Below, piece after piece: positions 1-64,000 of a stretch of 64,000 nucleotides of DNA. Source of the stretch: Macrostomum hystrix (Eukaryota; Animalia; Platyhelminthes); NCBI GenBank assembly GCA_950097015.1, contig CATNEN010000029.1, forward strand, positions 186,001 through 250,000, written 5' to 3'. The position numbers were made by a program, and so were the translations under genes. Position 1 is the stretch's first letter. The number at the start of each line of letters is the position of its first letter. The notes below the pieces were generated by a model. That model searched no databases and was not told the origin of the DNA. It saw nothing but the letters and a program-made list of their open reading frames with translations.

Positions 1-539
1 AACATAAGCGATTGGGGTGAGAAGAACAAGCAGAAGATTACGGGTGACTCAGCGTACAGGAAATCTCAGGGGGGAGAACTGGGGGAAGGTCAACTCGTCG
101 ACCAGCTGCTCTCGTGGGCGAGTCGGCTACGAGAACTGTTTGAGTTGGCCCTATTCAATGAACTATAGTAGTTTAAGCGAGGGCGAGAAAGGGAGTTCCA
201 GAATGAGTCAGTCAGCTCAAGGAAAAGAACAGTTAGACGCCACCCAATCCCCCCACACAACTACCTCACCGCCACCGCCACTCCCCACCCGGAGAGCTGA
301 AGTGCAATCTCTACAAGTGAGTCAGAAATGACGCACCTCCTAGACTAACATTCGGCTTCTGTAGAAACATGACGCATTGGTGTGGCATCTAGCGTCTAGC
401 GAACATTCCTTCTAGGAGCCCCCCAAATCTGTTGCGTTGTAGCAGCAAAACTGGCTTGGAACATGACTCATTGCCAATTAAATTTCTTTCTTGGCAAATA
501 AATGTAAGAACAGGGCTAATTTACTATCTAGCCACAGCA

Positions 540-1050
540 ATTGCGGGGTATTTTCAAAGGCTGTGTACAGCTGTTGAGTCCATGGACTTCGCTAACCCAA
601 GTTTTTACCCCACAAAATCGATGTTTACGGTGGTGAGTGGCAGAGCGGCGATTCCGCGGCGAGACCACATTCATTTGGTGCGCAGTCGCGGAGAGAAGGC
701 TTGGGAGCTTGTCGTGCAATTTACGCTCTTTTGAGGGCCAACCTCCAAGGCCCAGTGAGAGTGTACACTGCCTGACGATGAGACAGTAAGAGCATATGTA
801 CACACTTGTGTGAGTGTGTGCCTGCGTACGGTATCTGTGTGCGCGTGTGCTCAGGAGTCAGCGAAATGGGCAGAATTGCCTCCTCGCTGGCTGCGGGTCT
901 AGTGTCACCAAATTATGTCATTGCCAGCAGCCCTCCTGAAATTAGTATTATCCTTTTTCTTACCCCACAAAATCGAAACTGAAGGGAATTGCTTTTCTGG
1001 ACTGAGATTCGAACTCCGGACCTCCCATTTAACAGGGCTACAAGCTGCAT
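540..1050 (-). mobile_element. SINE family B remnant interrupted by the family A insertion
   Basis: The family B motif AGTCCATGGACT/ACAGCTGTACACAG lies at 561-588 on the minus strand. A B-box-like GGAGTTCGAATCTCAGTCC (minus) lies at about 1002-1020, on the other side of the family A copy. Confidence 0.55.
622..959 (+). mobile_element. tRNA-derived SINE family A copy, 5' internally deleted, with 17-bp TSD
   Basis: TTACCCCACAAAATCGA at 605-621 and 960-976 flanks it. The body matches copies at about 17542, 41641, 42545, 50325 and 56085. A-box TGGCAGAGCGG is present but the middle of the tRNA head is missing. Confidence 0.85.
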
Positions 1051-1740
1051 TGGCTAGCTCGCGAATCAGTTATATTCTGCGTCCGTCCAAAAGAAATTTG
1101 ACAAGTTCTGTGTCAAGAAAACTCAAGAATCACAGAAGCAACAGAAGTTTTCATAGCTAGACCCATATGCGGCATTGGATACCTGTACTAGTTTTTTTCA
1201 AAACACTCACGCACAGCATCAGCTTTCAGTTTTGCCTTCCCAGTGAAGCAGAAGAAACACCTTAACGCAACATGAAATCCAATTAGTAAACACTAAAATA
1301 ACAAGAAAACTACACTAAGCGATCTGTCCCGAGACTGCATCCATCCGGCTGATCCCTCTCGTCTGCCTAACACATTTTTCAGTATTCTAGAAGAAATCAA
1401 TCTAAATTTAGAAGCGGAGGAATAGGCTGGCAGGGGGCAGGGGGGGCAGGGGGGCAGGGGGGGACTGGGTGCGGTCAGTCCTTCGGTCCGGTCCGGAATT
1501 TCGCTTTATTGCGCCGGTAGGACGCAGATTTCATTCGCTTGGTAGGAATGCGAGACAGGAAAGGAGGCTGCAATTAGGGACGGGCTCTAAGGTGACTTGG
1601 GCTCGCTGGATGGTATAAGCTAAATCTCAGCTCCCTGTGTGTGTAGTTTAACTGTATTCTTGTCTTAGTATGCAATATTCATAGTATGCACTTTACAGGA
1701 ACATACATACACTGAATGCACCAACATCCTTCAAAACTCA

Positions 1741-2068
1741 TTAACACCCTACAAGACATTCCAACACCCTACCAGACATTCCAACACCCTACCAGACATT
1801 CCAACACCCTACCAGACATTCCAACACCCTATCAGACATTCCAACACCCTACGAGACATTCCAACACCCTACCAGACATTCCAACACCCTACCAGACATT
1901 CCAACACCCTACCAGACATTCCAACACCCTACCAGACATTCCAACACCCTACGAGACATTCCAACACCCTACCAGACATTCCAACACCCTACCAGACATT
2001 CCAACACCCTACGAGACATTCCAACACCCTACCAGACACTTTAACACCCTACTAGACTCACCAGACAC
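1741..2068. repeat. 20-bp minisatellite (CCAACACCCTACCAGACATT)n, about 16 units
   Basis: Directly visible period of 20. It begins at the donor site of FHA-gene exon 3. Confidence 0.97.
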
Positions 2069-2776
2069 TCGGCCATCACGGTGACGCAGCCGCGGCAGTT
2101 TCTGGCCCAGGCCGGCAGATCCCTAACAACTGAGGCGTCTGATTCGTAGCCTCCGCCGCAGCCACCGCTGCCCGAATCTTCCGACCTCTTTCGGCTGGCT
2201 AGGGAGGCAACACGATGGCGCCCGCCGCCCGCCGTCGAAGCAAGAGCGGCCGAGTCGGGCAGAAACCGGACAAGCCGCAGCACATTGGAGTCGTAGCCGA
2301 ATCGCAGCGAGTCGCCGCTTTCGAGTTGCACCGGCGTCTCCTCGGGAATGCGAATCTCGTTCACGAATGTCTGGACAAGGAGGTGGCGAGGGGATAAGAT
2401 AAAGGCTCTAATTCCTAATACCAATCTGCATAAGCTTAGCTCACCCCGTTGACACTGGCCAAGTCTTGAATGATGAATCGCTGCAATTCAAAGTCGAACG
2501 ACATCAGGGCATGTTGAGGATCGACGCTGTGCGACTGGAAAAAAACAATAGAATATTACTCTGTAATGAATACTGATTGTCTGGCAGGAGCTTCGACCTC
2601 ACCTTCAGCAGGATGTCACATGAGAGCTCCCGGCCAATCAGAGTTGCCGCCGCCTTGTCTAGCCAGGTGCGGCGCGACATCCGATCAACGGCGCACCAGA
2701 TCGACTGGGAGGCAGCGCGGACGTCTTCGTTGGCCAGCTTGCTCTGGGAGGCAACGAATACGCTGTCGTCCTCCAT
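2062..2776 (-). CDS. FHA-domain protein, CEP170/KIAA0284 N-terminus-like; 3 exons, 3' end unresolved
   Basis: Exons 2776-2603, 2534-2445 and 2370-2062, all GT-AG and phase 0. Spliced product includes LIGRELSCDILLK/SHSVDPQHALMSFDFELQRFIIQDLASVNG/TFVNEIRIPEETPVQLESGDSLRFGYD, which has the FHA motifs GR, S-x-V-x-x-x-HA, DL-x-S-x-NGTFVN and LRFG. Confidence 0.85.
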
Positions 2777-4960
2777 GGCGTTTCACACCCGAATGCTTTG
2801 ATTGTTAATTGTTTGTTAGAGATGTTTAAGTGCAAGATATTATAAAAATATATATAAAGGTAGTTACTGCTATAGAAATGTAGAAAAATCTTAAGTGACA
2901 ATATATAAAAATAGCAATCCAGGGAGTGAATCATGGGCACTTTCAGAAAAAAAGTAAAAAGTTGTGTTATCAGTTTTTGCTTTTAAGAAGAAATTGTTTC
3001 ATGGATTTTTTTATTAAACCAACAAGGGTTTGCCCACTCTTTAAGACAGACTGGAAACTGGCAGTAAAAATGATTTTAAATCCAAATAATCTTACAAAAA
3101 AAATAATAAAAGCCCTTTTCAAAACAAAAGTTTTCATAGACATTTTTGGAATTCAAAATGAATGAAGAACTAGGACTATAAAGTGGTCTTTATGTCCATC
3201 AAATTACAAATCCACTATTTTATCATTAACATTTTAGCTAGCTTCTAAACAGATAAAGGAATATTTCCATTTGAACAACAGCTTGTAACATATTATGTAG
3301 CAAAAAATATTTATCCGATACGAAGTAAAAAATAGTCAGAGCAAACTCACATTACTATAAAAACAAATGTTCAAGTGGTGAAATTGGGACTTATGGTATG
3401 AAAAGTTTAAAATAACTATGAAAGACAGTTGGGGCTCCTATAGGAATATGATTTAAATCGGAGCTCCTTGATCTGTAACCCTAACTGAGCACGTGCACGC
3501 TATACGTGATCCAGTGCAATTCCTTGAATAAGTTGAATTTATATTTTCGACGATGCACGCGACACGTGATTTAAAACAAAGTAGTTAATGTGAGTTAGGA
3601 AAAATTCAGTAGGGTAAGTTTCTATTATTTAATAAACGAAAATTTTAATCAAAAAAGAAATAAATATTATTTTAAGTGCTATATTGCTAATCACCTTGAT
3701 AACTGAACGAAGCTGGAAAATTGCAATAGTATGTCACGATATTGCTTTTTTGATATTTTTTTGATATTTTTTAATATTGATATTGCAGGTAAGTTTCCGA
3801 CATATCTTCTTCTACGAGGGCATGTAAAATTTTTGCGTTCTATAAATGTCACTTGAGAAAGTAATTTAAGTGAATTTTTATATAACAGAGTGCTCAGTCA
3901 CGTCTGACTGGGCAATTATGTTAGGTTTAAATGTTAAGAATTCAAATACAGGACTGTATAATTTTTATAAAACTAATTTCTATTAAATTCCAGAAAAACT
4001 TGCTGATTTAGAAAATAGTGAAATTCCAACAATCTCCGATTTTAAGCCTCTAGTGAGTCTTGAAAAGAGTTATATAATATATAATTTTGTCTACGTACAG
4101 TTTCAACTTCATAACAAATGGTGTGAGCATATATTAATAAAGGTTGCTAAACGAATAAATATTAAAAATACATTATTTTAATTAAAAATATCTCCCTCGC
4201 GTGATGCACTTCACTTCTAAGCGGCAAAAGCGAAGTTTGCGTGACATTCCCGCATCCTCCAGTGAACCTCTCAATAAAGTCTGGACAGACTGACATGCAT
4301 AATTACACCCATGTAGAGCAAGGCCTATCCATGTTCTCGAATCAATTGAGCAAAAGTGCCGCTGGCATAATCGTGTCTGCTTTGCAGTTGGGTGTTCGCC
4401 TGTGAAGGAAGAATTTTTATGGCCCATTATCTCTCTCCGATCCATAGTTTGAGTAGTTACGCTTGTTATCGGTAAGTGCGCGTGAAGTCGCATCTTTCGA
4501 AGTCGTGCTTGAGCATTCATTGACTGGCCATTTGGACTAAAAATCAGATTTTCTCCCTCGCCTCCTTCGCCTCCTTCGAATGGCCGGGGTTGGATTTTAA
4601 AGTACATTTCTAAACATTTTATAGTACAATAATGCGTATAACGTTTATTTTACTCTACACGAGGAAAATGAGAATACGTTGAAAGTTAATAAGAGTATTA
4701 GTGTATCTTGAAATTCCGGATCTATTGATCTTGAAGCGAATGATTAATTATGAACAAAATTCTCATTTGCATGAATTGCAACAAGAAATCTATTTTAATA
4801 AACAGTCAGGTTTCAGTGATTGTTTCAACTATGACACAGGTAATACTTCTGGCGCAGGGGGCGGGTCTGCAGGGCGTGAACAAACTAATAACCAATCGCC
4901 AGCAAGGATAAAAGTTCATGATTTGTTCCAGGTCTATGCGCGCCTTCATTCATTGGAGAA

Positions 4961-5961
4961 TTACGACGGTGCAAGCAATAGAGACAGCGAACGCTTAGTC
5001 ATGAGCTTCGGCGAGGGCGACGGCGATAGTGACGGCGACGGCGATAGTGACGGCGACGGCGATAGTGACGGCGACGGCGATAGTGACGGCGACGGCGACG
5101 CAGAAGTCACGGAGGGCGATTGAGACGTCGACGGTGATGCCATTGTCAATGAAGGCGAGGGCGAGGGCGTCGGCGACAGCAATAGCAGCTCGGCTTCGGC
5201 TCGACGCGCCAGCTCAGCAACATGCCAGTCTTGTTCCGCACCGTTGGGCACTTCGAGTGCCATGAAGCGCGCCACGCCACGCACGTAGTCGACGTTGGTA
5301 CCGGCCCTACCTGTTGCCATGGCAATCTGATGCGCCTGCCAATCTAGGCTAGCCTTGCCTAGATAACGCGGATTGTCCGGCTCGGCTATGTAGGTGTAAG
5401 CCGATACATCAACTGACGATGCTGGCGATGTCAGTGCAGGTCGGAACGCCACCCGGCGCAGGCGATAGCCGCCCAGGTGAGCCTCTCGCTGGCTCAGGTG
5501 CGCCAAAGCCGCACTGGCGCCGACGGAGCCGCGGACCTCGTAGAGCACTCCCCAGGTGCAGGCGGTCGGTTCCGGCAGCAGAGTTGCCACGCGGCCCGGC
5601 TGCGTGGAGACAGGTAAAAGAGAGTGAGAAAGAAATTAGAACTTAAAGCTTGGAATTTCTGATCGTGAGGTCAGAAGTTCGAATCTTATTCCAGGGTTAG
5701 CTTCAGTCCATGGACTGAACAGCTGTACACAGCTGTAGATCTGTCCCAGCAGTTAATCATTTGCTCAGCAATCTTACTCACCGCCTCCTCGCTGCCCCTG
5801 TGCCAGACGCTGCCCTGGTAGAAGCGCCTCTTGAAGCCGCGGACGCAGCCGACAATCCGGCGGCTGTAGGGGAAGCCCGGCCGCCAGATCAGCGAGCCGT
5901 AGCCGAAGATGCGCAGCGGTGGTCCGCCGGGTTCGAATCTCGGCTCCAATCCAGACGACAT
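4961..5961 (-). CDS. CHAC: ChaC-family glutathione-specific gamma-glutamylcyclotransferase with Ser/Pro-repeat tail
   Basis: Exons 5961-5782 and 5599-4961, phase-0 GT-AG intron. Motifs [16 protein letters not shown]-x-x-HRG, PGRVATL, WGVLYEV, LSQRE and G-x-N-x-DYV. The paralog (CHAC1 or CHAC2) is not assigned. Confidence 0.93.
5660..5740 (+). mobile_element. Truncated SINE family B fragment in the ChaC intron
   Basis: B-box-like GAAGTTCGAATC followed by CAGTCCATGGACTGAACAGCTGTAC, shared with the copies at 25505 and 39517. Confidence 0.6.
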
Positions 5962-6458
5962 GCTTGGCGGAAATTGAAGAGCATAAAAAATAAAGAGGCA
6001 GGAATCTTAAAAACACGGCCCTTTAAATAGCCGCCCTGAATTGCTGAATGAAGCATCTGGCAGATTGGCCGGCCATGCCTAGTCCGGGAAGTTGCCTTAG
6101 GAGGGCGAGTGAAGGACGCGGAGTGGGGGTGGGCGACAGCTAACCAGCTCAATCCGCCGGCCCCGCCCACGCGTCCCCGAGTGATTGCGGGGATAGTAAA
6201 TTTAGGGGGAAAAATATTGCCGCGAGGAGACAGGCTGGGGAGCTTTTGGGATCATCAGGGGCGCGATTGATTTGGGGAGAGACAACAAAAAATTCTTATG
6301 GCGGACATCGAGTGTGACGCATTGGCTCTGAAGAAAAAAATAGGAGAAAAATGTGAAACAGAGGACAATAGAAGGTGATGAAATTGATTGAGAATAAAAT
6401 TTAGAAACGTTGAAATAGCGAAAGAAGGAATACTACGAGCTATTTACATAAGAGAGTG

Positions 6459-7110
6459 AGATGAAGGGGAGAGTGAGATGAAGGGGAGAGTGAGATGAAG
6501 GGGAGAGTGAGATGAAGGGAGACAGTAACGTGAGGGGGAGTGAGATGATGGGAGAGAGTAACGTGTGGGGAAGGGTGAGATGAAGGGTGAAGCTGAGATG
6601 AAAGGGAGAGTGAGATGAAGGGGAGAGTGAGATGAAGGGGAGAGTGAGATGAAGGGGAGAGTGAGATGAAAGGGAGAGTGAGATGAAGGGGAGAGTGAGA
6701 TGAAGGGGAGAGTGAGATAAAGGGGAGAGTGAGATGAAGGGGAGAGTGAGATGAAGGGGAGAGTGAGATGAAGGGGAGAGTGAGATGAAGGGATATTGAT
6801 ATAAAGGGAGAGAGTGACGTGAGGGGGGAGAGTGATATGAAGGGATATTGAGATGAAGGGGAGAGTGTGATGAAGGGGGAGAGTGAGATGAAGGGGGAGA
6901 GTGAGATGAAGGGGGAGAGTGAGATGAAGGGGGAGAGTGAGATGAAGGGGGAGAGTGAGATGAAGGGGGAGAGTGAGATGAAGGGGAGAGTGAGATGAAG
7001 GTAGACAGTAACGTGAGGGGGAGTGAGATGAAGAGGGAGTGAGATGATGGGAGAGAGTAACGTGTGGGGAAGGGTGAGATGAAGGGTGAAGCTGAGATGA
7101 AAGGAGTGAG
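6459..7110. repeat. 18/19-bp purine-rich minisatellite (GAGAGTGAGATGAAGGGG)n
   Basis: Visible period. A variant block at about 6521-6605 recurs at about 7005-7102. Confidence 0.95.
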
Positions 7111-7989
7111 ATGGAGTAGACAGATATGTGAAGGGCGGATATGTAAGGTGAAGTAGGTTAGCCGGCAGAAAGAATAAATGGCGGGAAATAGCTAAGAGAA
7201 GAGAAAAACAGCACGAAGAATTAGACCTGGATAATAGCCTACGAAGCGGGTGGGAGTCTCATTAGTTAATTAAGTGCAATGGGCCGATTAGTTGTGCTTG
7301 GAGATTTCATACACGGAAACAGGAAGCCTTCTCGGTGATGCTGAAAATCTGCACTGTCGGTTGCGTCTGGAAAAATCTATTTTTAGAGAATAGATTTAAT
7401 AATATTATTTTTATTAGTCCACGTGACTGCATGTCCAAAGGCTCCCGAACTAAAACCAGTAAAAGACTTGAGCACTAATGAGCACTAATTTCCCATGTAG
7501 GCAAATCTATATGTCTACATCTAAATCTAAATCTACATCTACTTTTCAATCATATATGAAATACAGTCTACATGCAACAACATATTAACAACATTTCGAC
7601 ACTTAATTTGCTGTCGAAATACTGTTGATTTTTTGTCGAAATGTACAACAGCATTTCGAAAACAAATAAGCAATAAAAATTTGAAAACTAATTCCACACA
7701 TCCACAGAATTTCGACAACAAAACAACACTTCGACAGCAAATCACCAACATTTCGACAACTTGTCAAAAATAAATTGATAAGATTTCTGACCATGTTTTG
7801 AACTTTCTAAATAGCGCAACAAACAGTTAATCCGCAATGCCTACTATGTGACTACTAACTGACAGACAGTAGTGTAGTATGTATCAGTATGGCTAAATAT
7901 GGAGAATGGCCTTCAAACTGCAAGATTTTTTATTTGGGTAAATAATGCAGTAACAGTGGTCATAACATCTAAGGTTACCGATTTTATAA

Positions 7990-8830
7990 AGCTCATTGAT
8001 CATGACCGATTTCATAACTGCTCATTGATCATGACTGATTTTATAACTGCTCATTGATCATGACTGATTTTATAACTGCTCATTGATCATGACCGATTTT
8101 ATAACTGCTCATTGATCATGACCGATTTTATAACTGCTCATTGATCATGACCGATTTTATAACTGCTCATTGATCATGGCCGATTTTATAACTGCTCATT
8201 GATCATGGCCGATTTTATAACTGCTCATTGATCATGGCCGATTTTATAACTGCTCATTGATCATGACCGATTTTATAACTGCTCATTGATCATGACCGAT
8301 TTAAAAATTGCTCATTGATCATGACCGATTTTATAACTGCTCATTGATCATGACTGATTTTATAACTGCTCATTGATCATGGCCGATTTTATAACTGCTC
8401 ATTGATCATGGCCGATTTTATAACTGCTCATTGATCATGGCCGATTTTATAACTGCTCATTGATCATGGCCGATTTTATAACTGCTCATTAATCATGGCC
8501 GATTTTATAACTGCTCATTGATCATGACCGATTTCATTACTGCTCATTGATCATGGCCGATTTCATAACTGCTCATTGATCATGGCCGATTTCATTACTG
8601 CTCATTGATCATGACCGATTTCATAACTGCTCATTGATCATGACCGATTTCATAACTGCTCATTGATCATGACCGATTTCATAACTGCTCATTGATTATG
8701 ACCAATTTTGTCACTGCTCATTGATTATGACCAATTTTATGACTGCTCATTGATTATGACCAATTTTATGACTGCTCATTGATTATGACCAATTTTATAA
8801 CTGCTAATTGATTATGACCAATTTTATGAC
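7990..8830. repeat. 29-bp minisatellite (ACTGCTCATTGATCATGACCGATTTTATA)n
   Basis: About 28 tandem units, with variants clustered by position. Confidence 0.97.
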
Positions 8831-9244
8831 TTTTCATTTAAGACCATTTGTTATGTACAATCGCCTTCTTATTTACAACTCATCCGCCAGAAAAGGAGGT
8901 GCTCAGCTCATTGGCGTGGTCATACAGGTGGAACAGGGAGTCCGGGTGCGGACTGGCTACTATTGAGAAGCCTTGTAGCTGTGCTCAAATCTCTAGGAAG
9001 CCTTGCAGGCAGAATGGAAGGGCTTAGATAGCAATTTGAAATTGACTGTCTCTCGACTAATATAGAGATTTTTAGTACACCAGAACCCAAGCACAGGCAT
9101 ATGAGTTAGTTTGTCAGTTTCTGTCACAAGTATAATAGCTACAGCAGACCACAGCAAATCGACAGCTAATTAACAGCTAATTACAACAAGGCCTCAGAAA
9201 AGTTGCGGAAAAGATACAGCAAACAGACAGCAAATCCACAACAC

Positions 9245-11710
9245 ATTAGCAGCAAAGCTACTGAAAATTAGTAGCAAAGCTACAGCAAATTAGTAGCAAA
9301 GCAACAGCAAATTAACAGCAAAGCTACAGCAATTTAGCAGCAAAGCTACAGCAAATTATGTGCAAAGCTACAGCAAATTAGCTGCAAAGCTACAGCAATT
9401 TAGCAGCAAAGCTACAGCAAATTATGTGCAAAGCTACAGCAAATTATGTGCAAAGCTACAGCAAATTATGTGCAAAGCTACAGCAAATTATGTGCAAAGC
9501 TACAGCAAATTATGTCCAAAGCTACAGCAAGTTATGAGCAAAGCTACAGCAAATTAGCAGCAAAGCTACAGCAAATTAGCAGCAAAGCTACAGCAAATTA
9601 GCAGCAAAGCTACAGCAAATTAGCAGCAAAGCTACAGCAAATTATGTGCAAAGCTACAGCAAATTAGCAGCAAAGCTACAGCAATTTAGCAGCAAAGCTA
9701 CAGCAAATTATGTGCAAAGCTACAGCAAATTAGCTGCAAAGCTACAGCAAATTATGTGCAAAGCTACAGCAAATTATGTGCAAAGCTACAGCAAATTAGC
9801 AGCAAAGCTACAGCAAATTAGCAGCAAAGCTACAGCAAATTAGCAGCAAAGCTACAGCAAATTAGCAGCAAAGCTACAGCAAATTAGCAGCAAAGCTACA
9901 GCAAATTAGCAGCAAAGCTACAGCAAATTAGCAGCAAAGCTACAGCAAATTAGCAGCAAAGCTACAGCAAATTAGCAGCAAAGCTACAGCAAATTAGCAG
10001 CAAAGCTACAGCAAATTATGTGCAAAGCTACAGCAAATTAGCAGCAAAGCTACAGCAAATTATGTGCAAAGCTACAGCAAATTATGTGCAAAGCTACAGC
10101 AAATTATGTGCAAAGCTACAGCAAATTAGCAGCAAAGCTACAGCAAATTAGCAGCAAAGCTACAGCAAATTAGCAGCAAAGCTACAGCAAATTAGCAGCA
10201 AAGCTACAGCAAATTAGCAGCAAAGCTACAGCAAATTATGTGCAAAGCTACAGCAAATTAGCAGCAAAGCTACAGCAAATTAGCAGCAAAGCTACAGCAA
10301 ATTAGCAGCAAAGCTACAGCAAATTAGCAGCAAAGCTACAGCAAATTAGCAGCAAAGCTACAGCAAATTATGTGCAAAGCTACAGAAAATTAGCAGCAAA
10401 GCTACAGCAAATTAGCAGCAAAGCTACAGCAAATTAGCAGCAAAGCTACAGCAAATTAGCAGCAAAGCTACAGCAAATTAGCAGCAAAGCTACAGCAATT
10501 TAGCAGCAAAGCTACAGCAAATTATGTGCAAAGCTACAGCAATTTAGCAGCAAAGCTACAGCAAATTATGTGCAAAGCTACAGCAAATTATGTGCAAAGC
10601 TACAGCAAATTATGTGCAAAGCTACAGCAAATTAGCAGCAAAGCTACAGCAAATTATTTGCAAAGCTACAGCAAATTAGCAGCAAAGCTACAGCAAATTA
10701 GCAGCAAAGCTACAGCAAATTAGCAGCAAAGCTACAGCAAATTATGTGCAAAGCTACAGCAAATTAGCAGCAAAGCTACAGCAAATTAGCAGCAAAGCTA
10801 CAGCAAATTAGCAGCAAAGCTACAGCAAATTAGCAGCAAAGCTACAGCATATTAGCAGCTAAGCTACAGCAAATTATGTGCAAAGCTACAGCAAATTAGC
10901 AGCAAAGCTACAGCAAATTAGCAGCAAAGCTACAGCAAATTAGCAGCAAAGCTACAGCAAATTAGCAGCAAAGCTACAGCAAATTAGCAGCAAAGCTACA
11001 GCAAATTAGCAGCAAAGCTACAGCAAATTATGTGCAAAGCTACAGCAAATTAGCAGCAAAGCTACAGCAAATTAGCAGCAAAGCTACAGCAAATTAGCAG
11101 CAAAGCTACAGCAAATTAGCAGCAAAGCTACAGCAAATTAGCAGCAAAGCTACAGCAAGTTATGAGCAAAGCTACAGCAAATTAGCAGCAAAGCTACAGC
11201 AAATTAGCAGCAAAGCTACAGCAAATTATGAGCAAAGCTACAGAAAATTAGCAGCAAAGCTACAGCAAATTAGCAGCAAAGCTACAGCAAGTTATGAGCA
11301 AAGCTACAGCAAATAAGCAGCAAAGCTACAGCAAATTAGCAGCAAAGCTACAGCAAATTAGCAGCAAAGCTACAGCAAGTTATGAGCAAAGCTACAGCAA
11401 ATTAGCAGCAAAGCTACAGCAAGTTATGAGCAAAGCTACAGCAAATTATGTGCAAAGCTACAGCAAATTAGCAGCAAAGCTACAGCAAATTAGCAGCAAA
11501 GCTACAGCAAATTAGCAGCAAAGCTACAGCAAGTTATGAGCAAAGCTACAGCAAATTAGCAGCAAAGCTACAGCAAGTTATGAGCAAAGCTACAGCAAAT
11601 TATGTGCAAAGCTACAGCAAATTAGCAGCAAAGCTACAGCAAATTAGCAGCAAAGCTACAGCAAATTAGCAGCAAAGCTACAGCAAATTAGTAGCAAAGC
11701 TACAGCAATA
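9245..11710. repeat. 22-bp minisatellite (GCAAAGCTACAGCAAATTAGCA)n with TATGT/TATGA variants
   Basis: About 110 units with period 22. Confidence 0.98.
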
Positions 11711-12494
11711 CGAAAGAAAAGCCAGCAAATACAGCAATGCTGAGCATATCGCTGATAGAAATATATAGAATTCAGTTACAGACATGTAAGGTCATCAAAG
11801 CACACGGGTTAAGGTGCAATGTCTAACTGCATGCAAATTAGCGATCAATGACTGATAATCATTAATCAGAGGTAATAAAACCATGCTCTAAGTATAAAAT
11901 TGTCACCTCACAGAAAATAATCTGGGAGTCTGCACAGTTTGAGAAGTGCTCACGCAGGCAAAGAGGATCAGTGCTCCGGAATTCCCTAGAGGAGTTGGGG
12001 GTGATTCTGGATTCGCTGGCAATGGCTGACATGGCAACTAAGCGCTTAAATGATCTACTGAGAAGCTGGCCCGCCCTTTTCAGGCCTACATCCGGACCCT
12101 GGCAGGGCCTCAAGATCAATTAGAGAGCAGGCGCTGGGGGAGTTGCGACTCGAGCTAGAGCGCAGGAAAGGGAGGCGAAGAGACAGCAATTTTGTCTTCA
12201 AAGTCAATTTTATCCACGCCTTAATGCACAGACTTCGGTTTAAAAAGTAATCCCCAAGACAGGACGGTAAAAACACTTATTAGTATCGACCTCAAACCCA
12301 ACTTGATCGTACCTTTGTTTTCTAGTCTGTCTCTCTGATCAATTAAAGCTCTACTTTACCTCTGAGCACGAACCAAATTCTTTAAAAGTCAGAAATTTTC
12401 CCACAAAAATTCATATTGTAAAAATTTTCCCATCTATTTCTAGGCTGAAAAAAATCCCTTCGAAAAATTCGAAGCTCCATGACCTACGTGTATA

Positions 12495-14950
12495 TCTATT
12501 CTCCTAGATCTCTGTATCTACTCTCCTAGATATCTAAATCTATTATCCTAGATCTCTATATCTATTATCCTAGATCTCTAAATCTACTCTCCTAGATCTC
12601 TGTATCTACTCTCCTAGATATCTAAATCTATTATCCTAGATCTCTATATCTATTATCCTAGATCTCTATATCTATTATCCTAGATCTCTAAATCTACTCT
12701 CCTAGATCTCTATATCTCGTATTATCCTAGATCTCTATATCTATTATCCTAGATCTCTAAATCTATTATCCTAGATCTCTATATCTATTATCCTAGATCT
12801 CTATATCTATTATCCTAGATCTCTATATCTATTATCCCAGATCTCTAAATCTATTATCCTAGATCTCTATATCTATTATCCTAGATCTCTAAATCTACTC
12901 TCCTAGATCTCTGTATCTACTCTCCTAGATATCTAAATCTATTATCCTAGATCTCTATATCTATTGTCCTAGATCTCTATATCTATTATCCTAGATCTCT
13001 AAATCTACTCTCCTAGATCTCTATATCTCGTATTATCCTAGATCTCTATATCTATTATCCTAGATCTCTAAATCTATTATCCTAGATCTCTATATCTATT
13101 ATCCTAGATCTCTATATCTATTATCCTAGATCTCTATATCTATTATCCTAGATCTCTATATCTATTATCCTAGATCTCTATATCTATTATCCTAGATCTC
13201 TAAATCTACTCTCCTAGATCTCTATATCTACTCTCCTAGATCTCTATATCTCGTATTATCCTAGATCTCTATATCTATTATCCTAGATCTCTAAATCTAT
13301 TATCCTAGATCTCTAAATCTACTCTCCTAGATCTCTATATCTACTCTCCTAGATCTCTATATCTCGTATTATCCTAGATCTCTATATCTACTCTCCTAGA
13401 TCTCTATATCTATTATCCTACGAGCTCGTAGATATCTAAATCTACTCTCCTAGATCTCTACATCTATTATCCTAGATCTCTATATCTACTCTCCTAGATC
13501 TCTATATCTATTATCCTAGATCTCTATATCTACTATCCTAGATCTCTATATCTACTCTCCTAGATCTCTATATCTATTATCCTAGATCTCTAAATCTACT
13601 CTCCTAGATCTCTATATCTACTCTCCTAGATCTCTATATCTATTATCCTAGATCTCTACATCTATTATCCTAGATCTCTATATCTACTCTCCTAGATCTC
13701 TATATCTATTATCCTAGATCTCTATATCTATTATCCTAGATCTCTATATCTACTATCCTAGATCTCTATATCTACTATCCTAGATCTCTATATCTACTCT
13801 CCTAGATCTCTATATCTATTATCCTAGATCTCTATATCTACTATCCTAGATCTCTATATCTACTCTCCTAGATCTCTATATCTATTATCCTAGATCTCTA
13901 TATCTACTATCCTAGATCTCTATATCTACTCTCCTAGATCTCTATATCTATTATCCTAGATCTCTATATCTACTATCCTAGATCTCTATGTCTACTCTCC
14001 TAGATCTCTATATCTATTATCCTAGATCTCTATATCTATTATCCTAGATCTCTATATCTACTCTCCTAGATCTCTATATCTATTATCCTAGATCTCTATA
14101 TCTACTATCCTAGATCTCTATATCTACTCTCCTAGATCTCTATATCTATTATCCTAGATCTCTATATCTACTATCCTAGATCTCTATATCTACTCTCCTA
14201 GATCTCTATATCTATTATCCTACGAGCTCGTAGATATCTAAATCTACTCTTCTAGATCTCTACATCTATTATCCTAGATCTCTATATATATTCTCCTAGA
14301 TCTCTATATCTACTCTCCTAGATCTCTATATCTATTATCCTAGATCTCTATATCTACTCTCCTAGATCTCTATATCTATTATCCTAGATCTCTATATCTA
14401 CTCTCCTAGATCTCTATATCTATTATCCTACGAGCTCGTAGATATCTAAATCTACTCTCCTAGATATCTAAATCTATTCTCCTAGATCTCTGAATCTACT
14501 CTCCTAGATCTCTATGTCTACTCTTCTAGATCTCTATATCTACTCTCCTAGATTTCTAAATCTACTCTCCTAGATCTCTATATCTATTATCCTAGATCTT
14601 TATATCTACTCTCGTAGATCTCTGTATCTATTTTCCTACGAGCTCGTAGATATCTAAATCTACTCTCCTAGATATCTAAATCTACTCTCCTAGATATCTA
14701 AATCTACTCTTCTAGATATCTAAATCTATTCTCCTAGATCTCTGAATCTACTCTCCTAGATCTCTATGTCTATTCTCCTAGATCTCTATATCTACTCTCC
14801 TAGATATCTAAATCTACTCTCCTAGATCTCTACATCTTTTATCCTAGATTTCTATATCTACTCTACGAGATATCTAAATCTAGTCTCCTAGATTTGCAAA
14901 TCTACTCTTCGAGGTTTCTAAATCTACTATCTGAGATCTCTAAATCTACC
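12495..14950. repeat. 22-bp minisatellite (TCTCTATATCTATTATCCTAGA)n
   Basis: About 110 units with TATTAT/TACTCT/TACTAT variants and four CTACGAGCTCGTAG palindrome-containing units. Confidence 0.97.
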
Positions 14951-15486
14951 CTCCTATATCTCTCCGTCTACTATTCCACTCTATCTCTATCTGCTCTCAA
15001 TCTGCCTCATACTATTATCTATTCTACGCTGTCTCCGTACTCAAGGCACCAACTGAACTCAGGAAAGTACAGCCGTCAATTCAAACATATTCAATACAGC
15101 CGCCTAATGAGCAAAAAAAGCTGTAAGGAAAATAAAAGAAAGAAAATAACGACTTTGATTTAAAAAAAGAGACCCAAAACCTCAGAATGTACTCTGTGCG
15201 CATCTCATGCCGGTAAACAACTCAAAGATTAGGATCCGCGACAGTGAGACTAGCCGGAATTCGCTAGAACTAGCTGGAAAAAATAAGGCGAGAAAAATCG
15301 AAGGTGGCATCCTATTGGTTGAGGAGCCTGGGAAATCATCGCTGACTGCCTGTGACAGGGGCGGGTATAAGATGCCCTCGAATATATCAACGGAAATGCG
15401 ATGTAATAAATAGATCTAAAGGCGAGGTTAGAAGAGGATAAATAAAAGAGGAAGTCTATAGTCTATTAACACCGAACAGAGCTGAC

Positions 15487-16626
15487 ATGACAGATGCTGC
15501 AGCAGCAGCCGAGGCTGCACCCCTGCCTCTGATCTGCTTGTCCGTGTCGGTGCTGGTTAACTGCAGTCACCTGATCCTGGCCACCTCGCTGACCGAACTG
15601 CGCCGACTGTACAACTGGCCACTGCTGGCGCCGTTGACGATGCACCTGGTGGCCGGAGTCTGCCAGCTCGTTGCCAGCGCCGCGGAGCGCTCCTGGGCAG
15701 CCGCTGACGCCGCCGGCGGTGGCAGCCTGGGGCTTGCCGCGGCAAACGCGTGCGCTCACCTGTGCCACCTGCTCACCGCCTCCTGGACCCTCTGCGCCGC
15801 CGTCGTCCTCTGGCGTCGGCACAGAATCTGCCATAGTCAGCAGCAGTTCCATGGTGGCGTCGGCGGCGAGGTGGAGACAGCGGCCGCCAACTCCGACTGG
15901 TCCGTGAGGCTTCGCTGTCTGGCCCTCAGCGCGCTGTTCAGCTCGCCTTTCCTGACAGCCGGCCTGTTCGGCAGGTCCGTGGGCCTTGACACGGCCCGCT
16001 ACAATGCCAGCCTGGCGCTGATCTTTCGACGGCAAAGAAACTGCAGCGACCCGGTCCAGTTGGCGACAGCTTCTGACGAGCTTCAACGAGCCGCGGTGTC
16101 GCATGCCTGGCTGCTATTCCTGCCCGCACTGCTGGCCTACAGCCTTCAGCTACCGCCGCTGCTGCTGGCGTCAGCGGCCTCGGCTGGAGCCAAAGGCGTC
16201 ATCGTCAACGGCGTCAGCTTGGAGATGGCGCCTGAGCTGCAGATGGCGGCGCAGACCTTGGCGCACACCCGGCGGGCGCTGGTGAAGTTCGCCGCCACCA
16301 GCCTGGCGGTGCAGGCCAGCGGGCTGCTGTCTATGGCCAGATTCAGCGGCTGCGACGGCGCCTGCCTCTGGTACGCGCACTACATTCTGCAGTCTCTGCA
16401 GGCGATCTTCATGGCAGTCAGCTGCCTGCTGGCGCGCGGCCCAGTTGAAGCCCTGGCCGATGCGTGCGGCAGCGGCGTCGGCGGCGGCATTCTGGGCGTC
16501 GGCGGCGTCAGGGAGGACACAAAGCTGGAGTCGGGACTGGGCCGGCTGGCGGCGGCGATGAATTCGCGGAAGGCGCCGCCTGCACCGATAAGACGGGGAT
16601 GCGCGTACAGGAGGGCGGCCAGCTAG
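15487..16626 (+). CDS. Divergent 7TM receptor, family B (adhesion/Methuselah-like) transmembrane domain
   Basis: 379-aa GC-rich ORF with seven hydrophobic segments. TM3 CAHLCHLLTASWTL resembles the family-B H-Y-x-x-L-A-S-x-x-W motif and TM7 YILQSLQAIFM resembles LNSLQG. A possible phase-2 acceptor at 15478-15479 means this could be a terminal exon. Confidence 0.65.
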   Translation: MTDAAAAAEAAPLPLICLSVSVLVNCSHLILATSLTELRRLYNWPLLAPLTMHLVAGVCQLVASAAERSWAAADAAGGGSLGLAAANACAHLCHLLTASWTLCAAVVLWRRHRICHSQQQFHGGVGGEVETAAANSDWSVRLRCLALSALFSSPFLTAGLFGRSVGLDTARYNASLALIFRRQRNCSDPVQLATASDELQRAAVSHAWLLFLPALLAYSLQLPPLLLASAASAGAKGVIVNGVSLEMAPELQMAAQTLAHTRRALVKFAATSLAVQASGLLSMARFSGCDGACLWYAHYILQSLQAIFMAVSCLLARGPVEALADACGSGVGGGILGVGGVREDTKLESGLGRLAAAMNSRKAPPAPIRRGCAYRRAAS

Positions 16627-17541
16627 GTCGTTTTTTAATTAACGTTACGTTAACTTCCATCACGCTATATTATAATGCGTTACTTTTTATTTCAAGTTTT
16701 TACGTTACTTTTCGAATCGCTGTTTATAGAATCTCGTTAGAAGCCTAATTTTTTAACTTGCTTCTGCATCAAACAAATATTTTGCTACCTGATAATGTAA
16801 AAACTAATCTGAGATATAATACTACTTACTAAAAGTCCAGATGGCTATGACTAAGTCTCGCTGCTAGCTTTCAACCTCGCACAGTGACTGTACAACAACT
16901 GATTGTCTTGCCGGTTAAAAAGTTCACGCAGTACGATCTCTAGAGTGGTACTTTAAGCTGGAGCATCATCTAGGCTAGCAATATCCTGCGCTGTCCGAGG
17001 AACTAAATAAATTGGCCTGGGGGGCTAAACTGGGTTAACTCCTGAGCAGAGCCGGGGGGGAGCTGGACGCTACTTTAAAATAAAATTTGGCTTGCTCAAA
17101 ATCCTCCCGGATTGGCACGACTTCTCTTCAAAATAACACAATTTTTTTGCTTCGAGACACTGACAGCGAAACGGTAGATTGAACACTCTCCGTGGCTCGG
17201 ATTAATCTGCATTTCATTAATATCTCGCATTCTCACCTTGTGTGCTCGCCTAGCAACTCGCCTAGCAGCCACTCCGGCGCACTCGACTCAAACTCTTAAA
17301 GTGAGAAGATCTACACTGCTTCGCGTCTGACACACCTGAGTAGATTTTCAATCAGTTTTATTTGGGGGGCTGGCAATTCGAGTTTTGCTAGGAGCAGATT
17401 AAATCCGACCCACTCGGGAATAAATCAATTTTAGAGGCACCGTAGCTTAATTTGAAGAAGAAATTCTTTATGAAACACCTCGGTACCATCTGCTCAGAGT
17501 GCAAATCCTAATATTGCTAGTGTTGCCAATATTGCTACGAA

Positions 17542-17750
17542 GTTAACGCGTTTGCATCTCGCACCTAGGTCACTGAGCTCGATTCCGCGGCGAGGCCACA
17601 TTCATTGTGGGCCCAAGAGAAGGCTTGGGGGCTTGTCGTGCAATTTACGCCGCTCGTGGGTCAACCCCAAAGGCACATTGAAAGTGTGCACTGCCAGACG
17701 ATGAGAAAGTGAGGAAAGTCAGATTTACACACCTGCGTGAGTGTCAAGGA
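17542..17750 (+). mobile_element. SINE family A copy, truncated
   Basis: GAGCTCGATTCCGCGGCGAGGCCACATTCATT...GAGAAGGCTTGGGGGCTTGTCGTGCAATTTAC is shared with the other copies. Confidence 0.85.
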
Positions 17751-20025
17751 CCACTAGAAGAAGATGGACGGGACATTTAGTTTCTTGGAAAATTTATTAA
17801 TGGCAGATTTTCACGGAAAACGCGAGATAGGAACTTTTCACTTTTTTACATTGGAATATTAACATTTTAATGTGCAAAAACGTGAAAAGTTACTTTCTCG
17901 CGAGTGAATTTTTCCTTGAAAATCTGGCTTTAATAAATTTTCCCAAGAAACGAAGTGCGATCCCGTCCTTCTTCTTCGAGTTGTCCTGTGTGAGTGCGTG
18001 TGCCTTCGCATTGTCACGAAATTCTGTTCTTTATCTATTAAATCTCTCCAACAGACAGAACTGATTTGCTGCAGAAATGGGAAGAAAAATAGTCTAGAAT
18101 TGACGGCCTAAATTTATCCCATGTGGATAATATCCCAAATAGTCGTCAGGCACAGCCTAGGCGATACTGTCCAAAAAGGGGGTCGTGCCAGTAAAGAATG
18201 TCTCCTTTGTCTCCTTTGTGACAAAGGCGAGAATTCGTGTATTTACATATTTTACATACCGGCGACTTTACTGGCTTCCGAGGCAGAGCTTAAGCAACAT
18301 TTTTCTCTCCGAACACACAAATAAAATTTTCAACACATAAGATCTTCATTTTGGACATTTATGAATTCATTTTTTCGACTAGTATCTCTTGTAAGCTTTA
18401 TAAGCGATTAATCAACGAAAGATGCGAGCAGGTAAGGTTTTCAAAGTGCAGCAGATAGGCGCAGAGTCTATGGCAGAAAGAATAATTGAATTAGCCTATT
18501 TTATCAATTAATTAATCTAAGCCAGCTAAAGCTGAAACACTGTCACTATCTGGTTCGCATTGCCCTGTCTATAAAGTAGGCCTCACCAAAACCTTGAGGA
18601 GACTGTCTGGAGACATCGCTACATTCGTTTCCTCCAAATTTAAGACTCCAGAACAACAATGTTTCAAATGTCTTAACAAAATCCGTATTTATTATTATTT
18701 GTTAGATCTAAAAAACTACCTACTATAAGTAGGAAAGCAGGCAAATACAAGTCTTGAAACGTGGTAAAACCTTAATTTTAAAAACTGTTTTTATAAATCA
18801 CTGTGTGCTTAAGACAAGAAATATGTGGTTTTTAAATACCCACATTTATCTTTCTCCCGTGTCTCCTAATATCTTCAACCAATCGCCATGAAAATACAGT
18901 ACTTCTAGAACATCGGCCTCGTCGTGGTTTCTGGTGGCAAAAACCACCAATAGAGGCATAATTTTCTTGCTCATAAATTTTCATCATGTAACCATGTCGG
19001 CGATCATTTTTAAAATATTGTATTGTTAATTACTATATTATTGAATGAATATGGATTCGCCATAGGGGTGTTTATGCAGTGCAATGTTAGCTGTCCATGT
19101 CACCAGGGTCTTCGACAAGAATCGCTGATTATCTCGACGATGCTGAAGTCGGACAGCTATGAAAGTTTGTTCATTGTAAAGGGTGGAAAGCTTTTATCCG
19201 AAACGGTGGACTGTCACGAAAATCGGTCATTCGGTTTGGGAGCTATTGTAAAGTGAAATACTTGAATATTTGAAATACTTCTGCATGTGGTATTTCGACT
19301 GTTAACTATTGCTTGTGGTGTCTGTAATCAGCGACCCCAACCCCCTTCAAAATTCTAGTGAACTCTGATCGAGCAATCCGATTGCGCATTGCCAATATGA
19401 CGGCAACTGATAAGCGGTTACATTTTAGGCAACGATTGCACTTTGAACTTTGAACCGAAAGGCGTCACGTATAGTATAGTTTCATTATCACAAAAAGTCT
19501 TCAAGTCTTGGTTTTCTATTTACAATTCAAAACAATAATTATCCTAGATCTCTGATTGGCTAAATCTTCTAACCCTGTCTAAAACGCCTCCCCTTCAGGA
19601 TCTCAGATTTGCTGTAATTAATCAAGGATTGGACTGCTAATCCTACGTCCAAAACTCATACTTCTCGAAGATCTCTGATTGGCTAAGACTTATTGACTGC
19701 CAACCCTGTCTAAAACGCCTTCCCTTTCAGGAATTCTGATTGTCCGTAATTAATAAAGCTATTGGACTTGTTAAATTTGTCAAAATCCTCTGATTGGTAG
19801 AAAATCTACGTGCCATTTTCCAGAGCTTTAACTTGGAACATCACTGATTGAAAAAAAACAAAGTACTCAATTTACCATACGAGTATTCAGTCACAAAACC
19901 AAAAACCCAACCAGTAGGCCGTCTAGCTGAGACTGAGATATATTATGAAGTTTTGAATGCAAAAAATCGTTACTTTAGCAGGAACAAAATGATAAGACCA
20001 AATTTAAGATTCCAAAGTGGCAGTC

Positions 20026-20943
20026 TCAGAGTTCATCCGCGTCATGCAACAGCATCGACTGCTGCCGTTGCCACAGTCGCCGGCAGTCATCGCCGCTGAG
20101 CCGGACCGCGCAAGAAAATCCGTGACTCACGAGCTCCTGGCGGAGCCCGCTGCCGCCGCTGGAGCTGTTTGAAGAGCGCGAGAGCTCCAGGCGACCGCGA
20201 TAGCGCCAAGCACCGGCCGCCGTGCCGCAATAGCTCAACATGAGCCGCTCGCCCCTGTCCTGCTCAGTAAGCCAGCTCAGCCGCCAGGCCTCCGTCACAG
20301 CCTGGCCAACCTTCGTCAGGCTGAGCAGCAGGGTGCCGTTCTCCGGCCAGACCGCCGCCACCTGCCGTCGCAATTTCACTGGCGAGCCTTCGAATATGAA
20401 GCCGCCAACGGCGAAGCCGGCGTCACCGTCTAGTAGCTCGCCGCGGCACGGATGACAGTCGTGAAACGGATGTCCGCCACGGACTGCGAACCAGAGCCCG
20501 CTGACTTCGGACAGCGCAGCGGGCGGGCCCCAGGTCTGCAGCTGGTCCGGGCGACAGTCGTCCTCAGAGCCGCCGTCATCCTCGGCACTGGCTGACGCTG
20601 GCGCCCTCAGCTGGACGCAGTTGTGCTCGGTGACTGCGCAGTTGAGAAACTCGGTGAGCAGTCGCACAGCCTTGCACCGGTACAAGCAGGCGGCGGAGCA
20701 GGTGTCACCGGAGTCCACGCAGGAGTGCAGGCAGGTGAGGCAGGCCCGACAGTCGGCGTTGACGGCGCATGAGTAGGACTGGCCAGGACAGCTGTAGGCG
20801 ATGCACCAGGCGTCCAAGGAGTGACCGGCGGCGGCGGTGGCAGAGCGCAGCGCATCCAAGGCAGCAGCGGAGGCGAGCTGCGGCTGTGCGCCCAGATGGA
20901 CCAGGAGTGCCACTAGTAGCAGATTAATTACCTGACGATGCAT
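20026..20943 (-). CDS. Secreted violaxanthin de-epoxidase-like (VDE/VDL) protein: Cys-rich domain plus lipocalin domain
   Basis: Intronless 305 aa with an N-terminal signal peptide. Cys spacing C-x4-C-x6-C-x5-C-x5-C-x3-C...C-x3-C...EFLNCAVTEHNCV matches the plant VDE N-domain (EFNECAVSRKKCV). GLWFAVRGGHPFHDCHPC aligns to GKWYITSGLNPTFDAFDC, and SYCG...YRGRLELSRSS to YYRG...YGGAVVYTRSS. Alignment is to Arabidopsis VDE as I recall it. Confidence 0.8.
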   Translation of the reverse strand: MHRQVINLLLVALLVHLGAQPQLASAAALDALRSATAAAGHSLDAWCIAYSCPGQSYSCAVNADCRACLTCLHSCVDSGDTCSAACLYRCKAVRLLTEFLNCAVTEHNCVQLRAPASASAEDDGGSEDDCRPDQLQTWGPPAALSEVSGLWFAVRGGHPFHDCHPCRGELLDGDAGFAVGGFIFEGSPVKLRRQVAAVWPENGTLLLSLTKVGQAVTEAWRLSWLTEQDRGERLMLSYCGTAAGAWRYRGRLELSRSSNSSSGGSGLRQELVSHGFSCAVRLSGDDCRRLWQRQQSMLLHDADEL

Positions 20944-21344
20944 GTTTCTTCTTTGAGGCCAATTAAGTCACATTGCATGTGGACATAATTATATGCAGAA
21001 TTGAGACTGCGGTCTAAAGTGTCTCATTGGCTTGTCAGTTCTATCTAAATGTGCTCATTATCTAATACTTTAGCTATTAAACAAATGGACGGAAGCTCCT
21101 ATCCCACCTGACATTCGACTGTATGTGTGAGCCGCAGAAAGTGTACCAAAAATGCAGCTCTCACTTTCTGCTCAAGTTCTTCTAGATTGAGGTAAAACGA
21201 GATAGCCCGCCAGAGTCACCTGAAGGTGCGGGACACAGCGGACTTTGCTCCGTAACTGCACACTTTTTGCAGCGCCTGTAACGTTAAGCACCGCCATTAT
21301 ACGAGTGAAGCCAAAGTAATAGCAGAGAATCGTACCTTTAGTCA

Positions 21345-24325
21345 AAGGATAGCAGACAATGACAGCTCAAATCAAGGAATAATGGTTGGAAATGACAGCT
21401 CAAATCAAGGAATAATGGTTGGAAATAACAGCTTAAATCAAGGAAATGACGGCTCAAATCAAAGAATGGCAGGAAATGGTGTCTAAGATCAAAGAATGAC
21501 AGAAAATCGCGGTTAAAATCAAAGAATGGCAGGAAATGGCGTCTAAGATCAAGGAATGGCAGGAAATGGCGTCTAAGATCAAAGAATGACAGAAAATCAC
21601 GGTTAAAATCAAAGAATGACATGAAATGCCGTTTAAGATCAAAGAATGACAGGAAATGCCGTCTAAGATCAAGGAATGACAGGAAATGCCGGTTAAAATC
21701 AAAGAATGACAGGAAATGACGGTTAAAATCAAAGAATGACAGGAAATGCCGGTTAAAATCAAAGAATGACAGGAAATGACGGTTAAAATCAAAGAATGAC
21801 AGGAAATTCCGTCTAAGATCAAGGAATGGCAGGAAATGATGGTTAAAATCAAAGAATGACAGGAAATGACGGTTAAAATCAAAGAATGACAGGAAATGCC
21901 GTCTAAGATCAAAGAATGACAGGAAATGCCGTCTAAGATCAAATAATGACAGGAAATGGCGTCTAAGATCAAATAATGACAGGAAATGCCGTCTAAGATC
22001 AAATAATGACAGGAAATGCCGTCTAAGATCAAGGAATGACAGGAAATGCCGTCTAAGATCAAGGAATGACAGGAAATGCCGTCTAAGATCAAGGAATGAC
22101 AGGAAATGCCGTCTAAGATCAAGGAATGACAGGAAATGCCGTCTAAGATCAAGGAATGACAGGAAATGCCGTCTAAGATCAAGGAATGACAGGAAATGCC
22201 GTCTAAGATCAAGGAATGACGGGAAATGACGACTGAACTCAAAGAATGACAGGAAATGCCGTCTAAGATCAAAGAATGACAGGAAATGCCGTCTAAGATC
22301 AAGGAATGACAGGAAATGCCGTCTAAGATCAAGGAATGACAGGAAATGCCGTCTAAGATCAAGGAATGACAGGAAATGCCGGTTAAAATCAAAGAATGAC
22401 AGGAAATGACGACTGAACTCAAAGAATGACAGGAAATGCCGTCTAAGATCAAGGAATGACAGGAAATGCCGTCTAAGATCAAAGAATGACAGGAAATGCC
22501 GTCTAAGATCAAGGAATGACAGGAAATGCCGTCTAAGATCAAGGAATGACAGGAAATGCCGTCTAAGATCAAGGAATGACAGGAAATGCCGGTTAAAATC
22601 AAAGAATGACAGGAAATGACGACTGAACTCAAAGAATGACAGGAAATGCCGTCTAAGATCAAAGAATGACAGGAAATGCCGTCTAAGATCAAGGAATGAC
22701 AGGAAATGACGACTGAACTCAAAGAATGACAGGAAATGCCGTCTAAGATCAAGGAATGACAGGAAATGCCGTCTAAGATCAAAGAATGACAGGAAATGCC
22801 GTCTAAGATCAAGGAATGACAGGAAATGCCGTCTAAGATCAAGGAATGACAGGAAATGCCGTCTAAGATCAAGGAATGACGGGAAATGACGACTGAACTC
22901 AAAGAATGACAGGAAATGCCGTCTAAGATCAAAGAATGACAGGAAATGCCGTCTAAGATCAAGGAATGACAGGAAATGCCGACTAAGATCAAAGAATGAC
23001 AGGAAATGCCGTCTAAGATCAAGGAATGACAGGAAATGCCGTCTAAGATCAAGGAATGACAGGAAATGCCGTCTAAGATCAAATAATGACAGGAAATGCC
23101 GTCTAAGATCAAGGAATGACAGGAAATGCCGTCTAAGATCAAGGAATGACAGGAAATGCCGTCTAAGATCAAATAATGACAGGAAATGCCGTCTAAGATC
23201 AAGGAATGACAGGAAATGCCGTCTAAGATCAAGGAATGACAGGAAATGCCGTCTAAGATCAAGGAATGACAGGAAATGCCGTCTAAGATCAAGGAATGAC
23301 AGGAAATGCCGGTTAAAATCAAAGAATGACAGGAAATGACGACTGAACTCAAAGAATGACAGGAAATGCCGTCTAAGATCAAAGAATGACAGCAAATGAT
23401 GGTTAAAATCAAAGAATGACAGGAAATGCGTCTAAGATCAAATAATGACAGGAAATGCCGTCTAAGATCAAATAATGACAGGAAATGCCGTCTAAGATCA
23501 AATAATGACAGGAAATGCCGTCTAAGATCAAATAATGACAGGAAATGCCGTCTAAGTTCAAAGAATGACAGGAAATGCCGTCTAAGATCAAGGAATGACA
23601 GGAAATGCCGTCTAAGATCAAGGAATGACAGGAAATGCCGTCTAAGATCAAGGAATGACAGGAAATGCCGGTTAAAATCAAAGAATGACAGGAAATGACG
23701 ACTGAACTCAAAGAATGACAGGAAATGCCGTCTAAGATCAAAGAATGACAGGAAATGCCGTCTAAGATCAAGGAATGACAGGAAATGCCGTCTAAGATCA
23801 AGGAATGACAGGAAATGCCGTCTAAGATCAAGGAATGACAGGAAATGCCGTCTAAGATCAAGGAATGACAGGAAATGCCGTCTAAGATCAAGGAATGACA
23901 GGAAATGCCGGTTAAAATCAAAGAATGACAGGAAATGCCGTCTAAGATCAAAGAATGACAGGAAATGATGGTTAAAATCAAAGAATGACAGGAAATGCCG
24001 TCTAAGATCAAAGAATGACAGCAAATGATGGTTAAAATCAAAGAATGACAGGAAATGCCGTCTAAGATCAAAGAATGACAGCAAATGATGGTTAAAATCA
24101 AAGAATGACAGCAAATGACGGTTAAAATCAAAGAATGACAGGAAATGCCGTCTAAGATCAAGGAATGACAGGAAATGATGGTTAAAATCAAAGAATGACA
24201 GGAAATGACGGTTAAAATCAAAGAATGACAGGAAATGCCGTCTAAGATCAAGGAATGACAGGAAATGATGGTTAAAATCAAAGAATGACAGGAAATGACG
24301 ACTGAACTCAAAGAATGACAGCGAA
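21345..24325. repeat. 30-bp minisatellite (AGGAAATGCCGTCTAAGATCAAGGAATGAC)n
   Basis: About 100 units with three main central variants (CCGTCTAAGA, CCGGTTAAAA, ACGACTGAAC). A 1-nt deletion near 23429 shifts the register. Confidence 0.98.
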
Positions 24326-25209
24326 AAATAACAAGACATATACAAGAGCATTCAGCAATAGTTTTACCCAAGACTGCGGTAAAAATGTGGAAAAGAAAAA
24401 AGACAAAATAAAACATCCAAACCTAACGCTGTATAATGTATTTATGTATATAATTTATATATGTAGGTATATATGCTTGAGAAAAGCACGGGTTAAGGGG
24501 TGGGCATGTGCAGCGGGCTTGCAAAATAGAATGATGCTCATACTACTGAATATAGTAGTCATGAGGAGCAGGATTGATAAATTAATAAACAAAAAGTTTA
24601 AGCGGTATTTAGCACAAAAAGCAACTGTTATTTTTTAATTCGGATAAACTAAAAAAACTGTAAAACTGAGGGGAAAAACACACACACATGCGGAATACGC
24701 ACACGGCCTGTACACAACTGTCGCAGTTGTTATAGAAAAAGACAAGATAAATAATAAAACAGCCGTATTATTATAGCAGACCATCATTAAACTGGCTACA
24801 CAGCAGAAGTTTGTTGGTCTAGTCAGAATCACTTCCCAGTCCATGCTATATTAGCAGTTCAAACTAGTGACCCAATAAATCACTGTCATAAAAATGTTAG
24901 GCTTTTAAACGCCTATTACTGTTAGTAAGTAGCAAAACATTTTCAACAAACACACAATATAGACAAATAATACCAAATTGAATTTTGATTTAGCATGCAC
25001 GCAAGCGATAGTGGCAAACGAATGAGAAAAAAAAACAACAATGCACAGGACACAGATAACAATGATTTTGTAGTGGCTAGCTCACATTAGTTAGTTCAGA
25101 CTTTTGTCACGATTGGCACTGAACTAGTGTCACTGAAAATGATACAGATTTAACTTTTTTTTCTAATTTTCAAGCTCTGATTTTGTTCTGTAAATCAGAT
25201 GTCTGAACT

Positions 25210-25505
25210 TCCCGAGTCCACGGACTACTGTGAATGGCTGACCTTTCCCAGTCCACGGACTACTGTGGATAACTGCCCTTCCTCAGTCCACGGGCTACTG
25301 TGAATGGCTGCCCTTTCCCAGTCCACGGACAACTATGGATGGCAGCTCTAACCCAGTCCACGGACTACTGTGGATGGCTGCTCTAACCCAGTCCACGGAC
25401 TGTTGTGGATGGCTGCCCTTCAAAGTCCACGGACTACTATGGATGGCTGCTTTAACCCAGTCCACGGACTACTGTGGATGGCTGCTCTAACCCAGTCCAC
25501 GGACT
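25210..25505. repeat. 35-bp minisatellite (CCAGTCCACGGACTACTGTGGATGGCTGCTCTAAC)n, about 8 units
   Basis: Period 35 (GTCCACGG at 25321 and 25356). It abuts a SINE B head. Confidence 0.9.
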
Positions 25506-25740
25506 GTTGTAGATGTAGTCTAGTGGTTAGAGCGGCGGACTCACGAACTAAAGGTCAGGGGTTCGATTCAAAACTACGCATTAATAATTTTTTACTTTTA
25601 GCAGCTAACTCTGCATTGCTTCACTTAACCCAGGTATTGAGAGTATGTGGAACGCCCAGTCCATGGACTGAACAGTCGTACGCAGCCTTCACATGTGCAG
25701 CAGCACTATAGCTGCGGCTGTGCTGTCGGCTGCATATATG
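25505..25740 (+). mobile_element. tRNA-derived SINE family B copy
   Basis: A-box TAGTCTAGTGG and B-box GGTTCGATTC, then TAACTCTGCATTGCTTCACTTAACCCAG and CAGTCCATGGACTGAACAG shared with 39517 (+) and 51005 (-). Confidence 0.8.
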
Positions 25741-25883
25741 ATCCGATCGGGCATTTTATTTATATTTTTTAATTACTATTATAATAACTGATCAGAAGGA
25801 ACACAATAAAAAGCTGTAACACTTTTATTAACAAGATTTTCTCTTCCATTTATTAAATTTATAGCCTAGGTTATTGAAATGAC

Positions 25884-28800
25884 TCAGGAAGTGGCGCCGG
25901 ACAATTCAACAGTCGGCTGAATGTCGCTCAGTTCAACAGTGTTGGCATCCGCGCCGGCATCGCCAGCGTCGCCGATTTCAGCAGCAACCGCAGCCGCATT
26001 GTCGTGCGATGCGCCGCCGCTATCAGCGAAAATAACTGAGACAGCTTCATCGGCAAAGGACTCCTGTTGCTGCTGTGGCTGCTGCTGCGGCGGCGGTTGC
26101 AGCGAAAATGGTGGCGGATTTTCGCAAATAAACTCGGAAACTGAAGAGGCGGCCGACAATCTCTCCATATAAGGCAGTAGATCGCGCAGCTCAGTGTCCA
26201 ACTGATCTCCAACCCAGGTGCGCACTCGAATCTGCATTGGTTAGGAGCCGAAATCGGGTCACTGTTCACCTACTTTTACAGTCTGCTGATGGCATGCTAT
26301 TCTAGGCATATTTGGAGACGTATTCATAACCATCAATTTCAAGCTAAACTCACAGCGTTCTCCGTGTTAAACATGTAGGAAGCCGGTGAGTTGTCAATAA
26401 TAACACACCGATCTACAGGCCGGCCCAGCTGGGCCAGGTCTTTTACAAAATTGTCACCGTGAAAGACGCACGATTCGCGGAATAGGCGATATTTGAAGGC
26501 CGACCACCGGTCTAGACGGTCAGATACCGGATCAGCGTACTGTGGGATGGTTAGGGATTATAACTGAGGATCTGGGAGGGTTCCGTGTGAGAATCTGAGG
26601 ATTTGAGAGTGTCAGATCACAAAGATACCAACTAGTATCACTGGGTAGAAGCAGTGGTCAGAGCAGTTCTTACCTTGGCCAGGCTAGCGGTGAACAGCAC
26701 GCATTCAAATAGCTGGCCCATTCGCTCCAGGAACTCATCAGTGAAAGGACGCTTGAGCACATAGACCTGGTGCACCAAGCCTTCGATTTCAACGTCAATG
26801 ATGAAATCTGGATCGTCAACGTACTGAAGTGATGCAGATGCGAATTGTGTTAATAAAGAGCGAAGCGTAACTATGAAGTTCCATTATAAAACGGCCAATG
26901 CTAAACGCAAGCTGAAGGTCCCGAAGCTTGGATTGATCCGCTAAAGTTATTTGGGGTGTAGCGGCGGACTTGGGGACTTGTGCAATTTAAGCCTTTTTTA
27001 ACTATTTTACGCCCGAGTACACTGTCACTAAATAAAGTACCAATGCCCCACAGCCCGGGGGCGAGTGGGTCAGCGGCTAACGTCGCTGCCTCGCACTCCA
27101 AAGGACGCTAGTTCGATTCACCCTTCAAGTCACGATTAATTTCGGGACTTGTTGGGGGGGTTTGGACAGTAGCGACCGGCGGAGGTGCACCATATTTCGT
27201 GCAATCAAAGCTTGAAATAATAGCTTCGCTCCTGCCTTCTGTGTGCCTGCTTGTTTGTGTTTGTGTTTGTGCGTTGGGCCGGGTGTGAGGCGTTGTATGG
27301 GGGGTGGGGCGGGTGTGCACCAGCCATGCGTGCTCTGAGCGGCGAGGTTTCACCAGCCGTCTGCGCGCGTGGCTTGGTCCTCTCGTCCCTACCCTTAAGG
27401 CATATAAGTCCTCCCCTGGTTTGGTCAGCTCTGTGCGTGTGCGGGCCTGGGGGTGAGAGGCACTCCGGCTGCCGCCCCCTTCCCCGCTTGGCTTGCGGCT
27501 GTGTATGAGGTGCCTGTGTTCAGGGGTCTAGATGGCGCGATGGGCGACTCCCGCCTAGTTCGCCGGCCTGGGGGCATGCCGTTCCTGCGCTTGTGCGTCA
27601 AGTGCCCCAGGCCCCCCTGCAATTAAGTAAAGTAAGTAAGCCCCACAGCCCTGCACTTAGATCGTATTGTTATTATTTTGGGCACACTAATCCACCTATA
27701 CTAAATTAAGCCCTAAACTCGGACCTTAAATGAGCTGTGCACTAGAGTCTCATCCAGATCGATCACTGCACAAATGCGGTCTCCCAAGTTAGGATCTCGC
27801 GGACCCAGTAGATCAATGGAGAAAGTCTGGCCGCCATTGTGATGATAACGATGGTGCTGCAGGTGTTGCTGCTGCTGCTGCTGCCGCTGATTGCGCCTAG
27901 CAGAGGTGCGCCGGTCCGGGCAGAAACAGCAGAACAGTTCACGAAGTAAGCGGGGTTTGGATCTTTCGCGTGCGGGTGTCACAGCTGTTACTGTTGCTGG
28001 TGCTGTTGCTGGCGCAGCTGTTTGTGGCTTTGTTGAGTCCTCCTGGGCATTTGAACTGCCTTCCTCACTGAGTGCCACCGTGGAATCTCCTATGAATTTA
28101 TATTTTAGTACTACTTTGTCGTTTAGGAAAATAAAAAAGTCATTTATCTAGCAATAAATGTCAACAATGGTGTTAATTACAATGTAAATTCTATTTCTTG
28201 AAGGAAAGAAAAGTTTTTTACAATTAAATAATATTTGTATCAAGACTAAATTTTTAGGATTAAAAGGGTTCTACTACCAATAACATAGTAATTTCACTGA
28301 TATCACCAAAGCTATTGTATGCTGGATTCTTTTATATTACACATCACTTTTTATGCAATTATTAAGAAATATGTATATGTTAACATTTTTGTTTTAAGCT
28401 TTTAGATTTTTTAAGTAACATTGTAGCAATAAAATCTGGCTGAATAGTTTATTCAGGCTTTACAGATTATATATTTGAGAGCCAGTATATATTTCACGTC
28501 TCAGGTCGTGGAATATAGCTGCGACCTGCCAGCGGGCCTAGCAGTGACATGCAGAACATTACAGTACAGCCAGCCCATCCCACCAAGGTAGGGTTAGAGT
28601 GCCGCGCCCACAAGCTGCGGCAGCCAACGGCAGCAAGAACAGAACCCCCAGGGGCCAATGGCGTTAGTCAAGGCTGCGCAGCAGGGACGACCACTCTGGA
28701 AAGTGGACCTGAGGGTTTTAGTGGTTCAAGGAGGCGAGCTGGAGGCCGAGGAAACAGAAGTGGCGCTGGCAGCTTACAAGGAGAGAGAGCAGGCCTACAT

Positions 28801-31620
28801 GGAGAGTGTCATCCAGGCAGTGGCAACGGCCGGGCACGATGTGACGCACCGCACCGTGTGGAGCACTGTCAACGAATTGACAGGGAACAGCGCCGTGCTG
28901 TCGTTAACCTGCCTGGCAACACTGCAGACGAGCGCCGTAATGAGCTGCGGGATTTCTTCTGGGACATCGTAAATGCCCCGCAACCTCCCCACGTTGAAGC
29001 GATGTCGTTTCCACATGACGTGGCTCTGCCGTAGGAGGAGGAAGGAGGACTCCAGGAGAAAAGGCGACAGGTCCAAACAAGATTACCGTCGAGGCACTTC
29101 GGGTTCAGCAGGTGGCCAAGGCCTTTATAAATCAGGTGCTTGGCGCAGGCGTCACCCCAGTCGAACGGACAACATCGCACATGGTTCGAAGCCCGAAACA
29201 ACAAAGAATGAGGAGCACCGCGGTATATCCCTGATGTCCGGCACCGCGAAACTTTTAAATAAGATCCTGCTGATGCGGCTGCAGCCTGTGCTTGAACCGC
29301 TACTGTGTCATGAGCAGAACGGCTTCCAGCCACGTCAGGGAACTACGAACCCGATCCTGGCCGGGTCATTGTATACGCAGCTATGGCGCTCTACGACGAC
29401 ACCATGTCTGCCGTGGTGAGTGGTGACGCCCGAAGGCCTATCGGACCCTTTCAGCACAAACAGACGCTGCTCAGACGAACAAGCAGCCGTCACCCTGAGA
29501 AGCACCTGTCCCTGCTGGACTACACGGACGACATGGCGCAGCTGTCATCTACAGTGGAAGGAGCGTAGAGAATGCTGAACAGGCTGATGGAAGTGGTCGC
29601 AACAGTTGGGCTGATGTCAACATCAGCAAGACGGAAGTGCTAACATGTCTGCAGAGCTCCCAGCTGTTGTATCACCTGCCAAGCTGCCAACAGGCAAACA
29701 GCCATCCTAACTCGCTGCATAGGCTTTACCTACCTCGATAGCATGGTGCCAAATGCACAAGACGACCTTGTATGATGTTGGAGCCTTGCATGAGCAGCAC
29801 TGGAGTCCATTCGCGAGATAATGAGATAATAAACTGATTTCACAGCAAGCCATAGTTATGAAGGTGGCCTTTGCCACAGAAAATTCCAGTGCAAAAAAAT
29901 GTGCTAGGGCACACAACTACAATGCACACTGAGGTCTGCACAGTCACAGTGCAGCATTTAGTGCTGCATGTGTTTGACAAAATGCTTCAGGGTTATTCCA
30001 TGAGAGCAATGGTCGTTTTTGATGCATTTAAAAAAAGCAAACCAGCATATCTCTGAAAAAAACTTTGTAGTCTAGCTGTTTTATTTACAAATAGTATATA
30101 AGGACTTACATTGGAAAATTTTCATATCTAATGGTTCATTTTTGGGGTTGAGACACATTGGAATGTTAGTAATGGTCATATTTGGTGTTTTGGAAGGAAT
30201 CATGTTTTAAAGATTGAAAGTTTTTTTTCTTGCAAAGTAAGTGTATTGTTGCTATTGTTAGTACTTTTATTTGCAAAAGAGTTGTTATTCTTAAGATTGG
30301 GATGTAAAAACATATCATAAAAAATATATATTGTATGAAAATTGAATTGAATTAAAAGATACATTATTTTAAATAAAAAATTCTGATGTTTTTAATAATC
30401 TTTCAAATACTATGACATTATTGTTTCTTTATTAGTTTTTAAAACAATTAGTAAAAAATTTTAACAACATTTTTTATTATGTACTTTTGACTAAGATTGT
30501 ATGTGGTTGTTTTCCAATTAAATGACCATAAATGTAGTTATTTATAGAGCATGAAAAAGCTTTCAAATGACATAATTCATGATAGTTCACTCCTTCAAAT
30601 AAGATTAAACTACTCACTCAAATTGTAAAACCAAACATCAAATTCTCTGTTTGGTTTGAAGATACATGAAAATCATTGTTCGGTTTTAGATGAAAAACAC
30701 AAATAATTTTTTTTCTATTTGACTAAATAGCAAAAGCAGAAACTTTTTAGAAAGATATAACTGTTTTCTATAACTTGGCTTTTGATTTATCATTATATCT
30801 TAAATAGAAAATCTGTAGCTTAGGTTTGAAATAAAAAAACACACATTCTTGTTTGGTTGATGATACATTACCCTATCTAATTGTTTTATTAAAAAATTGT
30901 TTATTGTTTGTTTATTTAAGCTATTTCAAAACCTTTTTATTTATCTATATAGTATTACTTTGGTTATACATACCTTTTTGTGAAAATGTGCCTGATAAGT
31001 TTAAATATGACATTTTCACTATTTTTTGTTTTGACTAAGCAGGAGGGGCCGTTTCTAAATTCCATCTTTGTATTTTATATTACCTGTTTACATGTCTTCC
31101 CACTAAGAAAAAACTCCTAAAAGAACTAGATAAGCATTGTATTCATTATATTATAAGATAAACAGCTAAAATATATCATCCATCATGTTCTTCATATTTC
31201 AATCTGTCTGTTAGTTTCACTACATTACCATTGTTTATCACATATCAATTACTTTAAAGCATATTGCCTTTGTGTTTAATGAATAATTAGTATAGCAGAC
31301 AGTCAATAAATGTGATTATTAACTTCTACAAAAATATTTTTTGTAGACTAGCTAATTCAAGACTAAAACAACATACAACTTTAATTTAGGCTTAACACAT
31401 TAGACAACTATTTTCAGTTAACAGTCACTGAGCTAGTTAAAGTTTTAAACCACTTACCTTGTCTTTGATCAGCATGATTTGCTGATATGGTGCTGTTTTG
31501 GTTATTTAGAGTTGGGCTATTATTTTTTGCATTTTCACATGGGCTTATTTCAACAGTGTTGACATTAACAGAAACAACATGTGGATCATTAACTTGTGTA
31601 ATAATTGATGTGATATCCAT
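25884..31620 (-). CDS. CTDSP: CTD small phosphatase (SCP/CTDSP, NIF/FCP1-like HAD domain); 5 coding exons
   Basis: Exons 31620-31458, 28089-27725, 26823-26674, 26539-26354 and 26231-25884, all GT-AG with consistent phases (1,0,0,0). The N-terminus [10 protein letters not shown] is typical of CTDSP. Motifs: catalytic [50 protein letters not shown] and DTELRDLLP. Confidence 0.93.
27057..27639 (+). mobile_element. Full-length tRNA-derived SINE family C with 12-bp TSD, in CTDSP intron 2
   Basis: GCCCCACAGCCC at 27045-27056 and 27640-27651. The head has A-box-like TGGGTCAGCGG and B-box AGTTCGATTCA, and the 3' tail is (AAGT)n. Confidence 0.8.
28500..29720 (+). mobile_element. Degenerate non-LTR retrotransposon (RTE-like) reverse transcriptase fragment in CTDSP intron 1
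   Basis: [39 protein letters not shown] (RT N-terminal motifs) and [13 protein letters not shown] (YADD-like), with frameshifts, stops and deletions. Confidence 0.8.
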
Positions 31621-34378
31621 TTAGTATAGATAAAAATATCTGAACAAAATTTTTATCCAAGATTAAATTTTTTTTAAGTTTTTTAAATTTTTGTTTCAGC
31701 AAGCTTTATCTTATGTCTTTAAGGTACTTTAGCCTTGCCCTTGTAAATCATTTATTATCAATCAGGTTGGTATTTTCGACTTTGCATTTAAATATTTTGT
31801 GAAAATGGACTAAAACCATTCACTTGTACTAACTTTTTGTTATGCGAAAAAAGCACAACGCTATATCAGCAAGTAGTTCCGTGACCTTGTATTGTAGAGC
31901 TAGCTAGTAGTCTAAGATAAAGAATTGAGCACCAGAAGCAGCCCAAATCTCACATGAATGGGTAATGCCGTAGTAAAAAAACGTTATCGGCACTTATAGC
32001 TAGCTAAAGTTAAAATATTAATACTTTGGTACAAATTTAACCTACAATAAAATAAAAAATCGTTAATACAGCAAAGTGTTAAATTTTCATAAGGTAATTG
32101 GGCTCAACGAAAAAAATCAGAATGAAGACGTTTTAAAATTAATACTAAGAAACTACCATTTAAAACAAAGCATTTTTAGCTGTTAATTCCTCCTTTTTAA
32201 GGTAAATAAAGTCCTTTTTGCATGAACACTTCTAACATTTTAATCCTAGCAATAATCAAACTGCATTATAAGGAAACTTGCTAATTGGAATAGGAAAATA
32301 TATTACTTTGTCTAATGTAAAACGTTATTTACGAACGATAACCAAATGCTGTCTTTTCTCTAAAATTGGCCTAGCTGTACGCATCGTTAGCGTTTTTTTA
32401 AAGCATATTATATTCATTTATGTGACGTAAATTCAATTTTAGCACCGGACAAAAAACTAGCTGAGACTTCGTTTACTCACAAACTCTTAAGAAAGATATT
32501 TACCTCGAGGATTCAAATCTACAGGCAGATTCCAATCGAATGCCAGCAGCTATTTGTGGTGCAGCACATGCCATGGCCAGGGACAAGAAAGAGCATGAAA
32601 ACGCAGCAGGCTTTGCTTTTGGTGGTTGAGGCTTGCTTCCTAGCATCTCATGATGGTAAATAATTTTTGCACGTGCCGTTGGTGACTTGCTATTGTAGTG
32701 TCAGCTTGTTTGTCCTTCTATCTCCCCGTGTTATTATTCAGTGCTTGTTGTGTATTTTAGACGCATGTATTTTTTTAGCTAAAAGTCACCCACACCAAGC
32801 CGGACCGGACCAGCCGGGGGAGCGGAGCGCTACCCCTGGGCTACAGTCCCGGCGATTCAGCAAACGACCCGGCCTCACTACCTGTCGACCCTCGGCAAGA
32901 AGCAACCCCGGGGCTCAGAACGGCGGTCGCGAGTCTACTGTGATTTGTCGCCTTGGCTCTACAGCCAGGCATCCACCTCCCCGATCGACCTAATTTATGA
33001 TTAACACTACTCTATAAAAGGAAGCGTGTTTTTGCAGTGACTTTTTATCGTTCTCCGCAATTCGCCTCACACTATGAGAAGCACGTGCAAGCTAGTCCAC
33101 TTTGTTTTGTCTCGCCCCGCTCGACCACGCTCCGCTTGTTCAGTTAGGTAGCTTTCGGCGCTACGCGTCTTGTCGAGAGTGCGCCGCTGATAAGGGTGGT
33201 CTAGATAGGCGCTTGTTGTCGAAGTCAGTACGTGCTCTCTTCGGAGACTCCGCCGTCACGCAGAAGGAGTGCCAACCGATAGGATCTGTCGGGGCAGCGC
33301 TGAAAGCAGAGACAACCGGAGCCTCTCGGGAAGAGTAGGGCGCGGATTCGGCCAGTTTAAGTAAAATTGTTATATCCAATTTTCGCGGACCAAATTTTGC
33401 TTTTCACTGTGAGCGCGCTATATTTGCTTTCCGTGCGAATATCCTCATTCTGCCGGTGTAACTTTTGAATAAAGTTGAGCAAGTAAACGAGAGTCAAATC
33501 AATTCCTATTCTTATCTGGAGTCGGCGAGTCACAAAAAATAGACTAAATCACTCCCAATCAAATTATTCGAGTCTTCATGTTCATACTGTGTTGTTCTTT
33601 TTTTCATTGGGAGTTTCGCCGGGCCGGAGGACGACACGCGGGTCTCATCGCTTATCTATTCCGCTTGGCTCGCTACCCCAGTCCCTAACGCTATTTATTT
33701 TCAGATTTCCCCTGCTGCTATTGAACCGATTGGTAGAACACCGACCCCGGTGAATAGTGAATAGTCGCAAGCTTTAAATTCCTCACGCTCCAGCTAGGAC
33801 ATTCATTTTATTACACTATTTTAGCTGAAGTTATGGAGGGTCCGAAGAGCTAAGTCTTATCATTTCTGTCTGTGTCCGCTGTCTGCCAGTCTCATTTTTA
33901 TTATCTCGATCTAAAAGAGATCTATCGAGATCGAGGGCCTTCGGTTTATTAAACGCCATTATAACACGACAAAGCGTGTATTTAACGACAAATTTTCATT
34001 TAATCCCAGCTTGGCTATTATAATTCTGTGTATTTATATATTTAATCGGCCTAGGCCAGTCATATAAAATACGATTGCTTATTTAATCGTTAAAAAATTG
34101 TACTATTCTGAGCCGGATGTGTTGTCTATGGTAATTTTTGGTGAGATTATTTGACAAAAACTAGGATATTATATCTTCAAGCACGCAGTCAGCGATATAT
34201 TAATTTCAAATTCTTATTGTAAGCATAATGAAGTCGACACTAATGGTCACAAAAGTCTATGTTCTAAAGACTAATTTTTTGCAGCATCAATTATTGCGTT
34301 CAGATGAAAAAAATATTTAAATCAAAGGAATATGACGGAACACTTTGTGCGAGAACAGATTAACGACAACTAAGTGAA

Positions 34379-34933
34379 ATGAGCTCCTCAAAGCAGGGCG
34401 TCAATCTGGATTTTGTCTTCGGACCTGATTTAGAGCAGCAGACAACCGTTAATGCCGCCTCAACCGGAAAGGGAGAGGTCAGCAGTCTCGCCATTAGCAA
34501 ATCCAATGCCTATCACCAATCCGACAAAGCCTACAGTATGCATTGCGTATCAATAGTCATCCTTTGCATTATCATCTTTAACATGTCGGCCGCAGTTCTG
34601 ATTTTAAATAATTTGGTCATTAATCAGCAAGCCACGTACAGAAAATTCATCACTAGCCCGGAGATGCTTCTCCATCTGCCTTCGAACCGGGCCATCACCG
34701 AGTTTGTTATGTTCGAGAGTCTGGTCGGCGCCTGGGCCTTGCTCATGCAGTACAAGGCCTTGGTGCTGCTGTCTGCTTTTACTTCATCGGTTGCGTATAT
34801 CCTGGTCGAGATTAGCATGCCAGCCTCAAGTGGCATGCTGGACACTAGGCTTCCTTGGTTTAACCTGATGAGCAAGGCTTTCCTCTGCGCGAGGTTCTGC
34901 ATCACATTTAGCTACTGGTTTGGCGATAACTAA
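34379..34933 (+). CDS. Orphan membrane protein, about 4 TM segments, intronless
   Basis: 184-aa ORF in an AT-rich surround with four hydrophobic stretches (about aa 56-81, 109-123, 128-148 and 163-181). No family recognised. Confidence 0.55.
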   Translation: MSSSKQGVNLDFVFGPDLEQQTTVNAASTGKGEVSSLAISKSNAYHQSDKAYSMHCVSIVILCIIIFNMSAAVLILNNLVINQQATYRKFITSPEMLLHLPSNRAITEFVMFESLVGAWALLMQYKALVLLSAFTSSVAYILVEISMPASSGMLDTRLPWFNLMSKAFLCARFCITFSYWFGDN

Positions 34934-35356
34934 TTCGTCTCAAGCGATGTCCCGATGATTTTCCGGACTTTTGAACTTAAACTGCAGTACATGTTGGACA
35001 AAATAAAATCTTTTCCGAGTTTATTTCTGTTGCCTGTTAACAGATTGGAAGTTTAAACAGTTATAAATAATTTTTGTATTTTTAATTTAAAGCCTTCTCA
35101 ACAGTGTCAGCTGAGTTGCATGAGCAGTGCTTATTTACTACAATAATTTGTGTCGGAAAACAACAGATTGTGTTCAACAAAAGGAACCTTAAACAAGTCG
35201 AGTTAGTGTTATTATAATAATTTTAATTACTTTAATTCAATCAAACAAATCAAACAATGTAACAATATTTAAACAAATCATCAATATTCGAGCCATTTTT
35301 GCGCTCGTAGTTTAACTCAGCGGTATAGGCTGAGCTGTGAGCAGCAATTTCTGTGC

Positions 35357-36963
35357 TCAGTTGTCGTACCTCTTTAAGTCGACCCAGCCGTAGGTGTGCT
35401 GGCATTTCCCGCACTGCATTCGCAAGTGCGGAAGCAGCGCGTACTTCATTATGAACGCCACAACGCAGGAAAATATCAAGGCAAGCTGCATCTGGGCGTC
35501 CAGCGTCACCTCCATATCTCCGACAATGTTGACAACAGCGGCGGCGCAGTCGGGCCAGAGTAGTCTGCTGTCGGCGGACGTGACGCAGTCCCATGTCTGA
35601 TTGGGTGCCTTGCCGTAGGTCTGGCAGCACTCGCCGGGCAGGTCGGACGGAATTGGCCATCCAAAGCTGCTCTTGGAAATAAAGCCATTGAAGCAGCAGG
35701 GCAAATTCTCATAGGCATGCAGACTCCAGAAGGAGGTTATGCCCTGTTCCGAGATGGCCGTGCGAATGGCTTCAGCTGACAGCAGCTGCCTGTGTTGGGC
35801 CTGCGCGGGTCAGTGCAGCCACTCCAGCTTCAGAATAAAACTATGATGCCTAACTCAAATATATACAGCCATACAGCCATCTAAACACCTGACAACTGAC
35901 TCTAAACACCTGACAACTGAATCTAAACACCTGACAACTGAATCTAAACACCTGACAACTGAATCTAAACACCTGACAACTGAATCTAAACACCTGACAA
36001 CTGAATCTAAACACCTGACAACTGAATCTAAACACCTGAAAACTGAACCTAAACACCTGAAAACTGAACCTAAACACCTGACAACTGAATCTAAACACCT
36101 GACAACTGAATCTAAACACCTGACAACTGAATCTAAACACCTGACAACTGAATCTAAACACCTGACAACTGAATATATACAGCCATACAGCCATCTAAAC
36201 ACCTGACAACTGAATCTAAACACCTGACAACTGACTCTAAACACCTGACAACTGAATCTAAACACCTGACAACTGAATCTAAACACCTGACAACTGAATC
36301 TAAACACCTGACAACTGAATCTAAACACCTGACAACTGAATCTAAACACCTGACAACTGAATCTAAACACCTGACAACTGAATCTAAATACCTGAGGTGA
36401 ATATCCGACAATGTGATTCTAATCAAGGCTGAAATGCTTACATCGATGTCCAGACGCAGTATGCGAATGCTTCTCTGCATGGACAGGAAAATCTGAAAGG
36501 GTATGGAAACCGTTAGAATAGCCGCAATGGTGAGACAGTGCCTGCGCCGCCTCTCAAGCTTTTGTAGAATCGTTGCCAGGTACCTGCCCTTAACTGGCAG
36601 AATCAGGTAGAAGCTGAGCACCGCGCAGATCAGGCTCATCAGGCCAGACACAACATTCAGCACGCACAATAGAAAGTTGTACCAGGGTGGTTTGAAAAGT
36701 TCCATGTTCACTTGATTCACTTGTTTCATGTTGACAAGAGTGTACAGGCTGGGCACCACAGTGCAATAGATGTTTGCCAGGTAGTTGGCATAGTAACAGA
36801 TGTAGTAGATTACGCAGGGTAGCGGCAAGCCGATGCCTAACAGTATCAGAACGCTGGCCATATTGGGGTGGCTGTTAACGAACTGATAGGACTCTAGCAA
36901 CTGCTCATAAGTGCTGAACCGTCTGATGGACTCTGGCACAATGGGTTGTGTGACTTGTTGCAA
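35357..36963 (-). CDS. Divergent tetraspanin-like protein, 2 exons (334 aa)
   Basis: Exons 36963-36392 and 35789-35357, phase 2 (572+433=1005 nt). Donor CAG|GTATTT; acceptor CACAG|G with a CTGAC branch-like motif upstream. Three TMs are followed by an EC2 with CC (LPCCFNG), PGECC, C and PDC before TM4. Confidence 0.72.
35855..36391. repeat. 21-bp minisatellite (ACAACTGAATCTAAACACCTG)n filling most of the tetraspanin intron
   Basis: About 25 units in two blocks. ATATACAGCCATACAGCCATC marks the low-coordinate end of each block (about 35860 and 36175). Confidence 0.96.
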
Positions 36964-37109
36964 ACAAATACTGCTTTAGCTGCGATATGAGTACGCGCAT
37001 TTTATCCTGCTGCTCGACATTAAAACTTATTAAGGTTCGTAGATTTATAATCCCAAGTTGTTGAGATGACTAAGTTGACTATAGATCCCGCGGGCAAGAT
37101 GCGCTCTCA

Positions 37110-38520
37110 TCTCTTCCCTGTCTCATATTTCCACTATCTCCTCTTTCCCCTGTCTCATCTCTCCCGTGTCTCCCGTCTCTCTCCCGTGTCATCTCTCCCG
37201 TGTCATCTCTCCCGTGGCTCATCTCGTCCCTGTCTTATCTCTCCCGTGTCATCTCTCCCCTGTCTCATATCTCCCGCGTCTCATCTCTCCCCTGTCTCAT
37301 CTCACCCGTGTGTCATCTCTCCCCTGTCTCATCTCACCCGTGTGTCATCTCTCCCCTGTCTCATCTCACCCGTGTGTCATCTCTCCCCTGTCTCATCTCT
37401 CCCCTGTCATCTCTCCCCTGTCTCATCTGTCCCCTGTCTCATATCTCCCCTGTCTCATCTCTCCCGTGGCTGATCTCGTCCCTGTCTTATCTTTTCTCCA
37501 TCTCCCCTCTCCCCTGTCTCATCTCTCCAGTGTCTCCCGTCTCTCTCCCGTGTCATCTCTTCCTGTCTCCTCTCTTCTCTGTCTCATTTATCCCATGTCT
37601 CATCTTATATCATCTCTGACTAGTCCCCTCCCCTGTCTCTTCTATCCCATGCCTCATCTCTCCCGTGTCATCTCTCCCCTGTCTCATATCTCCCCCGTCT
37701 CATCTCTCCCCTGTCTCATCTCACCCGTGTGTCATCTCTCCCCTGTCTCATATCTCCCCCGTCTCATCTCTCCCCTGTCTCATCTCACCCGTGTGTCATC
37801 TCTCCCCTGTCTCATCTCTCCCCTGTCATCTCTCCCCTGTCTCATCTGTCCCCTGTCTCATATCTCCCCTGTCTCATCTCTCCCGTGGCTGATCTCGTCC
37901 CTGTCTTATCTTTTCTCAATCTCCCCTCTCCCCTGTCTCATCTCTCCAGTGTCTCCCGTCTCTCTCCCGTGTCATCTCTTCCTGTCTCCTCTCTTCTCTG
38001 TCTCATTTATCCCATGTCTCATCTTATATCATCTCTGACTAGTCCCCTCCCCTGTCTCTTCTATCCCATGCCTCATCTCTCATGTGTCTCATCTCTCCCC
38101 TGTCTCATCTCTCCCCTGACTCATCTCTCCCCTGTCTCATCTCACCCGTGTGTCATCTCTCCCGTGTGTCATCTCTCCCCTGTCTCATCTCTCCCGTGTC
38201 ATCTCTCCCCTGTCTCATCTCTCCCCTGTCTCATATCTCCCCCGTCTCCTCTCTCCCCTGTCTCATCTCTCCCGTGTCTCCCGTCTCTCTCCCGTGTCAT
38301 CTCTTCTTGTCTCTTTTCTTCCCTGTCTCATTTATCCCATTTCTCATCTCATATCATCTCTGACTAGTCCCTCCCCTGTCTCGTCTATCCCATCCCTCAT
38401 CTCTCATGTGTCTCATCTCTCCCCTGTCTCACCTGTCTCATCTCTCCAGTGTCTCCTCTCTCCCCTGTCTTATCTCTTATATGCCTCATCTATCCTGTGT
38501 CTCATCTCACCCCTTTCTCA
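37110..38520. repeat. Pyrimidine-rich minisatellite of about 16 bp (TGTCTCATCTCTCCCC)n with higher-order duplication
   Basis: The marker CTCTGACTAGTCCC recurs at about 37613, 38033 and 38358. Confidence 0.92.
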
Positions 38521-39516
38521 TATTCCTACAGTCAATGCGGCTCGCTGTCGTCTTTTAGGTTCTCTCCGTGACCCGCACGCTAATAAGTTTGCCTATCCCT
38601 TCTATAGATGCAAATGGCCGCTTACCGCAATTCAGTCCACGGACTGTGCAATCCGAATTTCTACCCCAGTTAATATCATTATCAAATTTTACACCTGGCC
38701 CTCATGGTAGGTAAATATTGACTACACATACTTATAAAAGTACTCTGTCCGCTGTAGCGCCCCAAATAGACGTGAATTCGAACCCAAGAACCTTCTAGCG
38801 AAACTCCCGAGGCCTCATTAATTGGTTAATCAGATATTCAAATTTTCCCCTGTTATCTCGCCATTGGTCATACTTCAGTGAGTGGTGTGATTTCAGGCAG
38901 CACAATGGTCACTTACCCAGCGGAGTCTCCGATCTCTTCTGCCGCTGCCCAGCAGCGTGGACTTTGTTGTCACCCTCGGCTCTATAGTACATTTTATTGA
39001 TCGCTTGTCAGTGTCTGGTATTAGCGATAAATTCGAAGTTAGATTAGGCTGCACGAAGCTCTCGTTCGTGTCCTGAAGGTTTAGACCATAGACTATCGGT
39101 CTCGTGTACTTTGACAATTTATAGTACGTATTGAGTCTTTCGAGCAAATGTGCAAGACGTTCTAAAAAGTGTATCGCATTGTCCATCGTTGTCCTGCTTT
39201 GTTCGAAATTGGGGAAAAAATAATTGTGAGTCAAGGGGGCATTCCCCCCATTGGTATAAAAATGGGCGGCAAAATTGGTGTGTTAAGTTGGACATAATGG
39301 AGGGGGTTGGCGGTGAGATAACAAGATAGTGCGCGACTGAGGGTAGGAGAGGAGGCTAGAAGGTGAGCGGTGGACCAATCAGAAGGCAGAAAAGGAGAGA
39401 GATCAAGGTCAGAGTTAAAGAACCAGACAGAATTACAGACAAAAATAATCCAAAACTCCGAAAATGCACTGTCGGAAACATAGGGAAACTTGGTCAATGT
39501 CTTTGAACACAAAGAG

Positions 39517-39750
39517 GTTGTAGCCTAGTCGTTCGGGCGTCGGACTCACGACTTGAAGATCGGGGCTTCGATTCCCGACTCCACTGAACCAATTTGTGTC
39601 CTTTAGCATGACACGTAACTCTGCATTGCTTCAGTTCACCCAGCTGTTGAATGGATACCAGCATTAGCTGGGATAATTGAAGGTGGGTGTGGCGTCCCCC
39701 CAGTCCATGGACTGAACAGCTGTACGCCGTCTTCAGATGCGCCGCGCAAG
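39517..39750 (+). mobile_element. SINE family B copy with CORE-like central domain
   Basis: tRNA head TGTAGCCTAGTCG...GGCTTCGATTCCC, then TGTGTCCTTTAGCATGACACGTAACTC...CACCCAGCTGTTGAATGG. The latter resembles the CORE-SINE consensus as I recall it. Confidence 0.75.
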
Positions 39751-39959
39751 TAATAAATTGACAACGTGCTCTCGCGTACAGAATTGCACTAAATGAAAAG
39801 TAATAATATTTTTTAGCAGCGGAGCTCTCACATTTTCTTCCTTAAGGGAGTCTTTCGCAAATATAAGCAGCAATAGAAAAATATATACAAATAGCAATAG
39901 AAAACATTATGAGCGAATAGTATACCAGCAGCGAAATACATATGAAAATTCAGATTGTC

Positions 39960-40870
39960 AACTTCAAGCTGCAACCTGTATGGCCGATTCCGAATCCGCT
40001 CGGGTTAGCGCCTCACCGAGCTGCCCGGCGGCTCAGTAGCCGCTGCCGTTTCCACCGACGCAGAGTCCGGAGCATCTGAAATCCCGCTAGCCGCATTCGA
40101 TACCACTGGCGCCCGGTCTGTTCCAGGCTCGACCTCAGGTTGCACTGACGCGATCGATGGTGCGGCTGCACGAGCTGAGCACCGCGGACTGGAGTCGATG
40201 GTGGCAGACGGTATGGTCGGCTCAGACAGCATCTGGTCGATGGGGCGGCGTACATAGTTGCGCTGGGCCGCATAAACCACGGTACCGGACGCCCAGCCGG
40301 CGTCCTCGCCGAAGCCCTTGACTCGAACGCTGTCGCCGACCTCGAACCCGTTCCACCAATGACGGCCGCAGGAGGTCCAACCTGGAGCGCAGCCGGCGCC
40401 CAAATAGAAGCTCGCTGGGAGACACGCCGGTTGTTGGATGAAGTTTTGCAGCGCCGCAGCAGAGTGACCGGACTTTCTGATGTGCAGCTTCAGCGTCTGG
40501 ACGAACCGCTCGGCTTGGCCGTTGGTTGCCGGATGGTATGGCGCCGATGTTATGTGTCGAATACCGTTGCGGCTGGCGAATTCAGAGAACTCCTTTGACG
40601 AGAACTGTGGACCGTTATCGGAGACTAGTATGCGAGGTAGGCCCAGGTGGCTGAAGACGTCTCGCAGATGAGCGATGGTGCTGCCGGCCGAGGTGTCAGT
40701 CATCTGTCGAACCTCTGGCCACTTGCTGTGCGCGTCGATGATAATCAGATAGACTCGACCGTCGACAGGGCCGGCGAAATCGACGTGAACCTTGATGCGT
40801 TGGAGTGCGTTGGAGCCTTGATCGGATCAGCCTGATGAGCTTTGCAGGTTTCGCATGTTCGCGCCAGCTG
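39960..40870 (-). mobile_element. Ty3/gypsy-type integrase (rve) fragment, degenerate
   Basis: HVDFAGPVDGRVYLIIIDAHSKWPEV...LVSDNGPQFSS...SAPYHPATNGQAERFVQTLK with DDE residues. Frameshifts downstream and no LTRs found. Confidence 0.88.
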
Positions 40871-41404
40871 CTAAAAGCTAGCTGATAATGCACATGGGCT
40901 CTCGCTGTTAAAGAGTGAGAAACCTTAATAAAATGGCCAGCAGGGGAGCTCAAAATGGGGTATAGGCTTAAAACGAAGACTTTTTGAGTGAGAATAGACT
41001 ACTGCAAAGGAAGATGCGAGAAATGCAGCAAGATTTTTATCTTAGTGCTTAAAAATAAGAAAGACCGCTTCATGTCATTATCTTTTATTGCTTCAGGAAA
41101 TATATTTATAGAGACTCAGTCATTTTCCAGTTGGGACTAAAAATGTTTAAATCACAACCAAAGTATTCATTCACATTCACATTCACATTTATCGCTTGAA
41201 ATTCATGTACATTTTTTTAAATACATTGCATTTACATGTAGCTAAGCTAAATCGACCTAATTTAGTTAGCTCACTTTGGCTAAGCAAAAAAGGTAGCACT
41301 ACTTATAATAGTATTTTGAGATAGTGTCTCGATTAATTTTTAAGATTAAGTAAAAATCAACTTTGCAACGGACTGCTCTATTTAGGGAAGGAAGTTGTCA
41401 AGGA

Positions 41405-43913
41405 TCAAAGTAGGTCACGGAGTAGAGCAGACGCTGGCAAGGCCAATAAAACCAACAAGTTTCGCAGCCTCATTATATTGTGCGCCAGGTTGTGTGCCAT
41501 CTGTTGCTGTTGGCGCCTCTGGCTGATACCTGTGATATGTGGGGGTAAGGGCGTGTTGGATTGTTACAGACATGCAATTTCATTCATTTCAGATCTAATG
41601 GATCTTGTCAAAACCAATCGCCAAATCAAACAACAAAATACCGGGGGTCGGGTCAGTGGCAGAGCGGTTAACGCATTCGCCTCTCGCACCAAGGTCCCTG
41701 AGCTCGATTCCGCAGCGAGGCCACATTCATTTGGGTTGCAGCCGCGGAGAGAAGGCTTGAGTGCTTGTCGTTTAATTTACAGCCTTAAGGGCCAACCTCC
41801 AAGGCACAGTGCGAGTGTACACTGTCTGACGATTAGAAGGTCAAGGCAGTTGTATACACCTGTGTGAGCGTGTGCCTGCGTACAGTATCTGTGTGTGTGT
41901 GTGCTCAGGAGTCAGCGGAATGGGCAGAATTTCGGTGGTAATAATTGCACCCTCCTGCGATTATTTTTATTATTAATCAACAACAATATACCTCTTGCGA
42001 TCAGCAGGAGTGCATTTTAGGCACAGTTAGGAGTTGTTTAAAAAAACAATAAATATATGCTTTTCACAGATAAAGCTCGACAGAAATCGATAAAGCTATG
42101 AAAAGGAAACTAGTATCAAAAGATGAGCCTTTGATTCGCCGCCAATCGGAGCCTACTTTCCCGCCCTTCTACTCCTAGTGGTCCTTGGCACCAATGTATA
42201 GTGCTGGTACCCTGCACTCGTACCAGTCACTGTGAGCGAGTGCACGGCTGCCACGGGCGGGACAGTCAAGCAGCAGGCCCAGTCGCCGCGGTGCTCCAGC
42301 CCCACGGCAGCGATGGTCAGCACGCTAGTCAGGGTGCAGCCTCTGTCGCTGCTCGAACTTTCGGCGATGTCCACTCCAGGTTTGCGCGCGTCCGCTCCGC
42401 GGTGACGCCACACCAAGTTGCCATGGTTACTACTGGCAGTTGACAGCTTAGCTGTGCACATGAATGACAGGTACTGTTTGCCAAGCCGAGCTACAGACGG
42501 CCCACTGATGGTAACTGTGGCTGAGAACAATGAGAAAGTTAGGATTGGTAGTGTATCCAATTGTAGCACCGAGGTTCCTGAGCTCGAATCCGCAGGGAGA
42601 CCACATTCATTTGGAGTGCAGACGCGGAGAAAAGGCTTGCTTGCCACCGCATAGTGAGAGTGTACACTTGCCTGACGATGAAAAAGTCAGCGCAGAGGTA
42701 CACACCCCTGTGTGTGAGTGTGTGCCTGCGTTCGTATGCGTGTGCTTGTGTGTGCTCAGGGTTAGCCTGTCGCCAAATGATGCTCTATCTCTTACACGAT
42801 TCATGAGGGGTATGCGATCAAGTGGCTCAGCCGCGAGGTCTGGAGATTGAATCTCAGTCCGAGGGAAACATTAAGAAAAATAAATTACAAGACTGGAACT
42901 TCAGCTCTTGGGGTGTCCAACTCTTCAACTCAGTTTGTTGATTAGAAGTCTCGCTTAATTGAGTTAAAAGGTCATGCTGGAAAAAAACTCACCGTTTAGT
43001 TTTTTATGCCTGCCAACGGTCACTTCCGAGCCAGTGATTTCGCCTGTCTCTGCCATTAGGATGAAAGCAGATACTTAACAGAGACTAGCATTTATTAACT
43101 ATAGAGTATGGTGCTCGATTGAGCCACCACCTAAGTCTGTTCCGTGCACTAACCTGTGACAATCAGCGAGAACTCGGCGATCATTAGCCGGGCGCTGCCG
43201 CCGCTCACCTGGCAAAGATAGTGGCCTGTGTCGCTAGTTTGGGCTCGTCGAATCACCAGGCGCCACTCGTCATTGGCTGCGTCGGCGTCCAGAGCGATGC
43301 GACGGTCTGGCGTGAAGACGGCCCGACCCACCGTCAGGGGTATGTCAGCGCCATCGTTCTTCATCCAGGTCACCTGGCAATGGTCCAGCCAGAATGTTTT
43401 TCCAGCAAGTCTTGCTTAGGGCAAATAAATCGCGAACGGCCTGATACAAAACCCGCTCTGACTGAGCGCGACAAGGACCTACTACTTTTAGTGGTGCTTG
43501 ACAGATGAACGCGTGACTTTTCAGTTTCCGATTCCGAACACGATCGATCAGGATTCTCTTGATCGAGATTCTCCGATTCCGGAGAAGTTTCGTAATTAAC
43601 TGGGAATCCTGAGAGAGTGCAGGGAAAATCCGTGGAGAGTCCATGGAAAATCTTTGGAAATTCCATGGAAATTCCATGGAGAAGTTCATTGAGAAACTCA
43701 AAAAATATTGTTTCCCTAAAATTTTAGTGCTAATGTTTAGCCAACAGGTCGCTCTTGGCTGAATCAGCCAACTCACCATCCGATCACCGAGGTTGCGCAC
43801 AACGCACCGCAGCACGGCCATCTCCAGCTCCTGACAAATCAGACTGGTTGACATTGAGTCTGCAAAGCAAGTGTGCTTGCTGCCCGGAGTGCAGTGTGGC
43901 CACGACTGGCTGC
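41405..43913 (-). CDS. Dpr/IgLON-like two-Ig-domain cell-surface protein with probable GPI signal; signal-peptide exon not located
   Basis: Exons 43913-43777 (5' boundary uncertain), 43373-43154, 42520-42224 and 41529-41405, phase-consistent GT-AG. Ig1 is AVLRCVVRNLGDRMVTW...LTVG...DTGHYLCQV (Dpr-like) and Ig2 is FMC...VW...LTI...DWAC. The C-terminus is hydrophobic (LRNLLVLLALPASALLRDLL*). Confidence 0.75.
41641..41975 (+). mobile_element. SINE family A, near full-length copy (Dpr-like gene intron)
   Basis: Intact A-box TGGCAGAGCGG, B-box-like GAGCTCGATTCC, the conserved body and an ATT-rich tail. Confidence 0.88.
42545..42770 (+). mobile_element. SINE family A copy (Dpr-like gene intron)
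   Basis: GAGCTCGAATCCGCAGGGAGACCACATTCATTTGGAGTGCAG...GTGTGTGCTCAGG matches the family. Confidence 0.85.
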
Positions 43914-45089
43914 CTGCAGTCGCTGGGAATTTTACGGGAGTTTAAGAGAGACTTTTCAGAGTTTCAGAGTCTCCGAGTAGGGCTTGAGAAACTCGAAATT
44001 CTGGCAAGTGGCCTTAGGGCTCTTTACCGCATGAAATTGTTAATGCGCGAAGTAATTCAAGGTCAAATAAGCCTGTTCTGATTTTTAATCCTTTTCGACA
44101 TTCGCCTGTCTGAGTACAGAGTGCTCGCTATTCCGTGGCTTATCCGAGTTAGACCTATTTCGAAGAAAATTGATCCCAAGAGGTGGGAAGTCTGTGTGAG
44201 AAATCCTGTTGCTGGCGGATTATGCCGGATGTGAGCTCGCGGGAACCGAAGAGCTCTCAGTGGAGAGCTGTCCGGAGTCGCCGTGAAGCCGCTCTACAGA
44301 TAGTAAGAATCCTTACAAAAGCAGCAGATGTTAGCGCAGGGCTGACACGTTCAGCCGAGCAGAGATTGTGTTGCGTGTGTGTTTGCTGACCCACCCGATT
44401 TCCCGGATCCCGCTTGTCCCGACCCGGAAGTTGTTTCTCATTGTGGAGTCGCTCTGCGGTGGTCCTTACTGCTGCGTTTTTGGTTCAGGTAGACATCCGC
44501 CTATTTTAGTCTTCAATGGAGAAGGCAATGTTTACTGACGACGCATGAAATGAAAGGAGAAAGTATGGATTTCTTCTAGGAAGATAAATTAACTACACAG
44601 AGTATGATTAAGCTGCTTAAAAAGTCTTTAGTTGGAACTCTCTAAACCCTCTAGTCAGAAATTCATTTATAAATCCACCAAGTCACTTGATGAAAACTAA
44701 AAGAATGTTTGAGCAAATATAAACTTTACCTGCAATCGATATAAAATGAAAAGCGACCTGGAACAGCCGTAGACTGGGCATTGGCGATGTGGAAGTGCCA
44801 CTCTCAATAACTACTAAATAAGATACCTTATTAAATGTATATATTCGTTACTTTTTGTAGTCCTTGACTACCCTATTGTGATGCTTCACAAAGAGGGATC
44901 TTTCTGGAGGTATGAGCTCAAACGAATTCTAAAATTCCACTGCTCTGGAAAATGTATGGCTCTGATGGCACAATTTCTTGACCAATCACAACTTGAGCAG
45001 TCTGCAGGCTTCACTTATTGGCTGGGATAGGATATGGTGGACGTCGACAAACCCCACTCTGACAAGAATTATCTGTGCTGCAATTAATT

Positions 45090-45155
45090 CAAGTGAATGT
45101 GGCCTCGCCCTGGATTCGAGCGCAGGTACCTTGACGCAATAGTCGGACGCTTAAC
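45090..45155 (-). mobile_element. SINE family A head fragment
   Basis: Reverse complement of CTCGAATCCAGGGCGAGGCCACATTCA is present. Confidence 0.55.
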
Positions 45156-47096
45156 AGTAACAAGACCAGGGGGCTATTTCAAATACGGCTTTTTTCTGCA
45201 TCTCCCAATAAAATCGGTCATTCTCCTTGGGAGTTATCGTTAAGTAGGCAGTGGGTATTTGAAGCAACGACGCGGTATCTCAGGGACAATTGCCTTGGTC
45301 TTGTACTGCTAAACCCTGCATTATCACAAACCAAAGTACGAGTTTTATTTGAGGCGAGTGATTGTCTTAGGGGCTTGTGGACCAATTCGTCTTCTCGAGA
45401 GTCAACCGCCCAAAGCGTAGTAATAGAGTACAATGTCTGATGATAAGCAAATCAGTGCAGACGCACACACCAGTGTTAGAGTGCCTCGGGTTAGGAGTAA
45501 GCAGGATGGCCTCCTCGCCGAATATTATTTTTGTTATTAATAAGGCCAAGGGCTTAATTAATTCTGTATCACAGTTAGCACCAAAACAATTTTCTTGGTG
45601 TTGTTTTTAATTTTGCGAAACATAATGGAAGGGTTAAAGAGGAACTAAAGTCACCAACAGCTCTTACAGTGCTACTTAAAGTACTCTGATTCTTAAAAGT
45701 CAAAAGAAATTGTTCTCTCGTCTGCATCAAAACTGTTCCGTCGTTTCTAGCGGCTCTTTGGAAGGCGTCGAACCCCTCAACCCCTTCAAGCCTCGGGCCT
45801 CGCTGCAGTGGCGGCTCTAATTGCTAAGAATTTCTGACAAATCTTGGGTAGGCCACTTAGCTACTGAGAGAACCTGACTCTTCACCAGTGACGCCACTGC
45901 AGTCCGCTGGGTCTCAATCAGCTTTCTCACAATAGTATCATGCTGGCGGATTTCCTGTTGCAGTCATTTTCACTGTAGTTATTCTCAGCGAGTTTCAAGT
46001 TCAGGCCTAAAAAGGTAGCTTTTAACTCTAGATTCAATTTTTCAGCTTTTAAAATTATTCTATCAAAATGACTAGCTCGTAGCTGAATAAATTGAAGCCT
46101 ACTTAATTACTATTTTGTCTGCCAGACCTCCTCTGGAAATGACTGGAAATGACTAAGACAGTCGGAGGGTGAATGTGAAGGATAGGATGCACTAGTACTA
46201 TTCGGCTAGTTAAAAAAGCGGCTGTTAAAGAAGGATAAAAGGATTCAAGAGTGTTGACACTGGCACTTTAGAGTCTGAACATGATAGACATGATACATGA
46301 GAAACTGATCATAGAGACAGAGACGAGACAGGGGAGACAGAGAGGATATTGTGGATAGAGGTTGTCTAGCTGATATGCTTCGAAAAAAGCAATAATTAAT
46401 TGCTATTCTACTGGGGAAGCACGGGTTGAGACAGAGAGAGCCGCGGTAGAATTTTGGGATCAGTTTGTTTGTCCGAAGTGACCCCACCTCCACGCTGCTA
46501 ACAGGGTGCGGGCGGGAAGGTGGGCAAAGCGGGGGCGGAGGACGTTCGGAATATTTAAAAATTCGTTTCCTATGGATACCAGCAGTGGTTGCGACAGCCG
46601 AATGCCATATAAATCTGATTGCAATGATGGATGGAAACGGAGTGTGGATAAATTTCGCTATAAAAGCAGGCGGCACAGCAGAATGGCAAACTGATTCAAG
46701 TCACTGCGAACCTGTCGGTCCCGTGCTACTCTCTGCTCGGAAACGATAAAACTAATTTCTCTGTCCCAGTCGATCTGGAAAGGCAATTGCTTGCTCTCTG
46801 ACCCTGATGCATTCGCTGCACTTTGTGAGATCTTACAATTCTAACTTGATGAAAAACTTGATTATTCATTACAGCAAAAGCACATGCGGTACATCTTCGA
46901 TTAGCTCCTTGTTTAAGAAATTAAAAGTAAACAAAGACGATTCAGGTTGTCAGAAATTACAAGCATTGCGTGCATTTAGACACTGAGGCTTGTTTCTAGG
47001 AAGGACGTAGCGAATGACACGGAATATCAAAGTAGAAGTCTGATGTATCTAAACTAAAAAATACGGCTAATAGCGAAATTCCGCTAGACCAGCCAG

Positions 47097-48392
47097 TCAC
47101 AGAGAGACGCTGACTTCTTCCAGCCCGCCAGCAGCCGTCACGGAGTTGCTCTCACCACCAGGCTGGCAGAGTGCCTCAGCCTGACGATTCTGCTGCACCG
47201 TCCGCAGCCGCAACAGTTGCTGATGCTGCAGCTGCTGCGATGGCGTAGCAAGTGGATGACGTCTCCGCCCGCGGCAGCCGAGCAGTCGCATGAAGGCACG
47301 GCGGAAATCGCGCATGGAGTGCGCGTAGATGGCCGGGTTCACAGCGCTGTTGCAGTAGCCCAGCCACGTCACCACGGCCAGCAGCAGCTTCTCGTACTGG
47401 CCGAGGCCGCCTGGCCCGCTCAGGGCCGACAGCGAGCTGCAGACAAAGAACGGCAGCCAGCAGGCGATGAAGACGCCCATCACAATGCCCAGTGTTTTTG
47501 CGGCGCGGCGCTCACGCGAAAAGCGGGCGAATTGCTTACGGCGCGAGGCCAGCAAGCCGCTGCGCCCGTCGTTGAACTGATTCTGCTCCTGGCCGTCAGC
47601 GACACCTTCCTGCTCATCAGCGGGCGACAAGCCGCCGCCTCCGCCGCCTCGGTGAATGCGCAGCACCACGGTGGCCTGGGTGCCATGACCGCGCAGGACT
47701 TTCGCGCCTTCACGCCAGCTGCGAACTAGCCGGGCCGCGGTGCGGTAGATCTTGCAGTACACGAACACCATCACTAGCAGGGGCGCGTAGAAGGACACCA
47801 GCGAGGAGCAGATCAGGTAGGCCGGATCGCTGGTGAAGCTGCAGACGCTGGGCAAGCGGCTAGTCGGACTGGTCGAACGCCACCAGGCGATGGCGGGAAA
47901 GCTGATGAGGCTGGAACAGAGCCAAACAGCGGCAATCATCAATAGGCAACGTCGCTTTGTGACCCTGGACGGATAGCGCATGGGGTTCTGCACTGCCCAG
48001 TAGCGCTCCAGCGCAATCATGCACAGGTTCAGAATGCTGGCCGTGGAGCTTAGGACGTCGAACGCGTGCCAGAGGTCGCACCAGACGGGGCCAAACAGCC
48101 AGCGCTCGCGAGTTGCCTGGGCGATGGCGGCGAACGGCATGACAACGGCGCCCATCAGCAGGTCGGCGGTGGCCAGCGACACGATCAGGTAGTTTGTCAC
48201 GGTGCGTAGGCAGGGCTCCCGCAGGACGGCCAGGATCACCAGGCAGTTGCCAAGCACCGTGACGCAGGCCAGCAGGCTTAGTAAACAACCAATCAGAGCG
48301 TCCTGCGGCTGCACTTCCGGGGACAGGGCGCTGTAGTTCATTTCAATCATTCCCATCAAAATTGAACGTAAAAACAATGCTATTTCTCGCAC
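47097..48392 (-). CDS. Invertebrate D1-like dopamine receptor (Dop1R2/INDR type), intronless class A GPCR
   Basis: 431 aa with TNYLIVSLATADL, WCDLWHAFDVLSSTASILNLC (TM3 Asp), ERYWA, SFPAIAWWR, SSLVSFY (TM5 Ser), LRIHRGG in ICL3, RERRAAKTLGIVMGVF, CWLPFF and NPAIY. Confidence 0.88.
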   Translation of the reverse strand: MREIALFLRSILMGMIEMNYSALSPEVQPQDALIGCLLSLLACVTVLGNCLVILAVLREPCLRTVTNYLIVSLATADLLMGAVVMPFAAIAQATRERWLFGPVWCDLWHAFDVLSSTASILNLCMIALERYWAVQNPMRYPSRVTKRRCLLMIAAVWLCSSLISFPAIAWWRSTSPTSRLPSVCSFTSDPAYLICSSLVSFYAPLLVMVFVYCKIYRTAARLVRSWREGAKVLRGHGTQATVVLRIHRGGGGGGLSPADEQEGVADGQEQNQFNDGRSGLLASRRKQFARFSRERRAAKTLGIVMGVFIACWLPFFVCSSLSALSGPGGLGQYEKLLLAVVTWLGYCNSAVNPAIYAHSMRDFRRAFMRLLGCRGRRRHPLATPSQQLQHQQLLRLRTVQQNRQAEALCQPGGESNSVTAAGGLEEVSVSL

Positions 48393-50324
48393 TCTGTTTC
48401 AATGGGACTGCATGAGTGAGAATTTATACAGGGGGAATCAGGCCGTGTGGGAAAGGGAAAAGCGTAGATTTTGGCCAATAGGAATCGAGGCAGATGCTGC
48501 TGCGCTTGCAGTCTGCGTTCGTATTCAGCGTCGCCTCACGCACCCTCGGTCTCCCTCCACCAAAAATTCTTGACGCTGAAGGAATCCGTATCTCACATTG
48601 TAGCCAGTGGGAGTGAAGAGTTTTCAATTTGTTTGTCAGCGCACATGCGGGACACTGCAGTGCGGAACAGCCCTAACTGCCAGGCATCGAGAAACCGCCG
48701 ATCAGATCACGGGTACAGTTGGTATGCAAGACTTGGGATTCGGGCCAGTCTGTCAAGGTCACTTCCTAGAGGCTGCAGACGTGAACGATTAACATCGACG
48801 GGAGAGAGGAACGTTCCATACGACGCTAAAAGTCTTTAGTAGTTCAAACAGAAACTTCAGAAGGATTTGCAAGCGCATCCCCCGTGTACGCATGGGAGCT
48901 ACAGTGCAAGAGAGTGACAGGGATGGGATTTTAATATGTAAATTCAAGTGTTTAAGTGTCTTATTGTCGATATACGTGCGACACTAACGACGGGTTTAGG
49001 CAAAACTATCCGACATGCATCGAGAGTGCTTTATGTACAGAAATGCTTTGTAAATTTGAATGCTTTGAAAGCAAGAAATGATTGAGCAAATTTATGTGCA
49101 TTAAAAACAATAGGCGGAGACAAACGAGGAGAGACAGACGCGAAGAAGCAAGACACAAATATGATATGAAAAGCAGCTATTTTACTATTTCATATCGACT
49201 GACACTTAAGAAAATTAGTTTCGATAATATACTTTTAAAAGACGAAATTCTCTGAATAAGTGGCATTTCATGGATCGTACAATTCTGTGCTTTTTTCAAC
49301 AGGCCCGTTAAAATGGCTCTTCAACCCATTTTCCATGTAGACGATGCAAAAGAAATAGAATACAGAATATTGTATTACAGAACAGAAGTTCATGCTTCTA
49401 GATTGCTTTGTTACCTGCAATGTTTTAGCCTAAAACTGGCAATTCAATCGTCGTGCATTTTTTGAGTGTCTCAAATAGCGCTTATCGAACAGACGTCATC
49501 CTTCTGAAATTGTATATTGAATAAATTTTACTGTAATGGTCTCATTGTAATTGAAGCATTTCATGCTGTTCCTTCCTATTCTACGATCCATATGAAGTGT
49601 TCGGGGTTCGAGTCTCCGGGTTTCCATGCATAAAATAGCGTGTGCCAACCTTCTGCGCTCAAAACAGAAACGTGATGTGACATATTCATATGACATATTT
49701 TTGTTGTAGCGAACTAATGCGATCATTGCTTGATACTCTCATTTGCTCATAATTTCTAAAACAATGATTACAAGCATTTCTTTCGCCAGAAGCCAACGTT
49801 TAAAAAAGTTGCTTATGTTTTTAAACCGAATTTGTAGAATTTGAAGTGCCTGAGGCCTTGAGTAGCTGAGGGTGAGGAAATTGGTACTTGAAGACACCTC
49901 ATTGTTCGTCATTCCAGAAGATAAAAAAAATTTCTTCAATAAAACATGAATCTTCAAGCCTACTGCATGCTCTTCGGGTATAGTTGGGTGTCGGGTCGAC
50001 AGCGACCACCCGAACACCCCGAACTGCTACATTAATTTCTGTGGCATGGGCGCAAAGAAACAGGCGATCATTCTTGGAAAAGTGTTTCGACCAAATCCCC
50101 GGTGACTTCGGCAGCAAATCAACATAAGCCCGATCTGTGTTTCTATGTGCGGAGTTGCGAGATTTGGTTGACCAAAAACTTCCCAGGAAATCAGCTGAGA
50201 GACATAGTTTATGGGCCAATCCTGCCCCAGTCCCCATTGGGTGAAATGCAGTATTACGAGCGTAGATGAGTGCGTTCATGTTTAGACAGTAGAGCAAAAA
50301 TTATGACAGAAAGAGGCACCAAAC

Positions 50325-50625
50325 TGGGTCAGTGGCATTGCAGTCTAACGCGTTGGCCTCTCGCACCAAGGTCCCTTAAGCTCGATTTCGCGGCGAGGCC
50401 ACATTCATTTGGAGTGCAGCCGCGGAGAGAAGGCTTGGGGGCTTGTCGTGCAATTTATGTCATTGAGGGCCAACCTTTAAGGCACAGTGAGTATATACTG
50501 TCTGAAAATGAGAAACTCAGGGCACATGTACACACCTGTGTGAGAGTGTGCCTGCGTACGGTATCCGTGTGGTGCGTGCTCAGGAGCGAAATGGGCAGAA
50601 TTGCCTTCTCGCGCGTTGGCTCCAG
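50325..50625 (+). mobile_element. SINE family A copy
   Basis: GGGTCAGTGGCA...CTCGCACCAAGGTCCC...GCGAGGCCACATTCATTTGG through GAAATGGGCAGAATTGCC. Confidence 0.88.
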
Positions 50626-51004
50626 GTCTACGAGTAAATCTGTAAATCTGTAAATCTCGTGTAAACAACGCCTGTACACAAGCACTTATTGCAATCTAAA
50701 GAGGTTAAAATTAGTTTGCACAAAAAAGCAGAGAGTGGGTGTGGTTCGCCCTATTCGCTGCATTTCCTGTTGCCACATTTATTAATTGCAAGCGCGCCAG
50801 TGCTCCTGAGAAGAAAGTGTTGCAAAAGGCACAGAGACTCCTCCGGATATGAGGGCTTCATAGGCGGACAGGAAATGAAGCAATCTGAGCAGCTCTGTCC
50901 GCAAAGCAGGGTGTGAAACAGAAGTTTCATTTTCACAGCTTCACTCCTGTATTTATTATTTTTCATTCTTACACTTGTATAGCAGACTGCTGCATTTATT
51001 TACT

Positions 51005-51255
51005 CAATCGGGTCATATGTGCCGCCGACAGCACAGACGCAGCTATAGCGCGGCGCATTTGAAGGCTTGGGAACGGCTGTTCAGTCAATGGACTGGGTGG
51101 ACGCCACACCCCAATTATCCCAGTTGAGATGCTTGGTCTGGGTTGAAATGAAGCAATGCAGAGTTAAGCGTTTTGCTAAAGGACCTTACTAATTATATTG
51201 GTTCAGTGGAGTCGGGAACTGAATCTCAGTCCCGCGCTTAACTACTAGGATATAA
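51005..51255 (-). mobile_element. SINE family B copy
   Basis: Its reverse complement shares TAACTCTGCATTGCTTCA, GGATAATTG, CAGTCCATTGACTGAACAG and TATAGCTGCG...TGTGCTGTCGGC with the 25505 and 39517 copies. Confidence 0.8.
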
Positions 51256-51886
51256 CTAGAGTTGCATGTTTCGTCTCATAGTAGACAAAGACTCGAGTGA
51301 CTGAAAGTGTTAAAACGTAAAATAGATTCGCGATTTTCGATAAATCTGCAGGGCCACACGATAATGTTTATATTATCTTTGACTGAACGAACGCTAGCTA
51401 ATCGCTGCGTGCTTATCGCACGTAAAACGGTCACAGATTATATTTTGCAACATAAAGTTTTTTAGTAGACTGGTGTGAGCTAGCGCTAATATTTATGTTC
51501 AACTAAAAATAAATTATTTGTTTTTGTGTACTATCTTTGAAGACAAATAGTTCAATGCTTTAATTATTTTATTAATTACAATAATTCATTCCGAAGAAGA
51601 CTAAGAATAAAACATTATATCTACAATTTATTATGTAAGTTTGACTATGTAATATGCGAAATTTGTCAAGTCATACTTATGGAATTTATGCTACTTTAGT
51701 TTATATTTTTTATGCAGCTTAGTACTTAATTAAAAAGTCAAAATACTAAATTTGAATGCTGAATTCTTACATAGTATAAAAATTTAAAAGCAACTTTTCT
51801 TAGAAACTTACCACGAGCTCGCAGTCTGCCAGTCTCCCTCTTTACATCCTCTTCAACCTCTTGCACAAATTTTTTGAGTTAAATCA

Positions 51887-52144
51887 ATGGCACCTAATTG
51901 GAAACTTGAAGTGAGCAGAATGCTGTGGTATGTAGCATTTCCAATGCTTTGCTTCGGCTTTGCTGCAGAACCACTTTTTGGCAACAGAGTCAGAGATTAC
52001 TGGAAGCGTGAATATGCTTCTTCGCTGGGCCACGACACAAAGAATAGCCTAAGCGACGAAGAATTTCAAGCCATCTTGCAAAGTCATCATGAAAAGGTGG
52101 TGAGGATGCACAATGAGGTCCGTGCATCTAATATCAGCAAATAA
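51887..52144 (+). CDS. PET100: PET100-like cytochrome c oxidase assembly factor (C-terminal splicing uncertain)
   Basis: The N-terminus WKLEVSRMLWYVAFPMLCF matches the PET100 pattern KLE-x-x-RM-x-x-Y-x-x-FP. Small size and a single TM fit. Confidence 0.65.
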   Translation: MAPNWKLEVSRMLWYVAFPMLCFGFAAEPLFGNRVRDYWKREYASSLGHDTKNSLSDEEFQAILQSHHEKVVRMHNEVRASNISK

Positions 52145-52508
52145 ATTTGGCTGAAGTATCAGATCAGTATCTGAATATCCAAGAGATCGACCAGTACCAG
52201 TGAGGTGAATATATATTGTTTACTTTTTGTTTAACTTAGCAAAAACTCTACATTATGATTTAGTTCAATTAGTTTATTTAGTAATTTTTCATTTAAGACA
52301 TTCTTTGTGATGTTTTACCATGCTCTATGATTTATAAATAAGAAATTAAATATGTCTTTTTAATGTGTTTCTTTTGATATATTTATCCACATCATGTATT
52401 TAAACCAATAAACAGGTAAATTTAGCTCATTTAGGGACATTTAAATATGCATGCACATATAAAGTAAAATATAGAGCCTTAAAATAACAGTTTTAATTAT
52501 AAAGTAGT

Positions 52509-53804
52509 CAGTGTTGGGCAAGTTACTTTAAAAAAGTAACTTCCGGTCAAGTAACTTCCGGTTCTAAAGAAAGTAACTTCCGGTAGTAGTTCCGGTACCG
52601 GCACTCGAAAAAAAAAGTAACTTCCGGTTCTTCGGCACCGGTACTTTCTACTTTTGAAAAATCGCGTGTTAAAGAAGGGCTTAATTATGTTTTGATTATA
52701 AAAAACTAATAATAACATGCCTTTGCAACTGCCAACTTGTCTAGAGTAAAACCAAGTGGAAAATGATTAAATGAAATTATTGAAAACGAAAAATGAATTT
52801 CTGAAAACCTATATTTTTATGGTTTTTGCTTCTTTTCCAGCACTAAGGTTCAATCCTTGCTGTGGCAGTACTTTACCAATTACCACTCAAAAGTTTGGCC
52901 TGCGCAACTAAAAAAGCTGGAAAAAAATTAGATTTGCATGTATTTTACACCATAACATTACATTAAGTTTAAATTTGAATAAAGCGTGCGCAAATAGACT
53001 AAACGTGATCAGTAAAAAATGAAAATTCGAAAATTGAAAAATCGCGGCTCTGTTTGACGATAATTCGCGCCTGCCCTCAGAAATCACATATTCGCGCCTC
53101 AATCACACCACTGAATAACAAACAACACAAGAGTCTTACAAACTAATGACATAAAGTGACAACTCTAAAAAAGTGGAAAGAGTAGCTCTAGTGGTGCTGC
53201 TGCCCTGCTGATAATTAACTTTATTAATTCAATAACCTTTTAAGCCCTGAAAAAACTACTTTGACATTTAGACAATTTAGCCTAGGTTAACAGCTGAGAA
53301 AAAAAGTTTGCATGCTTCTTAAAAGGAACCCCCGTAATTTAAACTTGAAAGCTTTAGCACTAGTGTAAAAGCTGGATATAGACAGTCATATTGTCACAAT
53401 TCACATCAAATGCCTGTTGCCGCGAAGTAGTAGTACAAGGCGGTTTAGTGTCGCGTCGGCAAGAGGTGCTCGCTTTGCTCGAATTAAAAATTTAATTTTT
53501 TAAAGAACCAAAAAGTTGTTAAAATTCACAAACTAAATAAAATTCAAAATTTCTCGGCATTTCTTACGATATTATGAACTGATGATATGAAAATTCTTTC
53601 AATTTGTATGTTTTCTTTACTTTCTTTCTCTTTTTTTTTCTCTGCATTTAAAAAAGTGCCGGAAGCACCGGACTTAACAAAAAGTAACTTCCGATACCCT
53701 AGTCCGGCACTACAAAAAAAAGAACCGGAAAAAAGTGCCGCTTTAAAAAACAGTAACTTCCGGCACAAAAAGTGCCGGAAGTGCCGGAAGGTTGCCCAAC
53801 ACTG
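52509..53804. mobile_element. Non-autonomous hAT-type DNA transposon (1296 bp)
   Basis: 13-bp TIR CAGTGTTGGGCAA...TTGCCCAACACTG. Exact 8-bp TSD AAAGTAGT at 52501-52508 and 53805-53812. Subterminal AAAGTAACTTCCGG repeats at both ends and no transposase ORF. Confidence 0.92.
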
Positions 53805-55050
53805 AAAGTAGTGAGAATAAGAAAATGTTTTTTAATGAGTTAAAAAATCATAATTTCCTAATCATAGAGTTTATTGTATGTTACAAAAATAATTTTTTTA
53901 TTTAATTTTGTTATTGGATTGTAATTAAAATGGCTTAGTTATGTTAAATAAAATTCAATATTCTATTTATCTAAGAAAACAAAGCTTTTAAAAATAACAT
54001 ATTGCTTAATTTGTAAATGTAAAAGTTTTTTCTATATGAAAATAACTGAGCTTGTCTAACATAAATTTAGTTTTTCTTCAAGTTGTATATCAGAATTCTT
54101 TATCTGCCTAGCATATATTTAGGAGAGCCAGTCAGCTTATGCTGGTCTAGATTCTATAAAGTGGTGGTTTTTTCTTATTATCTCTTATTCTTTGTCTTTT
54201 GTAATATAGTTCTCCTAGTCTTGACTATTTCTTAATTACTGTTGTATTGAAAAATTATGAATGTGCTTGGCTATAAATACCTGTATATTAGATTATATAA
54301 ATTGTTATTAACCACATTTCAGACCCAGGCTATTTTGGAACTAAAAGAAAATTGTCTGCTTGGAATGAAGCTGACCCTTGCAGTTGAAATTGTACTTTCT
54401 AAATAAGTTACTTTTCTTGTTCTGTTGTTTGAAATTGTTGTATAGCCTGCTCTTATTATTGTGCACTACATTAGTTGCTAAGTTGTTGCTAATGTGAGAT
54501 GAATTGACATGATATACATTTTCTATTGCTAAATTATAAACAATTTGTTTGAATAGTAGTTAAAGGCACAAATTCTAATAGAAAATCGGAATAATTTACC
54601 TAAAATTAAAGTTTCAACTTTGAGAGATAATTAAAAAAAGTAAATGTCAAATTTCACTTATTTAAAAAAAATAAACTTCAGAAATCAGAAAAGAACTAAC
54701 AAACTTTTTGCTTTGATTCGACCCACTTGATGTAATAAGCTTAATTAGAAAAAATGCTACTTCAAAGGAAGTAGTTTTTGTGCATTCATTTTTGGCTTAA
54801 GTGAATTTAAAGAACTCATGTTTTCTATCGTATTTAAAGTAGTATAATTTATTTTTTACTAAACAATGCATATTGCACTCTACCTTCTAGGTTTACTGTA
54901 AGTAGCAACATCGGCATTCTTAGCCACTGCTTGTGAAACTTGTTGCTTTTGAAATGTATACTAAGTTAAACTAAAAGTACTTTCTCTGACTTGTGCTGCT
55001 GATTTAAATCATTAGCAAGGATTCTCTTTAAAAAGCTTTCGGCCTCTCAG

Positions 55051-55999
55051 TCACCTAAGGCTCACATTATTTAAGTGATAGCCATTGAGCTGAGGCAGTC
55101 GCAGGTCTGATTGGATTATACCTGTCCAGTCATGCAGACTGGCCTCAGAGAGAGCCAAAATGTCACCTGATGACGGCTGCTGTGATCGTATGAGCGGAGT
55201 TGTCTTAGACAGTCTTACAGATAGAGGATAAGCGAGGATTTCTAATTCATTGTTGGCCTGCCTGTTTGTGCCTGTACCGATAAAAGGGCAGGCCGCAATT
55301 GATGATGAAGCACCGTGGCTGCTGTTTGTGACCGCAGCTGCAGTTGCTTCTGTGTGCAGTTTTGCATCATTGGAACACTCCCGTGTGCACTACTAAATTG
55401 CATGGCTAATGTGCATTTTGGTTGCACGGTAGCTTTGCTTCGCTTGAGATCGTTTTCTCTCCTTACCTTTTGATTCGCCAAGTGAAATAAAAATTTCTGT
55501 CTCATATTTCCAAGTTGCATACGCTTTGGTATATGCCATCTGCAGGTATTCTCAGCCCTTTTTAGCCCAGTTTCATTTCACTAGGCTGTCTGCCCGCCTG
55601 TCCGTCGCGTAAATAATATGTGCACTAGTTTAAGTTTATGCCCGCGTTTCTACTGCCGATAAAAGGATTGAGTTCGGGTTGAGCTTTTATGCCGTCACTC
55701 CAGCTGTGCTGAGAGTTGCTTGAGACTAGGCACCCGCACCCTTGAAAACTCAACAGGAAAAACGCGTAAAATGTGCATAAAATCAAATATTAACTGCTTT
55801 TAATACAAGTTTCACCTTGTTATTTGGAGCTTCTTGGTCCCTTCAGACGTGTAGTCTTGCTGGGCCAAGTGTACAGCCAGTGGCACAGCCGCGGCTATTG
55901 CGCGGCTCTTCCAAAAGGCAGTGTACAGCTGATCAGTCCTTGGACTGTGGAGGCCGCCAGGCCCGCCACACCTACCCGAATTTCTAAGCCAGTTGATCC
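55051..55999 (-). CDS. Putative spliced gene of unknown function, 3' exons only
   Basis: Exons 55999 (or 55971)-55816, 55539-55467 and 55389-55051 join in phase with GT-AG. The last intron is 77 nt and the last exon is a 113-codon open frame. No family recognised and the 5' end is unresolved. Confidence 0.45.
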
Positions 56000-56084
56000 C
56001 TAAAGTATTAGGGAATGATGAGATGAATAATAATAATAGTTGCTGGGGGACTGTGGGAAATGGCACGTTATTTGGTGGCCTAGG

Positions 56085-56385
56085 CACAGCCGGAGAGCAG
56101 GCGATTCTGCCCATTTCGCTGGCTCCTGAGCACACGCACACAGATACCGTACGCAGGCATACACTCACGCATGGGTGAGTTCAGATCAGTGCACGATCAA
56201 ACAGGTTTCTCATTGTCAAACAGTGTACACTCACTGTGCCTTGGAGGTTGGCCCTCAGGGCGTAGATTGCGCGACAGGACCCCAAGCCTTCTCTCCGCGG
56301 CTGCGCCCCAAATGAACGTGGCCTCGCCGCGGATTCGAGCTAAGGAACATCGGTGCAAGAAACGGACGAGTTACCGATCCGCTAC
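56085..56385 (-). mobile_element. SINE family A copy
   Basis: Reverse complement of the family body (TGCCTGCGTACGGTATCTGTGTG, GAGAGAAGGCTTGGG, CTCGAATCCGCGGCGAGGCCAC). Confidence 0.87.
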
Positions 56386-58309
56386 ACCACCTAAGAACTG
56401 GCTTTCAACTTGATTTTCTTATTATTCGTAATACGAGTATGATGCTGGATAAATCAGTTGCATTTTTCCACCAATTTATAACAATGTGCACGACACTCAA
56501 AACTTACAAAAAACTAATTATTTACCAATGTCAACCCCAATTCATATGCGTGTGTCATCGTTTCACATGATGTTGGACGCAATATGCAATGACCAGAGGC
56601 ATAATGGATGGTGACTGTCCTGTCAGAAGAGGTGCACTCTCTCAAAAAGTGTCTGCATTGCCCAAGGCGGTTGCTATGCAAGCAGATCCATTCAGCGGAG
56701 CATTGTCTCTTAATTGAGCTTCAATCAGGCTGCCATAATTCAGTTTCTGGCTCTATTTGAGCACTAGGCCTCTTCCTTTATCTTCTCTCATCTAAAGATG
56801 AGAGATGCATCGCTTTTATGACTTGCTTTGACTAATAGCGAATCGAGACTCGTCAAAGGGCTTTACCTTGCGGGCCTTGCGTCTCCTTTGTCGACTACTT
56901 TAGTGCGGCGATGAATTGGCTCCGTGACTGGGCATTGAATTTCCCCTCAGCTGCCAAGCGGTTCGGCGTCGCGCAGTTCCGCCATGACGAGTGAGCTCAG
57001 GCTGCCCCAAATTTTAATAACCGCTTTTTGGTTTAATTTACGAGTTACTCCCGCAAACACGCTTTATTGCGTGTTCTTCAAAGTCAGTGTTCCAGACCAG
57101 GCCCACGCTTCCTTGTCTTTATAGAATTGTATTGCACAAGATATTAACTATCACATCGTCCAACTATGTTTAATTGAAAATGCTGTATTATACGAGCATT
57201 AATAGCCACTGCCTACTTCACGATAGCTCCCAAACCGAATGACCGAATGACCAATAATTAACAATATAATCAACAAAATTTGCCGACACGATTACACTAA
57301 GAAATATTGTAAGCTGAAAATTTATGGATTTTTGCCTGTGTTCTGGATTTTAATGGCGATTGGTTGAATGTTTTGGGAGATACAGAAAAAAGAAAGATGT
57401 GGGTGTTGGAAATACCACGATCGTGGTCTTTCTACAGTTAATAATTTTTTGGGTGAGTTCGATGCGCTTTTACAAACTGGTGGACTATGTAGGGTGGCAT
57501 TCACTGCAAGTTAAAAAAACTCACTGCAGCATCACTTTGATCGAACTCTACAGGAAAGTTTCTGGTCTAGCATTTGTATGGATTGGATGGATTTGCTCTG
57601 AATGTATAGCATCAATGTTCAACCGGATTTAGTCGTCAAATTTTCCTGTAAATCATTTTCCGTAATTGTCTAGCGTTGCCTAAACTGGTCGCTCCTCTAA
57701 ACTGAGTGGCTATATGTTCTATAAGCTCCGGTGCACTCAACGTACACTTTAGAGTGAAGGTGAAGCTTCAGATTCTTCACTAAAAGCAAAATCCTGAGGT
57801 GGGGCTAATCGATCCATTAGAACGTTGAGCATGTGACGCTGAAAAAGATGCTACCTGACCGAGCTATTCCCATTTCAGGCAAAAAATGTCACCCATTTGT
57901 AAAGCCTGCTTCATGCTCTGCCTAACTCTGTTAATCTCTCTTCTGTGGGATTTTTAGTCGAAATGCCTTGCTTGAGCTCAGTATTAATTCTCATTTTGAA
58001 ATTAGAACTTTCGTTGGCTCAGGGAAGGTCCACTCCTCACTCCGCACTTCTCTTAGAGGAACCAAACGACAGATCGTGGAAATAAAGTTGAGCCTAATCA
58101 GCAGCTTACGAGGGTAGGAATCGTAATAAAAATATCAACTGTTCGTCGCGACACATGACGTGGATAAAACTATTCATGGCAGGGAGGTCCAAAGAACTGT
58201 GCCAAATCCAACTAAACCTTGACTTGCCGTAGAACTTAGATAAGCTACTAGTTGAATTCGCATATATTACGAGTACTGTAGTCTATGGGTAAGTTGTCTA
58301 AGAGGTAAT

Positions 58310-61300
58310 GGATACTAAGGGTGAACTGGAGGTAATGGATTCTGGATGTGAACTGAACTGGAGGTAATGGATACTGGATGTGAACTGAATTGGAGGTAAT
58401 GGATTCTGGATGTGAATGAACTGGAGGTAATGGATTCTGGAGGTGAACTGAATTGGTGGCAATGGATTCTGGAGGTGAACTGAATTGGTGGCAATGGATT
58501 CTGGAGGTGAACTGAATTGGTGGCAATGGATTCTGGAGGTGAACTGAACTGGAGTTAATGGATTCTGGATGTAAACTGAACTGGAGGTAATGGATTCTGG
58601 AGGTGAACTGAACTGGAGGTATTGGATTCTGGAGGTGAACTGAATTGGAGGTAATGGATTCTGGAGGTGAACTGAACTGGAGGTAATAGATTCTGGATGT
58701 GAACTGAACTGGTGGTAATGGATTCTGGATGTGAACTGAACTGGAGGTAATGGATTCTGGAGGTGAACTGAACTGGAGGTAATGGATTCTGGATGTGAAC
58801 TGAATTGGTGGCAATGGATTCTGGAGGTGAACTGAATTGGTGGCAATGGATTCTGGGTGTGAACTGAATTGGAGGTAATGGATTCTGGATGTGAACTGAA
58901 TTGGAGGTAATGGATTCTGGAGGTGAACTGAACTGGAGGTAATGGATTCTGGAGGTGAACTGAACTGGTGGTAATGGATTCTGGATGTGAACAGAATTGG
59001 TGGCAATCGATACTGGAGGTGAACTGAATTGCTGGCAATGGATTCTGGAGGTGAACTGAATTGGTGGTAATGGATTCTGGAGGTGAACTGAATTGGTGGC
59101 AATGGATAATGGAGGTGAACTGAATTGGTGGCAATGGATACTGGAGGTGAACTGAATTTGTGGCAATGGATTCTGGGTGTGAACTGAATTGGAGGTAATG
59201 GATTCTGGATGTGAACTGAATTGGTGGCAATGGATTCTGGGTGTGAACTTAATTGGTGGCAATGGATACTGGAGGTGAACTGAATTGGTGGCAATGGATT
59301 CTGGAGGTGAACTGAATTGCTGGCAATGGATTCTGGAGGTGAACTGAATTGGTGACAATGGATTCTGGATGTGAACTGAATTGGTGGTAATGGATTCTGG
59401 AGGTGGAAGAACTGGAGTTAATGGATTCTGGATGTGAACTGAATTGGTAGCAATGGATACTTGAGGTGAACTGAATTGGTGGCAATGGATTCTGGAGGTG
59501 AACTGAATTGGTGGCAATGGATAATGGGTGTGAACTGAATTGGTGGCAATGGATTCTGGATGTGAACTGAACTGGAGTTAATGGATACTGGATGTGAACT
59601 GAATTGGTGACAATGGATTCTGGAGGTGAACTGAATTGGTAGCAATGGATTCTGGAGGTGAACTGAATTGGTGACAATGGATTCTGGAGGTGAACTGAAT
59701 TGGTGACAATGGATACTGGAGGTGAACTGAATTGGTGGCAATGGATTCTGGAGGTGAACTGAATTGGTGGCAATGGATACTGGGTGTGAACTGAATTGGT
59801 GGCAATGGATTCTGGATGTGAACTGAACTGGAGTTAATGGATTCTGGGTGTGAACTGAATTGGTGGCAATGGATACTGGATGTGAACTGAATTGGTGGTA
59901 ATGGATTCTGGAGGTGAACTGAATTGGTGGCAATGGATTCTGGATGTGAACTGAATTGGTGACAATGGATACTGGAGGTGAACTGAATTGCTGGCAATGG
60001 ATTCTGGAGGTGAACTGAATTGGTAGCAATGGATTCTGGAGGTGAACTGAATTGGTGACAATGGATTCTGGAGGTGAACTGAATTGGTGACAATGGATAC
60101 TGGAGGTGAACTGAATTGGTGGCAATGGATTCTGGAGGTGAACTGAATTGGTGGCAATGGATTCTGGAGGTGAACTGAATTGGTGACAATGGATTCTGGA
60201 GGTGAACTGAATTGGTGACAATGGATACTGGAGGTGAACTGAATTGGTGGCAATGGATTCTGGAGGTGAACTGAATTGGTGGCAATGGATTCTGGATGTG
60301 AACTGAACTGGAGTTAATGGATTCTGGATGTGAACTGAATTGGTGACAATGGATTCTGGAGGTGAACTGAATTGGTAGCAATGGATTCTGGAGGTGAACT
60401 GAATTGGTGACAATGGATACTGGAGGTGAACTGAATTGGTGGTAATGGATTCTGGAGGTGAACTGAATTGGTGACAATGGATACTGGAGGTGAACTGAAT
60501 TGGTGGTAATGGATTCTGGAGGTGAACTGAACTGGATTTAATGGATTCTGGAGGTGAACTGAATTGGTGACAATGGATTCTGGAGGTGAACTGAATTGGT
60601 GGCAATGGATACTGGAGGTGAACTGAATTGGTGACAATGGATACCGGAGGTGAACTGAATTGGTGGTAATGGATTCTGGAGGTGAACTGAATTGGTGGTA
60701 ATGGATTCTGGAGGTGAACTGAATTGGTGACAATGGATACTGGAGGTGAACTGAATTGGTGGCAATGGATACTGGAGGTGAACTGAATTGGTGACAATGG
60801 ATACTGGAGGTGAACTGAATTGCTGGCAATGGATTCTGGAGGTGAACAGAATTGGTGGCAATGGATTCTGGAGGTGAACTGAATTGCTGGCACTGGATTC
60901 TGGGTGTGAACTGAATTGGAGTTAATGGATTCTGGATGTGAACTGAATTGGTGGTAATGGATTCTGGAGGTGAACTGAACTGGAGGTAATGGATTCTGGA
61001 GGTGAACTGAACTGGTGGTAATGGATTCTGGATGTGAACAGAATTGGTGGCAATCGATACTGGAGGTGAACTGAATTGGTGGCAATGGATTCTGGAGGTG
61101 AACTGAATTGGTGGCAATGGATTCTGGAGGTGAACTGAACTGGAGTTAATGGATTCTGGAGGTGAACTGAACTGGAGGTAATGGATTCTGGAGGTGAACT
61201 GAACTGGAGGTAATGGATTCTGGAGGTGAACTGAACTGGTGGTAATGGATTCTGGATGTGAACAGAATTGGTGGCAATCGATACTGGAGGTGAACTGAAT

Positions 61301-62730
61301 TGGTGGCAATGGATTCTGGAGGTGAACTGAATTGGTGGCAATGGATTCTGGAGGTGAACTGAACTGGAGTTAATGGATTCTGGAGGTGAACTGAACTGGA
61401 GGTATTGGATTCTGGAGGTGAACTGAATTGGAGGTAATGGATTCTGGAGGTGAACTGAACTGGAGGTAATGGATTCTGGAGGTGAACTGAACTGGTGGTA
61501 ATGCATTCTGGATGTGAACAGAATTGGTGGCAATCGATACTGGAGGTGAACTGAATTGGTGGCAATGGATACTGGAGGTGAACTGAATTGGTGGCAATGG
61601 ATACTGGAGGTGAACTGAATTGGTGGCAATGGATACTGGAGGTGAATTGATTTTGTGGCAATGGATTCTGGGTGTGAACTGAATTGGAGGTAATGGATTC
61701 TGGATGTGAACTGAATTGGTGGCAATGGATTCTAGGTGTGAACTGAATTGGAGGTAATGGATTCTGGATGTGAACTGAATTGGTGGCAATGGATTCTGGA
61801 TGTGAACTGAATTGGTGGCAATGGATTCTGGGTGTGAACTGAATTGGAGGTAATGGATTCTGGATGTGAACTTAATTGGTGGCAATGGATACTGGAGGTG
61901 AACTGAATTGGAGGTAATGGATTCTGGAGGTGAACTGAATTAGTGGCAATGGATTCTGGAGGTGAACTGAATTAGTGACAATGGATTCTGAATGTGAACT
62001 GAATTGGTGGTAATGGATTCTGGAGGTGAACTGAACTGGAGTTAATGGATTCTGGATGTGAACTGAATTGGTGGCAATGGATACTGGAGGTGAACTTAAT
62101 TGGTGGCAATGGATTCTGGATGTGAACTGAATTGGTGGTAATGGATTCTGGAGGTGAACTGAACTGGTGGTAATGGATTCTGGATGTGAACAGAATTGGT
62201 GGCAATGGATTCTGGAGGTGAACTGAATTGGTGGCAATGGATACTGGAGGTGAACTGAATTGGTGGCAATGGATTCTGGAGGTGAACTGAACTGGAGGTA
62301 ATGGATTCTGGAGGTGAACTGAATTGCTGGCAATGGATTCTGGAGGTGAACTGAATTGGTGGCAATGGATACTGGAGGTGAACTGAATTGGTGGCAATGG
62401 ATTCTGGAGGTGAACTGAATTGGTGGCAATGGATACTGGAGGTGAACTGAATTGGTGGTAATGGATTCTGGAGGTGAACTGAATTGGTGGCAATGGATTC
62501 TGGAGGTGAACTGAATTGGTGGTAATGGATTCTGGAGGTGAACTGAATTGGTGGCAATGGATTCTGGAGGTGAACTGAATTGGTGGTAATGGATTCTGGA
62601 GGTGAACTGAATTGGTGGCAATGGATACTGGAGGTGAACTGAATTGGTGGCAATGGATACTGGAGGTGAACTGAATTGGTGACAATGGATTCTGGATATG
62701 AACTTAATTGGTTTTAATGGATACTAGAGG
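58310..62730. repeat. 32-bp minisatellite (GGATTCTGGAGGTGAACTGAATTGGTGGCAAT)n
   Basis: About 138 units with period 32. ORF translations rotate frames, as expected for a non-triplet period. Confidence 0.98.
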
Positions 62731-63139
62731 TGATCTAAATAGGAGTGTGAAAAAATTGGCACCATCAAATTGTACCTACAATTTGAAAAATTCCTGATAA
62801 GCACTCAGAGTTTTTGGATTCTTTGCTCCCACAAAGCAACTGAAAAAATGGCTCTTTAATTGCTACAAGAAGCAATGTATGAGGAAAAATATTTTTTTCA
62901 TGTAACACAGCCTTTGTGATCGCTACAAGAGCAAATTGGTCGTGTTTTTGCAAGCACATTCTAACTCAGTTTTTTTCTGTTTTGTCTGATCTTGTCAGTT
63001 TTTTAATCTGTATAAATTAGAATTTTGATAATTTAAATTCGCACCTTTCTACCAGACGGGTACACTAAATGACCATCGCACTTTCATGTATACGATGAAT
63101 AGTTGTGTACTAATTACAACATCCTTAGCAATTGAGAAA

Positions 63140-64000
63140 ACGAGTAGATACCCCTAATTCTCCAGGATACAGGTGAATGCCCCTAATTCTCTACGATAAA
63201 ATTAGATACACCTAATTCTTCTGAATACAGGTATAGCTACCGCATTAATTCCTGTAATTCCTGAATACATGTCGATGGTACTGGTCCTCCAGACTACATG
63301 TGGATACCACTGATCCTCCAAAGTATGTGTAGATATCATTGGTCCTCCAGAATTCATGTCGATACCCCTGATTCTCCAGAGTACAGGTGGATACCACTGA
63401 TCCTCCAAAGTACGTGTGGATATCACTGGTCCTCCAGAATTCATGTCGATTAACCCCTGATTCTCCAGAGTACAGGTGGATACCACTGATCCTCCAAAGT
63501 ATGTGTAGATATCATTGGTCCTCCAGAATTCATGTCGATACCCCTGATTCTCCAGAGTACAGGTGGATACCCCTAATCCTCCAAAGTATGCGTGGATATC
63601 ACTGGTCCTCCAGAATTCATGTCGATACCCCTGATTCTCCAGAGTACAGGTGGATACCCCTAATCCTCCAAAGTATGCGTGGATATCACTGGTCCTCCAG
63701 AATTCATGTCGATACCCCTGATTCTCCAGAGTACAGGTGGATACCCCTGATCCTCCAAAGTACGTGTGGATATCACTGGTCCTCCAGAATTCATGTCGAT
63801 ACCCCTGATTCTCCAGAGTACAGGTGGATACCACTGATCTTCCAAAGTATGTGTAGATATCACTGGTCCTCCAGAATTCATGCCGATTAACCCCTGATTC
63901 TCCAGAGTACAGGTGGATACCACTGATCCTCCAAAGCATGTGTAGATATCACTGGTCCTCCAGAATTCATGTCGATACCCCTGATTCTCCAGAGTACAGG
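63140..64000. repeat. 87-bp higher-order satellite built from three 29-bp subunits; runs off the window
   Basis: GATACCCCTG recurs at 63537 and 63624. Subunits are GATACCCCTGATTCTCCAGAGTACAGGTG, GATACCACTGATCCTCCAAAGTATGTGTA and GATATCACTGGTCCTCCAGAATTCATGTC. Confidence 0.95.

Follow-up and report, generated by a model that had tools for sequence, protein, structure and literature searches.

A violaxanthin de-epoxidase-like gene in the genome of a Macrostomum flatworm and its possible action on dietary epoxy-xanthophylls

A gene for a short-form protein of the violaxanthin de-epoxidase family (VDE/VDL/VDR) was found in the analyzed stretch of Macrostomum hystrix DNA (64,000 nucleotides, herein referred to as the window). 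This VDE-like gene is almost certainly a real host gene of a Macrostomum-like flatworm. Its product may function in the ER lumen on dietary epoxy-xanthophylls; taken as a whole, the statement of a host short-form gene with this inferred function is one to which we give even weight for and against.

Family membership and domain structure

The coding sequence is an intact 305-aa ORF, as the first-pass annotation of the window had described it, with an ATG start and no interruption. The gene and the parts of its product are as follows.

20026–20943, minus strand: coding sequence, 305 codons plus stop (20026–20028), intron-free (ORF list, Pfam VDE)
19880–21037, minus strand: transcript-like unit with ~94-nt leader, coding sequence and ~146-nt trailer (exact public-run contigs)
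20863–20943, minus strand: predicted signal peptide, approximately residues 1–27, A-S-A site preceding the mature end (hydrophobicity, helix in the model)
20608–20808, minus strand: VDE-type Cys-rich N-domain, residues 46–112 (Cys conservation and spacing; pLDDT 82–95; dN/dS 0.15)
20506–20607, minus strand: acidic, poorly ordered linker, residues 113–146, including C130 (pLDDT 59–69; dN/dS 0.38)
20179–20505, minus strand: lipocalin barrel, residues 147–255 (family profile, model, Foldseek; dN/dS 0.18)
20458–20460, 20290–20292, 20284–20286 and 20230–20232, minus strand: cavity residues D162, E218, W220 and Y238 of the lipocalin, respectively
20047–20178, minus strand: C-terminal helices and variable tail, residues 256–299, with C278 and C287
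20029–20046, minus strand: C-terminal HDADEL, a putative ER-retrieval-type motif (conserved end of a diverging tail)

The protein is a member of the VDE/VDL/VDR superfamily with near certainty. It matched the Pfam VDE family (PF07137) with an E-value of 6e-14, and its 52.5 bits exceed the cut-off of 25.7, so that the profile check proposed at first pass gave a positive answer; the match covers only residues 46–168, and the same family was matched by all 62 aligned relatives. A PDB search with the single sequence gave nothing relevant, and the crystal structure of the Arabidopsis VDE lipocalin (3cqn) was reached by the family profile only, at an E-value of 8e-21. The AlphaFold model (pLDDT 80, pTM 0.74) contains eight lipocalin strands. 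Its best matches among Swiss-Prot structures are four plant VDEs (E-values 9e-14 to 2e-11), which are aligned over residues 4–305 and thus over both domains, and Foldseek retrieved 121 lipocalins at E<=0.001, 3cqn among them. A VDE-domain cluster of the ESM Atlas was superimposed on the model with a TM-score of 0.68 and an rmsd of 3.5 A over 243 residues. The lipocalin domain reported at first pass is thus borne out by profile, model and structural matches. Carotenoid-binding crustacyanins and retinoid binders were also found among the structural matches.

The ten VDE cysteines are located at residues 47, 52, 59, 65, 71, 75, 82, 86, 102, and 109 and are invariant over the 62 aligned relatives. 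Their gaps (5,7,6,6,4,7,4,16,7) are near those of Arabidopsis VDE (5,7,6,6,4,9,4,15,7), in agreement with the VDE-type spacing noted earlier. Two additional cysteines of the N-domain, C68 and C90, form a Macrostomum-specific pair. Of the other cysteines, C130 of the linker is kept only in the short-form group discussed below, and C278 and C287 are kept by almost all members of the family. An N-terminal signal peptide is predicted from hydrophobicity alone (maximal 11-residue Kyte-Doolittle value of 3.13 at residue 5), and the AlphaFold model has a helix at residues 2–19. The variable tail has indels and a dN/dS of 0.45. The chain ends just 18 residues after the last conserved cysteine and lacks the Glu-rich C-terminal domain (~100 residues) found in true VDE, as had been stated at first pass.

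Genomic context, conservation and transcription

The neighbors that define the locus are the following.

15487–16626, plus strand: 379-aa ORF, downstream syntenic neighbor (match to Macrostomum lignano L001)
21441–24326, no strand: 30-bp satellite in 96 copies, outside the gene and bounding its upstream region (Tandem Repeats Finder)
26113–26826, minus strand: exons of the upstream syntenic neighbor, a NIF/CTD-phosphatase-like gene (match to a gene of M. lignano L001)

The orthologue in M. lignano, BOX15_Mlig011564g1, is 72% identical to the window protein and syntenic. The exons at 26113–26826 have 83–94% amino acid identity to those of an M. lignano L001 gene with a Pfam NIF domain. The 379-aa ORF, for which no family was found in a Pfam search, corresponds to M. 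lignano L001 15287–16348 (71% nucleotide identity over 1079 bp, equivalent position). Thus, the order and orientation NIF–VDE–orf379 are kept in an independent assembly. The description of the gene as intronless is correct for the window but not for the orthologue, which has a single 610-bp GT-AG intron after QLQ in the linker region. The 30-bp satellite starts 500 bp upstream of the gene; two ORFs of 685 and 965 aa produced by this repeat were rejected as spurious. A rhodopsin-family GPCR gene was found at 47097–48392 (E-value 2e-75), in agreement with the animal-type surroundings recognized earlier.

The gene is selectively constrained. Between the window gene and its orthologue, dS is ~0.8 and dN/dS is 0.27 for the whole gene, with the lowest values in the two folded domains (0.15 in the Cys-rich N-domain and 0.18 in the lipocalin barrel). 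The GC3 of the gene (0.77) equals that of the nearby GPCR gene (0.775).

The region 19880–21037 was matched exactly, with 0 differences and 0 joints, by contigs of 1158 and 1154 nt from two public runs, and depth was zero over the flanks 19300–19879 and 21038–21330 in 4 of 4 public runs. Exact contigs of the gene are present in seven runs, whose labels name two organisms. These ~1.15-kb contigs, bounded by the VDE-like gene and from libraries of unrecorded kind, are putatively RNA-derived, and the gene is probably transcribed.

These data bear on the suggestion that the locus is an artifact in which algal or protist DNA was fused to flatworm DNA, by chimeric assembly or contamination, or that the gene is a pseudogene in decay. 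Repeats flank the gene, and an oyster EST belonging to the family was put down to algal contamination in 2008 (PMC2483416). However, the three-gene order is repeated in the independent M. lignano assembly, the orthologue contains a spliceosomal intron, the GC3 is that of a neighboring gene, and exact contigs occur in the seven runs; for a pseudogene, the intact ORF and the dN/dS of 0.27 are contrary evidence. Artifact or decay is therefore extremely improbable, and the contamination scenario raised at first pass loses its footing.

Relatives and origin of the gene

Among 1.84 billion representatives, the best match outside Macrostomum has an E-value of 7e-14 and ~27% identity. The nearest named relatives belong to molluscs and others: Tegillarca, Magallana, Saccostrea, Pinctada, Haliotis, Liolophura, Branchiostoma, two chytrids, and the vampyrellid Leptophrys. 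The oyster, abalone, chiton, and amphioxus copies are encoded on chromosome-scale assemblies. Mollusca and Porifera are the most frequent taxa in the nearest ESM Atlas clusters. Two of the nearest sequences are located on 1-kb metagenome or transcriptome contigs. No other flatworm homologues were found in sequence searches beyond Macrostomum, and one family protein used as query against the genomes of bacterial and archaeal species gave no match. When two family alignments were used in word-indexed protein searches, few matches and no further named relatives were obtained.

The flatworm protein has the traits of a short-form group: a length of 240–330 aa, a predicted signal peptide only, and no C-terminal domain. 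The pair C130 and C239 is present in this group, including the flatworm, and absent from two clades of long proteins, herein referred to as VDL-like and VDR-like, labels inferred from motifs and extensions rather than from named reference sequences. Animal proteins annotated as 'violaxanthin de-epoxidase, chloroplastic-like' or 'VDE lipocalin domain-containing' are similar: they are 260–300 aa long, have only a signal peptide and no C-terminal domain, and contain the full set of family cysteines in addition to C130 and C239. In contrast, the non-flatworm animal copies are only 21–28% identical to the flatworm protein and lack HDADEL and the C68/C90 pair, both specific to Macrostomum, and the oyster copies have Ser at the position of Asp177 of VDE, where the flatworm has Glu. 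The short-form group is distributed in patches over algae-eating heterotrophs, namely molluscs, amphioxus, chytrids, a vampyrellid, and probably sponges. Nearly all the named carriers eat or parasitise algae.

Animal homologues, whose previous description had been left in doubt at first pass, have been seen before: in addition to the oyster EST, a clam genome paper mentions the family in passing (PMC5499747). No functional study of VDE in Macrostomum, bivalves or invertebrates, or on halocynthiaxanthin, was found in the literature. Animal VDE-like copies are thus annotated in databases but uncharacterized.

In the phylogenetic tree, the VDL-like and VDR-like clades have 100/100 support each and neither includes the Macrostomum pair, which branches from a polytomy with a stem length of 2.45 substitutions per site. 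Grouping with the mollusc/amphioxus clade was not recovered (AU test p 0.325 for this grouping), and the AU test gave p 0.115 for a position beside the VDL-like clade; both placements were thus accepted by the test. Because of the very long branch, no single placement can be assigned to the pair. No shared intron positions were found among the Macrostomum, amphioxus, and mollusc genes compared: those of amphioxus have introns after residues 83, 125, and 174, and those of oyster and abalone have none. This lack of a common position, with intronless mollusc genes, is compatible with transfer. The synteny across two species with a dS of ~0.8 indicates that any transfer was old.

Two origins had been offered at first pass, a diet-acquired algal gene and an uncharacterized metazoan branch. 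Acquisition of an algal VDL or VDR gene, for instance from a diatom in the diet, would agree with the description of the family otherwise only from photosynthetic eukaryotes (PMC13181403), with the diatom diet of the host worm, with the intronless window gene, and with the lack of further flatworm homologues found; the p-value of 0.115 for a position beside the VDL-like clade also leaves room for it. However, no close algal sequence was found, the best match outside Macrostomum being as distant as stated above. The pair is placed outside both fully supported long clades and carries the C130 and C239 of heterotroph short forms, missing in those clades. The plastid-type N-extension and the C-terminal domain are both absent, the composition is fully host-like, and the syntenic locus allows only an old transfer. 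Algal acquisition is thus quite unlikely, and the dietary origin found no support. The metazoan branch fits better, in view of the animal nearest relatives and the C130/C239 pair, although monophyly with the other animals was not recovered in the tree. For the gene's history, old inheritance followed by many losses is favored over old transfer and receives about half of our confidence; old transfer from an unsampled donor is possible but clearly less probable, and recent transfer from a food alga is very unlikely.

Cavity residues, cellular location and putative function

In the alignment, Asp177 of VDE corresponds to Glu218 (VTEAW), Tyr198 to Tyr238 (SYCG), Trp179 to Trp220, and Asp114 to Asp162, which confirms the Glu and Tyr assigned at first pass. 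In VDE, D177 and Y198 are catalytic and W179 binds the substrate, and VDL and VDR have Glu at position 177 (PMC13181403). Asp162 is invariant across the relatives, and the inner part of the hydrophobic cavity also keeps Trp220 and, in the majority of members, Tyr238. When motifs are aligned with the 3cqn segment, Pro165 and Glu169 occupy the positions of the pH-switch residues D117 and H121 of VDE. VDE-type DDW/YRG motifs were found in none of the 61 tabulated relatives. Judged from sequence, the cavity residue set is in the VDL/VDR state and not that of true VDE; with the missing C-terminal domain and the published comparison (PMC13181403), this upholds the earlier view of a protein closer to VDL/VDR. 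The position equivalent to Asp177 varies within the short group (Ser, Thr, Glu, Asp, and Asn; Ser in oysters and Thr in one chytrid), and the acid at this position is therefore not conserved, which weakens the case for a shared catalytic mechanism.

Compared with Arabidopsis VDE (NPQ1; 3cqn/3cqr), the flatworm protein has the same ten-Cys arrangement, lipocalin barrel, and equivalents of Asp114, Trp179, and Tyr198, and it may likewise be a lumenal protein of an endomembrane compartment. It differs in having Glu for Asp177, Pro and Glu for D117 and H121, no Glu-rich C-terminal domain, a signal peptide and HDADEL instead of plastid/thylakoid targeting, and the extra cysteines C130, C163, C239, and C278/C287.

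The VDL1/VDL2 proteins of diatoms, haptophytes, and eustigmatophytes convert violaxanthin to neoxanthin and diadinoxanthin to allenoxanthin. VDL proteins resemble the flatworm protein in the Glu at the Asp177 position, the retained Tyr198 and Trp179, and the reduced or absent C-terminal domain. The VDL-like clade and the flatworm protein have in common the DC-x-x-C motif and the C-terminal Cys pair, whereas the members of that clade have long N-terminal presequences, Y[TN]G instead of YCG, and no C130; in addition, the flatworm host has no plastid. VDR proteins of plants and algae, of unknown function, share the Glu/Tyr/Trp cavity and the lack of the Glu-rich domain, but the VDR-like clade differs in its EYW...Y[SA]G motifs and in lacking C130, C163, and C239. 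VDR is located in the chloroplast (PMC13181403).

The C-terminal HDADEL is identical in the window protein and two M. lignano proteins, and the tail preceding it diverges. Its last residues, ADEL, fit [KRHQSA][DENQ]EL, the K/HDEL class of ER-resident lumenal proteins. No ER-retrieval-type C-terminal motif was found in any other relative checked outside Macrostomum. A conserved HDADEL within a diverging tail suggests ER residence rather than secretion, and the protein is probably ER-resident. The earlier term 'secreted' is thus better replaced by entry into the secretory pathway with probable retention in the ER.

The proposed activity would proceed as follows. The protein would stay in the ER lumen and act on membrane-dissolved xanthophylls, as VDE does at the lumenal thylakoid face. 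Glu218 would donate a proton to the 5,6-epoxide of an algal carotenoid taken up with the food (violaxanthin, diadinoxanthin or fucoxanthin(ol), for instance), and the epoxide would then be either removed reductively or opened in a redox-neutral, VDL-type reaction. We infer with slightly less than even confidence that the protein is an enzyme acting on epoxy-carotenoids. The ER is near neutral pH and plant VDE requires acidic pH, which counts against a VDE-like activity in this compartment. M. lignano is reared on the diatom Nitzschia curvilineata (PMC7053086). In bivalves and tunicates, dietary fucoxanthin undergoes epoxide opening and conversion of allene to acetylene (PMC6949322); no literature was found that ties these steps to a de-epoxidase-type enzyme.

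Alternatively, the protein could be a non-catalytic lipocalin, a carrier or chaperone of some hydrophobic molecule, be it a carotenoid, a retinoid, a sterol or a lipid, in the ER or secretory pathway that uses the VDE scaffold without the chemistry. Carriers are the majority of lipocalins (PMC13181403), a VDE-like protein of the heterotroph MAST-4 was proposed to be a plain lipocalin (PMC3998028), and the variable Asp177-equivalent residue and the crustacyanins and retinoid binders among the structural matches point the same way. However, Asp162, Trp220, and mostly Tyr238 are kept in the cavity, and such conservation is taken as a sign of catalysis in the VDE review (PMC13181403); moreover, the most constrained part of the protein (dN/dS 0.15) is the Cys-rich domain. 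This domain is essential for VDE activity. A purely binding role is thus a minor, though serious, possibility.

In reviews up to 2026, the VDE/VDL/VDR family is treated as a property of photosynthetic eukaryotes. Here, a VDE-like gene is anchored in a flatworm chromosome, syntenic, under purifying selection, and probably expressed. If the carotenoid reading is wrong, the protein is still an unusual putative ER-resident lipocalin with a ten-cysteine domain. For M. lignano, RNAi, transgenesis, a transparent body, and a pure diatom diet are available, and the function is therefore directly testable. Marine animals alter the fucoxanthin, peridinin, and diadinoxanthin of their food by reactions of epoxide and allene groups, and no enzyme for these steps was found named in the literature; the VDE-like family is an obvious candidate for them. 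We tentatively suggest, as a possibility well short of an even chance, that invertebrates and other heterotrophs feeding on microalgae own VDE-like enzymes for these long-known orphan conversions of epoxy and allenic xanthophylls, the flatworm copy being an ER-resident version. If so, the conversions would be the opening or removal of epoxides and the change of allene to acetylene, for example from fucoxanthinol to halocynthiaxanthin.

Family membership and fold

The gene under study is a VDE-like ORF of the ORF listing:

20026-20943, minus strand, VDE-like ORF, 305 codons, uninterrupted

In the Pfam search, the encoded protein matched the violaxanthin de-epoxidase family (VDE; PF07137) with E 6e-14 and 52.5 bits, above the curated cut-off of 25.7 bits. 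This match is limited to residues 46-168 (profile positions 3-115 of 242); the remaining parts of the protein were confirmed by a family profile and an AlphaFold model. No match was found in the PDB with the protein as a single sequence; the profile, built from eleven family members, matched the crystal structure of the Arabidopsis VDE lipocalin domain (3cqn) over the whole barrel at E 8e-21. The AlphaFold model (62 relatives as input; mean pLDDT 80, pTM 0.74) predicts helices in the Cys-rich domain and, after it, eight strands. Its C-terminal half was grouped by Foldseek with lipocalins, including 3cqn. The best Swiss-Prot structural matches of the whole protein are four plant VDEs (E 9e-14 to 2e-11, query residues 4-305); generic lipocalins trail them by some eight orders of magnitude. 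A VDE-domain cluster of the ESM Atlas superposes on the model with TM 0.68 and rmsd 3.5 Å over 243 residues. All 10 family cysteines are present, with spacing almost identical to that in Arabidopsis. The first-pass annotation, which described a VDE-family ORF with a lipocalin domain and proposed the Pfam and AlphaFold/Foldseek comparisons, was correct in these points.

Host locus and probable transcription

Other features of the window are as follows:

4961-5590, minus strand, ChaC-like ORF (E 3e-23)
15487-16626, plus strand, 379-aa ORF, GC3 0.81, syntenic in Macrostomum lignano (71% nucleotide identity, 1079 bp)
21358-21445, 33-bp repeat unit related to the following satellite
21441-24326, 30-bp satellite, 96 copies, 90% identity
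40005-40703, minus strand, retroelement integrase fragment (rve, E 4e-11)
47097-48392, minus strand, rhodopsin-family GPCR, 431 aa, single uninterrupted ORF (7tm_1, E 2e-75)

No family was found for the 379-aa ORF in the Pfam search; a 212-aa ORF overlaps it on the opposite strand. The satellite and the 33-bp unit create spurious minus-strand ORFs of 685 and 965 aa. The region 58000-62700, with strong GC skew (0.5-0.6) and many overlapping TTG-initiated minus-strand ORFs, is probably another repeat array.

The only close relatives of the window protein are three M. lignano proteins (72% identity). The M. lignano locus with the orthologue and the window share the gene order NIF-domain gene, VDE-like gene, unnamed 379-aa ORF. 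The M. lignano copy has one 610-bp GT-AG intron (phase 0) within the linker; the window copy has none. GC3 of the VDE-like gene is 0.77, versus 0.775 for the GPCR gene 27 kb away, and the immediate flanks have 38-40% GC. At dS of about 0.8 between the orthologues, dN/dS for the whole gene is 0.27, with lower values for the Cys-rich domain (0.15) and the barrel (0.18).

The gene sequence is present in seven public runs. Contigs of 1158 and 1154 nt from two runs correspond to positions 19880-21037 with zero differences, and depth is zero on both flanks in all four runs mapped. This pattern suggests a transcript that is not spliced and carries about 94 nt of leader and about 146 nt of trailer sequence; because the library kind of the runs is not on record, transcription is only inferred. 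Taken together, the orthologue, synteny, intron, GC3, dN/dS, and exact contigs make contamination, an assembly chimera, and a pseudogene all very unlikely.

The presumed leader (20944-21037, minus strand) contains four upstream ATGs with uORFs of 12, 7, 16, and 1 codons, one of which overlaps the main start out of frame. An A/T-rich, TATA-like element precedes the contig start by about 20-30 nt, and the transcript-like contigs showed no spliced-leader sequence. In one M. lignano protein, P0002, the acidic linker (about residues 113-138) is missing, perhaps through alternative splicing or because the gene was modelled differently. Another, P0003, is family-like for about 141 residues, continues with unrelated sequence, and ends at 189 aa; it looks like a frameshifted extra copy in the polyploid M. 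lignano genome.

Relatives and origin

When 1.84 billion representatives were searched exhaustively with a profile, only 78 proteins were found at E<=0.001, the best match outside Macrostomum having E 7e-14. Named relatives among the best matches are heterotrophs:

Bivalves: Tegillarca, Magallana, Saccostrea, Pinctada
Other molluscs: abalone, one chiton
Amphioxus: B. lanceolatum, B. floridae, B. floridae x B. japonicum hybrid
Fungi: two chytrids
Amoebae: the vampyrellid Leptophrys

Mollusca and Porifera are the commonest taxa in the two closest clusters of the ESM Atlas. In oyster, abalone, and amphioxus, the genes are located on contigs of 3 to 58 Mb, and the VDE family is found in many animals. 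The chytrid homologue KAJ3084678.1 of Quaeritorhiza haematococci, whose host is the carotenoid-rich alga Haematococcus, is recorded as "Vitamin D3 receptor", almost certainly an acronym mix-up with VDR (VDE-related).

By key columns, the 61 relatives tabulated split into three groups, none of them with true-VDE motifs; the VDL-like (VDE-like) and VDR-like labels derive from motifs and extensions, not from named reference sequences:

VDL-like: long, N- and C-extensions; DC-x-DC, ENW, Y[TN]G
VDR-like: long; EYW, Y[SA]G
Short: 240-330 aa, signal peptide only; extra Cys pair C130 (linker) and C239 (beside the catalytic-type Tyr)

The extra cysteines co-occur in almost all short-group proteins and in no long ones; the flatworm protein bears the short-group signature.

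Support is 100/100 for both the VDL-like and the VDR-like clade in the careful tree, and the Macrostomum pair (window protein and M. lignano orthologue) falls outside both; it joins the non-VDL half at a basal polytomy, on a stem of 2.45 substitutions per site. The AU test accepted both its union with the mollusc/amphioxus clade (p 0.325) and a placement next to the VDL-like clade (p 0.115). Intron positions did not help in placing the gene: none is shared with amphioxus, and the oyster and abalone genes have no introns. The first-pass annotation had suggested either a gene acquired from a dietary alga or an animal branch of the family, and had called for a phylogeny. Its interpretation found partial support: superfamily membership held and animal homologues proved many. 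Its refuting condition, broad animal orthologues in species-tree order, is neither borne out nor contradicted by these results. No alga close to the flatworm gene was found in the 1.84 billion representatives, which speaks against a dietary algal donor. A transfer, if any, is older than the split of the two Macrostomum species.

A 300-aa VDE-family protein (P0035) is encoded at 488-1390 of one contig (L002) and also on a second (L003), both with prokaryote-style packing. Overlapping genes for an enoyl-CoA hydratase, a FabK-like enoyl-ACP reductase (249 bits), and an acyl-CoA dehydrogenase lie 3' of it, and its N-terminus resembles a lipoprotein signal with a Cys at the end. P0035 may be a bacterial member of the VDE family, which has been described as lacking prokaryotic homologues; no relative was found among GTDB species genomes.

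Cavity residues, and proposed localization and function

For VDE, a 2026 review assigns proton donation to the epoxide to Asp177, the holding of ascorbate to Tyr198, carotenoid binding to Trp179, and cavity gating to Asp114; VDL and VDR retain Tyr198 and Trp179 with Glu at 177, and epoxide opening by VDL1 and VDL2 involves no net reduction (PMC13181403). The flatworm equivalents are Glu218, Tyr238, Trp220, and Asp162, the same pattern as in VDL and VDR; Asp162 is invariant in 62 of 62 relatives. Unlike Arabidopsis VDE, the flatworm protein lacks the Glu-rich domain, and the pH-switch residues D117 and H121 are replaced by Pro and Glu; a pH-gated xanthophyll cycle of the thylakoid kind is therefore not to be expected. 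The C-terminal hexapeptide HDADEL matches the ER-retrieval pattern and is identical in both Macrostomum species, while the preceding tail has diverged; no other relative checked has this pattern.

Based on the cavity residues, the absent Glu-rich domain, the two changed pH-switch residues, and HDADEL, the protein would be a lumenal ER enzyme acting on xanthophylls dissolved in the membrane. A serious rival is a carrier role: the acidic residue equivalent to Asp177 is replaced by Ser in oysters and by Thr in one chytrid, which argues against a common mechanism. For the putative ER enzyme, dietary epoxy-xanthophylls would be the most economical guess at the substrate, since M. lignano is kept on a diet of the diatom Nitzschia curvilineata (PMC7053086) and bivalves and tunicates open epoxides and convert allenes to acetylenes in dietary fucoxanthin and peridinin (PMC6949322). 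No paper linking these steps to the VDE family was found in the literature search.

A single oyster EST was previously called the only VDE sequence from a non-photosynthetic eukaryote, with algal contamination suspected (Coesel et al., 2008; PMC2483416). In 2014, a copy was described from a heterotrophic stramenopile (PMC3998028), and the Manila clam genome paper lists the family in passing (PMC5499747). Animal VDE-family proteins, which carry automatic annotation in databases, were the subject of no functional or evolutionary study found in the literature search; the M. lignano orthologue is likewise already in databases, with no study of it found. Judged by its sequence, the gene is a short, heterotroph-type member of the VDE superfamily with a putative ER tag, and it brings an old question in animal carotenoid metabolism within reach of tests in a tractable model.
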